Part shown: one piece after another, positions 1 through 64,000 of the stretch
How the letters are laid out: every line of letters starts with the position of its first letter
Numbering within the stretch: the stretch's first letter is position 1
Source of the DNA: Promethearchaeota archaeon Loki_b32
GTDB lineage: Archaea; Asgardarchaeota; Lokiarchaeia; Sigyniarchaeales; SOKP01
Assembly: GCA_005223125.1 (NCBI GenBank)
Contig: NJBH01000007.1
Span: forward strand, 85,097-149,096
DNA length: 64,000 nucleotides
Direction of reading: 5' to 3'
Position numbers and translations under genes: made by a program
The notes under the pieces: model-generated
Database searches by the model: none
What the model was told of the DNA's origin: nothing
Seen by the model: only the letters and a program-made list of their open reading frames with translations

Positions 1-306
1 TTAATTATCATGGATGGTCTTATTGCCTTTGTAGATCGTGGACCAATGGAAGGTACTCGAAAGGAAGCAAATGTTTTTGTTGCTGGGACAGATAAGATTG
101 CAATTGATGCTGTTGGTGTTTCGATATTACGGATTCTTGGAACAACACCAGAAGTATCTAATGGTCCAATTTTTGAGCAAGAACAAATTAAAAGAGCAGT
201 AGAATTAGGAGTGGGAATAACTTCATCTGATGAAATTGAATTTATAACTGATTCTGAAGAAGCGGAAAAACTAGTGGCACAAATCAAAGAAAAACTAGAT
301 GAATGA
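1..306 (+). CDS. DUF362-family protein, C-terminal part (5' end outside window)
   Basis: Frame open from base 1; 'MDGLIAFVDRGP...GTDKIAIDAVGVSIL...AVELGVG' resembles the DUF362 C-terminus. Confidence 0.7.
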   Translation, partial: LIIMDGLIAFVDRGPMEGTRKEANVFVAGTDKIAIDAVGVSILRILGTTPEVSNGPIFEQEQIKRAVELGVGITSSDEIEFITDSEEAEKLVAQIKEKLDE

Positions 307-377
307 ATAGAATTTTTTTTATATGAATAAATAAAAACTAAAATTTTTACTTATTTTTATATTCCTTCTTGGCTTTC

Positions 378-761
378 TCATTCTCCTGACAAAGCGGCAT
401 GTGCTTTCTCTAAGTCATCAACTCCGAGAACTATTCTATTATTCTCAGCAAAATAGATTAGATCAATATTAACGCCAGCATCACCTATTTTACGAGCCAT
501 ATTCCCCCCTGTGCCAGGTTTTCCCACAATATGACCTAGATCTACAACGAGTACTTCACGCACGGCACGTACTTCAAAACCAGCATCTTCAAGTAACCAG
601 CGGGTTGTTTCTTCATCTTCAACCAAAATATGGACAAAGGCTTCATTTTTTAAGGGAAATCCACATAACCCTTCCATATTGATGCCATTCTTACCCAGAG
701 TTTCACCCATATCCGCTAATGTACCTGGTTGATTTTTTAAAACAACAGTTAAATCCTTCAA
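378..761 (-). CDS. ACT-domain (amino-acid binding) protein
   Basis: Two ACT-like repeats 'NQPGTLADMGETLGKNGINM' and 'KPGTGGNMARKIGDAGVNID'; AGGAGG SD upstream. Confidence 0.8.
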   Translation of the reverse strand: MKDLTVVLKNQPGTLADMGETLGKNGINMEGLCGFPLKNEAFVHILVEDEETTRWLLEDAGFEVRAVREVLVVDLGHIVGKPGTGGNMARKIGDAGVNIDLIYFAENNRIVLGVDDLEKAHAALSGE

Positions 762-937
762 TATTTATATCCTCCTATTATTATTTATTTAATTTATTAA
801 ATTAAATCTTATTTCGTTTTCACGAGATTTTTTTGCAATGCTTAATTATGTCTTTTCCCTATTTAAGCTTTCTTTTGAAATTTCTCTTTTATAAATAAAT
901 ATAAAAAAAGATATGGAAATAGAGGAGTATTATGTTT

Positions 938-3900
938 TTATAGTACTGAAATAAAATCTTCTGAAGACCTATAGATAACAATATCATTTACTATTAAAGT
1001 CCATTTGAATAGTATGATTATATGTTGTTCTGTACAATTAACAAAGCCATTTAAAATAAGTCCTTCGCCAGAAAAAAGAATATCGTCAATTAGAGTAAAA
1101 TTAATACCAGAAAGGGTTCCGGTGTCGAAAGTATAATTTTCTATTGGATAAAGATACGGTGGTACTAAAATTGAAAAGTCTCCACCATCTTCTCGATACA
1201 ATGAAAGATTAACCTTTATATTATAACCCGGAGCAGAAACACTTTCATTGAAATTTTCAAGTTCAATTCTAAAGCCCGCAAGATCGTTTGGCAAAGTCAT
1301 TGAGTTATCCATATTAAAATCAAAAGATATGGCAAATATTTTGACTATTATTGTTAAAATATTGGAAGTTGTATTCCCAAATTCATTCGATGCTTTCACG
1401 AGGAATTCATAAGTTCCAGAAGTTATATCAAAAATTGGATAAGTTGTCTGTGAACTGGGCAGATTTCCGATTAACAAGCTATTATTTCTATAGATTGAAT
1501 AACTTTCTGCAAGTTCAGATTCAGTCCAATTTAGTATAAAGGAACCATCAATATCAGGATTATCTGCATCACTTGATAAAATAAATGGTCTTGGCGCGAA
1601 ATTTTCTAAACTATCATACGCTTCAAATGCCTCTGATCCATAACCTACCTGTCGTGTGAAAGCATTTACGAATCCTGCTAATTTTAACTGTTGCAACCCT
1701 CCAACAGAACTATATGTAGGTATGTAATAATAAACTGTTCCTCCAAGGGGATATATAAGGGTATTTCCATTTCTGGCACCGGCAATTAAAGTAATTTCTT
1801 GTGTTGCTTCAGTTACATATGTATCTCTCGCAGTTTTAGGACCAATTAAGTTCTCAGTTGAATTTCTTGTATGATAAAAAATTGCTTCTCCAAAATTATC
1901 TCCATGCCTTATAACGTACATTCCTGCTAAAGTCCTCGCTTCTGTACCTTTATATTCTACCAAATCTAACCCTATAAATTCTATCCCATCTCCTAGATTT
2001 GTTTCGATATAGAAAAGATCTCCATTTTCCGGTCGTTCATGAAAATCATCTCCTCTCTTCCATTTCTTTAAGTCTTGCACATGATATTTATAATTTGCTT
2101 CTAATTGTAATTCGAATAAATTTTCAGGATATCTTAATTGAAATTTTAACCATGTAGGAATATCTTGCCAATCGTAAGCATCCATATAGTGCTTCCAAAG
2201 TGAGTATGTTGAATCAATGGTAGATTCTATTAAACTAGGATTTTTATACATAACCATTTCCCCATTTTTCACATCTACTAAACAGATTCCCAAAAATCGC
2301 AATATTGGAGAACGTGAATATGATCCTATATTTATTGAAGTAAAAATTGAAACTGCATAATACATCTTATTATTATAACTATCAAAAACTAAATAAGGAT
2401 CATAATCTATACTCAATTGAGGTAAAAGTATTTTTCGTACACGACTTTTCACGTTTCTATTAATCAAATAAGAGTATTCACCCCCTTCAAAAACATAACC
2501 CCATAATCCTAAGTTTACAGTATACCAGAATGCTTCTAAACCTTTAAGTACTCCATCTGGTTCACCTTCGTAAACATATTTATTGTTAGGAATTCCACCT
2601 CTCCAACCTGTATCAAGTAATATCGATTCATCATACGCTCCTAAACCCGGCTTAGAATTTTGTTGTTCTAAAAACTTCTTACTTTCAGATTCTCCAAAGA
2701 ATATTGGATAATCTTCAGAAATGTTAAAAATTGAACTAATATTAACTAACTCTCCTGTGAATGTATCCATTGCTAAGAATCCTTCAATGTGATCATATAA
2801 TTCAGTATTAGTTTTGACAGGATCTCCTGAAAATTGAGATAATCTAATAGATTTTGGAGCAACCCAATATTCTGTTCCATCTATATAAACTATGTCAGAA
2901 TCTGCTAATCCTTCGAATGTTGTACCTATTTTTGCTGCTAAACTCTGAACAGCAAAATCTTGATCGAATTGTCTTATCTGTGATATCATTTGAGTATCAT
3001 TCAAGGGATCTGATGATAAAGTAAAATTTTCTATTGATCGTTCTTCAATCATATCCAGTCCAGCACATGCACGTGTCCAAGAGATTTCCCTATTAATTTT
3101 TTGAGTCCATTCATATTGCGAATAAACAGATGTGTTGCTAATTGTTACTGCTGGACCAATACTAGTTAGAGCAGGTAAGGTTATGAGGAAAATAAGTACA
3201 CCAGCTATTATCCCCATTTTAATTCTCTGAGGTTTCAATATCACGTAATTTTTTGGATTTCTTTTTAATTTAATGCGTCCATAAATATACACTGAAATAC
3301 CTAACCCTATTAATCCTATAAAAGCAATAACTAATGACCACATTTGTAATAACTGAATCCCATTTAATGCAAAACTAGGTAAAGAAAAAAATATTATTCC
3401 ACAAAAAGAACCAATTATCATCAATGCGTTTGATATTATATTATAATCATTTCTTTTCAAATAAAAATTACTTGCAATGTTTAAAACCATTCTAAAAATT
3501 AAAATTCCTAAAATATAATAAATTAAGGGTAAATAAAGCCTCGAGTAGATAAAAATAAATTCAATATTGGTATTATTCGGATTTAGCAACACATCAAAAG
3601 CGTCGGTGAATAGTGTAAACGGTGATAGTGTTATTGCACCTTTTTCATACAAATACATAACCCATGAAAACTGACCATCGAAGTCCAATAGCATCCCAAT
3701 TAAATAAAACAGGACGAAACCACCAGTCCACCAAAAAATCAATGATTTTAGCCTAGAGGGTTTACCAAATCTTAGGCGGGTACCAATTATTGTTAATAAA
3801 TTTTGATTAGGCGGTAAACTCATTATTATACAGCCAGTAATAGCTCCAATTAAAGCTGTCTTATTAAAAAAGAAATTGATTGACCAGAAATTCAAAAAAT

Positions 3901-4249
3901 AGAATTCATAATAATTAAGCCCCCCGGCTTTATTCTCATAAAGTTGAGCATTTAAGTTAATTGGCCCAAACCAGGCTGGCCAAAACCAGAAGATCGATAA
4001 AATAACTAAAATTATTACTACAGTGGGTAATAAAATTTTTAAATATTTTTTAAATCTCGGAATTTTTTGAAACACAGAAGCTACAAGTGATTTTCTTGTA
4101 GGAGGCTTGCCAGATCCTTCAATTTTAGCAATATTCCCACGCTCTAGATTTTTTACTTGTTGTTGTACTTCATATTTTCTATTAACTTCCTGGCAATCTT
4201 CACAATAATAGTTAAACTTCTCGTGTTTTTCGCAAGATCTTTTTACCAT
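938..4249 (-). CDS. UPF0182 (COG1615)-like polytopic membrane protein with C-terminal FN3/Ig-like domain
   Basis: About 8-9 TM helices then a large soluble domain with 'RNVKSRVRKILLP...DYDPYLV' and 'LRYPENLFELQ' typical of UPF0182; 'LNWTES...YSIYRN...GTYEFLVKASNEFG' is FN3-like. Confidence 0.75.
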   Translation of the reverse strand: MVKRSCEKHEKFNYYCEDCQEVNRKYEVQQQVKNLERGNIAKIEGSGKPPTRKSLVASVFQKIPRFKKYLKILLPTVVIILVILSIFWFWPAWFGPINLNAQLYENKAGGLNYYEFYFLNFWSINFFFNKTALIGAITGCIIMSLPPNQNLLTIIGTRLRFGKPSRLKSLIFWWTGGFVLFYLIGMLLDFDGQFSWVMYLYEKGAITLSPFTLFTDAFDVLLNPNNTNIEFIFIYSRLYLPLIYYILGILIFRMVLNIASNFYLKRNDYNIISNALMIIGSFCGIIFFSLPSFALNGIQLLQMWSLVIAFIGLIGLGISVYIYGRIKLKRNPKNYVILKPQRIKMGIIAGVLIFLITLPALTSIGPAVTISNTSVYSQYEWTQKINREISWTRACAGLDMIEERSIENFTLSSDPLNDTQMISQIRQFDQDFAVQSLAAKIGTTFEGLADSDIVYIDGTEYWVAPKSIRLSQFSGDPVKTNTELYDHIEGFLAMDTFTGELVNISSIFNISEDYPIFFGESESKKFLEQQNSKPGLGAYDESILLDTGWRGGIPNNKYVYEGEPDGVLKGLEAFWYTVNLGLWGYVFEGGEYSYLINRNVKSRVRKILLPQLSIDYDPYLVFDSYNNKMYYAVSIFTSINIGSYSRSPILRFLGICLVDVKNGEMVMYKNPSLIESTIDSTYSLWKHYMDAYDWQDIPTWLKFQLRYPENLFELQLEANYKYHVQDLKKWKRGDDFHERPENGDLFYIETNLGDGIEFIGLDLVEYKGTEARTLAGMYVIRHGDNFGEAIFYHTRNSTENLIGPKTARDTYVTEATQEITLIAGARNGNTLIYPLGGTVYYYIPTYSSVGGLQQLKLAGFVNAFTRQVGYGSEAFEAYDSLENFAPRPFILSSDADNPDIDGSFILNWTESELAESYSIYRNNSLLIGNLPSSQTTYPIFDITSGTYEFLVKASNEFGNTTSNILTIIVKIFAISFDFNMDNSMTLPNDLAGFRIELENFNESVSAPGYNIKVNLSLYREDGGDFSILVPPYLYPIENYTFDTGTLSGINFTLIDDILFSGEGLILNGFVNCTEQHIIILFKWTLIVNDIVIYRSSEDFISVL

Positions 4250-4794
4250 ATCTATTCATCTTATTAATTAAAGTTAAAAATTGTAGTTATATTTAGATTA
4301 TAAGATCTTTTATTTTAAATCTTAGTATAAGGGATTTTAATAAGGAAAAAATTGAGTTAATTCTTTTTTGATGAATTATTATTATTTTATTTTAATTTCG
4401 CTTTTCCTTTTCTTAAAATCTTAAGAATATGGGAGTCACATAAAACCTCCGAGGATCCTATTAATAGTGATACTAATTATTAATTATCCAAAAAAAATAA
4501 AATAATAAAAAAAGGTATCTATCCATAAAAATTAATCATCTATTAGTATCCCTACTTATAAAATAGCTTCTTTACTTATTTTATAAGTAAAATTCTTTTT
4601 TTCTATTATCTGTAAAAATAGTTAAATTTAAGCAGAGAATCAATATCAGATTGGTAAGCTCTTATAAATTTTTATTTTATTTTTTAATTATACTAAAAAA
4701 ATCTAATTATGGCATAAATAAAAAAAGAAAAAATAAAATCTTTGCTCAAGAACATACTCCCTCCCTCTTACCATCTAAAATCTACCATCACTAC

Positions 4795-4844
4795 TTTACC
4801 GCTCCGGACATGCACAATTCCCTCATGCCCTAAGCCTGAACCTT
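4795..4844 (-). other. 3' half of the pre-23S processing stem (BHB motif)
   Basis: RNA AAGGUUCAG-GCUU-AGG-GCAUGAGG pairs with leader CCUUAUGC-AAGC-AAU-CUGAAUCUU (8334-8357): 4-bp central helix and two 3-nt bulges. Confidence 0.9.
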
Positions 4845-4964
4845 ATGGTTCCTCTTTCAACACCACACACTCGTGCTATTGAGAGTGGCGGGCTGAATAG
4901 GTCGCCCGAAAGCTCCCTACGTACACCCCCACCTCACTAACCCCGTCTTATACGGGTGCACTCG

Positions 4965-5132
4965 TCTCGCATACTCAGTTCGCGTCACCGCGCCCTGATC
5001 TCGTTAACTCGCAAATAATCCATTTAGATTATGATGTATTCTTATGATTAGCTTCTGACGATCACAGGTGTGTCTTACTAACCAACACCAACCTAAATAC
5101 ACCACTCACTCATTAACACTCGCTATACGAGA
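4965..5132 (-). other. Supersized ES39 expansion segment at 23S helix 98
   Basis: ~170 nt at the H98 position closed by the 9-bp stem UCUCGUAUA/UAUGCGAGA. Confidence 0.85.
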
Positions 5133-5321
5133 TTGGCTGACTATTTTCGGGTCCGACTTCGTGCTTAGATGCTTTCAGCACTTATCCGTTGGCGCGTGGC
5201 TGCCCGGCAATACCTTGTCAGATAACCGGTACACTAGAGGCGCCGGCAAAATGTTCCTCTCGTACTGATTTTCCCTTACCCTCAGTCAACCTACAAACCC
5301 AGTAGATAGAATCCGACCTGT

Positions 5322-5480
<159 letters not shown>

Positions 5481-5512
5481 TTAATGGGCGTACAGCCCCA
5501 CCCTTGGGAGTT

Positions 5513-5544
5513 ATGCGCCACAGCTCCTCTGCGGAACTGCGTAT
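5513..5544 (-). other. ~32-nt insertion in 23S helix 91 loop, probable BHB mini-intron
   Basis: H91 tip is 49 nt rather than the usual ~18; GCGC/GCGC central helix with ACA and AUA bulges and an internal hairpin CGCAGUUCC/GGAGCUGUG. Confidence 0.65.
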
Positions 5545-6141
5545 GTGCGCTCCCAGGATAGGAAGAGCCGACATCGAGGAAGCAAGCCACGAGGTCGATA
5601 GGAACTCTTACTCGTGACAACTCTGTTACCCCCGGGGTAATTTTTCTATCACCTTAACCAGCCACACGAGCTCAGTTAAGGATCGCTAGACCAGGCGTTA
5701 GCCTCAGGATTCCTTGGTGATCAGAATCCAGTCAGACCAGCTTTTGCTCTTAAACTCTTCAGCGGATTCCTGACCCGCCTGAGCTGATCATTGGTTACTC
5801 TAGATATTGTTTCTAGAGTGAGCCGCCCCAGCCAAACTGCCCACCTGCGGGTGTTCGATGCGATTTGCATCGTTAGTGATACCAGAGGGGAAAGCCGGTG
5901 TTCCAATGATGCTCCGCCGTGACCGAAATCGCGGCATCTACGCTCCCGACTACACTCTGTATCCAATCCAGGACCACAACAACAGGCTGCAGTAAAACTC
6001 CACGGGGTCTTCTCGTCCCACTGGGTTTCTCCGGACCGTTCGCCGGAGTGTAATTTCAATCGTCAGAAGGCTGGGACAATGGGGAGAACGTTGGACCATT
6101 CATGCACGTCTGAACTTACCAGACAAGGCATTTGGCTACCT

Positions 6142-6171
6142 TACTCTCGAGAGGTCGAGACGACGTATCGT
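6142..6171 (-). other. 30-nt BHB intron in 23S rRNA at L1927
   Basis: Interrupts CUCUUA|AGGUAGC; canonical BHB with CUCU/AGAG helix, two UA^A bulges, flanking CGA/UCG and ACU/GGU pairs. Confidence 0.93.
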
Positions 6172-7496
6172 TAAGAGAGTTATAGTTACTCCCGGCGTTT
6201 AGCAGGACTTACTCGGGTTGTAACCCGGATTTATCAGACTGCCACTGGCCAGGTTTCAGCCACTGTAAACAAGTTTTCACTCTATCAGTGACCTATGTTT
6301 TTATTAAACAGTCGTCCCCCCCTAGTTATTGCAACTTGTGAGCCCCTTCACACTGCCGAAGCTGCGTGAAGAAGTTCGCAAGCAAGCCTTCTCCCAAAGT
6401 TACGGCTCTAATTTGTCGATTTCCCTAGCCTCCTTTACACGAATACGCCTTAGGCTACTCACCTAGGGGCACCTGTGTCGGTTCTGGGTACGATCACGGC
6501 ATTTCTTACTTTTGCCTTTTTAATAGGTCCTGGGCTCGGCGGAACCTTCCACAATTGGATGGCTATTCATGGTTTAAGCTGGGTCTAAGTTTTACACTAT
6601 TCACCAGCTTTATGCATTTAAATAGGGAGATATTCGACGGCCCTATTCCACCTACCCTGAACCGTCAGCATAAAGTCGTGCGTCACCGCTATTCGTAGTG
6701 CCGTGGTACAGGAATATAAACCTGTTTCCCTTTCGCGCATACCAGTTAAGGGTACGCTTAGGATCGACTAACTCTTCGCTGACGACGCATTGCAAAGAAA
6801 CCCTTGCCCTTTCGGCGGATGGGATTCTAACCCATCTATGCTTTTACTATTACCAGGATGTTCACTCCGGGCAGATCCACAGGAACTCACGCACCTGCTT
6901 CTACTCTACCCGGACGCTCCCCTACCGGATCACGGGGTTCTTCCGCCCGTGCCCTTGGGTCTCGGTGGCAGATTTAAGCCCCGTCCATTTTCGGGGCTAT
7001 ATTTCTCGGCAAATGAGTTGTTACACACTCGTTAGGGAATGGCTACTTCTATACCTATCCTTTTGCTGTTTTAGAAATATAACGCCCTTCTGTTTAACAC
7101 TTAACCTGCACTTAGGGACCTTAACCCAAGTCTAGGTTGTTCCCTTCTCGGCGATGGACTTTACGCCCACCAACCCGTTTCCCAGAGTCTGCAGTGCCAG
7201 CAGTTTCGGAGTTTAAGAGCGGGGAGAGGAATTTCTTCCCCATACCACGCAATTAGTGCTCTACGCCACTGGCTGCCTCGTCTGAGACTTGGCTGATACC
7301 AACTTCGGGGAGAACCAGCTATCACCGATCTAGATTAGCCTTTTGCTCCTATTCCCAGTTCATCCAAGCGAATTGCACGTCAGCACTGGTGCAGACCTCC
7401 ATCGCCCTTTCGAACGACTTCATCTTGACCAGGAATAGATCGACCGGCTTCGGGTATTATAGCAGAGACTTTTGGCCCTTTGAGACCATTCTCCTG

Positions 7497-7585
7497 GCCT
7501 AATTCCTTAGAAGGATTAGCTAAACGTTGTTAGAATGGCATAACCACTCGTTAACGAGTAGGTCTTCCTAATGTGATAATTAGGT
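7497..7585 (-). other. Enlarged ES9 expansion segment (23S helix 31 region)
   Basis: ~90 nt bounded by the stem CCUAAUU/AAUUAGG, with internal hairpin ACUCG-UUAA-CGAGU. Confidence 0.75.
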
Positions 7586-8333
7586 TGCAAGAATATCGGT
7601 TTCCCTATGCCTACGCGCCGCAAGACGCTTAAGCTTGCCACTACTATAAACTCCCTGGCCAATGATTCCAGACTGATGATGCGACCCTAGTCCTCTGTAT
7701 TCTGATATTCTGTCACCAGAACTCATTCATGCAGAATCTGTCCTTTCAGGCCGCATCCTTAATAAGCTATTTGGTTTCAAGCACTTTTCACAGCCCTTCC
7801 GGGTTACTTTTCATCTTTTGTTCACACTACTACTACGCTATCGGTCTTGGGACATATTTAGATTTGCCAGCGTGTATCTGGCACATTCGTACGAGAAAAC
7901 CATCCCGCACTACTCAGGGACTCTTGCAGCAGCCATCTAGATTACGATTACGCGGCTGTCACGCTCTATGGCTCAGCATTCCAGAGGTATTCATCTTCTC
8001 TAGAGAGGCCGTACAAGGCCCATACACCACATTTCCCATAGGTTTCCCTTGGGATTCGGTTTGATCTGTTCCGCTTTCGCTCGCCGTTACTTACGGAATC
8101 ACTATTGTTTTCTTTTCCTCCTGGTACTAAAATGTTTTACTTCCCAGGGTTCCCCTTCCCTGACGGGAATCTTGCGGATTATTAAGCCGCAAGCGGATGT
8201 CCTATTCGAGAATCTCGGGGTCAGCGTCTTCATGCGACTAACCCGAGCTTATCGCAGCTTGTCACGCTCTTCATCGGTGCCCAAGCCAAGATATTCACCA
8301 AATAGCGGAGGCGTATTGGCGTTTAGTTGAGGA

Positions 8334-8380
8334 AAGATTCAGATTGCTTGCATAAGGGTTGCATATTCGGAGACGGTAAA
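8334..8380 (-). other. 5' half of the pre-23S processing stem (BHB motif)
   Basis: Complementary to 4795-4844, interrupted by the BHB bulges. Confidence 0.9.
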
Positions 8381-8969
8381 TGAATTAAGCATTTTTTTAA
8401 GCTTGCTCAATATCCTTAATGACGATTTGAGACGATAATTAGAAGACATAATTTAAAAAGGGAGTATGTTCCTATGAGCATGATTTTCATGCTTGGCGTA
8501 GCACATCGTTTCCTGTATCATCTCATTCATGGGGTATTTCATGCGCCGTGCTGAAGTTTTTCCTTCATGTTACTATCTTTGCCATCAAATTCTCGCATGT
8601 TTCGCCTTATGAGGTGTACTTCCACGAGGCGTTGCCAATTAAAGGTATATATCATCTATAAAAGATGAGATATCTTCTCACCAATAATTATCGATAGTAA
8701 AACTACCATCGACAAAATATTAGAGTAAATACTTGATTAAAAATTTTATGGTCTTATAACATAAACTTTAAAAGGGAAAACAAATAATTTGAGTAATTTT
8801 AATTATATAGTTAATAATCCTTGTTATTAATGAATGAGGGAAGTAACTGAGAGAGCAAATTAGAAAATATAGTAACTTTTATAGTTTAATTATGAATACC
8901 TTAAATTATTAATAATAGCCACATAAGATTTCGAAGGGATAGTGGAAAGTTTATTCAGAATAGTAGCTA

Positions 8970-9842
8970 ATGACGAGAAAGAAGATTTTAATAGGAACCT
9001 CGGGATGGGGTTATGATGAGTGGGTAGGCTCTTTTTATCCGAAGAGTATAAGGAAAAAGGATTATTTACTTTATTATTCAGAGATTTTTTATACTAATGA
9101 GATTAATACGACGTTTTATAACATTCCCCCGAGATGGATTGTTGAGAATTGGGTTAGTAAAACACCGAGGGATTTTTTATTTTCAGCAAAACTCCCTCAA
9201 TCGGTAACACATGAACATAAATTAGATACAAATCTATGTTTAGATGATTTAGACTATTTTTTAAAAGCAATGGAACCATTGATTGAATCGAAAAAGTTAT
9301 TGGCGTTTTTGGTTCAACTACCACCCGTTTTTAAAAAAGACGAGCATTTTAGCAATTTGAAGGAGTTTATTGATAATTGGCCGGGAAATCCTGAAAATGA
9401 TAATTACAATTTAGTTATTGAATTTAGAGATAAATCGTGGATGGATGATGAGGTTTTTCGATATTTAGAAGAGAAATCTTTAACTTATTGTGCGGTTATT
9501 GAACCCCTATTACCTCCAAGGATGGACGTAACAAATCCGTCTTTTGCATATATCAGATTTCATGGTTATGGTAAGGATATTTGGTTTGACTATTGTTTTA
9601 CTGAACAGGAAATACAAAAATGGGCGGTTCCAATTAAAGAGGTAATTCAGAAAACAGATAAAGTTGGAATTTATTTTAATAATCACTTTTCAGGATATGC
9701 AACTAAGAATTCATTGATGCTAATGAAAGAATTAGATATCAAACCTAAGACTTCGCCAGAAGCTGTAAGTCTTTTAGATATTAAGAAAAAGACAGGAGAA
9801 TATTCAAAGGGTCAAGTGGGTTTAGATAAATTTATTAAATAA
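8970..9842 (+). CDS. DUF72-family protein
   Basis: 'IGTSGWGY..W...FYP', 'EINTTFY', 'F.FSAKLPQSVTH', 'QLPP', 'YIRFHG', 'YFNN'. Confidence 0.93.
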   Translation: MTRKKILIGTSGWGYDEWVGSFYPKSIRKKDYLLYYSEIFYTNEINTTFYNIPPRWIVENWVSKTPRDFLFSAKLPQSVTHEHKLDTNLCLDDLDYFLKAMEPLIESKKLLAFLVQLPPVFKKDEHFSNLKEFIDNWPGNPENDNYNLVIEFRDKSWMDDEVFRYLEEKSLTYCAVIEPLLPPRMDVTNPSFAYIRFHGYGKDIWFDYCFTEQEIQKWAVPIKEVIQKTDKVGIYFNNHFSGYATKNSLMLMKELDIKPKTSPEAVSLLDIKKKTGEYSKGQVGLDKFIK

Positions 9843-9864
9843 TTTAAATGAGACACAACAAATT

Positions 9865-10872
9865 TTGACTAAACAAAACATAAGAATTGGTTTTATTGGA
9901 GCTGGTTCTATAGGAAGTCTATTTGGAGGGTATTTAGCAAAAATCCAATCTGATAATTATTCATTAGAAGTGATTTTTTTTAATACTAAACCTTTTGTTG
10001 ATGTAATAAACGAGGAAGGGTTAAAGTTGTTTAAAGATCAAGAGGTTATAATGATAAAGAATATAATAGCATATGAAAGTGAGAAATCTCTTGAAGAATT
10101 AATAAATCAGGATTCCTCTTTTCAATTTGATTTTTTGTTTCTTACAACAAAAGCGTATGATAATGAAAAAGCGATGCTCCAGTATAAGAAATTTTTTAAT
10201 GCGAGCAAATATTTAGTGATATTGCAGAATGGGATTGGAAATGAAGATATTGCAATACAATTTATTGAAAAAGCTAGAATTATAAGAGTGGTGACTACAG
10301 AAGGGGCTTTATTGGATAAACCGGGTCATTTGTATCACACAGGTGAAGGAATAACTAAGATAGGATTTCCATTTCTTAATGATCTTAATTTAAAACCTAA
10401 AGAATTAGAGCAGGCCGAATCAGATTTAAATTTATTGAACGACATTTTGAATTTAGCTGGTTTTGAAACAATTGTAGTAAGAGATATAATTATGGAAAGC
10501 TGGGAAAAAGTTTTTGTGAATATTGGGATCAATGCCGTTGGGGCTCTATCCCGTTTACCTAATGGAAAATTACTGGAAAATGAAGGATTGAGGTATTTAC
10601 TAGAACAAGCAGTAATAGAGTCAGTCAAAATCGCAAAGATGAAAGGTATTAAGCTTCCTGAAAAAGATTATATCTCAATAGCCTATGATGTTGCTGAAAA
10701 AACCGCAGATAATAAGAATTCGATGTTACAAGACATATTAAATAGAAAATCGACTGAAATTGATTTCATGAATGGGAGAATCTTAAAATACGCAATAGGG
10801 TTGGGTGTTAAAGTACCAGTTAATGAAATTTTAACATATTTAATAAAAGGGTTAGAACAATCAAAAAATTAA
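9865..10872 (+). CDS. panE: 2-dehydropantoate 2-reductase (ketopantoate reductase)
   Basis: GAGSIG Rossmann motif, LQNG, WEK..VN..IN, SMLQD..RKSTEIDFMNG. Confidence 0.92.
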   Translation: MTKQNIRIGFIGAGSIGSLFGGYLAKIQSDNYSLEVIFFNTKPFVDVINEEGLKLFKDQEVIMIKNIIAYESEKSLEELINQDSSFQFDFLFLTTKAYDNEKAMLQYKKFFNASKYLVILQNGIGNEDIAIQFIEKARIIRVVTTEGALLDKPGHLYHTGEGITKIGFPFLNDLNLKPKELEQAESDLNLLNDILNLAGFETIVVRDIIMESWEKVFVNIGINAVGALSRLPNGKLLENEGLRYLLEQAVIESVKIAKMKGIKLPEKDYISIAYDVAEKTADNKNSMLQDILNRKSTEIDFMNGRILKYAIGLGVKVPVNEILTYLIKGLEQSKN

Positions 10873-11393
10873 ACCGCTAAAGTCATAAAATAAGCATTTT
10901 CGCCGTCTCGATAATAATTTTTTTTAATATTTTCAATTTTATAATCTAATTTTTCATATAATCTAATTGCTGTGTAATTAGATACTCTAACTTCTAAGAC
11001 ATATTCATGGATTTTGTATTTTTTAATTGCTTTCATACTATTTGATAATAATATCGTAGCAATTCCTCTTCTTCTATAGCTTTCAGAGACGGCTATTGAA
11101 ACGAGATGTGCTTTATTTATATATTTTAAACTGTTTATAGAAGGAGCTTTTTCCACCCTCCACATAATGTATGCTACAATTTTCCCGAGTTTATTTTGAG
11201 CTACTAAAAAGCATTCAGGAAAATTATCAAGTATACTTTTATAGAAAAAGAAAGGATAATCTTCGGGTAGTTCTCTTTCATTTACTTCAATTACTTCATC
11301 TATATCATCTAAAATACATTTTCTTATTAAAAATTCTTGTTCATTTGTTGTAGGATTGAAGATTTTTGTCTCTGTTTCTTTATTTGCAGTCAT
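10869..11393 (-). CDS. Ard1/RimI-type GNAT N-terminal acetyltransferase
   Basis: 'NERELPEDY', 'HLVSIAV...YRRRGIA', 'LEVRVSN..AI.LY', 'YYRDGENA'. Confidence 0.9.
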   Translation of the reverse strand: MTANKETETKIFNPTTNEQEFLIRKCILDDIDEVIEVNERELPEDYPFFFYKSILDNFPECFLVAQNKLGKIVAYIMWRVEKAPSINSLKYINKAHLVSIAVSESYRRRGIATILLSNSMKAIKKYKIHEYVLEVRVSNYTAIRLYEKLDYKIENIKKNYYRDGENAYFMTLAV

Positions 11394-11498
11394 CGTTATT
11401 GTTATTAAAGAATTTTTATATGAAAAATAGCCTTATTGATATATGGAATATAATATTAACTACTTTTAAGTTTTTATGAATCAAAAATTCAGTTAAAA

Positions 11499-12296
11499 TC
11501 AAAACTTAAGTATTTCAAATGCCTTTTTTTTTTGTATTTCAAGGTATTTAATAATTAAATCTAGAGTTTTTTGTATATTTAATTTATTATTAAAATTTTG
11601 AACGATTTCTTTTATTTGTGTATTATTCAATTTTTTTAATTCTTGTGTTAATTTTATCATTTCTGGTACTACTCTTACGATGTTATCAACAATCGTAATA
11701 TCTGCCCATAATGCTGTTCTACTTAATGGATTTAAATCAACTGCGATAATTTTTTTATTTAATTTTTTCAGAGCTTCCGTCCTATCTCCATCTTCTAATG
11801 GAACCATAACTATATCAGCATCAGCAATTAGTTCTACCTTTCTTCTATTACTTTTAAGACCCTCAAGCTCAATCATTTTATGTGTATCAATACCATGAAT
11901 TATAGTTGCACCAGCTTTTTGTAGAACATTTTTTATTGCTTCAATTCTTCCTTCTTTTGGGTAAAACAAATTGATTTCAAGTGGAGCAGGTATGATTTTC
12001 GATAAAGTCGCTAGTTCCTCTGGCACTAAAGCTGCAACATTTCCATTTACACTGATCACCGGCTTTTCAGCTAATAATAAAGCAGCTACAGCCGTTCTAA
12101 TCGCTTTTTTTGCGAGTAGAGTTGTTTTTTCACCTAAGATATAATCAAAACATTCACCCCTCCCATGTGCTATTAAACCTGCTTCAGCAACTACTAGATT
12201 TTTCATACCTTCAATAATTTTATGACGATATTTTAAACTTTCATAGCGTGGGTGAGTTTTAGGGACAGAATGATCTTGGTTTTCATTCGAAGTCAT
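11499..12296 (-). CDS. 4-phosphopantoate--beta-alanine ligase (archaeal phosphopantothenate synthetase)
   Basis: 'HPRYESL', 'GLIAHGRGECFDY', 'SVNGN', 'PLEDGDR', 'DLNPLSRT'. Confidence 0.93.
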   Translation of the reverse strand: MTSNENQDHSVPKTHPRYESLKYRHKIIEGMKNLVVAEAGLIAHGRGECFDYILGEKTTLLAKKAIRTAVAALLLAEKPVISVNGNVAALVPEELATLSKIIPAPLEINLFYPKEGRIEAIKNVLQKAGATIIHGIDTHKMIELEGLKSNRRKVELIADADIVMVPLEDGDRTEALKKLNKKIIAVDLNPLSRTALWADITIVDNIVRVVPEMIKLTQELKKLNNTQIKEIVQNFNNKLNIQKTLDLIIKYLEIQKKKAFEILKF

Positions 12297-12384
12297 AATC
12301 TTTCAAATCCTTTAATATTGTTCTTTATATAGATTGATATAAAGAAAAACTATTAATCTTTTATAAAATTTTTAAAATTTGTAG

Positions 12385-13665
12385 ATGCATATGAGTTCTG
12401 ATGTGAAAAAGAAACCTAATGATTTGAAAGTCTATAAAACAAAACAATTATTAGAAAATCTTAGGAGCAAGAGGGGTTTTCATACTGAGTTAGTTTCGTT
12501 ATATATTCCTCATGATAGAAAGATTTCAGATGTAACAAATCATCTAAAAAATGAAATTAGTGAAAGTCAGAATATAAAATCAAAACTAACACGAAAAAAT
12601 GTATTAGATAGCATATCTAGTCTTTTAGGGCAACTGAAAAATATTTCAAAAGTTCCTGAAAATGGGTTAGTAATGTTTTCAGGCGCAATTCCACAAAGTA
12701 ATACCCCCGGTACAGAGAAAAATGAAATGTATATTGTTGAACCTCCTGATAGAGTAGTTACATTTAGATATCATTGTGCCAGTGAATTTCTATTATGGCC
12801 TTTAGAAGAAATGCTTACACCTAAAGAAACATATGGATTATTAGTTATTGGTAGAAAAGAATCAGCAGTAGGATATATTAAAGGAAATAAAGTTGAAATA
12901 ATCAGAGAATTTACTTCTGGTATTCATGGTAAACATCGAGCCGGTGGTCAATCTCAAAAAAGGTATGAAAGATTAATTGAGGAAGGAGAAAAACTTTTTT
13001 ATCGAAGAATTTCATATACCGTAAATGAACTTTTTCTACCTATGGAAGATTTACAAGGTATATTTATTGGTGGTCCAGGTCAATCTAAAGAAAAATTTGT
13101 TAGTGATGAGAGTTTAGATTATAGATTACGAGAGAAAATTTTAGATGTGGTAGATCTTGGTTATGGAGGAACAGAAGGAATTCGAGTATTAATAGAAAAG
13201 GTTAAAGATCAGATGAAGGATGTGAAATATATCCGAGAAAAGCAGGTTATGCAACGATTTATGAAAGAAATTTCTATTGACTCGGGTTTAGCTTCCTATG
13301 GTTTAGAAGCTATACAAAGAGCTTTAAATTATGGGGCTGTAGATACCCTAATTCTTTCAGAAAAACTAGATTTATATAAAATCAAGTTAGAATGCTCAAA
13401 TTGTGAATTTACTGAATCCAGAACGATAAAAGAAAAAGATCTTAATAGAGTTAAAGCAAGGATTCAAGATGAATCTTGTCCTAAATGTTCTTCAAATGCA
13501 TTTAATATTGTAGAGGAAATATCAATTATAGAAGAATTAGGGGAAACCGCTGAAGCAACTGGAACTTCTATTGATATTATATCTACAGAAATCGAAGAAG
13601 GAGAAATGCTTTATAGTACATTTGGAGGAATTGCGGCAATCCTCCGCTATAAGATTGATTATTAA
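12385..13665 (+). CDS. prf1: Peptide chain release factor aRF1
   Basis: NIKS, YxC and GGQS motifs; CxxC...CxxC insertion in domain 3; 'FGGIAAILRY'. Confidence 0.97.
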   Translation: MHMSSDVKKKPNDLKVYKTKQLLENLRSKRGFHTELVSLYIPHDRKISDVTNHLKNEISESQNIKSKLTRKNVLDSISSLLGQLKNISKVPENGLVMFSGAIPQSNTPGTEKNEMYIVEPPDRVVTFRYHCASEFLLWPLEEMLTPKETYGLLVIGRKESAVGYIKGNKVEIIREFTSGIHGKHRAGGQSQKRYERLIEEGEKLFYRRISYTVNELFLPMEDLQGIFIGGPGQSKEKFVSDESLDYRLREKILDVVDLGYGGTEGIRVLIEKVKDQMKDVKYIREKQVMQRFMKEISIDSGLASYGLEAIQRALNYGAVDTLILSEKLDLYKIKLECSNCEFTESRTIKEKDLNRVKARIQDESCPKCSSNAFNIVEEISIIEELGETAEATGTSIDIISTEIEEGEMLYSTFGGIAAILRYKIDY

Positions 13666-13720
13666 ACGAAAAAAGAACCTATAAAATTTCATAAATTATT
13701 AAAAAGGTTTTGAAGACAAA

Positions 13721-14713
13721 ATGGAATTAAGAGAACTGTTATTGAACCTAAAAATCATAATGTTTGGTGGGAAAGGAGGAGTTGGAAAAACATGTTGTGC
13801 TACAAGTTCAGCAATATGGGCAGCAGAACAGGGAAGAAATACATTAATCATAAGTACTGACCCTGCGCATTCTTTAGGGGATAGTCTTGGAATTGAATTG
13901 GCTCCTGGTATCCCTACCCCTATTGAAAATATAGATAATTTGACCGCTTTGGAAATAAATCCAAAAGCTAATATGGCAGAATTTAGGGGATTAACGGGGA
14001 TGAATCCTTTAGAAGAAATGGGAATGGGGGATATAATGGAAGGAATGCCCTTATTAGGTGATCTCGAAGATTTAGCTTCAATAAATCCTCCCGGAATTGA
14101 TGAAGCATTAGCTTTTGGTAAGATTTTAGAATTTATTGAGACAGAACACGACTATGATTTAGTAATTTTTGATACAGCACCTACTGGACATACACTAAGA
14201 TTTTTAGGACTTCCAGAGACCCTATCTGGGTGGATTGGTAAGCTTATAAAAATGAGAATGAAATTAGGAAATATGTTTGGTGCTCTAAAGAGAATGTTCA
14301 CTCGTGAAGAGAAGAAATCAGATGATTCTTTAGAAATGTTAGAGAGATTGAATCAATCAATTTTAAACGCGAGAGAAGATCTGACCAATCCAACTAAAAA
14401 TTCTTTTGTAGTTGTAATGATACCGGAAGAAATGGCGATTTTAGAAACGGGTAGATTGCTGAATGAGCTGATTAAGTATGATATTCCCGTTTCCAATATT
14501 GTTGTGAATCAATTATATCAGGATACAACTGGGTTATGTGATTTTTGTAAGAGTAGGCGTGAAATGCAACAAAGAAACCTTACTAAGATAAAGGAAATAT
14601 TTAGGGAAAAATTGCTCAAAAATCTGATTGAAGTTCCATTATTCAAGGAAGAAATAAGAGAATATGATAAACTGAAGGAAATGGGCGAATATTTGGTTAA
14701 GGAATCTTATTAA
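13721..14713 (+). CDS. ArsA/GET3 (TRC40)-family ATPase
   Basis: GGKGGVGKT, STDPAHSLGD, PGIDE, DTAPTGH, CxxC (CDFC); single ATPase domain. Confidence 0.92.
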   Translation: MELRELLLNLKIIMFGGKGGVGKTCCATSSAIWAAEQGRNTLIISTDPAHSLGDSLGIELAPGIPTPIENIDNLTALEINPKANMAEFRGLTGMNPLEEMGMGDIMEGMPLLGDLEDLASINPPGIDEALAFGKILEFIETEHDYDLVIFDTAPTGHTLRFLGLPETLSGWIGKLIKMRMKLGNMFGALKRMFTREEKKSDDSLEMLERLNQSILNAREDLTNPTKNSFVVVMIPEEMAILETGRLLNELIKYDIPVSNIVVNQLYQDTTGLCDFCKSRREMQQRNLTKIKEIFREKLLKNLIEVPLFKEEIREYDKLKEMGEYLVKESY

Positions 14714-15684
14714 GAAAATTCTAGTAAATAGCTACAATAAGAACAAATTTTCCCATTCCCGCATGGATACCCACATTTTTGACATAGACTGTGATTTTTT
14801 TTTTTTCGATGGTAATAGAGTGTTTTAGATAATTCTAAAAATCCATTGAGAAGGTTAAATTCAATTTCTGGGCTATATTTTTTGCATTCTTGAATAAAAT
14901 CTAATACTCTTTTTCTTATGATTGGGTCTTTTTCTCTATAAGGACAATGAGAAGGATAATAATCGAGTTTTTTAATATTTGCATATAAAAAGATTTCTTC
15001 TTCTGGAATTCTTATTAGTGGTGAAATTTTTTTAATATAAAACTGGTTTATTTCATCGTTCTCTTCCTTAAAAAAATACTGATTTGCTATAATATCCAAA
15101 CGTTTGTAGAGAATATTCATCAAGTAAGTTTCTGCGAAATCGGTAAGATTGTGCCCCATTGCTAAAATATTGCCTCCTAATTCTTTAGCACCATCATTTA
15201 ATAATCTTCTTCTTATTGTAGCGCAATAATTACAAGCATATTTGTAATCTGGGGTTTCTCTTTTCATATTAATTATTTCATCTAATGTTTTCCCTATTTT
15301 ATCTTTAAAAGAAATAATCTTATACTCAATATTATATTTATTACAGAATTCCTTGGCTTTTTTAATACTTTTTTCTCTATATTCTTTTATTCCCTCATCG
15401 ATAATCAAAGCGATTATTGGTTTCGAGTTGTGTGTTCGATTTTGGATGATATTTAAATTATAGAGTAGACTAATTGAATCCTTTCCCCCAGATAAAGCAA
15501 CTATAATTCTATCTTTTGATTTTAGCATCTCATACTTGGAAATCGTTTTATAAATATTTTTTTCAATATTTTTTTGAAAACACTCGGGACATAAATTTTC
15601 TCCTGAATGTTTTCTTTGGATTACAATGGAATTATTACAATATGAACAAGTACCTTGTTTCAAAAATATATTGAAATTACTCAT
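14710..15684 (-). CDS. TtuA/Ncs6-family tRNA 2-thiolation protein
   Basis: PP-loop SGGKDS, CNYC..RR, GHNL.D, CPY, N- and C-terminal zinc fingers. Confidence 0.9.
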   Translation of the reverse strand: MSNFNIFLKQGTCSYCNNSIVIQRKHSGENLCPECFQKNIEKNIYKTISKYEMLKSKDRIIVALSGGKDSISLLYNLNIIQNRTHNSKPIIALIIDEGIKEYREKSIKKAKEFCNKYNIEYKIISFKDKIGKTLDEIINMKRETPDYKYACNYCATIRRRLLNDGAKELGGNILAMGHNLTDFAETYLMNILYKRLDIIANQYFFKEENDEINQFYIKKISPLIRIPEEEIFLYANIKKLDYYPSHCPYREKDPIIRKRVLDFIQECKKYSPEIEFNLLNGFLELSKTLYYHRKKKNHSLCQKCGYPCGNGKICSYCSYLLEFS

Positions 15685-15716
15685 TAGAGATATATAAAAA
15701 AAATATTAGTTAAAAG

Positions 15717-17531
15717 TTAAATCCAAAACTTAATACCACCAAATTTTATAAAAGATAAAATAAAATTACCAGCAATAATGAACAATGTGAAGTATCGTAT
15801 AATATTTAGAATTGAATTTTTAACTTTTCGTTTTTCATCATACCAATATTCATAATTAATCTCGATTAATGAACCTTCTTCTAATTGTGTTTGTTCAGGA
15901 AGATTTAATGCTACAGTATCTTTAAATCCATCACCAATTTTATCTATTAAAATATACTTATCTTCAGATAATATTATTTCACTTTGCTCTCTTACTCCGC
16001 TTTTTTCTTCGATTATTATTTTAACATTATCAACTTTCTCTACTCTATATTCTGATAAATTGAGATCTGTCTCATCTTTTTTGAATCTAACTTTATCTTT
16101 TTTTTTCCTTGTTGTTTTGTATTCTTCTCCAAAACCCCAATTAAGCAATTCTTTCACTATTCTATCTCCATCGAATATAGGTAAGGGTAACATATTAAAC
16201 AGAGTAATACTGAAAGCGATAATAAAAAGCCATATAATTTCTCTTAACCAAAATTCTGGCCAAAAAGGAGTAAAGAATTTTGCAAAATCATTTTTATGCA
16301 TAAAGTATGAAGTACTATATATGCCAATTTTTACTCCTATTGTATCAACATCTAAGAAATAAGTGTAAGAAGCTGTACTTAAATTAATAATATTTAGATT
16401 TAAATTCGTTAATTCTTTCTCTAATGTAACTCCGCTTATTCTATTAATTGATTTATTATTTATTTTGGTAATATTTAATCCAACAGTCAAACCCTTATCA
16501 TAATTATTTCCGTCTTCATCCTTAGTATAAATTTTAGTAATTTGTAGTTCAGTATTAGAGATATATTCAAATTCGATTCCAATAAAATAAAGAGGACCTA
16601 AGGTTACATTTTTTTCTGAATAACTGTCAGTGGAAGGATTATATATACTAAATGTTAAATTGTCTCCTATGGAGGTTATTAAACTAGTTTTATTATTTAA
16701 GATATCTGAAAGAGTTCTTCCCTCATAATTATTAAGAGCCACATAGTCTTCATCTTCAGCACCTTGTTTTTTAATTGCTAAAATAACATCGTTTTTTGCT
16801 AGATTTCCTTCATTAATTCCGCCTTCTACTTCTGGTACTACACTATAAACTTGGCCAACTTGACGGTAAAAGGGAGAGATAATGAGCGGAAAACTTAACA
16901 GTAGTATAAAAGCAATTCCTGCCGTAATTCCATTCACATATGTCCCTGCAGCTGCAATTCGTAATCTCGTATTTCTATGATATTTTTGAGAATTTAGCTC
17001 TCTTTCATCGACTTCAACAAAGGCTCCAAAACCGATAATAAAAAAAAGGCCTGCTCCGAGAACTCCAGTAGATTTAACATCCACACCGTCAGCACCAGCT
17101 GCAATTCCATGAGCAAATTCATGCGTAGTTATGATGAATAATAATGGAAGAATTAAATAAAAGAGCAGAGGTAATTCGATATTTACACCCGGAATAAGAG
17201 GAACTATGGCTTGTTCAAAACTAGGTCTAATTATCAAATTGAGAAAGTTTGTAAAAAAGAAATAAAGCGCATATATAGTAAAACCAAATGAAATGAATAT
17301 CCCTATAGTCCAAAAAATTTTCCAAAATTTAGGAGCTTTTCTTGAGACTTTCTTTATGAATTTATTTAATTTTCTAGTTTTTAACATTGCCAGAAATGGA
17401 AACCAGAAATAGTATGCGTCTTTTTTATTTCTTAACAAGTATTTTAAGAGATATACAAAACCCCAAAATAATAAAGACAATATGAACCATGGATTTAAAA
17501 TGAAATCTATAATTATATCAAACAAAGGCAT
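15717..17531 (-). CDS. Site-2 protease (M50) with PDZ-like insert
   Basis: HEFAH, GAFVE, 'IAAAGTYVN', NMLPLPIFDGD; multiple TM segments. Confidence 0.92.
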   Translation of the reverse strand: MPLFDIIIDFILNPWFILSLLFWGFVYLLKYLLRNKKDAYYFWFPFLAMLKTRKLNKFIKKVSRKAPKFWKIFWTIGIFISFGFTIYALYFFFTNFLNLIIRPSFEQAIVPLIPGVNIELPLLFYLILPLLFIITTHEFAHGIAAGADGVDVKSTGVLGAGLFFIIGFGAFVEVDERELNSQKYHRNTRLRIAAAGTYVNGITAGIAFILLLSFPLIISPFYRQVGQVYSVVPEVEGGINEGNLAKNDVILAIKKQGAEDEDYVALNNYEGRTLSDILNNKTSLITSIGDNLTFSIYNPSTDSYSEKNVTLGPLYFIGIEFEYISNTELQITKIYTKDEDGNNYDKGLTVGLNITKINNKSINRISGVTLEKELTNLNLNIINLSTASYTYFLDVDTIGVKIGIYSTSYFMHKNDFAKFFTPFWPEFWLREIIWLFIIAFSITLFNMLPLPIFDGDRIVKELLNWGFGEEYKTTRKKKDKVRFKKDETDLNLSEYRVEKVDNVKIIIEEKSGVREQSEIILSEDKYILIDKIGDGFKDTVALNLPEQTQLEEGSLIEINYEYWYDEKRKVKNSILNIIRYFTLFIIAGNFILSFIKFGGIKFWI

Positions 17532-17727
17532 AAATATCCATCAGTTATGTTCTTTTTTTATATCTAATTTACATTAGAAGTTAAACTTATTGGTTGCATT
17601 CAGAATTCTTTTATATAAGAAGAATACATGCTAATTAAAAATCGAAAAAGATTAAATTGTTAGTTTATAATGATATATATATAATTAGTATATATTGCAT
17701 AGGAATCAACCCTATAAATACTTACAT

Positions 17728-17872
17728 AGCGGGGTGGGCTAGCCTGGTTTATGCCGCAGGGCTCATAAGTTATGGAACTTGTACACCTCTTATTGAGAAA
17801 CCCTGAGATCGTTCGTTCAAAAGCTAGTAATTACTGATCTCCAGTAAGCTGAGAGTCGAACCCCCGCTACCA
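17728..17872 (+). tRNA. Initiator tRNA-Met (CAU) with two introns (37/38: 17768-17799; 59/60: 17822-17855); CCA encoded
   Basis: A1-U72, three G-C pairs in the anticodon stem; both introns form BHB motifs (CUCA/UGAG and UUCA/UGAG central helices). Confidence 0.95.
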
Positions 17873-18017
17873 TTATCATTTATTATCCTTTTCGGTAAAA
17901 ACTTTTACATTACAAATAATTTAAGAAAAGAGAATCATAAATATTACTAGCTTAATAGATATTTCTATATTGAAAACCATTTAATTTTTAAATATTAAAT
18001 TAAGAGAAAGGTATGAG

Positions 18018-18758
18018 ATGGAAAGAATAAAACGTTTTAAGAGAAATCCCGCAGTTCAATGTTGGATTAAACATATTTTTGAGGGGCAATACGATGAAAG
18101 TGAGAAATTTTTTTATACAATTTTTGGTCATGTTAAGCGTGTTAGAATTATTGGAACAATTATTAATAAAAGGGAACAATTAATTCAGCCAAGTGAAGTA
18201 GATATGGGATTATCAGAAGAACTTGATTCAAATTTAAGATTTGATTTAGATGATAGCACTGGAATGATCAGAGCAACGATTAGGAATATGATCCCAGAAA
18301 AGTTTAAAACATTTAATAAGGGTGATATTGTAGAAGTTATGGGGAGTGTTAAAAAATATGGAGATTATATTTCTTTATGGATAGAAATTATAAGAAAAGT
18401 GGATGACCCTAATCTTATTTTACTAAGGAATGCTGAAATAGTTAATAAAATAAAACATGGTGAAATACATGAAATTCCCGAATTTAATGACATAAATAAT
18501 AACATTGAAGATTTCTCAGATGAAATAGATGTTAATACTCTATTTGAAAGTGAAGGTGTTGCTTCTGAGCATGATGAAATAAAGGAAAAGGTGTATTTAA
18601 TTGTTGAAGAGTATTCTGCAAGAGGAGATGGAATTAATTTTGAAACATTGAAAAAAGAAGTTGGTATCCCCGATCATAAATTGAGAAATATGGTTAAGGA
18701 TTTGATCTTAGAATCACGCATTTATGAATCTGATAACGATAATTTTGAAGCATTTTAA
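18018..18758 (+). CDS. RPA2/RPA32-like OB-fold protein with C-terminal winged helix
   Basis: 'VKRVRIIGTI', 'LDDSTGMI', 'GDIVEVMG', acidic linker, wH-like 'GINFETLKKE...LILESRIYE'. Confidence 0.8.
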   Translation: MERIKRFKRNPAVQCWIKHIFEGQYDESEKFFYTIFGHVKRVRIIGTIINKREQLIQPSEVDMGLSEELDSNLRFDLDDSTGMIRATIRNMIPEKFKTFNKGDIVEVMGSVKKYGDYISLWIEIIRKVDDPNLILLRNAEIVNKIKHGEIHEIPEFNDINNNIEDFSDEIDVNTLFESEGVASEHDEIKEKVYLIVEEYSARGDGINFETLKKEVGIPDHKLRNMVKDLILESRIYESDNDNFEAF

Positions 18759-18841
18759 TTTTGATTTATATTGCTAATTTCTTTGATAATAAAGGAAAAC
18801 TATTTTTCTTATAGATGATTCCATATTTATAAAACTAGTAA

Positions 18842-19270
18842 ATGTGGATGATAATTATGGATATAAATAATTACGATGAATTATTGGATAAAGCTTATGA
18901 AAAGATTCCAGAAAATGCAAGAAAATTATCTAGATTTGAAATTCCAAAAGTAGAACTTCGTATTGAAAGTAGGAATACATTTATTACAAATTTCAACAAA
19001 ATCATTAGCACCCTTAATAGAGACAGAAAACATTTTCTAGGGGTCTTCTTGAAAAAAGCAGGAACTATGGGTGAAGTTAGAGGACAACAATTATTCTTAA
19101 AAGGTCAATATAAAGATCAAGTCCTAAATAAATTGATCGAAAATTATACGAAAATGTATGTTTTATGCCGTATTTGCAATAAACCGGATACTCAAATTCA
19201 AAGAGAAGGGAAAAAATTATATCTAAAATGTACTGCGTGTGGAGCTAGAGAAGAAATTAAAGAAAAATAA
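18842..19270 (+). CDS. eif2b: Translation initiation factor aIF2 beta subunit (true start probably a few codons downstream)
   Basis: 'YDELLDKAY', 'RFEIP', 'T.ITNF', zinc ribbon CRICNKPDT...CTACGA. Confidence 0.95.
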   Translation: MWMIIMDINNYDELLDKAYEKIPENARKLSRFEIPKVELRIESRNTFITNFNKIISTLNRDRKHFLGVFLKKAGTMGEVRGQQLFLKGQYKDQVLNKLIENYTKMYVLCRICNKPDTQIQREGKKLYLKCTACGAREEIKEK

Positions 19271-19291
19271 GTAAAAATTAATAGCGATAAA

Positions 19292-19591
19292 TTGATGAAA
19301 GTATACCTTAAAGTACATATTAAAGAAGAGTTTGAAATAATAGCCTGTTGTGATGAAGAATTATTAAATCAAGTTTTTAAAGAGGGAAATTTAAGAATTG
19401 AAATTTCTAACCAATTCTTCGAAGGAAAGTTAATAGCTCTAGAAGAAGCAATTTCGATTTTAAAATGTGCCTCATTTTTCAATATTGTTGGAGAAAAAAT
19501 AATTAATGAAGCAATTAATTGTAAACTCCTAATAAAAGAAGGAATAAGATTCATAAATGGGATTCCTATGGCTTTAAAGATGATGTTTTAA
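19292..19591 (+). CDS. DUF424-family protein
   Basis: 'IIACCDEELL', 'FFEG', 'NIVG'; typical location next to aIF2-beta and NMD3. Confidence 0.88.
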   Translation: MMKVYLKVHIKEEFEIIACCDEELLNQVFKEGNLRIEISNQFFEGKLIALEEAISILKCASFFNIVGEKIINEAINCKLLIKEGIRFINGIPMALKMMF

Positions 19592-20505
19592 TGCCTAATC
19601 GATTTTGTGCGATATGTGGAATAAATTTAGGAAAAGAAGATCCTCATTTTGGAATGTGTCTTGAGTGTTATTTAAAAGAACATCCCTTATTCGAATTACC
19701 TGATCATTTCGCATTAAATGTCTGCCTTGACTGTGGTAGTTTCTCTAAAAAAGATGTATGGATTGAACCTACAGAAAATGAGTTATTTACTATCATAGAA
19801 CAAGCGCTTCAAAGATTCTTATTAAAATCATTTTTAAAGAGAAATAATATTGATTTCACATTCTCTTTAAATGAAGAGAGTTTTATGTATTCTTCAAAAG
19901 ATTTAGTAACTTCACTAGAAGTATTAATTAAAGGTATTTTAAAGAAGGATTATAATATAAAGCATGAACAAACAATAAAATTAAATTTAAATCATGAGTT
20001 ATGCAAAAATTGCTCGAATTTAAGAGGAGGAACATATTTTTTGTCTATTCTTCAATTACGAGTTAAAGACGAAGAGCAATTCGATTTAATTAAACAAGTT
20101 TTAAATGAAGTTAACGAATTTGTGGAACGAACGTTTGAAAAAGACCATAAGCAATACATATCAAATTTAGAAGATCAAAAATACGGTGTTGATTTATATC
20201 TTAGTACCAATGAATTAATGAATTATTTAATCAAGTTTTTAAAGGCAAAATATAATTTTCTATTAAAACGATCTAAAAAATTAGTCGGGAGAGATTCTCA
20301 AAGAGGTAAAAACCTTTATAGATTTAAAGGGTTGATAAAATTCTTACCAGTAAATAATGGTGATATTATTACCATTGAAGATCAAAATTTTAGTGTAGAA
20401 AATATTACTAAAAATAAAGTTGTTCTTAGAAGTGACAATAACACTAAATTGATAAAAGGCTATTCTTATTTCTTTAATGAAAAAATAATTAAAAAAAATC
20501 CATAG
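19591..20505 (+). CDS. nmd3: NMD3-family ribosome biogenesis protein
   Basis: N-terminal CxxC pairs, 'C..CS...G.YF.SILQLR', 'GVDLYL', 'KLVGRD'. Confidence 0.9.
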   Translation: MPNRFCAICGINLGKEDPHFGMCLECYLKEHPLFELPDHFALNVCLDCGSFSKKDVWIEPTENELFTIIEQALQRFLLKSFLKRNNIDFTFSLNEESFMYSSKDLVTSLEVLIKGILKKDYNIKHEQTIKLNLNHELCKNCSNLRGGTYFLSILQLRVKDEEQFDLIKQVLNEVNEFVERTFEKDHKQYISNLEDQKYGVDLYLSTNELMNYLIKFLKAKYNFLLKRSKKLVGRDSQRGKNLYRFKGLIKFLPVNNGDIITIEDQNFSVENITKNKVVLRSDNNTKLIKGYSYFFNEKIIKKNP

Positions 20506-20516
20506 AGGAAAAGTTA

Positions 20517-21365
20517 TTGGATGATAATAACAAGGATACTTCCGAAGAGTATGATGAAATCTTAGATATCGAAACAGATAAAGAATTCGATACAAAGATC
20601 GATGAAATACAAAGAAGACAAATCGATACTAAAAGAATTAAGAAGATAGATCAATCAAAAAAAAGAGCAGCAATAGAATCTGTTTTTGATGAAAGGACTA
20701 TTTTTACATTAAGTAAATTATTACGAAATGGACCGTTAGAACGAGTAGAAGGAATTATTTCAGCGGGAAAAGAGGCAAATATTTATTTAGCATATGATTT
20801 GTATGGAAAAGAGGTTGCTCTCAAAATCTATAAGATTGATAGTAATACTTCAAAATGGATGCGAAATTATATTATCGGAGATCCTAGATTTAAGAAAATT
20901 CCTCATAATATTTCAAAAGTTATATTTTTGTGGGCCAGTAAAGAGTATAAAAATCTTAAACGAGCATATAAGGTTGGTTTAAAAGTTCCAAATCCTTTAA
21001 GAATTAAAGATAATATTTTAATCATGGAATATATAGGGTTTGGATCGATCCCCGCTCCTCTCTTAAAAGACATAAAATCACCTAAGGAACCTATATCTTT
21101 AATGAATGAAATATTAACTTTTATAAAAGACCTATATCAGAAAGCTAAATTAGTTCATGGAGATCTAAGTGAGTTTAACATATTATATCATAATCAAAAA
21201 CCAGTAATAATTGATATTTCTCAAGCGGTATCTATTCACCATCCAAAAGCAGAAGTATATTTAGTAAGAGATATAAAAAATATTTTTAAATACTTTGAAA
21301 AATTAGGAATAGAAACACCAGATCCTAAAGATTTTTATTATGAAGTCATAAAAACAGATAATTGA
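20517..21365 (+). CDS. rio1: RIO1 serine/threonine kinase
   Basis: SAGKEAN, YIIGDPRF, WASKEYKNL, LVHGDLSEFNIL, IDISQAV. Confidence 0.95.
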   Translation: MDDNNKDTSEEYDEILDIETDKEFDTKIDEIQRRQIDTKRIKKIDQSKKRAAIESVFDERTIFTLSKLLRNGPLERVEGIISAGKEANIYLAYDLYGKEVALKIYKIDSNTSKWMRNYIIGDPRFKKIPHNISKVIFLWASKEYKNLKRAYKVGLKVPNPLRIKDNILIMEYIGFGSIPAPLLKDIKSPKEPISLMNEILTFIKDLYQKAKLVHGDLSEFNILYHNQKPVIIDISQAVSIHHPKAEVYLVRDIKNIFKYFEKLGIETPDPKDFYYEVIKTDN

Positions 21366-21406
21366 TAGATAAAAGATAAAAAAAATCTGTACGGTTTAGC
21401 AATAAA

Positions 21407-21964
21407 ATGAAAATTGGAAAAAATAGAATTGCTGTTTTAATTGGTCGAGAAGGAGAAGTAAAAAAAGCTATTGAAAATAAATTAGGAGTTAAAATTAATT
21501 TAGATAGTAAATCAGGAAATTGTGAGATATTACCAAACCTAGATCATCCGAATTATTTACCTTTAAATGATTTTATAGCTCAAAAAATAGCAGATGCGAT
21601 AAATAGAGGTTTTAATCCTATAAAAGCTATGAAATTATTAGAAGATAATTATGATCTTGAGATATTTAATTTATTGAAAATTGTTGGAAAATCTGATAAA
21701 AGACTTAAACGCGTAAAGGGACGAATAATTGGAAGAAATGGAGAAATGCGAAAAGAAATTGAAAGATTTTCTGAAAGTTTTATCTCAGTTTATGGAAAAA
21801 CTATCTCTATTATCGCTTCTTATGATAACTTACAGATTGCGAGAAAAGCAGTAAGTATGTTAATTAATGGAACGCCCCATCATGTAGTTTTAAGATTTTT
21901 AGAAAATAGATATAATGAAAAGAAAAAAGAAAAATTCAGAGAAATGTATAAACCTGAATTTTAA
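21407..21964 (+). CDS. KH-domain RNA-binding protein (Dim2/Pno1/Krr1 family)
   Basis: 'RIAVLIGREG', 'AINRGF', 'KGRIIGRNG', 'VYGKTI', 'G.PH'. Confidence 0.93.
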   Translation: MKIGKNRIAVLIGREGEVKKAIENKLGVKINLDSKSGNCEILPNLDHPNYLPLNDFIAQKIADAINRGFNPIKAMKLLEDNYDLEIFNLLKIVGKSDKRLKRVKGRIIGRNGEMRKEIERFSESFISVYGKTISIIASYDNLQIARKAVSMLINGTPHHVVLRFLENRYNEKKKEKFREMYKPEF

Positions 21965-21967
21965 TTT

Positions 21968-22336
21968 TCAGTTTAAGAATGTATTATTGTAAAGTTTTGA
22001 AGCCTCTTGAATTAGATCTTTTCCATATATAATATCTTTTAATTCTTTTAATAAATCATTTTTAGTGCTAATATTATCAATAGAGTATAATTCTTTGAAT
22101 TCTTCTTTTTGGAAATCTTTAAGATAAACTTCAAAGCTTTTAATTGAAAAAGTACGTGTTTTATAAGATTTAAAAATTGTAATATAACGAGGATAAGCAT
22201 TTTTTTCTCTTAAGAAAATCGCCCAACCATCAAAATAAAATTCGATTTTATAATTAAAAAAATTTTTCCAGTTCTGAATTTTACTTATAATATCATTTAT
22301 TTCTGCTTGAATTTCTGGGGAAAACTTATTATTCAT
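21968..22336 (-). CDS. Hypothetical protein
   Basis: 122-aa ORF directly downstream of ftsZ on the same strand; no recognised motif. Confidence 0.65.
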   Translation of the reverse strand: MNNKFSPEIQAEINDIISKIQNWKNFFNYKIEFYFDGWAIFLREKNAYPRYITIFKSYKTRTFSIKSFEVYLKDFQKEEFKELYSIDNISTKNDLLKELKDIIYGKDLIQEASKLYNNTFLN

Positions 22337-22383
22337 ATATGATAGTCGAGAAAGAATTATAAAAAGGAAGACTAAAAAATTAC

Positions 22384-23502
22384 TTAATCAAAGGCAATTT
22401 CTCCAATATTAAAAATCTCGTCAGATAACCCTAACTTTGAAGACTTTTTAATTTTAGAATTATAAAGAGTTTGTTTGAATGAAAATCCATTACCAAAAAT
22501 TTGAGGAGATTTTATGCCAGTTATCAAAAGCATAACTCTTAAAAGACCATCAAATTCATCTGAAACTCGAGCACCCCAAATTACCATTGAATCGTTCATA
22601 TCCATTTTTTCTGAAATTTTCTTAGCTACTGAATTTGCTTCTGCTAATGTCATATCATTTCCTCCACAGATATGGATTAAAGCACCTTTAGCACCATTAA
22701 TACTTACATCTAATAATGGAGTATTTAGGGCATCATTAATAGCTTCCTCAACTCTATTTTCTTTTCCACTAGATTCACCAACACCCACAATTGCTACACC
22801 TCCTGTACTTAAAATAGTTCTAACATCGGCAAAATCCAAATTAATTAGAGAAGGTAAAGAAATAGTTTCTGTGATACCTTTAACCATGGTAGCTAGAACT
22901 TCATCTGCTACACTGAAAGCTTCGATAATTGGTAAATTCGGAGCGATTTGTAGTAATCGATTGTTATCTATTACAACTAAAGTATCTACATAACGTTTTA
23001 ATAGATTTAACCCCATTTTGGCTTTATCAATACGTCCAATTTCAGTATCAAATGGCAACGTCACTACACCTACTACGATTGCACCTTCTAATTTTGCTAT
23101 TTCAGCAATGATAGGAGCACTTCCAGTACCTGTCCCTCCCCCCTCTCCACATGTTATGAAGACTAAGTTTGATTCTCTTAAAATTTTAGTTAAATCCTCT
23201 CGAGATTCTTCCGCTGCTGCTCTACCTATTTCTGGGTTTCCTCCGGCTCCCAGACCTTTTGTTAAATTCTTTCCAATTAATATTTTGATATGAGATTCAA
23301 CACTGTCTAAATGTTGACAATCAGTATTGATAGCAACGCATTTAGCTCCCTTTATTCCTATTTTCATTAGTCTATTAATTGTATTATTTCCGGCACCACC
23401 ACATCCAATTATTTTAATATTAGCATAACCAAATTTGTCTATCTGTGGTCGAATTATTTCTCTATTGCGTGCATTTTTTATAAATGATTCCATATTCATC
23501 AA
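22384..23502 (-). CDS. ftsZ: Cell division protein FtsZ
   Basis: GCGGAGNN, NTD, GLGAGGNP, GGGTGTG signature, NLDFADV T7 loop. Confidence 0.97.
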   Translation of the reverse strand: MMNMESFIKNARNREIIRPQIDKFGYANIKIIGCGGAGNNTINRLMKIGIKGAKCVAINTDCQHLDSVESHIKILIGKNLTKGLGAGGNPEIGRAAAEESREDLTKILRESNLVFITCGEGGGTGTGSAPIIAEIAKLEGAIVVGVVTLPFDTEIGRIDKAKMGLNLLKRYVDTLVVIDNNRLLQIAPNLPIIEAFSVADEVLATMVKGITETISLPSLINLDFADVRTILSTGGVAIVGVGESSGKENRVEEAINDALNTPLLDVSINGAKGALIHICGGNDMTLAEANSVAKKISEKMDMNDSMVIWGARVSDEFDGLLRVMLLITGIKSPQIFGNGFSFKQTLYNSKIKKSSKLGLSDEIFNIGEIAFD

Positions 23503-23600
23503 ATTTTATTATAATTTGAAAAAAGAATCATAATGAAAAAATTAGAATTAATGTAATATCGAAATATTACATAACCAGACTATTAAATTTAGATTTGAAA

Positions 23601-24821
23601 TTAATTTATAGAAAAATCTCCATCGATTTTGGGATCAAAGATTTGCTTATAACCGTTATCATTTATAAGAAGAATTTTTGGCAAAGAATATGGAAATCTG
23701 TTTGAAAATGTAAGACAATAAGCCCCTGTATTTGTGACTAATACTTTATCTCCTTCGTTTAAATTATCAGTGAAAAAGTAATCTTTTGCTAAAACATCTT
23801 GATCAGTTGGAATTATACCCGCAATTGAAGTTTTAACCTTATGTGGTTCATTAATTTGAGAAGCATTATAAAACCTTAAGGAACATTTAGCAAATTTTGG
23901 GCATATATGATTTCCAATATTTAAAAATATCCATCGATTTTCGCTAACTTTTACAATTTTTGATATAAATAATCCAGTGTCTCCTATAAAATACCTTCCA
24001 GGTTCAAAAAATATATTGTTATACTTAATTCCTAACCTTTTTAATTCCAATTTTATTTCGTTAGCTATAATTCTTAATTGTTTATAAGGCATTACAGTAG
24101 CCTCTGGAAAACCGCCTCCAAGATTGATATTGTCAATACTTATACCCACCCCTGAAAAAAGTCTTAAATTGTATGTTATTGCTTCAATATTATCTCTGAA
24201 TTGTCTGAAATTGTTCATTTGAGAGCTATGATGTGAGAGTATCGTTTTTATATTGACATTTTTACAATTTCTTAGTGTTTCTTTAAAGATTGCCACTTTT
24301 TTTTCATCCAATTTAATACCTAATTTGCTATTATATTTCTGAGAATTAACTCTGATGCAAATATCCTGAATATAGTCGAACTTTTTTGCAACTAAATTAA
24401 TTTTTTTTAAATCGCTTAAGTTGTATAGTACAACTTCTTTTACCTTGTTTTTTATACTTGATTCGATTAATTCTTTTGATAAATAAGGTCCGCCTACAAT
24501 TATTTTATTAGAAGGAAAACCGAGTTTTAATGCTAGTTTCAACTCGGGTAATCCTATAATTTCTGCTCCAATTCCTTCAGAATGTACAATTTTACAGATT
24601 TCTGAAAGATAATTAGCTTTAAATGAGTAAAAACAATGGAAATTTTCAAATTCAGAGCGAAATATATCAGTAAACGTTCTTATATTGGCTCTAATTCTAT
24701 TTTCCAAGAATATCATTAATGGTGTTTTAAATTTATTAAGGATTTCATCAAGTGGTACTTTATCAATAAAAATTTTACCACTTTCTTTTTTTAGAAATGG
24801 ATTTCCAGAGATATTTTTCAT
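23601..24821 (-). CDS. Fold-type III PLP decarboxylase (LysA/Orn-DAP-Arg family), divergent
   Basis: YSFKAN (PLP lysine), SKLG, NLGGGF, EPGR, GAY. Confidence 0.85.
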   Translation of the reverse strand: MKNISGNPFLKKESGKIFIDKVPLDEILNKFKTPLMIFLENRIRANIRTFTDIFRSEFENFHCFYSFKANYLSEICKIVHSEGIGAEIIGLPELKLALKLGFPSNKIIVGGPYLSKELIESSIKNKVKEVVLYNLSDLKKINLVAKKFDYIQDICIRVNSQKYNSKLGIKLDEKKVAIFKETLRNCKNVNIKTILSHHSSQMNNFRQFRDNIEAITYNLRLFSGVGISIDNINLGGGFPEATVMPYKQLRIIANEIKLELKRLGIKYNNIFFEPGRYFIGDTGLFISKIVKVSENRWIFLNIGNHICPKFAKCSLRFYNASQINEPHKVKTSIAGIIPTDQDVLAKDYFFTDNLNEGDKVLVTNTGAYCLTFSNRFPYSLPKILLINDNGYKQIFDPKIDGDFSIN

Positions 24822-24828
24822 AGCACAA

Positions 24829-26130
24829 TCATCTAAATTTTGTTAATAAATTTTGATATGTATAATGTGTTTCTTTTGCAACAATATCCCATGTATACTT
24901 TTGAGATACCTTTAATTGTCCAGCTGAACCATATCTTTTTCTTAAATTGTTGTTCTTTAGGAGAAAAATAACTTTTTGAGCGATATCTTTAGGTTTATCA
25001 AATTCAACTAGCAATCCGTCAATATTTTCTCGTATCACTTCTGGAGTCGCACCAATTCTTGCTCCAATAACTGGTTTTCCCATAGACCATGCCTCTAAAA
25101 ATGAGATTCCAAATGCGTCACTCCGACTGGGCATTAAATAAATATCTGCTTCTTTAAATGCCGCTAATTTTTTTTTATCAAAATATCCTGTTAAATTTCC
25201 GGGAGAAAAATTAATAATTCTAACTTTTTCTAATTTGTTAATTTTAGATAGTTCACGATTAAAAGCAACTGTTGAGGGTCCTATAAATACAAAATAAACT
25301 TTTTTTATTTTTTTAAGAATGTAAGGTATTGATTTCAGAATTGAAAGAGCTCCCTTTTCATAGTTCTTATATCCACAAAATAATATTAGTTTGTATTTCT
25401 TTTCATTTTTATTAAAAAATTTCTCCTTAAATGATAAATTGGATAGAGGCTTTTTATTAACCTTCTGAAATTTTGTATAATCTACACCCATTGGAATAAC
25501 TGTGATTTGACCTGGTTGAATTTTGCATTTTTGAACTAAAAATTCTTTCTCAACATTTGTACAGGCAATTAATAAATCAAATTTTTTTAACAAATCAATT
25601 ACCTTCAAGTCTGTATATCGAGGATTCGAAAAATGAAAAAATGGAGTGCAAATTGTTGGTTTCTTTATAAAATTTCCAATTATTAAACTAATAATGCAAT
25701 TAAAGTAAGGAAAATAAGTAGTATGAATTAAATCGTAATTTAAATCTTGCTTTTTTAATAAATAATCTAATAAATCACCCAAATATGGGCCATTTCTAAC
25801 AATCCTTTCAAGAACATCATCGTGGAGATTTAGTGCATTATATGAGGGAATTACTTTCAAAATTTTTAGAATCTCTTTATTTGAGATGTTGTAATTAACT
25901 GGGAATCTGTTAACCTTCAAACTATTTACTTCATAAAAATATTTATTATCAGGAGTTAATATTTTTCCTGAGGAATTTCTTAAAGCTTTAAAATCAATAG
26001 CATTAGAAGTATATATCTCTATATTGTAATTATATTTTGTAGTCAATAGCTCTGCCATCCTTTGAAAATAAAATTCAGCGCCAGAGATTGAAGGAAAATA
26101 TCTAGTTGGAAGATATAAAATATTATTCAA
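24829..26130 (-). CDS. Glycosyltransferase family 4 (GT-B)
   Basis: 'GAE', 'VIPMGVD', 'PSRSDAFGISFLEAW..GKPVI', 'G.LV'. Confidence 0.92.
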   Translation of the reverse strand: MNNILYLPTRYFPSISGAEFYFQRMAELLTTKYNYNIEIYTSNAIDFKALRNSSGKILTPDNKYFYEVNSLKVNRFPVNYNISNKEILKILKVIPSYNALNLHDDVLERIVRNGPYLGDLLDYLLKKQDLNYDLIHTTYFPYFNCIISLIIGNFIKKPTICTPFFHFSNPRYTDLKVIDLLKKFDLLIACTNVEKEFLVQKCKIQPGQITVIPMGVDYTKFQKVNKKPLSNLSFKEKFFNKNEKKYKLILFCGYKNYEKGALSILKSIPYILKKIKKVYFVFIGPSTVAFNRELSKINKLEKVRIINFSPGNLTGYFDKKKLAAFKEADIYLMPSRSDAFGISFLEAWSMGKPVIGARIGATPEVIRENIDGLLVEFDKPKDIAQKVIFLLKNNNLRKRYGSAGQLKVSQKYTWDIVAKETHYTYQNLLTKFR

Positions 26131-26164
26131 AGAGTTATAAATCCTTTTTATTTATAGATTATAA

Positions 26165-26368
26165 TTAACAAACTTTTGAATTTTTTGCTTTTTTCTTCTC
26201 TACTTCAGTTTCAATAACTTTGGTAATCTTATCTCTAATTTCCTCTTTATTGTTATCATAAACGGTTTTAGCTATTCGAAAGGTAATTACTTTGCTCTCT
26301 TCGTCTCCGAATTTCTTTTTTCGATGCCCACGCTCTTTTACTTTTTTTTCACTTTTAATTTCCGACAT
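26165..26368 (-). CDS. Small basic protein, possibly ribbon-helix-helix DNA binding
   Basis: Basic N-terminus and 'VITFRI' beta-strand followed by helices; start 1 nt after the upstream gene's stop. Confidence 0.55.
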   Translation of the reverse strand: MSEIKSEKKVKERGHRKKKFGDEESKVITFRIAKTVYDNNKEEIRDKITKVIETEVEKKKAKNSKVC

Positions 26369-26369
26369 A

Positions 26370-26861
26370 TTATATTCTCTTTTTTATTTCAAATTTATTT
26401 GTCTTCGGCTTTATAGAAAAAAATATGCATTTATTACATAAAATTAATTTTCCCATTTCACACTTAAAACACTTTTCAACAGTTGTGTTATTTTTAGAAA
26501 GGCTACAAATGAATTCAGTCTTCGTAGTTCTTTTTATATCTTTATAAACTAAAAAATTTCGTACTTCGCTTAAATCATCTTCAAAATCTGTTTCAAATCC
26601 CTGATCCATTGCCATTTTTAGTTCTTGTTCAAATTCACAAATTGGTTGTTTTGCAAATTTCTCAATCTTTCTATCATTTTTATTTTCAAAATAATTGTTT
26701 AATGTTTCTAAGAAACATTTAAAATGTTGAAAATGAAAGAATAATAGAGTTGGTGGTACGGTATTTACTTCTAGAATTACATGAATTTTATCGGAATCAA
26801 CATATTCATTACATATCGAACAAATACGTTTTTTATTTTTAGTTTCAAAAAATTTTAACAT
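26370..26861 (-). CDS. Cys/His-rich hypothetical protein
   Basis: CSIC...HFQH and further CxxC motifs. Confidence 0.6.
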   Translation of the reverse strand: MLKFFETKNKKRICSICNEYVDSDKIHVILEVNTVPPTLLFFHFQHFKCFLETLNNYFENKNDRKIEKFAKQPICEFEQELKMAMDQGFETDFEDDLSEVRNFLVYKDIKRTTKTEFICSLSKNNTTVEKCFKCEMGKLILCNKCIFFSIKPKTNKFEIKKRI

Positions 26862-26999
26862 AATTCAATTCAAATTTTCTCATTCGTATTACAATTCACT
26901 CTTTTTTCAAATATATAAAGTCCTAAAAATTGCAATTTTAATAGAAATGTTTTTTTTTCCTATGGATAATAATATATTTAACAGAAACAAATCAATAAA

Positions 27000-27392
27000 A
27001 TGTCCAAAGATTTATTGTTTCAAGTTTTTAGGAAAGCTAAGAAAAAGCAACTGATCGATGAGGAATTCATATCCTTTTTAGAAACAATTTTTCCTGGTAG
27101 ATCTACAAATGTAATTGATGTTTTAAAAAGGGGCATTATTAAATATATATATAAACCTTCAGATAGAGTTGTATGGGTGGCGAAAGGTGAAAATCAGGAG
27201 CATTTAATCTTTCCTAAATTGTATTGTTCATGTCAAGATTTCTATAAGAATGTTGTTGTAAAGAGAAATCATAATTTTTGTAAGCATATTTTAGCCCAGA
27301 TAATTAGTGAAGCTTTAAATAAATTTAGGACCGTAAAAACAGAAGATAATAAATTTAAAGCGTTAGTTAGAGAGTTAAAACTTGAAATATAA
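27000..27392 (+). CDS. SWIM zinc-finger protein
   Basis: YCSCQDF...CKHIL motif preceded by 'VWVAKG..EHL'. Confidence 0.85.
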   Translation: MSKDLLFQVFRKAKKKQLIDEEFISFLETIFPGRSTNVIDVLKRGIIKYIYKPSDRVVWVAKGENQEHLIFPKLYCSCQDFYKNVVVKRNHNFCKHILAQIISEALNKFRTVKTEDNKFKALVRELKLEI

Positions 27393-27409
27393 AAACCTTT
27401 TTCTAATTA

Positions 27410-28003
27410 TTAGACTGAAATATCTTCTCTTTCCCACTTTTGTAAATATATATTAAATTCTTCTAAATTTATTTGACATGGAATAAGTATCTTTTTCAAC
27501 GCTTCTAATTTCTTTATTTTAAATATTAATTTCTTATTCTTATGGTAAAAATTTTCGGCTTTTGGATACTCTTCTTTAAAAACTTCTTTCAAATGTCCGA
27601 GATCCATTTTTTCTAATTCACTATAATGTTGAATTACAAAATTGCATAGAGGATCAATTGAGATCTCAAAATTAAAAGCATCGACACGCTTCAGTGCAAG
27701 TGGATATGCTTGACATGCTAAAGGTTTATTTTCATGAACCCTACAACCATTATGTTCATTATAAAATGGGCATCCTTGATTTTCATTATCTAATCTTATT
27801 CGATAGGTTAACACTAATATTTTTTCATTTTTAATATCCGGAAACACTAGATCTTCGATTATTTTAAATTCAATATCGCGTTCCTTCGCGATTTCTATTA
27901 AAATGTCGGCTTCATCTGGATAGAGAGGAATTCTTTTTACGTAATCTCCAGGAACCTCATGACAACAAGTACCACACATTCTACATTTATAATTTATAGA
28001 CAT
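27410..28003 (-). CDS. YkgJ-family (CxxCxxCC) Zn/Fe-chelating protein
   Basis: CRMCGTCC, CPFY, C.VHENKPLACQAYP. Confidence 0.9.
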   Translation of the reverse strand: MSINYKCRMCGTCCHEVPGDYVKRIPLYPDEADILIEIAKERDIEFKIIEDLVFPDIKNEKILVLTYRIRLDNENQGCPFYNEHNGCRVHENKPLACQAYPLALKRVDAFNFEISIDPLCNFVIQHYSELEKMDLGHLKEVFKEEYPKAENFYHKNKKLIFKIKKLEALKKILIPCQINLEEFNIYLQKWEREDISV

Positions 28004-28182
28004 CCTAACAATTGTTCTTTGTTACTAAGGAGAATAAGAGTTTAGTCTAAATTTAATTTTTTGATAATATGATTATATTACTTTTACAGTAAATCTTGTG
28101 TCTACTAGGATAATACATCGTTTTTAAACTGATAAAATCACCCTATTAATAGAGCTGTATTTTAATAAATAAGGTTTAAGTT

Positions 28183-28992
28183 ATGGAAGGAATAAGAACT
28201 ATAAAACATGAAAATATGGATGGAAAAGACTTTATAAGGCCCATTTGTATTTTAGGAATGCCGGGGATTGCCGATGTTGGAAAATTTGCTTTAGATTCTC
28301 TTATAGGTCAACTTAACGCTTTAAATTTAATTGATATTATTTTTGATGATTATCCCGCTGGAGCAATTGTGGATGACAGTTTATTATCTGCTCCTAAAGC
28401 TGAAATTTTATATTGGAAAGATCCAAATGAATTAAGAGATATAGTGTTAATAACTGCTGATGCACAAAGTCTTACTCCAAAAGGAATATATAAAATATCT
28501 AATTTTCTTACAGAAATTATAAATCAATATGGGATAAAATTAATAATTGCTTTAGGTGCGTATCCTGTAAACAGCAGAAAAATTACCTCAAAACTCCCTA
28601 AAATCTATCTTAGTTCAACTAATCGAGATTTATTAAAGCATTATCTAGTTGAAAATAATTGCCAGAAGATTCAGAAGGGAGTAATAATTGGCGCAAATGG
28701 TTTGATTCCAACATTAGCTAAAGCAAGATTTGACATTGATGGATTGGTTTTTCTTGCCGAGACAGATAATCTTGCCATGATTAATGAAGATATTACTGAT
28801 CTTAAGGCTTCAATCACTCTTTTAGAAATGCTTATAAAATCCTTTACGTTACCAATTAAAAAGAAATATTCTTTGGAAAATATTGAAGAAATTACAAAAA
28901 ACCTTCAAGTTAAGAGAGATCAATTAGAAAAAGATCTCGATTCACTCCAACTTGTTGATACAGATGATAAACGAAAATCATTATATATCTAA
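28183..28992 (+). CDS. PAC2-family proteasome assembly chaperone
   Basis: 'GMPGIADVGKFA', 'TADAQ', 'IALGAY', 'IIGANGLI', 'LAET'. Confidence 0.87.
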   Translation: MEGIRTIKHENMDGKDFIRPICILGMPGIADVGKFALDSLIGQLNALNLIDIIFDDYPAGAIVDDSLLSAPKAEILYWKDPNELRDIVLITADAQSLTPKGIYKISNFLTEIINQYGIKLIIALGAYPVNSRKITSKLPKIYLSSTNRDLLKHYLVENNCQKIQKGVIIGANGLIPTLAKARFDIDGLVFLAETDNLAMINEDITDLKASITLLEMLIKSFTLPIKKKYSLENIEEITKNLQVKRDQLEKDLDSLQLVDTDDKRKSLYI

Positions 28993-29091
28993 GTTAAATT
29001 CTTTTTTAATAATCTCTTTTTACTTGTATTATACTTTTACTTAAAAGAATCAAGCAAAAAGTATTTTAATTATGGAGAATTTAGAATAATT

Positions 29092-29241
29092 ATGAGTTAT
29101 GTGTGTGCTAGGAAGAGTTGTGGCAAAGAAGTTAGTAAAAAAGAATTAAGTGCTCTTCCAGGTATCAAATGTTCTCACTGTGGCTTTCGAATCTTATATA
29201 AAAAACGTCCAGACGTTATAAAACGTATTAAAATTCGTTAA
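29092..29241 (+). CDS. rpo12: RNA polymerase subunit Rpo12 (P), 49 aa, missed by the ORF track
   Basis: MSYVCARKSCGKEVSKKELSALPGIKCSHCGFRILYKKRPDVIKRIKIR; zinc ribbon plus CG.RILYK.R signature. Confidence 0.93.
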   Translation: MSYVCARKSCGKEVSKKELSALPGIKCSHCGFRILYKKRPDVIKRIKIR

Positions 29242-29309
29242 ATCTAATTCTTTATCCAAAATATTGATAATTTATACTGATTTTTCATATTCGATAAGAT
29301 TATAATTTA

Positions 29310-30248
29310 TTATATTCTAATTTCGAATTTTAAATGATCAATTATTTCTTTGTATCGATTCCTGATAGTTGCTTCAGTAACTCCCGCAGCCATTGATATT
29401 TCTTTTTGTGTACGCCGTTCTCCTTCTTGTATAGCAGCAACATATAATGCTGCACCTGCTAATCCTGTTGGTGCTTTCCCTGCAGTGATACGATATTTTT
29501 TTGCAAGTTTTAAAATTGAAGCCGCCCTATTTTGAGTTTTTCCAGAGAGTTTTAATTCGGCGCAAAACCGTGGTATGAAATTTATTGGAGAGGAAACTTG
29601 AATATTTAATTTAAGCTCTCTTAGAATTAACCTGTAGCAGCGAGCGACTTTCTTCTTATCTACTGAAGCAAATTCTATGAAATCATCTAAAGTCTTAGGA
29701 ATACTATTCAATCTACAAGATAAATAAATTGATGCAATCAGCATTGCTTCAATAGATCTACCTCTAATTAAATTCTTATTAGCCATTTTTCTATAAATGT
29801 GTGCAGCTGATTCTTTCAAATCTTTTGATAGGTTTAGTTGAGAAGAAAATCTATCCAATTCATTCATTGCATAGGCTAAATTTCTATCAATCGACTTATT
29901 TGTACGCGTCCTTACATGCCATTTTCTTAACCGATAAACTTCCGCCTTCATTTTAGGGCTTATTGTCTTTCCAAACGCGTCTTTATTCTTCCAACCGATC
30001 ATAGTACTTAAACCCTTATCATGAAGAGTTAGGGTTGTAGGGGCTCCTACTCGCACTTTTTTCTTTGCCTCTTCTGATGTAAATGCTCGCCATTCGGGCC
30101 CAGAATCTATAAGTCTTTGACTTAAAACTAATCCACATATGCTACAAATTATCTCACCACGAGATTCATCTGAGATTAAATTTTTGTTACCACATTCTGG
30201 ACATAAATTGAAATTTTTTTGAGAGAATGAAAGATCCAATAATGCCAA
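29310..30248 (-). CDS. tfb: Transcription initiation factor TFB
   Basis: Zinc ribbon CPECG...CSICG, 'IDSGPEWRAF', 'HDKGLST', two cyclin repeats, 'VTEATIRNRYKE'. Confidence 0.97.
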   Translation of the reverse strand: MALLDLSFSQKNFNLCPECGNKNLISDESRGEIICSICGLVLSQRLIDSGPEWRAFTSEEAKKKVRVGAPTTLTLHDKGLSTMIGWKNKDAFGKTISPKMKAEVYRLRKWHVRTRTNKSIDRNLAYAMNELDRFSSQLNLSKDLKESAAHIYRKMANKNLIRGRSIEAMLIASIYLSCRLNSIPKTLDDFIEFASVDKKKVARCYRLILRELKLNIQVSSPINFIPRFCAELKLSGKTQNRAASILKLAKKYRITAGKAPTGLAGAALYVAAIQEGERRTQKEISMAAGVTEATIRNRYKEIIDHLKFEIRI

Positions 30249-30407
30249 CCCATTAAAAATTCTATACTTTAATTTTCATAATTAATCTTGCACATTTAAA
30301 TGTTTGCGTTTTAAGGATTTGTCCATTAATAATAATCTCAGTTTACAATTTTTGATTTTTGGATTATATCGAAACATTTTTATAAGTTCATTCTTTCTCT
30401 TATTATA

Positions 30408-30881
30408 ATGCGACATTATTACAAGACCCATGGAAAACATTGCTATCTCCGATCTTTTCAATCAAAATGTCCAAAATGTAATGCTAGTGTATTATTTTGG
30501 GAATGTACCCACGGAAGTAAAGTTTTTTTTGAGTATCCCCCTTACGGAAAACTGGTAAGGCATTTTTGTCGGTATCATAAAGGGGCATTTAATGTAAAGA
30601 AAAAATTTCAAATTATTGTTAAGAAACCAAAAGGACTTTTAGATTATCAATCTCCAAGTTGTCCGGTGTGTGGGAAATTATTTAAAAATATTAGTAGTTT
30701 AGAAGATCATCTGGAGATTTTAAAAAAAAATGATATTTATCATAAGCTTTTTTTTGATAATAAAATTTCATTTGAAGATAAGTTTGTAGAAAATATACAC
30801 AAAAATTCAGATCAGACCAAATTGCGTGAACAACCAGAATTTGGGAAAATTAACATAAAAAAAGAGAAAAAAATTGATTAA
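30408..30881 (+). CDS. Zinc-finger hypothetical protein
   Basis: CPKC...C.HGSKVFF...HFC and C2H2-like CPVCGKLF...H. Confidence 0.7.
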   Translation: MRHYYKTHGKHCYLRSFQSKCPKCNASVLFWECTHGSKVFFEYPPYGKLVRHFCRYHKGAFNVKKKFQIIVKKPKGLLDYQSPSCPVCGKLFKNISSLEDHLEILKKNDIYHKLFFDNKISFEDKFVENIHKNSDQTKLREQPEFGKINIKKEKKID

Positions 30882-30992
30882 ATTAGGTTTTCGATAAATT
30901 TTTAATAAATTAGTATATAATTATTTTATAACAAATTAAATGACTTTAGAGATTATTTTATTTATTAAATCCCAGAAGAGATAGGAAAAAAA

Positions 30993-31628
30993 ATGCCATT
31001 AGACACACAAACCGTTGTTAATAATTTAATGCAAAACGATCCCCACATTATCGCCGCAGCTGTGCTTAAAGGCAAAGAAATCATTTATACAACAGATAAT
31101 TGGGATATTAGTGCAGATGTTGACAGAGTAGTATCAAGTTGGACTGGACAAAATGCCCAGTTTATCATGGTTTCTGGTGTAAAATATTCTGTACTGCAAA
31201 TTGGAGCTGAACGATTAGTGGCTATGTCTTATAAAGGTGAGGGATCTATAGTAGCAGCGAAAGACGATGAGCATAAATTAATTACTTATTTGGATCCCGA
31301 TGGATATGGCATTGGCGCTGCAATGGAGGTTCAAAGAGCTTTAGGGGATTTGAGTACCAAAACATCTTATTTAGATTCAAATATTCAATTAGGTCAAGCG
31401 GGAGCTCAAGTGGGGGGTGCGGTATCTGCAGGAGTTGCACCTTCAGCTGGTGCAGGTCCAAGTGTAGATCCTCAACTTAAAGGTGAGATTCAATCTTTTC
31501 TGGATTGGATTAAAGATACTGAGGGTTTATCAGGTTATATTAATTACTATCTTCAGCAAAATAATGCTCAAATAATATCTGAGTTGTCAAAAATTTATAA
31601 TGAACTGAGACAAATTTTTGGTGTCTAA
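30993..31628 (+). CDS. Asgard profilin with Gly/Ala linker and extra C-terminal helical domain
   Basis: Residues 1-125 carry Loki-profilin motifs 'TTDNWDIS', 'SGVKYSVL', 'ERLVA...GEG', 'LITYLDP'. Confidence 0.8.
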   Translation: MPLDTQTVVNNLMQNDPHIIAAAVLKGKEIIYTTDNWDISADVDRVVSSWTGQNAQFIMVSGVKYSVLQIGAERLVAMSYKGEGSIVAAKDDEHKLITYLDPDGYGIGAAMEVQRALGDLSTKTSYLDSNIQLGQAGAQVGGAVSAGVAPSAGAGPSVDPQLKGEIQSFLDWIKDTEGLSGYINYYLQQNNAQIISELSKIYNELRQIFGV

Positions 31629-31782
31629 AGAACTAATTTATCAGTGTTTGTATTTCAATTCATAAGTAAATAGACGATATTTTCGATATACTAATCATAT
31701 GAAATAATTATTCATGTTTTTATAAGTACAGACAGAAATAATAATTTACAATTCACAATATATAAATTTTTTATAAATTTAG

Positions 31783-32325
31783 ATGATCTTAAGAATTAGA
31801 TATTTCAATAATTCAACAATTGTGAGATATTTGGCTAAAAAAGATAAAAATCAAGAAAACAAAACTTCAATTATCAAAAAAATTAAAAGCAAGATTGGTG
31901 GGGGAGAGATAGAAACAAAGGAAACTGAAACAACTAGTTTGAAATTTGAAAAAGAAATAAAAAAAGAATATTTATCAAGTGAAGATCTAGAATTAGATAT
32001 TCCAGTTGTTCCTGAAGTGCCTAAACAAACAGAAAAATTTACTTTAGATACCTCAGATTTATCTTCTGATGTTTTAGAAAGAATGAAAAAATTCGAATCT
32101 TCCAAGGTTAAAGTAGTAATAGTAAATTGCCAGCGATGTAAAGCAGTTATCCCTGTTCCAGTTCCAAAAAAAGCTGTACTGGACTCAGAATTACCTGTAG
32201 TTCCTATTAGTTATGTTCATAAAAATCTGCAGAAAAAAGATCAACACTGTTTAACTATCCATCTTGATCATGATTTTGATATTCGAAGACAGAGAATATC
32301 TGATGTAGTTCTATCTCCTGATTAA
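31783..32325 (+). CDS. Hypothetical protein with C-terminal CxxC...H...H domain (start possibly TTG at 31831)
   Basis: 'CQRC...VPISYVH...HCLTIHLDHDFDIRRQ'. Confidence 0.7.
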   Translation: MILRIRYFNNSTIVRYLAKKDKNQENKTSIIKKIKSKIGGGEIETKETETTSLKFEKEIKKEYLSSEDLELDIPVVPEVPKQTEKFTLDTSDLSSDVLERMKKFESSKVKVVIVNCQRCKAVIPVPVPKKAVLDSELPVVPISYVHKNLQKKDQHCLTIHLDHDFDIRRQRISDVVLSPD

Positions 32326-32339
32326 AACTAAATAAAATA

Positions 32340-32564
32340 TTAAAAGATAAAATTAATCAGGAAAGCAATAAAAAAAGGTATAACACATAGACAACACAAA
32401 AATCCATACCAACTTTTCTTCCAATTAATATATGTATTAGGGTTCAATATTACTTGACAATTTGGACAAAGTTTCTCTTTATGATCATCAACGTGAAATC
32501 CACAATTATAGCAAATAAGTATTTCATCATTGACGTTATTATTTTTAACCTCGATTTTTGACAC
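32340..32564 (-). CDS. Small zinc-ribbon tail-anchored membrane protein
   Basis: CYNCG...CPNC plus C-terminal hydrophobic helix. Confidence 0.7.
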   Translation of the reverse strand: MSKIEVKNNNVNDEILICYNCGFHVDDHKEKLCPNCQVILNPNTYINWKKSWYGFLCCLCVIPFFIAFLINFIF

Positions 32565-32696
32565 TTTAGACTTTCGATAGATATAAGCTATTTTATTATA
32601 ATTTTTAAATATAATTAAACAATATAAGCATTGTTATAACAAAACATCATTTTACTAATATAAAATTAAATTTTAAAAACTAAATCATAAATAGAA

Positions 32697-33053
32697 ATGA
32701 AGATCTTAGCTGAAGACAAGATAAAAATTGAGGATGTTACAGTTTATTTGAATCTGTTTAGGTTACATAAGAGTTTTCTTTTGTTAATTTCTGATCACCC
32801 CGATATGGGGATAGGTAACGTAACATTAGGGAGTCCACCAATTATTGAAGGTATTAAATCGCCAACAGCATCTTATAACCTATTTGGCATGAGAACAAAA
32901 TTATTAAGTACAATTATTGCAGAAAGAGCTTCAAATAACCTAAAAGCACCAGTATTACTCCTCTTATTTTTAAAATGTAAAAAGAATGATGAAGAGATAA
33001 TAAAACCTATAGTTAATTTTCTGAATAAAGTCCTTAAAGATATATCAGAATAA
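32697..33053 (+). CDS. Proteasome assembly chaperone 4 (PAC4/POC4)-like protein
   Basis: 'SFLLLISD...GNVTLG.P...LFG...IIAERAS..LKAPVLL' pattern and 118-aa size. Confidence 0.6.
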   Translation: MKILAEDKIKIEDVTVYLNLFRLHKSFLLLISDHPDMGIGNVTLGSPPIIEGIKSPTASYNLFGMRTKLLSTIIAERASNNLKAPVLLLLFLKCKKNDEEIIKPIVNFLNKVLKDISE

Positions 33054-33062
33054 TAATTAAAA

Positions 33063-33224
33063 TGCAGGGAGTGGGATTCGAACCCACGAAGAGCTATCTC
33101 ACCGGATATCTCATTAATTATTACGTTAATCAACGGCTAACATAATAATCTGATCTTGAGTTCGGTTATTGAAAATCAATTTCCAATAAAGTCCGGCACC
33201 GTTGACCAACTTGGTTATCCCTGC
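33063..33224 (-). tRNA. tRNA-Leu(CAA) with two introns (32/33: 33160-33190; 37/38: 33108-33154) flanking a 5-nt exon
   Basis: GCAGGGA/UCCCUGC acceptor, long variable arm, A73; the spliced anticodon arm reads CCGGA-CUCAAGA-UCCGG. Confidence 0.92.
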
Positions 33225-33336
33225 TTGAAAAATTTTGAAATTTTTTATTTAATCTTAAACGAATTTACTTAATTAATTTTTTTAAAAAATATAATAGAAA
33301 ATCTAATTATAAAAAGATCTAATCTTTCTTTAAAAT

Positions 33337-33576
33337 TTAGCCTCCAAACATTGGAAGTACAACCATCACTAGCATCATTACTACAAGCATCCCAATTAAA
33401 AATACGCATTGTAGCCGTCCTTTTTTCTTCTGTTTCCTCTCTTGATTAAGATAATTATCCTTACACGGTTGGCTACAAAATTTTTTATCTGTTGACATCG
33501 CTTTACCGCATATTGAACAATGACTATGAGGTCCCCATTTTTTCTTAATTTGATCTTTCCATGAAGATTGAGACAT
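33337..33576 (-). CDS. DUF2116-family zinc-ribbon membrane protein
   Basis: 'PHSHCSICGK....KKFCS..C' plus C-terminal TM helix. Confidence 0.8.
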   Translation of the reverse strand: MSQSSWKDQIKKKWGPHSHCSICGKAMSTDKKFCSQPCKDNYLNQERKQKKKGRLQCVFLIGMLVVMMLVMVVLPMFGG

Positions 33577-33650
33577 TTTTAAACTTATTTCTAAAAAGGT
33601 TATATTGGGATAAGTAAATTTTGAAGATTAAAATAATTTATTAAATCTTT

Positions 33651-34358
33651 TTAATCTGAAATAACAGTGCAAGTAATATCTTTTTCTCCTTTCCAATATT
33701 TTTCAAATTCTTTTAGATCTTTACCAGACATAACACTGATTTTGATCTTACTTCTTTTTAATATTTGCAATGAGACCGCGTCAAATATACGGTATTCTCC
33801 TGCTGCTGCTTGATTATCTCCGGAGGAATTAAGAACTATTTCTTGTAAACCTGCATAATTTAAGGTTTTTATCAATTTAGCATCCCCAAATTTCTTTGGA
33901 TCTTTATCATATATCCCTTCAACATCTGTAAGAATCACAAGTTCATCTGCTTGTATGAATTCTGCTACTTCGAGAGCTACAGAGGTTGTAGACTGCCCTG
34001 GTTGTAAACCTCCCATGACAACTATCTTACCAAAAAGTAATGCTAATGAAAGTTCTTCTATTGTTTTTGGAACTAAAGGATAGGAAAAATCTTGAAAAGA
34101 AGTAATTAATAATTTTGAATTTATACGAGACAGATCTATACCAAATGTATCACATAATGCTTCATTTCCATGAAATGATCTCACTGCATCTATATATACT
34201 CTTGCAATTCTTCCCCCGCCACATACAATAACATGAGTTCCAGAACGATTTACATTTTTAAAGATTTGACAGAATTTTTGAATCTTTTCTTTATCTAATT
34301 CATTATCCTTAGTAAATAGTAATGACCCGCCAATTTTTATTACACTTTTTCCTTTCAT
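33651..34358 (-). CDS. pyrH: UMP kinase (archaeal type)
   Basis: VIKIGGS, CGGGRIARVYI, GG..PGQST, TDVEGIYDKDP. Confidence 0.93.
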   Translation of the reverse strand: MKGKSVIKIGGSLLFTKDNELDKEKIQKFCQIFKNVNRSGTHVIVCGGGRIARVYIDAVRSFHGNEALCDTFGIDLSRINSKLLITSFQDFSYPLVPKTIEELSLALLFGKIVVMGGLQPGQSTTSVALEVAEFIQADELVILTDVEGIYDKDPKKFGDAKLIKTLNYAGLQEIVLNSSGDNQAAAGEYRIFDAVSLQILKRSKIKISVMSGKDLKEFEKYWKGEKDITCTVISD

Positions 34359-34427
34359 AATATTTTCATTCTATTTATCTTTGTAATAATATATAATCGA
34401 TTAGATAAATTAAGTTTCATTTGATTT

Positions 34428-35390
34428 ATGTCTAAAAGAATTAAAAAAGTTATAGTTAAGGTACCTCATAGAATATCTGGATTTTTTGAGATTGTTGATA
34501 AAATTAACGGAGTTAAAATCAAAGATCCAGAGAAAATAGGTTCTAGAGGTGCGGGTTTTTGTGTTAATGCTGTAGGGAAAACAGAAATTATTCTACGATT
34601 TCTTGACAAAAGTAGTGAGTTTGAAATCGAGATTTATATTAATGGTAAAAAAATGAATCAAAGTGCCGAAACAACATATTATGTAATCGATTATATCAAA
34701 AATTATATTAGAAAATCTTGTAAAATAAGAGTCAACCATTTTTTTGATTTACCTGTAGGATGTGGATATGGTGCGAGCGGATCAGGGGCACTAGGAACTA
34801 TTTTTGGTTTAGATGCATTGTTTAATTTAAATTTATCTCTTCAAGAAAAAGGTAAGATAGCTCATATCGCAGAAGTTGTAAATAGAACAGGTTTAGGAAC
34901 AGTTTGTGGTCAATTGAATGGAGGAATTGGTATTTTGAAAGAACCAGGGTTCCCCTGTATCTATGAAAGGATAAAAATACCACAAAATTTAAAAGTTATC
35001 TGTGGTTCATTTGGAGTCATCCATACAAAATCTATATTGACAAATCCGGTCTTAAGTCTAAAAATAAAAGAAGCGGGCAAAAAAGCTTTAAAGAGGTTAA
35101 TCAAAGAACCAAATATTAAAATGTTTATTAATGAATCTATTGAATTTGTAAAAAAAACCGAAATTCTTGAAATTCTGGAATTATATAAAGTAAAAAATCT
35201 AATGGATGATTTAAACAAAACAGATATTATAGGAGCCAGTATGAATCAATTAGGTCGTTCAGTTTATGCAATATGTCTAAAAGAGAATGAAAAGGAAGTA
35301 TTAGATATTTTTGAATCATATAAACCTGACATTGAACCATTTATTACATCCATCCTTGAAGGAAAATCTGTATTTTTTAAAAATACGTAA
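34428..35390 (+). CDS. Pantoate kinase (GHMP family)
   Basis: 'PHRISGFF', 'GSRGAG', PVGCGYGASG, 'AHIAEV...TGLGTV', 'ASMNQLG'. Confidence 0.9.
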   Translation: MSKRIKKVIVKVPHRISGFFEIVDKINGVKIKDPEKIGSRGAGFCVNAVGKTEIILRFLDKSSEFEIEIYINGKKMNQSAETTYYVIDYIKNYIRKSCKIRVNHFFDLPVGCGYGASGSGALGTIFGLDALFNLNLSLQEKGKIAHIAEVVNRTGLGTVCGQLNGGIGILKEPGFPCIYERIKIPQNLKVICGSFGVIHTKSILTNPVLSLKIKEAGKKALKRLIKEPNIKMFINESIEFVKKTEILEILELYKVKNLMDDLNKTDIIGASMNQLGRSVYAICLKENEKEVLDIFESYKPDIEPFITSILEGKSVFFKNT

Positions 35391-35416
35391 TGATTTTTTA
35401 TAAACTCTGTATAAAT

Positions 35417-36232
35417 TTATTTTGAAGAGTTCAAAGAGGCTGATTTAATCGTTGCGGCTTCTACAGCTCTGATTAATGTTGCTCTTAATTTTGCTGATTC
35501 AATTTCGTGAATTGCTGTAATTGTTGTTCCTCCTGGTGTAGCAACCATATCTTTCAATTCTCCTGGATGTTTATTTGTCTCTAATAATAATTTTGCCGCA
35601 CCTAGAACAGTTTGAGCTGATAATTTTTGTGCTATATCTCTTGGCAACCCCATTTTTACACCCCCATCAGCAAGAGCTTCAATTATAATAAAAATATATG
35701 CGGGACCGCTTCCAGATAATCCTGTTACTGCATCTAAATGTTTTTCCTCAAGATCTACCACCATCCCTACTGCATTAAAAATATCTCGTACAAACTTTAA
35801 TTCTTCATCATTTACATTATTATTATGAGCGATTGTGGTGGCAGCAGCTCCTATTAGAGCAGGAATATTCGTCATAATCCTTATCAACCCTATTTGCTTA
35901 TCAATAAATTTATTAATGTGACTTAACGTAACTCCTGCTGCTATTGAAATTAAAATTTGTTCTCTTGTTAAGACAGAACTTATTTCAAGTAAAATTATAT
36001 CTATTACTTGTGGGATAACTGCGATTAATATATATTGAGAAGACTTAACTAAATCAATAATGTTCTTTGCTATATCTACATTAAATTCAAGGGATCGATC
36101 TTTAAGTCGATTTTCATCAATATCATAAATTATAATGTTATTTTCATTGACAGCTTTCGTAGTTATTAGCCTTTTTAAGAGAGTAGAACCAATTTTTCCG
36201 ACTCCTATTATTCCTAATTCTTTATTATACAT
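35417..36232 (-). CDS. proC: Pyrroline-5-carboxylate reductase
   Basis: GVGKIG, SIAAG, TGLSGSGPAY, 'V.TPGGTT'. Confidence 0.95.
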   Translation of the reverse strand: MYNKELGIIGVGKIGSTLLKRLITTKAVNENNIIIYDIDENRLKDRSLEFNVDIAKNIIDLVKSSQYILIAVIPQVIDIILLEISSVLTREQILISIAAGVTLSHINKFIDKQIGLIRIMTNIPALIGAAATTIAHNNNVNDEELKFVRDIFNAVGMVVDLEEKHLDAVTGLSGSGPAYIFIIIEALADGGVKMGLPRDIAQKLSAQTVLGAAKLLLETNKHPGELKDMVATPGGTTITAIHEIESAKLRATLIRAVEAATIKSASLNSSK

Positions 36233-36386
36233 AATTCTAAACTATTGTGAAAACCAAAATATGTTTATTATTGATTTTCAATAAAATTTTTAAACTTCGA
36301 TATTAATTTAATAATCTAAATATGATTAACATAACCTAGGTTTTTAGAATATAATCTTGTCTTCAAGAACCCTTTATATTAAATTA

Positions 36387-37121
36387 TTAATTTTTGTACA
36401 ATTCCCTTTTTAACTCTACAATAAGATGAGATTTAATTGATCCATTGTTTCTATCATATCCTTCGCAAACAACTGATCTAACCCCAATTATATTTGGTGA
36501 AACATCATAAATTAAAGGTATATCTTTTTTCCTTAGATTTCCAGCTAAAGCTACTTCAAGATCATAAAGCTCAGCTTCATGTTTAAATTGAATCAATTGA
36601 TCGATTGTAAGAAAATCGAAAAGCCCTTTATTATCTTTAATATAGGTATCGAGCATAACTATATCAGAACCAGATTCTGAAGCAATTATAGGGAGTTTCA
36701 TAAATTCTGGTGATGAATTCATTCTTGATTGATCAGCATATCCCGCAGTAACTACTTTGGTTTTATCATTATAATCTTTTACTGCTTTAACAACATTTTT
36801 CATTAATTTTATTGCCGATTTCTCGTCTTTCGGGCCTTTTAATCCAACTTTTATAATATCTGCTCCAGATACAGCAGCACCTAGAGCTGCTAACGACGCT
36901 GAACCGGGTAGATTTGGAAAGTCACCAATTGTAGCACTCAATAACTGAGGACTATTAGAAGGAATTAAACCTTTCATTTCTTTAATGATCCATGGAAAAT
37001 TGGCTCCTAGTGACCCTTCTTCAGGATTTTTGCAATCAATATAATCTATTTGATTATTTATAACAATTCTAGCTTCTTCAACCGTTCTAGGGCTGATTAA
37101 AAGTCTGATTTTATGCGACAA
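36387..37121 (-). CDS. mfnB: (5-formylfuran-3-yl)methyl phosphate synthase (methanofuran biosynthesis)
   Basis: LLISP, D.KNPEEGSLGANFPW, SATIGD, IKVGL, MLDT..KD, ALAG.L, IIGVR. Confidence 0.92.
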   Translation of the reverse strand: MSHKIRLLISPRTVEEARIVINNQIDYIDCKNPEEGSLGANFPWIIKEMKGLIPSNSPQLLSATIGDFPNLPGSASLAALGAAVSGADIIKVGLKGPKDEKSAIKLMKNVVKAVKDYNDKTKVVTAGYADQSRMNSSPEFMKLPIIASESGSDIVMLDTYIKDNKGLFDFLTIDQLIQFKHEAELYDLEVALAGNLRKKDIPLIYDVSPNIIGVRSVVCEGYDRNNGSIKSHLIVELKRELYKN

Positions 37122-37384
37122 AGTCCATCAATTATAATATAAAATTATTAAAAAACTTATTTAGGATTTATTTTCACAAAATTAATTCATTTTGATAAAT
37201 TAAAAAGACTATATCATTAATTTCTAATTAAATTCAGTGTACTAAACAAAAATAATTATTATTCAAATTTTTATTTTCCCAATAAGAACCAAGAAATCCA
37301 AAACATTTATTTTTGTATAATTTTATGTAAAAATTTAAATTAAATCGTTTTTATTAAATATAAAAAAACTAGCAAGAGTTTATC

Positions 37385-37912
37385 ATGTCACCAAAAGAAA
37401 TTACGAAATTGGATATAACGAATGAAGTATTTAAAGAACCAATAGAAGTAGTTAAACAGTTATCATCAAATTTAGATTTAAAATATACTAAAGTTATACA
37501 AACATATGTAATGGAAGATAGACGACTGAACTTAACTTTAGAGGATCAGGGCTCTAGTTATTTCAAAGGTAAAGTAGTCTGGATTGGTAATAAGAAGGAT
37601 GATACAGAAGGGTCAATATTTTGCGTAGATACAAGAGATGAATTAAGGCAAATTAATCCTACTGCCGAAAACACTGATAAGGTAACATTAGATATAAAAA
37701 AAGAATTAATAAAAATATCTACTGCATCAAAAACCAAATGTTCTGTATGTGGAAAAAATATAGAAATTTTTGATGAAGTTACTGGCTGTCCAATATGCGA
37801 AGCAAAAGCACATAAAGATCATTTAACGGATTGGGTTAGAATGAAACACACTTGCCCCGTATGTAAGAAATCCCTGAATGTATCAAGTACTGGCGTAATT
37901 TTTATAGATTAA
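37385..37912 (+). CDS. Protein with C-terminal RING-like zinc finger
   Basis: CSVC-x12-CPIC-x4-HKDH-LTDW-x6-CPVC, including the conserved RING Trp and CPxC. Confidence 0.8.
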   Translation: MSPKEITKLDITNEVFKEPIEVVKQLSSNLDLKYTKVIQTYVMEDRRLNLTLEDQGSSYFKGKVVWIGNKKDDTEGSIFCVDTRDELRQINPTAENTDKVTLDIKKELIKISTASKTKCSVCGKNIEIFDEVTGCPICEAKAHKDHLTDWVRMKHTCPVCKKSLNVSSTGVIFID

Positions 37913-37922
37913 AATCTTATAA

Positions 37923-38660
37923 TTAATCAAAATATCTTAAATTTTCAATCTCTATTGTTCCATCATATAATGCTGTGGCTATTAATACCCCAGAGAAATT
38001 TTGTTCTTTAATATTTAAGATATCAGTATAATTTTTTATCCCCCCGCCCACATAAACATCTCCATTAAAATTATGTAAAATATCCAGATATAGTTGTGGA
38101 ATTCCTCCAATTTTCTGACCTACTCTAAATAAATCTAAAAGAATAATTTTTTTAATACCTAGAGATTCAAATTTTTTTATGAGTTTTATGGGGCTTTGAG
38201 TCTTTATATCTTTCGCATTTGATAAAATTTGTCCATTATACATATCAATGCTGATAATAATATTGTTTTGATTTAAGATTTGTAAGCTTTGAATAATTGT
38301 CTTAAAATTTTTGATTGTCTCTAATCCTAAAATTAGATTTTTAATTCTAAATCTTAAGAAATTAGTAATATCTTCAAGATCAACAATTCCAGGATCTAGA
38401 ATGAAATCAATATTTGATATTTTTGAAATTTCTTTTAATATTTGAAAATTTGGGGCTTTCTTTATAATGGAATCTAAGTCTGCGATATAAAACAATTCAA
38501 AATTATATTTTTTTCTAAGGATTCTAATAATTTCCACTGGGTTGGATGATTGAAATAAATATGATTTTAAGGGTTTGTATTTAGTTCTTTCTCCCTTTTT
38601 AGCATGGACGGCTTTAGAATTTAAAATATCTATTACAGGTATTATTTTAAATCTTTTCAT
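37923..38660 (-). CDS. HisA/HisF-related TIM-barrel protein (C1-cofactor associated type)
   Basis: IIPVIDI...AVHAKKGER..Y.PL, YIADLD.I, ILGLET, LDL.RVG, GGGI. Confidence 0.85.
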   Translation of the reverse strand: MKRFKIIPVIDILNSKAVHAKKGERTKYKPLKSYLFQSSNPVEIIRILRKKYNFELFYIADLDSIIKKAPNFQILKEISKISNIDFILDPGIVDLEDITNFLRFRIKNLILGLETIKNFKTIIQSLQILNQNNIIISIDMYNGQILSNAKDIKTQSPIKLIKKFESLGIKKIILLDLFRVGQKIGGIPQLYLDILHNFNGDVYVGGGIKNYTDILNIKEQNFSGVLIATALYDGTIEIENLRYFD

Positions 38661-38877
38661 TTATAACAATATAAAATAATTAATAGAATTCATAAAAACA
38701 ATTTGAAAATTAATTATCTCCCTGTAATAGACTTAATTAGATCTACTTGAAAAATTACCTTTATTTAATACTCTTTAATTTTATAAGAAGATCTTTTTTT
38801 AATTACAATTAAATAATTTTTTTTTTAAATGATATCAAATAAAATATTTTTAATACTTAAATATTTTTTTTTGTGAT

Positions 38878-40602
38878 GTGATTGAAGTGAAAACAGAAGT
38901 TTATATTAATAAGATCATTGAAGATACTGGTTTAACGCGAAAAGAAATTCAAAACTTAGTTGGAGATAAGAAAAATGAATTAAAAGGTTTAATATCTGAC
39001 GAAGGTGCTTTATTTATTATAGCAAAAGAATTAGGAGTTGATATAAAAAGTGAAAATAAAGAACTTTTAAAAGATATTGAAATATCTATTACTGATATTA
39101 CTCAAAATATGAAAAATTTGACTTTATTTGGTAGGATCAAAGAAATCTATAATACTAATAACTTTAAAAAAAATGATGGAACAAATGGATTTGTTGGTTC
39201 TTTTCTGTTGCAGGATAGTACTGGAGATGCTCGGATTGTACTTTGGGATGATCAAGTAAAGATTTTTAATGAACCTAATTTTGAAAACAATGAACTTGTT
39301 AAAATTATTAATGGTAATGCAAAAAAGGGAAGATATGGAGATATCGAGATACATGTGGGAAGATACGGAAAGGTTATATTGTCTCCTGACGATGTAGACT
39401 ATAAGAAATATCCCAAAATTTCATTTAAATCGATTAATATAAATGATATTAATTTAAATCTAAAATCGATCTCGTTAGAAGGAAAAATAATTCAAATATC
39501 CCCAATAACGGAATTTATCAAAAAAGATGGTGGATCTGGAAGAGTAAAATCTTTAACATTATTAGACTCTACAGGATCAATAAGAATTACATTTTGGAAT
39601 GAAGATACAAAAAAATTAAAAACATTAGAAGTCAATGATGTCATATCAATTACTAATTTAAATCCTCGATTGAGCACTTTGGATAATAGAACTATTGATC
39701 TGACAGCAAATAAAAACACAATTATGACAAAGAAAAAAATTGAGCTCGATATTAAAGGAGAATTTATAAAAGACATAAAAAGTCTTCAGAAAAATAAAGG
39801 AGTTGTTTCCTTTGAAGGAATTATAACTTCAGTTGATAATTTAAAAACAATATCCTTAAAATCTGGTGAAGACGTTTCTTTATTAGGATTAATAGTAAGT
39901 GATGATACCGATGGTATTCGAATCACATTATGGAGGGATAATGCAGAAGAATATTCAAAATTATTAAATGCAGGACATGGATTATCGTTAAAGAATGTAC
40001 TAGTAAAATACAGTAATTTTTCCAATAGAAATGAAATCTCTTTAATTAAGGAGTCAATACTCGAGTTAAAAGACCTAGAAATTAAAAATCTTAAGAGTAT
40101 TAATTTCACTAAACAAGAGAATGTTGCAAGTTTTTCTGGTAATTATATCAAAATCGAAAAAATTAAAACATCAGGTCCCATCGAAATAAAAGGATTTATT
40201 GCAAAAGATCTTAATAATATAACTATTTATGAAGCATGCAATAACTGTTATAAGAAAGTTGAAAATTGCACATGTGGGAAAGGTGATAATACTGAATTTA
40301 GGATGATTCTTAATCTTATAATTGATGACGGAACTGGAACTATTAGAACTACATTTATAGGAAACCAAGCAGAGAAATTAATAGGAATAGAAACTGCTAA
40401 AGTAGTACAACTAAAAGAAACCCCAGAATTTGAGAAATTTTTAGAAAAGAAATCATCCGAGTTTTTAGGGAAAGATATTGTTATCAAAGGTAGAGCTAAA
40501 TTCAGTGATTTTTCAGAACAATTTGAGATATCTGTATATGATTTCAAAGATATTAATATTAATGATGAATTAGAACGAGTAATGAACAAGATTGAAATCT
40601 AA
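38878..40602 (+). CDS. Replication protein A large subunit (multi OB-fold, RPA1-like)
   Basis: Four 'DxTG/DDTD...IR.TLW/FW' OB repeats; the last carries a zinc finger 'YEACNNCYKKV..C.CG'. Confidence 0.9.
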   Translation: MIEVKTEVYINKIIEDTGLTRKEIQNLVGDKKNELKGLISDEGALFIIAKELGVDIKSENKELLKDIEISITDITQNMKNLTLFGRIKEIYNTNNFKKNDGTNGFVGSFLLQDSTGDARIVLWDDQVKIFNEPNFENNELVKIINGNAKKGRYGDIEIHVGRYGKVILSPDDVDYKKYPKISFKSININDINLNLKSISLEGKIIQISPITEFIKKDGGSGRVKSLTLLDSTGSIRITFWNEDTKKLKTLEVNDVISITNLNPRLSTLDNRTIDLTANKNTIMTKKKIELDIKGEFIKDIKSLQKNKGVVSFEGIITSVDNLKTISLKSGEDVSLLGLIVSDDTDGIRITLWRDNAEEYSKLLNAGHGLSLKNVLVKYSNFSNRNEISLIKESILELKDLEIKNLKSINFTKQENVASFSGNYIKIEKIKTSGPIEIKGFIAKDLNNITIYEACNNCYKKVENCTCGKGDNTEFRMILNLIIDDGTGTIRTTFIGNQAEKLIGIETAKVVQLKETPEFEKFLEKKSSEFLGKDIVIKGRAKFSDFSEQFEISVYDFKDININDELERVMNKIEI

Positions 40603-40658
40603 TTTATGCAGATTTCCTAAATTATCTTCTATTATATAATTTAAATATCTTTAAATAG

Positions 40659-41630
40659 ATGCTTATTCTAATTATATTTAGTATAAACATGAATAATGTA
40701 GATATTGTTGGTTTAGGAGAGGTTGTGGTAGATTGGGTTACAGAGATACCTAATTTTCCTAAGCCAGATGAGAAGATTAATGCTATTTCCGAAAACTATT
40801 TCTCTGGAGGTGGAACACCCAATTATCTAGTTGATGTAGCGCGTCTTGGAGTTTCTTGCGGATTTATTGGGGCTGTTGGGGATGACCCATACGGAGATTT
40901 TTTAATAGAAGATTTTAGAAACGAAAAAGTAGATACAAAATTTACTTTAAAAAGAAAAGGAAAGAAAACACCAGTGAATTTTATTTTTGTAGTAAAAGGA
41001 GAAAAAACAATAATACAATCTCCCCATATGTTAACAACCAAATTAGATCTTACAGATTTGGAAGAAACTTATATTTCTAAATCTAAAGTTCTGCATACAA
41101 CATTGATCCACCCTAAATTATCAGAAAGAGCAATTAAATTAGCATTAGAATATGGTGTTAAAATTAGTATTGACTTGGAATCTCAGATCGCTCAACAAGG
41201 CTGGAATAATTTAAAAAAAATGTTACTAAACGCAGATATTTTAATTCCTAACAAGGAAGGCCCTAAAATGATAACAAAATGTAAAAATTCTAAGGATGCT
41301 GCTAAAAAATTAGTTGAATACGGGATCCCAATTGTAATAATTACATTAGGAAATAAAGGAGCTTTGGTTACTACTGAAGAATTTCAAAAGGAAATTCCTG
41401 CTTATAACTCTGAGAATATTGTTGATACAACAGGGGCAGGAGATGCTTTTAATGGTGCGTTTTCAGTTGCCTATTGGATTAAGAATTGGACTTTAGAAAA
41501 ATCTATCAAGTTTGCAAACGGAGCAGCAGCACTAAAAATCCAAAAATTAGGCGCTAGAACCGGTATGCCTAATGAAGCGAAACTATTACAGTTTTTAAAG
41601 GAGAATGGAGAAATAAATTTGTTTAATTGA
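40659..41630 (+). CDS. PfkB-family carbohydrate kinase (start probably at the second Met)
   Basis: GG...N...ARLG, VGDD..G, PNKEG, TLGNKG, DTTGAGDAFNGAF. Confidence 0.93.
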   Translation: MLILIIFSINMNNVDIVGLGEVVVDWVTEIPNFPKPDEKINAISENYFSGGGTPNYLVDVARLGVSCGFIGAVGDDPYGDFLIEDFRNEKVDTKFTLKRKGKKTPVNFIFVVKGEKTIIQSPHMLTTKLDLTDLEETYISKSKVLHTTLIHPKLSERAIKLALEYGVKISIDLESQIAQQGWNNLKKMLLNADILIPNKEGPKMITKCKNSKDAAKKLVEYGIPIVIITLGNKGALVTTEEFQKEIPAYNSENIVDTTGAGDAFNGAFSVAYWIKNWTLEKSIKFANGAAALKIQKLGARTGMPNEAKLLQFLKENGEINLFN

Positions 41631-41645
41631 ACATATTTTAGATTT

Positions 41646-42086
41646 TTATTGAGATATTATACAGATACTACTGTAATTTTGTGTATTCTCTAAAATATCA
41701 TTATAGGTTTCTAAAATGTTCTTTCCTTTAGTATCTTTGAGGTGAGTATTAAAAGGCCAAACTCCTATGATGATATCTCCTAATTTCTTAATATTACCTA
41801 TCAAATACCCCCTTTTTTCCTCATCTGGTTTAAGTGAAAACAAGATTACCAGATAATAATTATATGTATAATCAACCAACGGATTTCCAATGATGAGAAC
41901 TTCTTCAATATTTTGAAAATTTAATATATCTTGATTTGTTTCGCTTAATTTTTTCAATTCTAAAATAGACTTTGCAGAAATGGATAAAGGTTTTTCAAAA
42001 TTTAGATTTTTAAAACTTAAAGTAAGGTTTTTATTTTCAAATCGCTCCTGTGCTTTAAAAATTACTTTAAAAATAATAGAATCCAT
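41646..42086 (-). CDS. Hypothetical protein
   Basis: 146-aa ORF downstream of aIF1 on the same strand; no recognised motif. Confidence 0.65.
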   Translation of the reverse strand: MDSIIFKVIFKAQERFENKNLTLSFKNLNFEKPLSISAKSILELKKLSETNQDILNFQNIEEVLIIGNPLVDYTYNYYLVILFSLKPDEEKRGYLIGNIKKLGDIIIGVWPFNTHLKDTKGKNILETYNDILENTQNYSSICIISQ

Positions 42087-42189
42087 AAAAATTATTTTAG
42101 TTAAATTAATTTATTAATTTATCAAATACAGTAGTTTTCCAACTTTTTTTAAGGTATATCTTTCGATAGTTATACAATTTCAATGATTA

Positions 42190-42504
42190 TTATTGGATAA
42201 GAATATTTTCTTCAGGGAATCCTAGGTCGATTAAGAACTTTTTCATTTTAAAACGATGATCTCCTTGAAGTTCAACTTCATTATTTCTTACAGTTCCTCC
42301 AGAAGCACACTTTTTTTTTGCTTTTGTCAATATATTCTTTAGATTTACATCGAAATTACCAACGAATGTAATAACAGTAACAACACGCCCCCATTTCCTT
42401 CTATCATTAGAAATTACTATTTGTTGTTCATCGGCACTTAAACTATCACATATACATAGTTCTTTTGGAAAACTACATATAGGACAAATGTCGTCGTTTT
42501 TAAT
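42190..42504 (-). CDS. sui1: Translation initiation factor aIF1 (SUI1), 104 aa, apparent ATT start; missed by the ORF track
   Basis: (I/M)KNDDICPICSFPKELCICD...RRKWGRVVTVI...KKKCASGGTV..NEVELQGDHR..MKKFL..LGFPEENI; in-frame TAA at 42511-42513 rules out an upstream AUG. Confidence 0.93.
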   Translation of the reverse strand: MKNDDICPICSFPKELCICDSLSADEQQIVISNDRRKWGRVVTVITFVGNFDVNLKNILTKAKKKCASGGTVRNNEVELQGDHRFKMKKFLIDLGFPEENILIQ

Positions 42505-42876
42505 ACTCTCTTATCACAACCTTTATTGTAAATCTTTTAAAAATTTAGATCTAAAAAATAATAGAATTAAATCTTATAAAAATCTTTTTTATTTTGGAAA
42601 TAAACTTTTATAAAAATAATACTTTTTCAATTTGCTAGTTTCTTCATTGCAAAGTTATAGGATTTCAAAACCTTAAATTACGGTAAATGGAAATTTAATG
42701 ACTTAAATGAAAGTTTTTCTTAATTACTAATTTCTATCAAATTTAAATTAGTTTTTAGCCTATATTTTCCAAAATTTAGAATTGACCTTCCTAAACAAAA
42801 AATATTTAAAGAAAAATTTTTATTATTTATCAATAAGCTTATTCTTTATGTTAGAATTTTTATGTGATTCATTAAA

Positions 42877-43404
42877 ATGCAGAGCTCATGGATTTTTAAA
42901 GTAATTGTCGCGGGTGCAGGCGGTGTAGGAAAAACTGCGATGATTACGAGGTATTGTACGGGAAAATTCGAGGAGGGTTATAAAATGACAATTGGAGCAG
43001 GATTTCATACAAAATCTGAAGTGCTCGATACTGGAGAAGCCGTTAAAATGCAACTATGGGATTTTGCTGGCGAAAAACGATTCCGAGAACTCTTACCAGA
43101 TTATTGTAAAGGTGCTAGTGGGGGTTTTATATGTTTTGATATTAGTGATTATGATACTTTTAGAGAAATACCTGAATGGTTAAAGATTATTCGTCAAAAA
43201 GCCGGTTTTGTCCCCATCATTCTTATGGGAATGAAATGGGATCTTTCAGATCATGAAGTTGACTTTAATATCGCAAATGATTATGCTGCTAATGCAAAAT
43301 GTAATCAATGTGTATTCTGCTCCTCAAAAGATGATATAAATATAAATGAATCTTTTCAAGCTATGTCAAAATGGCTGATTTATTACGCCGCTCAATCTGA
43401 TTGA
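42877..43404 (+). CDS. Small Ras/Rab-like GTPase
   Basis: G1 GAGGVGKT, G2 YKMTIG, G3 WDFAGE, G4 MKWD, G5 CSSK; no prenylation motif. Confidence 0.92.
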   Translation: MQSSWIFKVIVAGAGGVGKTAMITRYCTGKFEEGYKMTIGAGFHTKSEVLDTGEAVKMQLWDFAGEKRFRELLPDYCKGASGGFICFDISDYDTFREIPEWLKIIRQKAGFVPIILMGMKWDLSDHEVDFNIANDYAANAKCNQCVFCSSKDDININESFQAMSKWLIYYAAQSD

Positions 43405-43518
43405 TTCAAATTTTAAAGAATCATTTTTATAAAAATAATTAAATACCCTTTAAATAATAGGTAAAAGCTAAATATTATATTAAATAAAATAATATATCAA
43501 TAAAAACATCATAAATCT

Positions 43519-43622
43519 GCCTCGGTAGCTCAGCTAGGTAGAGCACCCGGCTGTTAACTGGGCGGTCGCATGTTCGATTTTCCATCTAAATTATAGGTGC
43601 TACGGAATCCATGCCCGGGGCG
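43519..43622 (+). tRNA. tRNA-Asn(GUU) with T-loop intron (59/60: 43579-43608)
   Basis: CCCGG-CUGUUAA-CUGGG anticodon arm; GCAUG/CAUGC T-stem restored after removing a 30-nt insert with UUCG/CGGA central helix. Confidence 0.93.
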
Positions 43623-43721
43623 CATTTTCCTATCTAAATTTAAAACTTTCAATATTTTTCTCAAATTATATTGTAATATAGTATAATAGGCTTCTACTAT
43701 TCTGATTCAACATTATTGTTA

Positions 43722-44378
43722 CTATTTGTCCTTAGATATTAAATCTGGATATATGGGTTCAAATTTTGAAGTAAATATTTTCGGATTCTGCCAGATCTTA
43801 TCCTGCTCATTCCATTCAAGATTTTTTAATGGGTTGTAAGAATCTAAAAAAGCTAAACCTCCGTAAATGGATTTGATTAGATTTTTGCCATCGACCAGGT
43901 CATTCAATATTAAATAGTCTTTAATCTCTAAATATTCGAATAATAAATCAAATAAACGTATAAATTCACTGATTTCACACTTAGGAAAATAGATCTTGAT
44001 CATTAACCCATTTTGGAATTTTACTTCTTGTTCAAATCCGTAAATGAAATATTCTCCTTCAGTTTCATAGACAAACGCGAAATTAAAAAAGCTGAATATT
44101 TTAACCAGTGTATTATTCAGTTCTGATTTTAAATTCGGAATAATAATGTAGACTTTATCGTGAAGATCCAAGTTTTTTAAAGACAAATATGGAAAAATTA
44201 AGCCCTTTTCTAATAGATTGATGATGTGATTCACAGCTCTTGCTTTTTTAGTTCCTAAAAACGACTTTATATCAATGGAACGCCAATTATAAATATTAGA
44301 GAGAGATTCAAACTCAGGTGAATCTGGTCCAAAATATGATGAAATAAAATCATCTGTTGAATTAAGACATTCATTTAC
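43722..44378 (-). pseudogene. Probable 5'-truncated remnant of a larger hypothetical gene
   Basis: Frame stays open ~48 codons upstream of the GTG at 44234 with no start codon and runs into the opposite-strand remnant. Confidence 0.55.
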
Positions 44379-44940
44379 TCATGGAATAGAGAAGGAAGGT
44401 CTTAGTCAAATTACATTTAAATTAGATATAAAACAAAATTCAGGGGATATAATTGTTGGAGAGAAAAAATTAGAAAAAATTATTTCAGATTATAAAAAAT
44501 CCACTGACCAATTTTATAAATGGTTTTTCGAGGAGATTCAAACATACTATACAGAAGACATTAAACAAACCAATCTACTCATTAGAGAGGATAATAAAAG
44601 ATTTGGAATGTCAACTGATAAGACCGAGTCTAAAAAAGAAGTTGTTTGCTGGAAGTGTAAAAAACAATTATTATCAAATAAAAAATTAGGTATTTTGGAT
44701 GAAAACAATAATTTACTCGGTTATATATGTGATAAATGTAAGGAACAATATATTAAAAATATAACACAAAAATTAAAATGTTCCAAATGTGAAAACCTAT
44801 TGGCGGATTTGGAGATGACAGGTTACCCATTATTTAAAAAAAATCAAGTAATTGCAGAATTGTTTTATAAATGCAATAAATATGGTTATGAGGGTAATAT
44901 AAGTTTAAAAATTGGAATGAGAGAGTTTAGATTTAAATGA
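44293..44940 (+). pseudogene. Probable 5'-truncated HEPN-like (RxxxxH) plus zinc-finger gene; ATG ORF 44608-44940 is its C-terminal part
   Basis: 105 start-less codons in frame upstream of ATG 44608 including 'LRHSFTHG'; C-terminal CxxC motifs. Confidence 0.5.
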
Positions 44941-45020
44941 GCTAATTTGAGATAATAATAAATTCTCTAAAATCTAACTAGTCTAATACTTCAAATTATT
45001 TCCTTGAAAACTTTGGATCA

Positions 45021-45164
45021 CTAACGATGGTCCCGTTCATATATAAATCCCATACCACAATTAGGGCAATTACCCCTAAAACTATTTGAACCTGGTAGTG
45101 GATTCCAGCCAATTTTAACATGGCAAACAGGACAGTCAATGTTTCCGGGTGTTGATGCAGGCAT
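45021..45164 (-). CDS. 47-aa zinc-ribbon microprotein (not in ORF track)
   Basis: MPASTPGNIDCPVCHVKIGWNPLPGSNSFRGNCPNCGMGFIYERDHR; AAAGGAG SD upstream. Confidence 0.7.
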   Translation of the reverse strand: MPASTPGNIDCPVCHVKIGWNPLPGSNSFRGNCPNCGMGFIYERDHR

Positions 45165-45267
45165 TGATTAACTCCTTTATATGATTAATTAATGCTTTTA
45201 ATTTTATTTAAAATGATATGTCTTTTAATTTTTTGATTTATAAATCAAGAGAAATATTTTACTTCAT

Positions 45268-45504
45268 CTAAGGATATGTGTCTTGTCCTTCAATGTAATG
45301 TACTTCTCCAGTTTCTTGATTTCTTTCTAAAAAACGTATATTTTCTTTATTACAATCAGTCAATCTACCACATTGGGAACAACTCACCCTATTACCAATT
45401 AATAGAGAAGTATCATAAGACGTTACATTTCCAAAACCTATAGGGGATCTAAACCAGTTTTCACAATGAAGGCATCTTACCTCAATATTTATTTCTCTTG
45501 TCAT
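45268..45504 (-). CDS. Small zinc-ribbon protein (likely start MTREIN...)
   Basis: CLHC...CSQCG; the upstream extension to 45582 looks like AT-rich intergenic sequence. Confidence 0.7.
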   Translation of the reverse strand: MTREINIEVRCLHCENWFRSPIGFGNVTSYDTSLLIGNRVSCSQCGRLTDCNKENIRFLERNQETGEVHYIEGQDTYP

Positions 45505-45804
45505 ATGTGATATAATGTTTGTGAATAATTTAAACTTAATATTAAAGAAAAGATAATGTAAAGAAAAGACATGTACCAGCATGTTCTTGAGTATTATTTT
45601 TCTTTTTTCTTTTATTATTTATTTATCTTGAGCTCAGATTTTATCATTGTCAAAAAAAGAATTTTTTGATCTTTAAATACAAAAATTGAAATTAGAAAGA
45701 AAAGATTTAAAATTTTCAATGTTTTAAAATACTCTAGTATTAAAATAATTTAAAAAATCTATTGTCCGTTACATATTTTATATTTCATTAAATACTCTAT
45801 AAGT

Positions 45805-46818
45805 GTGCTAATATTGGAGGATTCTTTAGTTGATTACATCTTTTTAAGTAGAGAGGTCCCTCTTTCACTATCAATTCTTAGATTCATCAAAGAAAATAAT
45901 TTTCCTTATACTGAAATATTACGATTTTCAGAAAATCAGTTCAAATCATTCTTACAAAGTTTAAAAGATAATTACAAAATTCAGATTAAGAATATTGAAA
46001 AGAAAATATCAAACTTTAACACAAAAAACAATAAAAATACATTCGATAGAATTGAAAAGGAAATTGAGATCTGTAAACAGAATAGTATAAACTGCCTAAG
46101 TTATTTCAACAATAACTACCCTCAATTGTTAAAAAGAATTAAACTTCCTCCGAAATTAGTTTTTATTAAAGGATCCATTCAACTCCATGATGAAAAGGCT
46201 GTTGCGATCATAGGTACAAGGAACCCAACTCCATATGGTGCAGAGATGGCAAAACAAATCGCAAAAAGATTGAGTAAATTAGGTTTCACCATAATCAGTG
46301 GTTTTGCACGAGGTATTGATACAATTGCCATTAAAAGTGCTCTTGACAATGGCGGAAGGGCAATTGGAATCATTGCTTCAGGTATCTTGAACTTGTACCC
46401 GAAAGAAAATGAAACCTTGGTTAAAAGATTAGTTAGCAATGGAGCATTGATATCAGAAAGATTTCCATCAAGAAGTGTTACAAAAAATGCATTACAAATA
46501 CGAAATCGTATAACAAGTGGTTTAGCTTTAGGAAATATTTTTGTAGAGGGAAATAGATTTAGTGGATCTAAATGGCAATTGAGATATGGAAAGGAACAAG
46601 GAAGAATTTCAATAGCAGTGAAACCTATTGGAGACTATGAACAGGCTCATGTCCCCAACTTGGTCATAAATCAAGAACGTGGACCAGTGATATCTGATAT
46701 TGACGATGTTGATTATATAGCAGAAATATTGATGAATGAACTTGCAGAAAGGAAGAATTTGATATCTGAAAAGGATCGAATTATATCAAAGCAAACAAAC
46801 CTTTTTAAATTTGGTTAA
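45805..46818 (+). CDS. dprA: DNA-processing protein DprA/Smf
   Basis: YPQLL..I..PP..VF.KG, VAIIGTR..T.YG, ISGFARGID, G.LISE, RNRITSGLA. Confidence 0.93.
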   Translation: MLILEDSLVDYIFLSREVPLSLSILRFIKENNFPYTEILRFSENQFKSFLQSLKDNYKIQIKNIEKKISNFNTKNNKNTFDRIEKEIEICKQNSINCLSYFNNNYPQLLKRIKLPPKLVFIKGSIQLHDEKAVAIIGTRNPTPYGAEMAKQIAKRLSKLGFTIISGFARGIDTIAIKSALDNGGRAIGIIASGILNLYPKENETLVKRLVSNGALISERFPSRSVTKNALQIRNRITSGLALGNIFVEGNRFSGSKWQLRYGKEQGRISIAVKPIGDYEQAHVPNLVINQERGPVISDIDDVDYIAEILMNELAERKNLISEKDRIISKQTNLFKFG

Positions 46819-46830
46819 TAATTTCATTAC

Positions 46831-47925
46831 TTGAAAGAAGTAATGACAGAAATTAGAAATCTCCTTTTACTTAATGATAAAGTTCCAATACGTTTAATTA
46901 CAAAACCATATTGTAAAAAATGTATGAATCCAGTAGGTGAAGATGTTAATTTATGCAATTCGTGCACTGAATTTCCACATCCAAAAATCTCTGATTGGTT
47001 TTTTAATCGAATTGTTACATTGGGCATTTATAAAACATATGAAAATAAAGATTATAATAATATTCCGCTAAATATAAATTCAAGAATGATACTCAGATTG
47101 AAAGGGACAGTTCAAAAGAATAAAGATATTCTTGGTGAACTTTTTGCTGATGGATTATTTAAATTAACAAATAAATATCCATTTTTATTAGGAGATTTTA
47201 CTTATTTACTTATCCCCCCCAAAGATAATCCCTCGGAAGAAAACCAATGTAAGTATTTTTTAAATCCCTTCATTGATAAATTACGTCAACAAGGGTTTAA
47301 TATTGAAAATATATCTGCAAAGTTAAAAAGAAATAAAAGTATTGGCAAAAATAAGGGAAAATCTTTAGATGACAGATTTGAAGATGTAAGGGGTGTTCAT
47401 ACTCTTAATGAAATAAACCTTCAACGTAAAAATGTGTTGATTTTGGATGATGTTGTAACTTCAAAATCTACTATTTGGGATATTTCAAGAGAACTTAAAG
47501 AAAAAAATGCTGGTGAGATAAATGTTCTAACATTGGGAAGAAATTTACTTTCAATTAATAATAACATGGAAGAAGATGTTAGTTCAAATTTAAATTTTTA
47601 TGAATTAACAACATACTTTTCAAATTTAGATAATATTTTAGAATCTAAAAATATCGAAAAAGTGAAAATTAAAGAATCTGAAATTGCTGATACTAGAATT
47701 GGATGCAAAACAGATAAATATAATATTGAAATTGATTTTGAAAACTTGATTTTAGAACATAATTGTGATGATTTTCTTCGAAGACGTTATAAAAATAAAT
47801 CATTTTGTAAACATATTAGCAAGCTTTTCCTTTACATAAAAGAACAAAATGGAGAAGATTTTGCTAGAGAGAAATTATACAGTATATATAAAAAACTTCT
47901 ATATTGGAATTTTAGTTATAAATAA
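46831..47925 (+). CDS. ComF-like phosphoribosyltransferase with N-terminal zinc ribbon and C-terminal SWIM-like domain
   Basis: CKKC...CNSC; 'VLILDDVVTSKST...LK..AGEINVLTLGR' PRPP loop; C-terminal 'HNCDDF...FCKHI'. Confidence 0.85.
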   Translation: MKEVMTEIRNLLLLNDKVPIRLITKPYCKKCMNPVGEDVNLCNSCTEFPHPKISDWFFNRIVTLGIYKTYENKDYNNIPLNINSRMILRLKGTVQKNKDILGELFADGLFKLTNKYPFLLGDFTYLLIPPKDNPSEENQCKYFLNPFIDKLRQQGFNIENISAKLKRNKSIGKNKGKSLDDRFEDVRGVHTLNEINLQRKNVLILDDVVTSKSTIWDISRELKEKNAGEINVLTLGRNLLSINNNMEEDVSSNLNFYELTTYFSNLDNILESKNIEKVKIKESEIADTRIGCKTDKYNIEIDFENLILEHNCDDFLRRRYKNKSFCKHISKLFLYIKEQNGEDFAREKLYSIYKKLLYWNFSYK

Positions 47926-48089
47926 AACAAAACTACAAGAACAATAACCCATATATACCAATGAGACTGCCCCTCCCACTCCCACTCCCACTCTTTATCA
48001 ACTTTAAGAGCTCTCAATTGTACTCCACATTTAACACATATCACCTGATCCTCACGAACTTCACTATCACAACTCGGACATCTATCCAT
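47916..48089 (-). CDS. 57-aa zinc-ribbon tail-anchored microprotein (not in ORF track)
   Basis: MDRCPSC...CVKCGVQL...EWEWEWEG..WYIWVIVLVVLFYL; contains a (GAGTGG)x3 repeat. Confidence 0.7.
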   Translation of the reverse strand: MDRCPSCDSEVREDQVICVKCGVQLRALKVDKEWEWEWEGQSHWYIWVIVLVVLFYL

Positions 48090-48341
48090 GCCATATTATA
48101 AACCTTAGGTCAATTTAGACTTTACCTAAATTCATAAAATTAAAATCGTTGCTCAAAAACAGGTTAAAACAAATTAATAATTTTTTCTCTGAAAAGAAAT
48201 TTGATGAAAACTAAATATATATGATGATTTATCAATATGAAGAAATGGATTGAATAGCAAAAATATACGAATAAGGATTAGAAAATTATTTTTCTTTTAT
48301 AAAGCTTCAGAATAATTTTATTCAATCTTTAACCAAAGAGT

Positions 48342-48983
48342 TTGAATAAAATGACTGAAATTGAAAACCGTAATAGAACTAAGCTTAAATTACAGACCGA
48401 AAAATATCAACAATTGGAATTACTATTCGAAATTTATAATTTAAAAAATGTACGAGAAAAGTTAAGAAAGAAACTTGAATCTATAGAAAAAATGATTAAG
48501 CGAGATTGTGAGAGAAATCTTACTAATAGAATTGAAGCAATGAAAGTAATTTCTACAGAGAATAACGATCGCTTTAAAGAAGTTATGTCCAAGCTTAAAT
48601 CTTCATATAATATTTTCAAACTAGTGGAAGAGCTTGATAAAAACAATCAATACTTAGCAAATCTCAATAAGGAACGAAAGAGGGGTCGTGTTGATATGGA
48701 ACAATATGAAATTACTAAGGGGTATTATCTTCAGAAGGTAATAGATATTTATGAAAGTGTAAATCAATTGAAAGATCTCACGATTACCTATTACCATGAA
48801 TTAAAAGATGAATTGATTATGTTTGAAGATCAACGCATTAAATTAACCACAGAAAAGCTTAGAAAAATGATTACTAAGAAAGAATTCAATCAGAAGAGCA
48901 ATGAAATTGAATCATTAAAACATCAGTTGGAAGAAAAATTGGCATTTTTTGAAATAGAAATAATTGATTTAGAGTTAGAATAA
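48342..48983 (+). CDS. Coiled-coil hypothetical protein
   Basis: Heptad-rich, K/E-rich; two short 'G.VD.EQYE' / 'MITKKEF' SHOCT-like motifs. Confidence 0.7.
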   Translation: MNKMTEIENRNRTKLKLQTEKYQQLELLFEIYNLKNVREKLRKKLESIEKMIKRDCERNLTNRIEAMKVISTENNDRFKEVMSKLKSSYNIFKLVEELDKNNQYLANLNKERKRGRVDMEQYEITKGYYLQKVIDIYESVNQLKDLTITYYHELKDELIMFEDQRIKLTTEKLRKMITKKEFNQKSNEIESLKHQLEEKLAFFEIEIIDLELE

Positions 48984-49002
48984 AATTAGGGGGAATATAA
49001 GG

Positions 49003-49335
49003 ATGGTAAAATATTATAAACATAACAAAATCATTAAATTATTAGTAATTCTAGGTGCTCTTGCAGGATTTGTGTATTGCCTCTTCCAAATTTCGCGAAC
49101 AACTCAAATAAATAGTTGGAGTGAGATATTTGGTTTTGGTAGATTTATACGAAATCTTTTAGGAACTCTAATAGCTGCTGTGATATTATGGACCGCTCTA
49201 AAGCCTGATGATCCACTACCATATCATTGGTTACTTCTGCTACCTTTTTCCATACTCCTTACAATTTTCAGCTGGATAGGGGCAGGAATATTAACCATTA
49301 TTGGTTCGGTAGTTGCATTAATAGATGCTATTTGA
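49003..49335 (+). CDS. Small membrane protein (about 4 TM)
   Basis: Hydrophobic segments; AGGGGG SD-like motif upstream. Confidence 0.75.
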   Translation: MVKYYKHNKIIKLLVILGALAGFVYCLFQISRTTQINSWSEIFGFGRFIRNLLGTLIAAVILWTALKPDDPLPYHWLLLLPFSILLTIFSWIGAGILTIIGSVVALIDAI

Positions 49336-49444
49336 ATATCAAATTTCAAAATTTTTTTTATTTTTCATAGTTGGATGAAATTTTTCTTTAAATATGTTCA
49401 TAAAATTATATTTTAAAAATTAAAATTTCAAGAGATAAAAAAAA

Positions 49445-52400
49445 ATGAAAAATTCGTATAAAACATTAATTTGCCTTAGTATAATAGTATTGTCTACTCC
49501 TTTCTTATTCAATCAAGTGAACCTATGGTATAGAATCGAACTTGATACTAGATTCCAGCAAACAATGAATGTTTATGGCGATGAATCACAAGCTCCCTTA
49601 ACTTCTTCCCCAACAAATAATTATGAAATAATTGAGGAGATCTTCACACAAAATTTAGCTAAATATTCCTCAATGGGCTATTTTCCCCAATTATATGAAC
49701 CCTCATTGCAAGCAACTTATTATGCTCTTTATATTCTTGAAGCTCTTGGCAAGTTGGATCAAATAAATCAATCCTCTATTAAAGATTATTTAATGTCTCA
49801 TTACGATAGTAATTCGCACATTTTTATGGATAAATATTCATATAGATATTTAGATACTGATTTTTCACAAGGCTATTATCCCTTCACTTCTATTCTTGAG
49901 GTTAATTGTTATGCTTTGTTATCTTTAGGAATTTTGGGTCAGTTGGGTTTAATAAACACCCAACATTCTATCGATTTTATCTGGAGCTGCTATAATCCCG
50001 AAGGCCCTGAAAATGGTTTTATTGGACAGTCCTATAATCCAAATTTAATTGAGGAATTCAAAATAGCTACAATAGATAATACCTATTATGCTGTTAGAAC
50101 CTTGGATTTATTAATCAATGACTGGAGTAGTTATAACGATGAGAAAACACGCATTGTTCAATATATTACCAGTCTACAATTATCAAATGGAGGCTTTCTT
50201 AACGATAATGATACAGGTTTTGATTCTCTTACTTCACCTATGTTTGAACCTAATTTACTTTCTTCATATTATTGTATTAAAAGTCTAGAAGTGTTGAATT
50301 CAGTAAACTCAATAAATTTTGGAGACTTTCACCAATATCTAAATAATCTCTATGATGACACAGTTCATTCCTTCCAAATGTGTATTATGGGAATACAAGA
50401 TTTTTGTAATATCATAGCTACAGCATTAGGACTAGAATTATCAGATATAACGGGATATACGGGACTTAACAGGATTGAGGTGTTAAATTTCCTATTAACT
50501 AATCGAAACAATTTAGGAAATTGGGATTCATCAACATGGTTCAGAAATCATGAACTAATTGATACTTATCAAGTAATTCGCTGTTTAAAAGAATCAGGGG
50601 AAATTAGTCAATTAGCATTACAAGAAAAAAATCAGATTTCAAATGCGATATTCTATTATAAACAGTATAACGGTTTTTCACTCATTTCTAATGATTATAT
50701 GTCACTTGAACACATACATAGTTTAGTTAATTCTTTTGTGTTATTTAATCGAATTTCAGAATTGGATATTCAAGGACTTTATAATCTTATTGACGGGTGT
50801 TACAGTGATTTGTTTTATTATTATGGATTTTCGGCAAGCACAAATCTTGTAAATTGTATTGGCTTCAGATCACATCCTATTGAGTACTATAATTTGGGTT
50901 ATTATCACTTTACTGAAGAAACGGATAGTCTTTTTAATCATAAATTTGACTATAAAGCGTTACATTCTCTACTCAAGATCTCCAAATTAGATGATTTCGG
51001 TTTAAATTACAATTTAATGGATTCTATTAACAATATTATAGACTCTCAATTCTTAGAATCTGGATTTGAAAATTATGGGGCATTTTTACCATCTTTTAGA
51101 TATTCTTTAAGGTCTCCAGAAGCTCAAAATAGAAGTATCTTTTTAGAATATAGTTATTATGCTATTAAGACTTTGGAGCTATTGGTTAATCAATTAAATC
51201 TAGGGAATATTTTTAATTTGACATTTAATAAAGCGGCTTTATATGGATTTATACGAAGAAATATATATGAATCTAATTCTGAATTATATTTCAATCCTCT
51301 ATTTACATCTAACCTTGAAACTATTTTACAGGATACTTACTATATGATTTACATTTTAAAGGCTATTAATCTATTTGATTTAAATACGCAAAAGATCAAA
51401 GAGTTTATTCTCCAAAATATCAACTATAGCAGCATTAAAAATATCTATTACTCCTATAAAATTACTGAAATATTGGGTTTAGAAATACAATTTGATGTTG
51501 AATTGACCAGTAATTTGGTAAAACAGCTATATATCGAGGGATTAAGTGAATTTTTTGAATCTATGGATAGTCAAGTAATAAATCACGAGATTTTTCTCTG
51601 GGTCTGTGAAATGGCAAGAACTAGTGACCTCTATGTTGAATGTGATTATAAGGAGTCAGTTTATTTAGGAAGTGTCAATACAATTACAACTTCATTTAGT
51701 AATTTAATATTTAGAGAATATGGTGAATTTACATCCGTTACGTTTGAGAGCGAGCAATTTGGGATTTTAAATTTAGAAAAACAATATGATAATTCATATC
51801 AGATCAATTTCTTGGTACCCGTAGACCCGAAATATTACCCGTCTGTTGAAGGAAACATTTTTATCTACGATCATTCAGAAATCATTGGTCACGTCCCGAT
51901 ATTCTTCCTAACATCCTTAGAACAGATAATAGAATATAATATAACAAAAAACATTGAAAATATACTATTTATGGTAAACATATCCCGTAGGATTTCTTCT
52001 GAATTTCAAGCTGTTTACAATTCATCGCTTTATATTCAAGTCTTTGAAAATAATAATTGTACTGAAGTCCTAAATTTTACTAGGGTTGATTTTGAAGACT
52101 TTTCGAAATTTAGCTTTACATATGAAGTTGAAAACACCATAGATTATTATTTCAACATTTCTTTAGTTGATAATTTTCATCCAAATGGGGTATTTTTATT
52201 TGAATAAGAATTGCAATCAGAATTAAGAACGATCCCTAATAATCCAATCCCACCAGTTCCGATTGATCTTCCTATTAAAATTAACGGGATTCTTTTAGCA
52301 TTTGGCACAGCATTATTTACAGTAGTTATAATGGCAATTGTGGTAAGTAGAGGGAGAAAGATAAAAGAAAAAATCCGTAATGGAGGAAACAGAGGTGCCT

Positions 52401-52489
52401 TAGAAAAAATCGAAGATTTTACATCTAGACATAAATACACGAAACAGAGAAGAAGAAAAACTAATATAGATTTTGAAGATTGGGATTAG
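49445..52489 (+). CDS. Secreted alpha/alpha-toroid (prenyltransferase/squalene-cyclase repeat) surface protein, split by in-frame TAA at 52205-52207 before its C-terminal TM anchor
   Basis: Signal peptide; repeated 'TYYA...L..L' and 'LQ..NGGF' motifs; frame continues past the stop into a Pro-rich linker, TM helix and basic tail. Confidence 0.8.
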
Positions 52490-52583
52490 TAAAGATCAAC
52501 AAAATCATTTGGAATCTTTTTTTTTGTTTACTTTTTATTTTTTCTTTTTTAAGTATAAGTAAAAGAAATCTAAAAGATAAGTT

Positions 52584-54356
52584 TTGATTGTTAAAATAAA
52601 AAAGTGCCGAAAAAAAGAAAAAACTAACATCAAGTTACCAAAAAACATAATCTTAATTTTATTGGTTATAATTAACCTTCTTATCCTTTCGTCTTACTCA
52701 TGTAAAATCGATAAAAATAACAATTATCACCATAGTGGGGAACCACTACTAAATAATGTAATCGGGAGTGATGATCGTGAAAGAATTACACCAACAACAA
52801 CATATCCCTGGAGTACAATTGTAAAATTGTATATTACTTGGGGAAGCTATAATACATTTGCTACAGGAGCAGTAATAGACAAAAATCATGTGCTTACAGC
52901 GGGGCATTGTGTATATTCTCACACATACGGAGGGTGGGCTGACAGTATCAAAGTAGTACCCGGAGCGGAAAGCGGAATTGAGCCATTCGGCCACGTGTGG
53001 AGTATTGAAATGCGATGTTATAATGATTGGATAATTCATGCATCTCCTAACCATGATTTTGCTGTAATCACTTTAGATAGAGATATCGGTTTACAAACAG
53101 GATGGATGGGATTATATACTACACTACCTACTAGTTCAACCTATACAGGTTTATTAAATACTGCGGGATATCCACATGATCTAGATAATGGAGAGAATTT
53201 ATATTGGTGCCATGATTATGGTGTATCTGCTGATGAATACAATCATAGGTATAATTTAGATACAACAGGTGGTCAAAGTGGGAGTCCTATTTGGTTTTAT
53301 TATAACAATGGACCATATATTCTTTCAATTGTTGCATATAGCTTTATAGGTTTAGATTTAAATTATGGTACGAGATTAAATCGAAATAAATATGATTGCA
53401 TTAATAATTGGCTTTTTGCCGATAGCACCTTAACTGATAAAGCTGATTTAGCATCTGAAAATAATCATTTGGCAGGGTACAGCTCAACAATAGTGGGAGC
53501 GGGTCTAACTAATTTTGAAGTTTGGTGTAAAATTCGTAATATTGGAACTATTACAGCAAGCTCTATTATTGTCTCATATTACGCATCGACTGATACATCT
53601 TTTTCTAAACAAGATTATTTAATCGGAACTGATGTAATTCCTTCATTAACATCTACGTCCACCTCTGATTCCAGATGGTCAGGAACGTTTCCAGAGGGTA
53701 TACCAAGCGGAGTATATTATATTGGATGGATTATAGATGTAGATAATAATATTGAGGAATTTAATGAGGATAATAATTACAATTTTATCTGGTCTTCTAA
53801 ATTATCTGTCGATGCCACTCCTCCAATTAATCCCACAACTTGCATTCAATTAAATGGTACAACTGAAAGTAATGTATGGCAAGATTCTATATATAATCCA
53901 AGTTTTAGTTGGAGTGGTGCTTCAGATTTACATACAAATGTAGAAGGTTATTACTATTATTGGGGCGAAAATCCTAATGGAATCTCAAATTCTTTTACCG
54001 CATCACCTAGTTATGATCCTCCTGCGGTTAATAACGGAACTTATTACATGAGAGTTAGTACCAAGGATAGTGTTGGAAATATAGCAGAATGGACAACCTT
54101 ATATATTTTTAAATTTGAAAAGAAAATTGAAGATGAAATTGAGCCTCCAGATGAGCCGCCTAATGATGACCCTCCGGAAAATCCAGAAAATGATCCAGAA
54201 GATAATCCAAATGATGATAGTGGAGATGAGACCGATGAAATTGTTAAAGATGTTATAGATCCTAATTTTATAACAGAATGTATCATTATTGCAGGAATAG
54301 TAAGCTTATTGGTCTTTTTGTTTTTAAAAGTTTACTCGAAAGAATCAAGACAATGA
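52584..54356 (+). CDS. Membrane-anchored trypsin-like (V8/glutamyl endopeptidase type) serine protease with CARDB and FN3-like domains
   Basis: TAGHC, 'HDFAVI.L', GQSGSP catalytic triad motifs; 'NNIEEFNEDNN' CARDB; acidic Pro linker; C-terminal TM. Confidence 0.9.
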   Translation: MIVKIKKCRKKEKTNIKLPKNIILILLVIINLLILSSYSCKIDKNNNYHHSGEPLLNNVIGSDDRERITPTTTYPWSTIVKLYITWGSYNTFATGAVIDKNHVLTAGHCVYSHTYGGWADSIKVVPGAESGIEPFGHVWSIEMRCYNDWIIHASPNHDFAVITLDRDIGLQTGWMGLYTTLPTSSTYTGLLNTAGYPHDLDNGENLYWCHDYGVSADEYNHRYNLDTTGGQSGSPIWFYYNNGPYILSIVAYSFIGLDLNYGTRLNRNKYDCINNWLFADSTLTDKADLASENNHLAGYSSTIVGAGLTNFEVWCKIRNIGTITASSIIVSYYASTDTSFSKQDYLIGTDVIPSLTSTSTSDSRWSGTFPEGIPSGVYYIGWIIDVDNNIEEFNEDNNYNFIWSSKLSVDATPPINPTTCIQLNGTTESNVWQDSIYNPSFSWSGASDLHTNVEGYYYYWGENPNGISNSFTASPSYDPPAVNNGTYYMRVSTKDSVGNIAEWTTLYIFKFEKKIEDEIEPPDEPPNDDPPENPENDPEDNPNDDSGDETDEIVKDVIDPNFITECIIIAGIVSLLVFLFLKVYSKESRQ

Positions 54357-54397
54357 GATCTAATTCATATTTTTTTTTTAAATATAAATAGAATTTA

Positions 54398-56029
54398 TTG
54401 TTTTATATGATTGAAAATCAGAAGAGTCCTTCAAATTCTTGTAAATATTGTGGTTGGGAATTTCAAAATGATATTATTCAAAAAATAATTGAAGAACAAG
54501 AATCTGCAGTTTGTGAATTCTGTGGAATAGAAATTAATATTTCAAGTATCAGTCCTCAAGAGGGAATTACTAAAGAGAACTATGGGAGAATATCAAACTC
54601 CAAAGATAAAGTTGAGAAAAAGAAAAAGTCTATCGTTAAAAGTATCAGTAAACTGACAAAAACCAAAAAGTATTCTGTAAATGTGATTTTGGGAGATAAA
54701 GACTTCCCTAAAATCTTCAAAGAAAATTTAATTGTTGTGATTTCTCGTTTAATCTATAAGTATATAGGAGAATGGGAACAAGATAATAATGTCAATATAC
54801 ATCAAGTAGGTTTAACGCAAACCATTCTTATCACTCTAGCAAAAAAAGTAAAACCTATAATAGACAAGCGAATACATAGTTCTTATTTAGAAAATTTACA
54901 TAAGATTACACTTGAGGAATTTGAGGAATGGTTAAAACTATTGCAAAAAAAATTTCGTTCAATTCAAGAGTATCGAAATCATTTTCTAATCTATTTATTG
55001 TGGTTAACAAAAATAATGTTTAGGTTAGTCTCTGATATGTGGGAAATGAAAAATCTTCCAAAATTTCAAGCAACCATTATTAAAGATTTAAAGAAGTATC
55101 CTGTACCCCTTAGAGAAGTCTCTAAGGCCTATAATCTTCAAGAATTATTTGATGATGGCGAGAGAAAAGAATGTGGAAGATGTCATGAAATCAAATCTAT
55201 TAATGAATATGGAGCTAGGATGTCGCAAGGAAAAAAGAGATTTTTTAGCAGGTGTAAAGATTGTAGATTAGATATTAATCAAATTTATCAGTATAAGAAT
55301 AAAGTGAAGATTATACAAAATATTTATAATGGAAAACTGAATGGGAAATGTCAAATGTGTAATACAGATTTAAAAAAGCTTCCCTCCTTTGAGTTTCATC
55401 ATTTAAATCCTAAATTAAAAAGCGTAAAAGGAATTAGCATGTATCGAAATTGGGAACAAACAATGAGACAAATAGAAAACGAAAAAGCTACGATTCTTTG
55501 TACAAATTGCCACACTAAACAACGCAGTACTCACTATATTAAATATGAAAAAATAATTCAAGAAAATAAATTGACCCATTTAGCAACTAATAACCAAATC
55601 ACTCAATATGTAAAGAATAAAATACCAAAAGTAGATTATGACGCACGTAGGCAAGTTGTCCGTAGTATTAAGAAGCTAATTGTTATTAATTATTTATATG
55701 AAGGAAAATGTGTAGGATGTGGAGATGTAAGTACAAAAAATAATTTACCCGCTTTACAATTTCACCATATTGATAAAATAAATCCGTATATTATGTCAAA
55801 GACGTATGTTAACTTGAGAAATCTTGAAATTAAAAATATTTTAAAAAGATTAAGAACAGAAAACTGTGTACCCTTATGTGGAAATTGTCATAGAATGGAA
55901 CAGTCGATCCATTTTAAAAAAAATTTTAAAGATATTATAAAACCAGCCTATTGGAACCAAATCAAGGAGTTTTATGATATAATCGAGAAAAATTTGAGAG
56001 AGTTTAAGTTTAAAGAGGAGAAAAAGTAG
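54398..56029 (+). CDS. Multi-zinc-finger protein with two tandem HNH-like domains
   Basis: CQMC...FEFHHLNP...LCTNCH and CVGC...LQFHHID...LCGNCH; additional CxxC pairs. Confidence 0.78.
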   Translation: MFYMIENQKSPSNSCKYCGWEFQNDIIQKIIEEQESAVCEFCGIEINISSISPQEGITKENYGRISNSKDKVEKKKKSIVKSISKLTKTKKYSVNVILGDKDFPKIFKENLIVVISRLIYKYIGEWEQDNNVNIHQVGLTQTILITLAKKVKPIIDKRIHSSYLENLHKITLEEFEEWLKLLQKKFRSIQEYRNHFLIYLLWLTKIMFRLVSDMWEMKNLPKFQATIIKDLKKYPVPLREVSKAYNLQELFDDGERKECGRCHEIKSINEYGARMSQGKKRFFSRCKDCRLDINQIYQYKNKVKIIQNIYNGKLNGKCQMCNTDLKKLPSFEFHHLNPKLKSVKGISMYRNWEQTMRQIENEKATILCTNCHTKQRSTHYIKYEKIIQENKLTHLATNNQITQYVKNKIPKVDYDARRQVVRSIKKLIVINYLYEGKCVGCGDVSTKNNLPALQFHHIDKINPYIMSKTYVNLRNLEIKNILKRLRTENCVPLCGNCHRMEQSIHFKKNFKDIIKPAYWNQIKEFYDIIEKNLREFKFKEEKK

Positions 56030-56083
56030 GGTTTGTAATCATATCCAAGAATACGACTTGCCGGTTTTAAATTGATAAAGTTG

Positions 56084-56186
56084 TGCTCCTACCGGGATTC
56101 GAACCCGGGTCACCAGGGTGAAAGCCTAGCATTCAAGTATTTATTCAAATAATAAATATTGCTTGGCCTGACTACACTATAGGAGC
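56084..56186 (-). tRNA. tRNA-Glu(UUC) with D-stem intron (24/25: 56132-56159)
   Basis: GCUCCUA/UAGGAGC acceptor; CAAG/CUUG central helix, CA^A and AA^U bulges, 8-bp intron stem. Confidence 0.94.
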
Positions 56187-56338
56187 AAGTTAACTAAGAG
56201 AGTATGTTTTAACGAGTTTTTTTCATAAATGTGTATAGCAATCTTAAACTAGTATTAAAGATAGAGTTTGAATCCATTAAAATTTTTCTTTTCTTAGGTG
56301 AAGAAGACGAATTAAAAAAAGAATAATTTAAAAAAATA

Positions 56339-56455
56339 TGCGGGAAGGGAGATTTGAACTCCCGAACTCCTACGAGAATGGATTCTAAGTCCATCGCCTA
56401 AAGTCAGCCTAGGATCAACCCGTTATGGCCTTTGACCAGACTTGGCAATTCCCGC
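56339..56455 (-). tRNA. tRNA-Leu(UAG) with D-arm intron (~22/23: 56399-56430; junction ambiguous)
   Basis: AUGGA-CUUAGAA-UCCAU anticodon arm, long variable arm; 32-nt insert flanked by an AGGC repeat with GUCA/UGAC helix. Confidence 0.92.
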
Positions 56456-56621
56456 AAAAAAAATGTGATTATGTTGTTTTATTATTTAATTAAAATACTT
56501 GAGAATAAAAAAATTTTTTATGATAGAGTTCAAAATTAAATACGATTGAATTAAAAGATAAAAATTTATTATTATACATAATACAAAATATATATAAAAT
56601 GAGATTTAAAACAAAAAAATC

Positions 56622-57632
56622 TTGGTTTCTCTAATGAGTGTAAGAGAATCCTTAATAAAACATTTAACATCCATTCTAAGAGCATCAGAAGGAACAGTTT
56701 TAGTAGTTTTATGCGATAAAAATGGTCTATCAATAGCAAAAATAGGTAGAAAAAGCGAGATTGATTTAAATCCAAACCAGATTACAAGTTTAGCAGCAGC
56801 AGCTTTTTCTTCAAGTGAAGAAAACTGGGAAGATTTAAATATTAAAGACCAAGTTATCTCATTTTCATTTTTTGATAAGGTTTGTTTAGTCACAATCAGA
56901 ATTAATGAAACTCTCTTAACTATAGTGCATGATTATCATAAGGAATGGCCATTGGATGCTGATAATTTAGCAACTGCTATGTATTATTTGAAACAAAAAC
57001 TCGGTGAATTCTTTGGTAGTGGGGATGTTTCTGAAAGTGAAGTTGAAATTTTTTGTGATAAAGTTCGTAGTGCAATTTATCTTTTTGGAATGGGTTCAGA
57101 AGTTCCTTTTGTATCCTATAAGCCGGAAACTGTTAAATCATCAAATTTATTATCTTCGATAAGTACAGTTTTAGATTCTGTTCAAAATCCAATTTTTATA
57201 AGGTATGGTTTAGTAAGTCCTTCAGGTTTAACATTAGATGCTAGAGAAGTAAGTGGACAAAATTTACCAATAACTATTGAAGCATTCTCTGCAACTGCTA
57301 ATGCTGCTTTTCAAAAAATGAAGGAAGAGTCAGTAGGAAGTTCGATTGGAGATTTATTAAGTTATGTCGCTATTTCTGGTCAGAATTCTGAAAATTTTTT
57401 TGGTCTTATTGCATGTCCTTCTGGGAAGATTAAATTCTCCACAATTGAAGAGTCTTCTAATACTGAAGATATCTCTTTTATAGGGTTGTTTACATTAACC
57501 TATGGAGGAATTCCTGTTATATGTGAAGCAAGAAACATTATTAATTCAATATTGCAAATATTAGGTAAAGAACACACAACTGAGAACTTTATCAAATCTA
57601 TAAATGTTCTTACGAGTTTTAAGTATGAGTAA
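56622..57632 (+). CDS. Tandem roadblock/LAMTOR (MglB-like) domain protein
   Basis: Two repeats 'VVLCDKNGLSIA...ITSLAAAAF' and 'GLVSPSGLTLD...FSATANAAF'. Confidence 0.8.
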   Translation: MVSLMSVRESLIKHLTSILRASEGTVLVVLCDKNGLSIAKIGRKSEIDLNPNQITSLAAAAFSSSEENWEDLNIKDQVISFSFFDKVCLVTIRINETLLTIVHDYHKEWPLDADNLATAMYYLKQKLGEFFGSGDVSESEVEIFCDKVRSAIYLFGMGSEVPFVSYKPETVKSSNLLSSISTVLDSVQNPIFIRYGLVSPSGLTLDAREVSGQNLPITIEAFSATANAAFQKMKEESVGSSIGDLLSYVAISGQNSENFFGLIACPSGKIKFSTIEESSNTEDISFIGLFTLTYGGIPVICEARNIINSILQILGKEHTTENFIKSINVLTSFKYE

Positions 57633-57686
57633 AAAGTGATTAAAGGAATTTACTTATAAAAATTAATGGTTTGTTAATAAGACATA

Positions 57687-58148
57687 ATGACTCTTTCTAA
57701 TTCACCTGTAGATAACCCCAAATTATTTTGTCTCAATTATGGAGAGTGTGATCCAAAGAAATGCACAGCTTCGAAATTGAAAAAGCTCAATCTTTTAGAA
57801 ACAATAAATAAAATTCAAGGAAAGTTAAAAAATGCCATTATTCTAAATCCATTTGCTAGAAAAGAGTTGTCCGATCATGATAGAAAATTTATTAACAGAT
57901 ATGGATTAATAGTAATCGATTGCTCTTGGAAAAATATTATGAATTTAAGAAAATTAATATTTAGGAACTCTCGTAAATTACCTCCAATGATTGCTGCGAA
58001 TCCAACAAACTATGGTAAATGGGAAAAATTAAGCTCTGTAGAAGCATTAGCAGCAGCATTATTTATTACTAAATTCTCTGATTCTGCGGACCTTCTTCTT
58101 TCTAAATTTTCTTGGGGTATGCAGTTTAAAGAATTAAACGAATTTTAA
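57687..58148 (+). CDS. tsr3: rRNA aminocarboxypropyltransferase Tsr3
   Basis: ECDPKKCTA.KL, IDCSW, R.LP..IAANP.NYG...KLSSVEALAAAL, F.WG..F..LN. Confidence 0.93.
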   Translation: MTLSNSPVDNPKLFCLNYGECDPKKCTASKLKKLNLLETINKIQGKLKNAIILNPFARKELSDHDRKFINRYGLIVIDCSWKNIMNLRKLIFRNSRKLPPMIAANPTNYGKWEKLSSVEALAAALFITKFSDSADLLLSKFSWGMQFKELNEF

Positions 58149-58185
58149 AAAAAAATTTAATAAAAAGATAATAGCAATTATTATA

Positions 58186-59790
58186 TTATTCTTCAATACC
58201 TTTCGATAGACCGGAAGCTGCGATAACATCATCAATTTTTAGAATCATTGATGAAACTTCAGTTGCAGATTGAACGGCTTGAGTTAGAACAGATAGGGGT
58301 TCTAGAACACCTAATTTAACCATATCATCTGGTTTTCCTGTATCAATATTAATTCCATTAGAATTACCTTGCTCGTTTTCGTGTTTAGATCTTAACTCAA
58401 CAATTAAATCTACAGGATTATATCCGGCGTTTTCAACCAGTGTTTTAGGAATTATTTCAAGCGCATTAGCATACACTTCAATTGCTAACTGCTCTCTCCC
58501 ACCAATTGATCTGGCATATACTCTGAGTCTTTTAGCTAGTTCAATTTCAGAAGCACCCCCTCCTGGTAAAATAAAAGGTAATTCAATAGCCGCTTTAACA
58601 ACAGATAAAGCATCGTGCAGCATTCTTTCTGCCTCATCTACTACATGTTCAATCCCTGCTCGTATTAGTATGCTTACTGCTTTAGGATCTGCGCACCCTG
58701 AAATAAAAATCATGTTATCATCCCCAATTTTCTTCTCTTCCACATTCCCAGCGCTACCTAAATCATTTTCGCTAATTTCAAAAATATTATTTATGATTTT
58801 AGCATTTGTAGCTCTAGCTAACTTTTCCATATCTGATCTCTTAACTCTTCGTACTGTTATTATATCTTCTTTTGCAAGGAAATTTTGAGCTTTATCATCA
58901 ATACCCTTTTGACAAAATACCACGTTAGCTCCGATTTCTTTTAACTTAGAGACCCTTTTTTTAAGCATATTAGATTCTTCTTCAAGGAATTTGTTTATTT
59001 GATCAGGAGTTTGGATTCTTATTTCAGCATCGAATTCTGTTTTTTCTACCTCTAGAGATGAGCTAATTAATGCTATTTTAGCATTTTTTGCTGATTTCGG
59101 CATCATTGGATGAACTACTTCTTTATCTATAATAATTCCATCTATGAGATCTGTGTTTAAAAGGCTTTTTCCTTCTTTCTTAATTATTTGAATTTGGTCT
59201 AAATCAATAATTGTTTTATTTCCACGCTCTTCTTTGATTTGACTTACAGCCTTAACAGCAATATCAGCAAAATGATTTTTTACACCAGCAATTAATTTGC
59301 TATTCATAGATGTTTCGGCGACTTTCATTAAAGTTTCTGTATCGTTTATGTCTATCTTTGTTGCCAATTCTTGTAATATTTCTTTACTTTTTAGTAACGC
59401 TTTTCTATACCCTCTAAAGATAATTGTAGGGTGTACTGATTGCTCCATTAACTCTTCTGCTAGGTTTAATAATTCTCCTGAGATAATTACACTTGTGGTA
59501 GTCCCATCTCCAACTTTATCGTCCTGAGTCTTAGCTACTTCTACTATCATTTTAGCTGCGGGATGTTCGACATCAATTGTATCTAAAATTGTTGCTCCAT
59601 CATTTGTAATCGTAACATCTCCTAAAGAATCAACAAGCATTTTATCCATACCTTTTGGCCCTAGTGTAGTTCTTACAGCTTCAGCAACTGCTTTTGCAGC
59701 AGCAATATTGTTCTTTTGGGCAACTTTTCCTTGTTTTCTTTCAGTTCCTTCTTTTAGTATAAGGATTGGAACACCTGATAATTGTGCCAT
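58186..59790 (-). CDS. ths: Thermosome (group II chaperonin) subunit
   Basis: [40 protein letters not shown]. Confidence 0.97.
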
Positions 59791-59962
59791 CTTTCATTCA
59801 CTTTTGTATTAGTTAATATAAAACTTTTATTTATATAGATCTCTAAGTCATAAAATTAAAAAAGTTTACGAAAAATAATTCAATCACTAATTTTTAAGAC
59901 TTTTTTGAAATTTATTGAAGTTTTTAAAATTTAAGATTAAAAAAGAAATAAAATAGCTAAAA

Positions 59963-64000: not shown

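Follow-up and report, generated by a model that had tools for sequence, protein, structure and literature searches.

tRNA genes with several introns are common in Thermoproteales and in Asgard archaea. In Methanothermobacter thermautotrophicus, tRNA-Pro(GGG) is said to carry introns at positions 32/33 and 37/38, on either side of a 5-nt anticodon exon. The endonuclease of this organism is homotetrameric. A pattern scan for such a precedent in methanogen tRNA-Pro genes gave chance matches only. Archaeal tRNAs with nested, multiple BHB motifs (Sugahara 2007; Tocchini-Valentini 2009), as far as they are outlined in PMC3978253 and PMC3728597, share with the gene described below several short introns spliced by proteins, mutually exclusive motifs and an (alpha-beta)2 endonuclease. 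In Cyanidioschyzon merolae, it is the 37/38 intron that is removed last (PMC3728597, PMC3978253), and the alternative intermediate was not detected (PMC3728597). A recent description of heavily interrupted Asgard tRNAs (bioRxiv 10.64898/2026.10.13.758758) is also close to our case: these genes have at least two introns, non-canonical sites, relaxed motifs with 3 of 4 pairs, failures of annotation and a history of repeated gain and loss. As in our gene, an intron segment complementary to its own tRNA is found in the pre-tRNA-Trp intron, which holds a box C/D guide (PMC4090602), and in Pyrococcus methylation at C34 of tRNA-Leu(CAA) is guided by sR47 (PMC3413156).

The gene studied here belongs to a Lokiarchaeia (Asgard) archaeon and lies on the minus strand, from 33224 to 33063 (162 nt), of a window, i.e. 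the whole stretch of 64,000 nucleotides that was analysed. The assignment to Lokiarchaeia/Promethearchaeota agrees with the names in the 90% cluster to which the neighbouring ProC belongs. The segment 33063-33224 matches the tRNA family RF00005 of Rfam with 43.6 bits (E 6e-07); ARAGORN without its intron mode found no tRNA in the window. Joining the three exons listed below gives an 84-nt tRNA-Leu(CAA) with G37, a long variable arm and A73.

33191..33224, minus strand: exon 1, tRNA positions 1-32, 34 nt, ending in CCGGAC; near-invariant across the family
33193..33196, minus strand: CCGG (27-30), exon side of the central helix of intron 1 and 5' strand of the anticodon stem (from sequence)
33160..33190, minus strand: intron 1, position 32/33, 31 nt; precisely absent in L024, L028, L041, L050, L051, L030, L053 and L076
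33162..33165, minus strand: CCGA, intron side of the central helix of intron 1, 3 of 4 pairs
33155..33159, minus strand: exon 2, UCAAG (U33 C34 A35 A36 G37), anticodon CAA; invariant in 31 aligned genes
33152..33161, minus strand: ACUCAAGAUC, the micro-exon with its intron flanks, which rebuilds in the precursor the 10-nt target of the D guide of an sR47-like RNA, with C34 at N+5
33108..33154, minus strand: intron 2, canonical position 37/38, 47 nt; a 14-bp AU-rich hairpin with the loop CCGUUGA in this genome
33110..33113, minus strand: UGAG, intron side of the central helix of intron 2, pairing with CUCA; UGAG or UGGG in 90 of 92 genes, as counted with a parser that favoured such ends
33063..33107, minus strand: exon 3 (38-73), 45 nt; CCA is not encoded and a short U run follows

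The first-pass annotation had read the locus in this way, with an exon 1 ending in CCGGAC, a 31-nt intron with a UUAUUG/CAAUAA stem and two AC^U bulges, the anticodon CAA on a 5-nt micro-exon, and a 47-nt second intron with a CUCA/UGAG helix. All these features are borne out by the sequence, and the anticodon also by relatives that lack intron 1 and read CAA directly. That the gene is the tRNA-Leu(CAA) of this genome, with introns at 32/33 and 37/38 around UCAAG, is thus virtually certain. The parse is not a product of chance, since the exons are almost invariant while the introns vary, and since eight relatives have GGAC|UCAAG joined without intron 1. Contigs from two independent sediment studies are identical to the gene across both introns. 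RNA contigs from two runs have no bearing on expression or splicing: in one run they came from the neighbouring gene only, and in the other none was found. Upstream of the gene lie a DUF2116 gene and a UMP-kinase-like gene, and downstream an uncharacterized convergent ORF, in an order that is kept in the family. Elsewhere in the window, the first 100 residues of an ORF at 30993-31628 (plus strand) weakly resemble profilin (E 7e-4, below the Pfam cut-off) and are followed by a C-terminal extension, and the minus-strand gene at 29310-30248 was recognized by eye, from a zinc ribbon and cyclin-like repeats, as a candidate transcription factor B.

Comparison was made with 92 Leu(CAA) genes parsed from Asgard genomes. 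Both introns are present in 53 of them, all within the family of this genome; intron 2 alone, with the natural empty site GGAC|UCAAG, is found in five genes of the family and three of the sister family, and four other, more distant Asgard families also have a 37/38 intron in Leu(CAA). The first letter of intron 1 is U, A or C in relatives and its last letters are AC, AU or AA; because of these variable ends, the intron must sit at 32/33 and a shift to 31/32 or 33/34 is excluded. Sliding of either intron boundary was likewise ruled out by the intron ends of orthologs. A tree of the flanking proteins places at least two precise losses of intron 1 inside the set of genes with both introns, one in L024 and one in L028 with L041. 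Other changes were seen as well. In the orthologs L010, L011, L014, L025, L026, L027, L035, L064, L065 and L067, the T-loop contains a third insertion, about 30 nt long, which was gained or lost recently, since several carriers are the nearest relatives of this genome on the tree. In L057 and L062, intron 2 is only 27 nt long and has CCGUUGA fused to the UGAG helix strand, a shortening that was possibly due to deletion between two UGAU repeats. L058 and L071 have the same flanking genes around a Leu(CAA) gene with no anticodon-loop intron, a different anticodon stem (AUGGA) and extra sequence inserted into the variable arm or the D-loop, which may reflect gene replacement. In other Asgard classes (L081-L083, L103-L111), Leu(CAA) has a single 37/38 intron with motifs such as UGGCUAGAU, GCCAGAC or GGCUUGAC.

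The two introns are presented for cleavage in different ways. Intron 2 has the features of an archaeal BHB (a 4-bp central helix, two 3-nt bulges and at least one flanking helix): CUCA pairs with UGAG, the bulges are AG^A and AU^A, and the 5-bp anticodon stem serves as outer helix; the inner helix is here only 1 bp long (hBH type). Intron 1 falls outside the canonical class, which requires four central pairs. It belongs to the relaxed one, with three central pairs, a 3-nt AC^U bulge and a 10-bp inner helix, a class so often matched by chance that the proof of intron 1 rests on the empty sites in relatives. The inner hairpin begins with UUAUUG/CAAUAA, and the 3' end of the intron, CCGAAC, is a near copy of exon positions 27-32. 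In the central helix CCGG faces CCGA, with a C27.A mismatch, so that 3 of 4 pairs form here; all four form in 40 of 51 orthologs. Selection on the intron-1 helix is indicated by relatives with the exon stem CUGG, where the intron partner is CUAG, CUGG or CCAG, and by both-sided changes in five of the six inner-helix pairs of the family alignment. The genome encodes two EndA subunits and an RtcB ligase. The catalytic subunit has the alpha subunit of Aeropyrum pernix as best PDB match (E 2e-35), with Y125, H133 and K164 in register, as well as the crenarchaeal loop residues K44 and R46; loop residues of this type permit cutting of relaxed bulge-helix-loop introns (PMC3241643). The second subunit is without the catalytic His and is structural. 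Judging from these genes, the precursor most likely goes through two rounds of splicing, with cleavage by a crenarchaeal-type (alpha-beta)2 endonuclease and ligation by RtcB.

Both motifs use the CCGG at 27-30, as the first-pass annotation had pointed out, and they are mutually exclusive; the incomplete central helix of intron 1 in this gene had escaped it. It had also concluded from this sharing that the 32/33 intron leaves first. Sharing as such gives no direction; that order is nevertheless the likelier one on the other grounds discussed below. As far as sequence can tell, the layout, the anticodon, the enzyme genes and the mutual exclusion of the motifs may be regarded as established. The explanation that, on balance, we favour for the whole is a precursor that switches between two folds, one of them aided by an element of intron 2, and that loses intron 1 and then intron 2. 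In the first fold, the intron-2 element would pair with G15-G24 of the D-arm and hold the 5' half open, while CCGG (27-30) would find its partner in the end of intron 1 and not in exon 3, so that the relaxed bulge-helix-loop site at 32/33 would be presented. This fold would be complete about 100 nt into transcription, with exon 3 not yet made. Once intron 1 is out, the RNA would refold into a cloverleaf with the 4-bp CUCA/UGAG motif, and intron 2 would be excised. Cutting intron 2 first would be possible, with intron 1 then probably stuck behind a closed anticodon stem, as a slow or dead-end product.

The part of this scheme that we put forward most tentatively is the contribution of the element: a segment of 7-12 nt in the 37/38 intron might pair with the D-arm of its own tRNA during transcription, keep the anticodon stem open and so make the 32/33 intron leave first, which we regard as possible without deeming it probable. 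Its two partners are as follows.

33125..33136, minus strand: conserved element CCGUUGAUUAAC in the middle of intron 2, a 12-bp antisense (2 G.U) to G15-G24 of the same tRNA
33199..33210, minus strand: D-loop and 3' D-stem strand G15-G24, GUUGGUCAACGG, the predicted partner of the element

The element, CCGUUGA(UUAAC), is conserved in the family. An independent alignment of 31 genes has GUUGA invariant and the flanks variable, the two C's persist in 92-94% of 52 introns, and even the 27-nt introns of L057 and L062 still have CCGUUGA. In this gene, the duplex with the D-arm reaches -19.1 kcal/mol, against a mean of -8.5 for shuffled sequences, and it beats the shuffles at p<=0.05 in 52 of 54 family genes, which share one origin and are not independent observations. 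Controls with the variable arm, the T-arm or intron 1 almost never reach p<=0.05. In the alignment, 94% of the cells of the 12-bp helix pair, G18 and G19 doing so mostly through G.U. Both-sided change was found once only in this helix; covariation is nearly absent because the core of the D-arm hardly varies, and a test on independent pairs, underpowered, gave a median p of 0.5. The distal part of the element tends to follow the D-loop variant (GUU with AAC, GCCU with GC). Folding makes the duplex compatible with the intron-1 motif and incompatible with that of intron 2; for this gene, the best fold presenting intron 1 contains it, and so does the best fold of a nascent RNA of 100-105 nt. When the element is scrambled, the intron-2 fold gains ground in 46 of 49 genes; with a scrambled control segment this happens in 12 of 49. 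In this gene the effect is slight, the 14-bp hairpin of the intron acting as a competitor. From such models, a role of the element in the splicing of intron 1, through D-arm pairing, might be entertained as a serious possibility, still somewhat short of an even case. In L010 and L011 the element has become UUGGUUGA, which has lost the CC and pairs best with the other strand of the D-stem (U8-A14), at the margin of significance when compared with shuffles (p 0.05-0.08); both genes retain intron 1. An antisense rule for the whole phylum finds no support, for outside the family p<=0.05 is reached in only 2/21, 2/6, 0/3, 0/2 and 0/2 genes. The element also matches an rRNA-like region over 8-9 nt, a likeness that chance could explain.

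Retention of the element in genes that have no intron 1, namely five of the family (L024, L028, L041, L050, L051) and L030 of the sister family, is not explained by a helper role for intron 1. It agrees with another reading, which we consider possible although not the expected one: the element would serve a different purpose, as a protein site, as the partner of an RNA in trans or as a brake on early folding of the L-shape, and it may descend from an older guide-docking tag, its match to the D-arm being secondary. The exposure of the element in a 7-nt hairpin loop in this gene and the prevalence of G.U pairs at G18 and G19 are in line with this. Furthermore, the UGGCUAGAU motif of Leu(CAA) introns in other classes is the exact complement of the D' guide of L144, from a related family, and the matching intron of L081, from another Asgard family, holds it. 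However, the match to the D-arm extends over 12 bp with a distal part that tends to track the D-loop variant, and no partner in trans with UCAACGG beside an anticodon guide was found among the matches listed for 135 family genomes.

With regard to order, the last C of intron 1 is able to stand in for C32, since the intron ends in a near copy of 27-32, and the CUCA/UGAG helix of intron 2 can therefore form while intron 1 is still there. In the full precursor of this gene, with relaxed motifs, the computed cost is 1.8 kcal/mol for presenting intron 1 and 1.5 kcal/mol for intron 2, and with stricter motifs (one outer pair required) 5.3 and 3.9 kcal/mol, respectively, the latter with the mimic pair, all of these being nearest-neighbour energies that ignore tRNA tertiary structure and enzyme binding. 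Because the helix and bulges of intron 2 form in the full precursor at near-equal cost, the gene is not strictly nested: in the folding models, the last motif does not have to await removal of the other intron. These near-equal costs would suit a precursor that samples both folds and of which EndA cuts whichever is offered, enzyme binding paying for the refolding of the intermediate and the element barely affecting the order. Such indifference to order appears rather unlikely to us. It gains some credit from the presence of the guide target ACUCAAGAUC in all forms, and from the end of intron 1, which can pair with exon 3 at five of five positions in 38 of 51 genes and at four of five here. But this mimicry of the anticodon stem follows from CCGG being palindromic, and selection of the intron-1 end for it finds no support: the mimic has no covariation above shuffles and becomes weaker when the stem is CUGG, the intron-1 end then tracking the intron-1 helix (CUAG, CCAG) and not exon 3. 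Above all, after removal of intron 2 the intron-1 motif is costlier in every one of the 51 orthologs, and reaches 5.2 kcal/mol in this gene. Together with the lower cost of the intron-1 motif, compared with that of intron 2, in the full precursors of 43 of 51 orthologs, and with the transcription of every part of the intron-1 fold ahead of exon 3, this favours excision at 32/33 first. The same order is made likelier by the intron-2 motif being the lowest-energy fold once intron 1 is removed and by the lack of any intron-1-only gene in a pattern search of 161 genomes, a count limited by the pattern and by the small number of events, and, by analogy, by the late removal of the 37/38 intron in C. 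merolae. The predicted bias is weak in this gene and strong in relatives such as L047 and L023. From these models and comparisons, removal of the 32/33 intron first is probably the main productive route.

A much less credible use of the element would be as a docking tag for the D' arm of an sR47-like box C/D guide that targets C34, and we regard it as very unlikely. Such an RNA does exist in the genome (L155:1441-1545, corresponding to G000:C22 at about 39838-39942, plus strand), as do fibrillarin and Nop5; it is intergenic, has a long terminal stem and occurs in 21 family genomes, where it was found by a model built from seven distant copies, strict patterns having missed the family copies. 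Its D guide pairs over 10 bp with the micro-exon, with C34 at N+5. Pairing with ACUCAAGAUC is equal in the precursor, the intermediate and the mature tRNA, since the sequence flanking the exon is repeated at the ends of the introns; the D guide also pairs over the anticodon loop of Leu(UAA). The D' guide reads CUGACCC(A) in each of the 21 copies examined from the family and does not pair with intron 2 (family median -0.9 kcal/mol). It pairs instead with an intron of tRNA-Met (-16.2 kcal/mol) and one of Leu(UAA) (-12.4 kcal/mol), and the element is thus not a tag for this RNA. The corresponding segments are AUGGGUCAGA in the 37/38 intron of tRNA-Met (G000:C56:3912-4049) and AUGGGUCA in the D-arm intron of Leu(UAA) (C15:14857-15001), both genes having two insertions. 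Cm34 is itself uncertain in this genome, since the C and D boxes of the sR47-like RNA are degenerate. As for intron 2 acting as a C/D guide (e.g. for Gm18), box spacing rules this out; a variable stretch follows the element, and CUGA does not occur here, nor is it conserved at guide distance.

The remaining reading, that a single 78-nt intron is removed to make an ochre suppressor with the anticodon UUA, was announced by the first-pass annotation as the error of any single-intron parse, and ARAGORN in intron mode indeed commits it, with a call of tRNA-Stop(tta), and the sequence allows a cryptic helix with 3 of its 4 pairs, but we give it practically no likelihood, since no other Leu(CAA) gene was found in the genome, where UUG is used 10,648 times, and since UAA is the main stop codon (72% of long ORFs end with it), and also in view of a would-be anticodon that varies among relatives (UUU in 29, CUU in 15 and UUA in 2 of 51) and would be followed by U at position 37, of a cryptic motif that costs 5.5 kcal/mol here (median 8.6) and of relatives without intron 1 that read CAA directly. 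The other Leu tRNA genes of the genome are Leu(CAG), two Leu(UAG) and Leu(UAA). In many of its other tRNAs ARAGORN mis-parses insertions that lie in the D-arm or the T-loop, for instance at C57:25989-26170 (182 nt).

For annotation, the practical lesson is that single-intron tools will list a stop suppressor that does not exist and will miss Leu(CAA). If the pairing with the D-arm is real, the intron would owe its retention to its influence on how its host folds and in which order it is spliced, which bears on the persistence of archaeal tRNA introns; it would then represent a device, encoded in RNA, that sets the order of protein-catalysed tRNA splicing, and archaeal tRNA introns would have a function beyond the guiding of methylation. 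Natural variants exist that have a shorter intron 2, no intron 1 or a third intron.

Set against tRNA-Pro(GGG) of M. thermautotrophicus, the gene has the same layout in another isotype and another lineage. The study of heavily interrupted Asgard tRNAs (bioRxiv 10.64898/2026.10.13.758758) is centred on Jordi-, Freyr- and Atabeyarchaeia and cites Valentin-Alvarado 2024; a text search of it returned nothing on splice order or on this gene. The case of C. merolae (PMC3728597) differs in having a eukaryotic enzyme and motifs that fold independently, with no overlap. In contrast to the pre-tRNA-Trp intron (PMC4090602), intron 2 lacks a D box spaced from the element as in a guide. A guide for C34 is found here as in Pyrococcus (PMC3413156), encoded by a separate gene and without pairing to the element. 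In the nested archaeal tRNAs, as represented in PMC3978253 and PMC3728597, the motif of the last intron exists only after the others have been removed, whereas here the intron-2 helix can form before intron 1 leaves; any order must therefore come from a bias in folding. No helper pairing between an intron and the D-arm is described in the portions of this literature on nested multi-intron tRNAs that we drew on (PMC3978253, PMC3728597). The type of gene is thus known, and it is the conserved complementarity of an intron to the D-arm of its own tRNA that looks new.

Follow-up and report, generated by a model that had tools for sequence, protein, structure and literature searches.

Self-control of an initiation fidelity factor through a weak start of its own gene is already known from bacteria (IF3) and from eukaryotes (eIF1). 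Bacterial infC, which encodes IF3, has an AUU start, and its translation is under autocontrol (Butler et al. 1987, as cited in PMC4705826), and in S. aureus the same gene starts at AUA with an extended Shine-Dalgarno (SD) sequence (PMC13009471). S. aureus cvfC1, ccpN, and citZ likewise have SD-assisted noncanonical starts, with the extended SD compensating for AUU or AUA (PMC13009471). Eukaryotic eIF1 (SUI1) autoregulates via the poor context of its AUG (PMC4705826, PMC6237735). Among archaeal factors, S. solfataricus and P. abyssi aIF1 bind the 30S subunit and destabilize non-AUG initiation complexes (PMC4705826, PMC6237735); S. solfataricus aIF1 discriminates against an AUU mRNA (PMC4705826), and tRNA accommodation is impaired by aIF1 (PMC6237735). 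For the M. jannaschii and P. abyssi genes, neither a noncanonical start nor autoregulation is reported in the literature covered here, and our incomplete coverage of the searchable literature returned nothing specific on autoregulation or an AUU start of an archaeal aIF1.

The window (the whole stretch of 64,000 nucleotides that we analysed) carries an aIF1 gene that can be set beside each of these systems. It resembles infC in that the gene of a fidelity factor appears to start at a conserved AUH codon behind an SD, with no canonical alternative. In contrast to infC, its product has the SUI1 fold and is unrelated to IF3 (Pfam and NCBIfam profiles found no IF3 match), the feedback proven for infC is here a proposal, and AUH starts are common to dozens of genes. 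With eukaryotic eIF1 it shares a homologous protein, a weak start site of its own, and the same predicted negative loop; however, in eukaryotes, where ribosomes scan, the start remains AUG and only its context is weakened, whereas the archaeal gene would use an SD-guided near-cognate codon, and what we found is an SD-led AUU and no AUG, rather than an AUG in a poor Kozak context. As in cvfC1, ccpN, and citZ, an extended SD would offset AUU or AUA at a conserved site, but those genes do not encode fidelity factors, and S. aureus has four such genes versus tens here. The aIF1 site works like infC at most; it is neither an infC nor an eIF1 poor-context system.

Titles of close relatives are mostly Promethearchaeota or Promethearchaeia, i.e., Loki-type Asgard archaea. 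On the minus strand, the 5′ end of the gene reads AGG TTG TGA TAA GAG AGT ATT AAA AAC GAC GAC ATT TGT, which confirmed the intact frame and the codon string given in an earlier note on this DNA (Table 1). Read from ATT, the frame matches Pfam SUI1 (3.6e-18; PF01253, 66.2 bits versus a cut-off of 25.5) and passes NCBIfam NF002096 (115.4 bits versus a cut-off of 98, model positions 2 to 101 of 102); it missed the TIGR01158 cut-off (82 versus 111.65). M. jannaschii aIF1 (4mo0) aligns with residues 5 to 103 of the ATT-started product at 5e-25. Like the M. jannaschii and P. abyssi proteins (PMC6237735), it has a SUI1 domain, a four-Cys knuckle, a basic loop 1 (here RRKWG), and a full-length match. 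The four Cys residues of this putative zinc knuckle are in register with the N-terminal CX2CGLPX3C-phi-C motif of 64% of archaeal aIF1 (PMC6237735), with SF replacing GL. Judged by its sequence, the protein belongs to the aIF1 family. A whole-genome search recovered it as the only SUI1 gene, and we thus rejected its replacement by a second one in this genome. The gene is flanked by a divergent Ras/Rab-like GTPase gene (42877 to 43404, plus strand) and a 146-aa open reading frame (ORF) without a Pfam match (41646 to 42086, minus strand). The same gene order recurs throughout the genus and in several genera, and both neighbors have an ATG start in almost every relative; the GTPase gene has an ATA start in two g16 relatives.

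Table 1. Features of the aIF1 locus and of the 16S rRNA gene end, in window coordinates
Feature	Position	Strand	Basis or remark
aIF1/SUI1 coding sequence, 104 codons + TAA, ATT-started	42190..42504	-	Pfam, NCBIfam, structure-sequence match
Predicted AUU start codon	42502..42504	-	ATT/ATC in orthologs; same in second contig
In-frame stops TGA TAA, 5′ of the start	42511..42516	-	Sequence reading
First in-frame canonical codon, TTG (Leu59), chosen by gene callers	42328..42330	-	Frame reading
Four-Cys putative zinc-knuckle motif (C7, C10, C17, C19)	42448..42486	-	5′ of every canonical start
Codons 3-5, AAC GAC GAC here (GAC GAC in most orthologs)	42490..42498	-	Avoid an out-of-frame AUG beside the AUU
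Out-of-frame 5-codon mini-ORF GTG..TAA, probably incidental	42500..42517	-	GTG inside SD core
Bipartite SD-like element AGG-UU-GUGAU	42513..42522	-	Duplex with 16S tail; conservation
16S rRNA gene 3′ tail (anti-SD)	63605..63614	-	Sequence GGATCACCTCC; right end of window
Conserved BRE/TATA-like promoter	42573..42590	-	Invariant TTTTATAAG block, 16 aligned orthologs, 4 genera

The note had further held that no ATG, GTG, or TTG precedes the conserved N terminus and that gene callers would miss or truncate the gene. Both points hold: the first in-frame canonical codon is the TTG at Leu59, and a start there gives 46 aa that lack both the Cys knuckle and loop 1, a product that is present in NCBI/ENA and whose cluster is also in IMG. 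A contig from another study (record 16, run X5) bridges the ATT site with four differences and leaves ATT untouched. In the one RNA run compared, no contig spans the start, an absence that carries no weight either way. Three other starts were tried and rejected: one at the usual 6-nt spacer, where the codons vary (AGT, AGC, AAC, CGT, CCT, AAA); one at the second ATT before Cys7, which is 24 or more nt from the SD and varies among ATT, ATC, and ATA; and a leaderless one at the GUG, from which a conserved TATA lies ~55 nt further upstream. We consider it very likely that translation begins at the first AUU.

SDs are rare in Lokiarchaea (PMC12993045), and 152 of the 1217 starts in this genome are SD led. 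The element preceding the ATT pairs with the genome's own 16S tail, found in the window as the note had proposed, in a duplex of -9.3 kcal/mol that beats 94.6% of the 1217 unambiguous starts (top 5.4%); seven of nine SD-element columns have no parsimony changes. The ATT follows GTGAT (42517 to 42513) by 8 nt, as had been claimed, and the same spacing recurs at the GTPase gene (GTGAT at 42864 to 42868, 8 nt, ATG at 42877), with the correction that the 9-nt gap from GTGA to ATT reaches the upper limit of the range in this genome, where canonical starts lie 4 to 9 nt from GTGA with a mode of 6. In most congeners, the GTPase gene also has an in-frame ATG-TGA start-stop 9 nt 5′ of its ATG (42862 to 42867 of the window, plus strand), which overlaps its own GTGAT and reads ATG TAA in one relative (L010). 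Archaeal promoters keep a general spacing to the transcription start, and by this rule the BRE/TATA-like element predicts a transcription start near 42552 to 42550 and a leader of ~47 nt. A sigma-70 promoter scan, a method unsuited to archaea, gave no result. An alifold search for conserved RNA structure over the SD in 59 distinct sequences returned no pairs; two weak 5-bp helices could form there, essentially without compensatory change.

We sampled aIF1 loci from the genus, family, order, and phylum and read the codons 5′ of the first Cys, excluding from the tallies L023 (N gap), L177 (no Cys motif), and L343, L349, L407, L412, L473, L489, and L500 (gap, paralog, or no match). Among 67 family orthologs (at least 78% identity, six genera), 64 have ATT as the start codon and 3 have ATC, and AGGTTGTGA precedes it in 64 of the 67. 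None of the 89 family loci has ATG; 79 are without any canonical codon, and in the other 10 the only one is a GTG doubling as the SD core. On a 66-taxon tree, the third base of the start codon changed once, whereas each of the 13 fourfold sites compared changed 9 to 19 times; G arose one or more times in every one of the 12 non-G fourfold columns. This statistic is moderate when taken alone, because early codons are also synonymously slow (Cys7, Cys10, Phe12, and Cys17, one to two changes each) and T-to-G gains average two to three per site; kin among the compared orthologs are not independent. A second pattern lies just downstream of the start: Asp codons 3 and 4 before G are GAC in 60/61 and 56/57 cases (116/118), against 82 to 89% GAT for Asp before G genome-wide and GAT in 49/62 and 47/55 cases at Asp25 and Asp52 of aIF1 itself. 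GAT at codons 3 and 4 would make an out-of-frame AUG near the AUU; at Asp codon 5, where it makes none, GAC and GAT usage is mixed. The use of GAC against this bias suggests to us that initiation takes place here and that an AUG close by would be preferred. Comparison within the family supports a weak start conserved beyond neutral expectation, and these patterns make it likely that the start is under selection for weakness.

Several family genomes depart from the single-copy arrangement. A second, divergent aIF1 copy of ~60% identity occurs at L132, L133, L165, L167, L294 to L296, and L177/L299; four of these copies form one clade, in which the start is an ATT or ATA after GAGGTG, or else the in-frame GTG. 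The only close ortholog with GAT GAT at codons 3 and 4, and with two out-of-frame AUGs, is L131 from genome G088, which also has a second aIF1 copy; this is a single case. In genome G006, aIF1 is split over two assembly places beside an N gap (L023 and L180), a likely misassembly, and its 5′ piece has the usual ATT.

When tabulated across the phylum, the absence of ATG stands for the window's family and does not extend to Asgard archaea at large: in a sample of 21 families, ATG occurs at some or all aIF1 loci of 12, and loci without a canonical codon occur in 7. The weak codons are ATT, ATC, and ATA in the window's family, ATA in f11, f17, and parts of f2 and f16, and CTG in f6 and part of f9. 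The partner factor aIF1A has a canonical start in all 59 complete loci read. In f9, aIF1A (L444 to L460) is mostly TTG-started; hence, the GTG and TTG starts of f9 aIF1 are not unusual, whereas its CTG starts are. Five non-Asgard (DPANN-type) aIF1 loci start at ATG. On a poorly resolved protein tree of 143 aIF1 sequences (102 columns), the label "no canonical codon" needs 13 changes, four of them forced by well-supported branches, and the tree is too weak for direction to separate gain from loss of the weak start. That the weak codons differ from family to family is consistent with a weak start having been selected more than once. Conversely, an autoregulatory loop would be dispensable, given the 12 families with ATG; as many Asgard families have a plain ATG, the likeness to the eukaryotic eIF1 loop need not mean continuity with it.

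An AUU does not by itself single out aIF1, because near-cognate starts are common in this genome. A genome-wide scan (G000; loci L306 to L325 and L485) gave 37 coding-like ORFs in which an SD lies close to the 5′ end and 35 or more codons precede any canonical one. In 26 of them, ATT, ATC, ATA, CTG, or ACG lies 4 to 10 nt behind the SD (at 5 to 7 nt in 20 of the 26); ATT makes up 17 of 84 codons behind the SD versus 3 of 86 further down. A Pfam domain starts 5′ of the first canonical codon in 12 of 20 ORFs tested, uL16 included. With an SD match of at least 5 and no canonical codon in range, a near-cognate codon is present in 112 of 189 ORFs, versus 25 to 45% with shuffled motifs, and from this excess we estimate that ~50 genes have SD-guided near-cognate starts. 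They include the genes for uL16 (ATC), eS26 (ATT), rubrerythrin, an HdrC-like Fe-S protein (ACG), an AN1 zinc finger protein (CTG), and a DUF134 protein (ATA). Since ribosomal proteins are among them, AUU may be only mildly weak. ATG is found in relatives of uL16 (22/26), the Fe-S protein (25/28), the AN1 protein (6/29), eS26 (8/28), and an aminotransferase (4/30); aIF1 is the only one of the six genes compared in which it is found nowhere in the family (0/89).

We consider it on balance probable, by analogy with IF3, that aIF1 limits its own synthesis via AUU through negative feedback. A functional single-copy aIF1 would be read from AUU on a leadered mRNA (predicted leader, ~47 nt), to which the strong bipartite SD would recruit the 30S subunit. 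With the AUU 9 nt after GUGA, the initiation complex would have to tolerate a near-cognate codon at an unfavorable distance; in a P. abyssi model, a long distance between SD and start lowers initiation (PMC6237735). Complexes at AUU would be destabilized by aIF1, so that more aIF1 would mean less aIF1 synthesis, and the feedback would set start-codon stringency, akin to E. coli infC and eukaryotic eIF1. Counting against the loop, aIF1 also promotes the binding of mRNA where the SD is strong (PMC6237735).

The alternative that survives best, which we nonetheless regard as unlikely, is a fixed dosage without feedback, in which a relaxed lineage tolerates AUU and keeps it for a low level of aIF1 or by inertia. 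The many SD-guided AUH, CUG, and ACG starts of the genome and the swaps from ATG to ATH at homologous positions speak for it, as does the aminotransferase, which retains ATH in 26 of 30 relatives and thus shows prolonged conservation in a nonfidelity gene; in S. aureus, noncanonical starts simply reduce output (PMC13009471). Against it are the standing of aIF1 as the sole gene of the six without a family ATG, the recurrence of other weak aIF1 codons in other families while aIF1A stays canonical, and the consideration that feedback follows almost automatically if aIF1 discriminates against AUU at all. Quite improbable is control by a micro-ORF, either the out-of-frame GUG..UAA or an in-frame UUG-UGA, that passes the ribosome to AUU through reinitiation or competes with it. 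The mini-ORF described in the earlier note is present, and keeps five codons in 62 of the 67 orthologs; its stop takes in the third base of the ATT and could thereby explain the conservation of that base, the divergent GTPase gene shows a similar in-frame ATG-TGA in most congeners, and, SDs being rare in this lineage, it could initiate without one. However, the GUGA core of the SD requires its GTG, it has no SD of its own at a usable distance, the predicted leader is 47 nt long, and it is longer or shorter in five orthologs (14 codons in the three ATC genes, 2 to 3 in two others) and absent where the spacing brings the GTG in frame, so that a role for it is not supported; for UUG-UGA, two of three motif changes abolish the UUG (TAG, TCG). 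The mini-ORF is probably a by-product. Artifact or decay (a sequencing error, a pseudogene, or a true 46-aa protein from TTG 42330) is scarcely credible, for although the 46-aa product appears in gene calls, the agreement of the other study's contig and the ATT of 64 orthologs rule out a sequencing error, the knuckle and loop 1 upstream of that TTG are 88 to 98% conserved within the genus, and the gene is single copy.

Building on autoregulation via AUU, we tentatively raise a further possibility, in itself rather doubtful: that in this Lokiarchaeia family aIF1 provides the set-point for a stringency circuit spanning the genome, which would be the archaeal equivalent, in the sister group of eukaryotes, of the stringency loop of eIF1. 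Here, aIF1 would throttle itself via the least favorable site (AUU, a 9-nt spacer, and AUG-free surroundings), low stringency would spare tens of genes with AUH, CUG, or ACG starts (uL16, eS26, Fe-S, and redox proteins), and the output of near-cognate-started genes would move with the aIF1 level. Whatever the mechanism, databases carry a 46-aa aIF1 stub, and tens of other genes in this lineage are truncated for the same reason. If the autoregulatory reading is true, existing in vitro systems for archaeal initiation would gain a natural mRNA, and such autoregulation would extend to the third domain of life, in the lineage nearest to eukaryotes and in the very homolog of eIF1.
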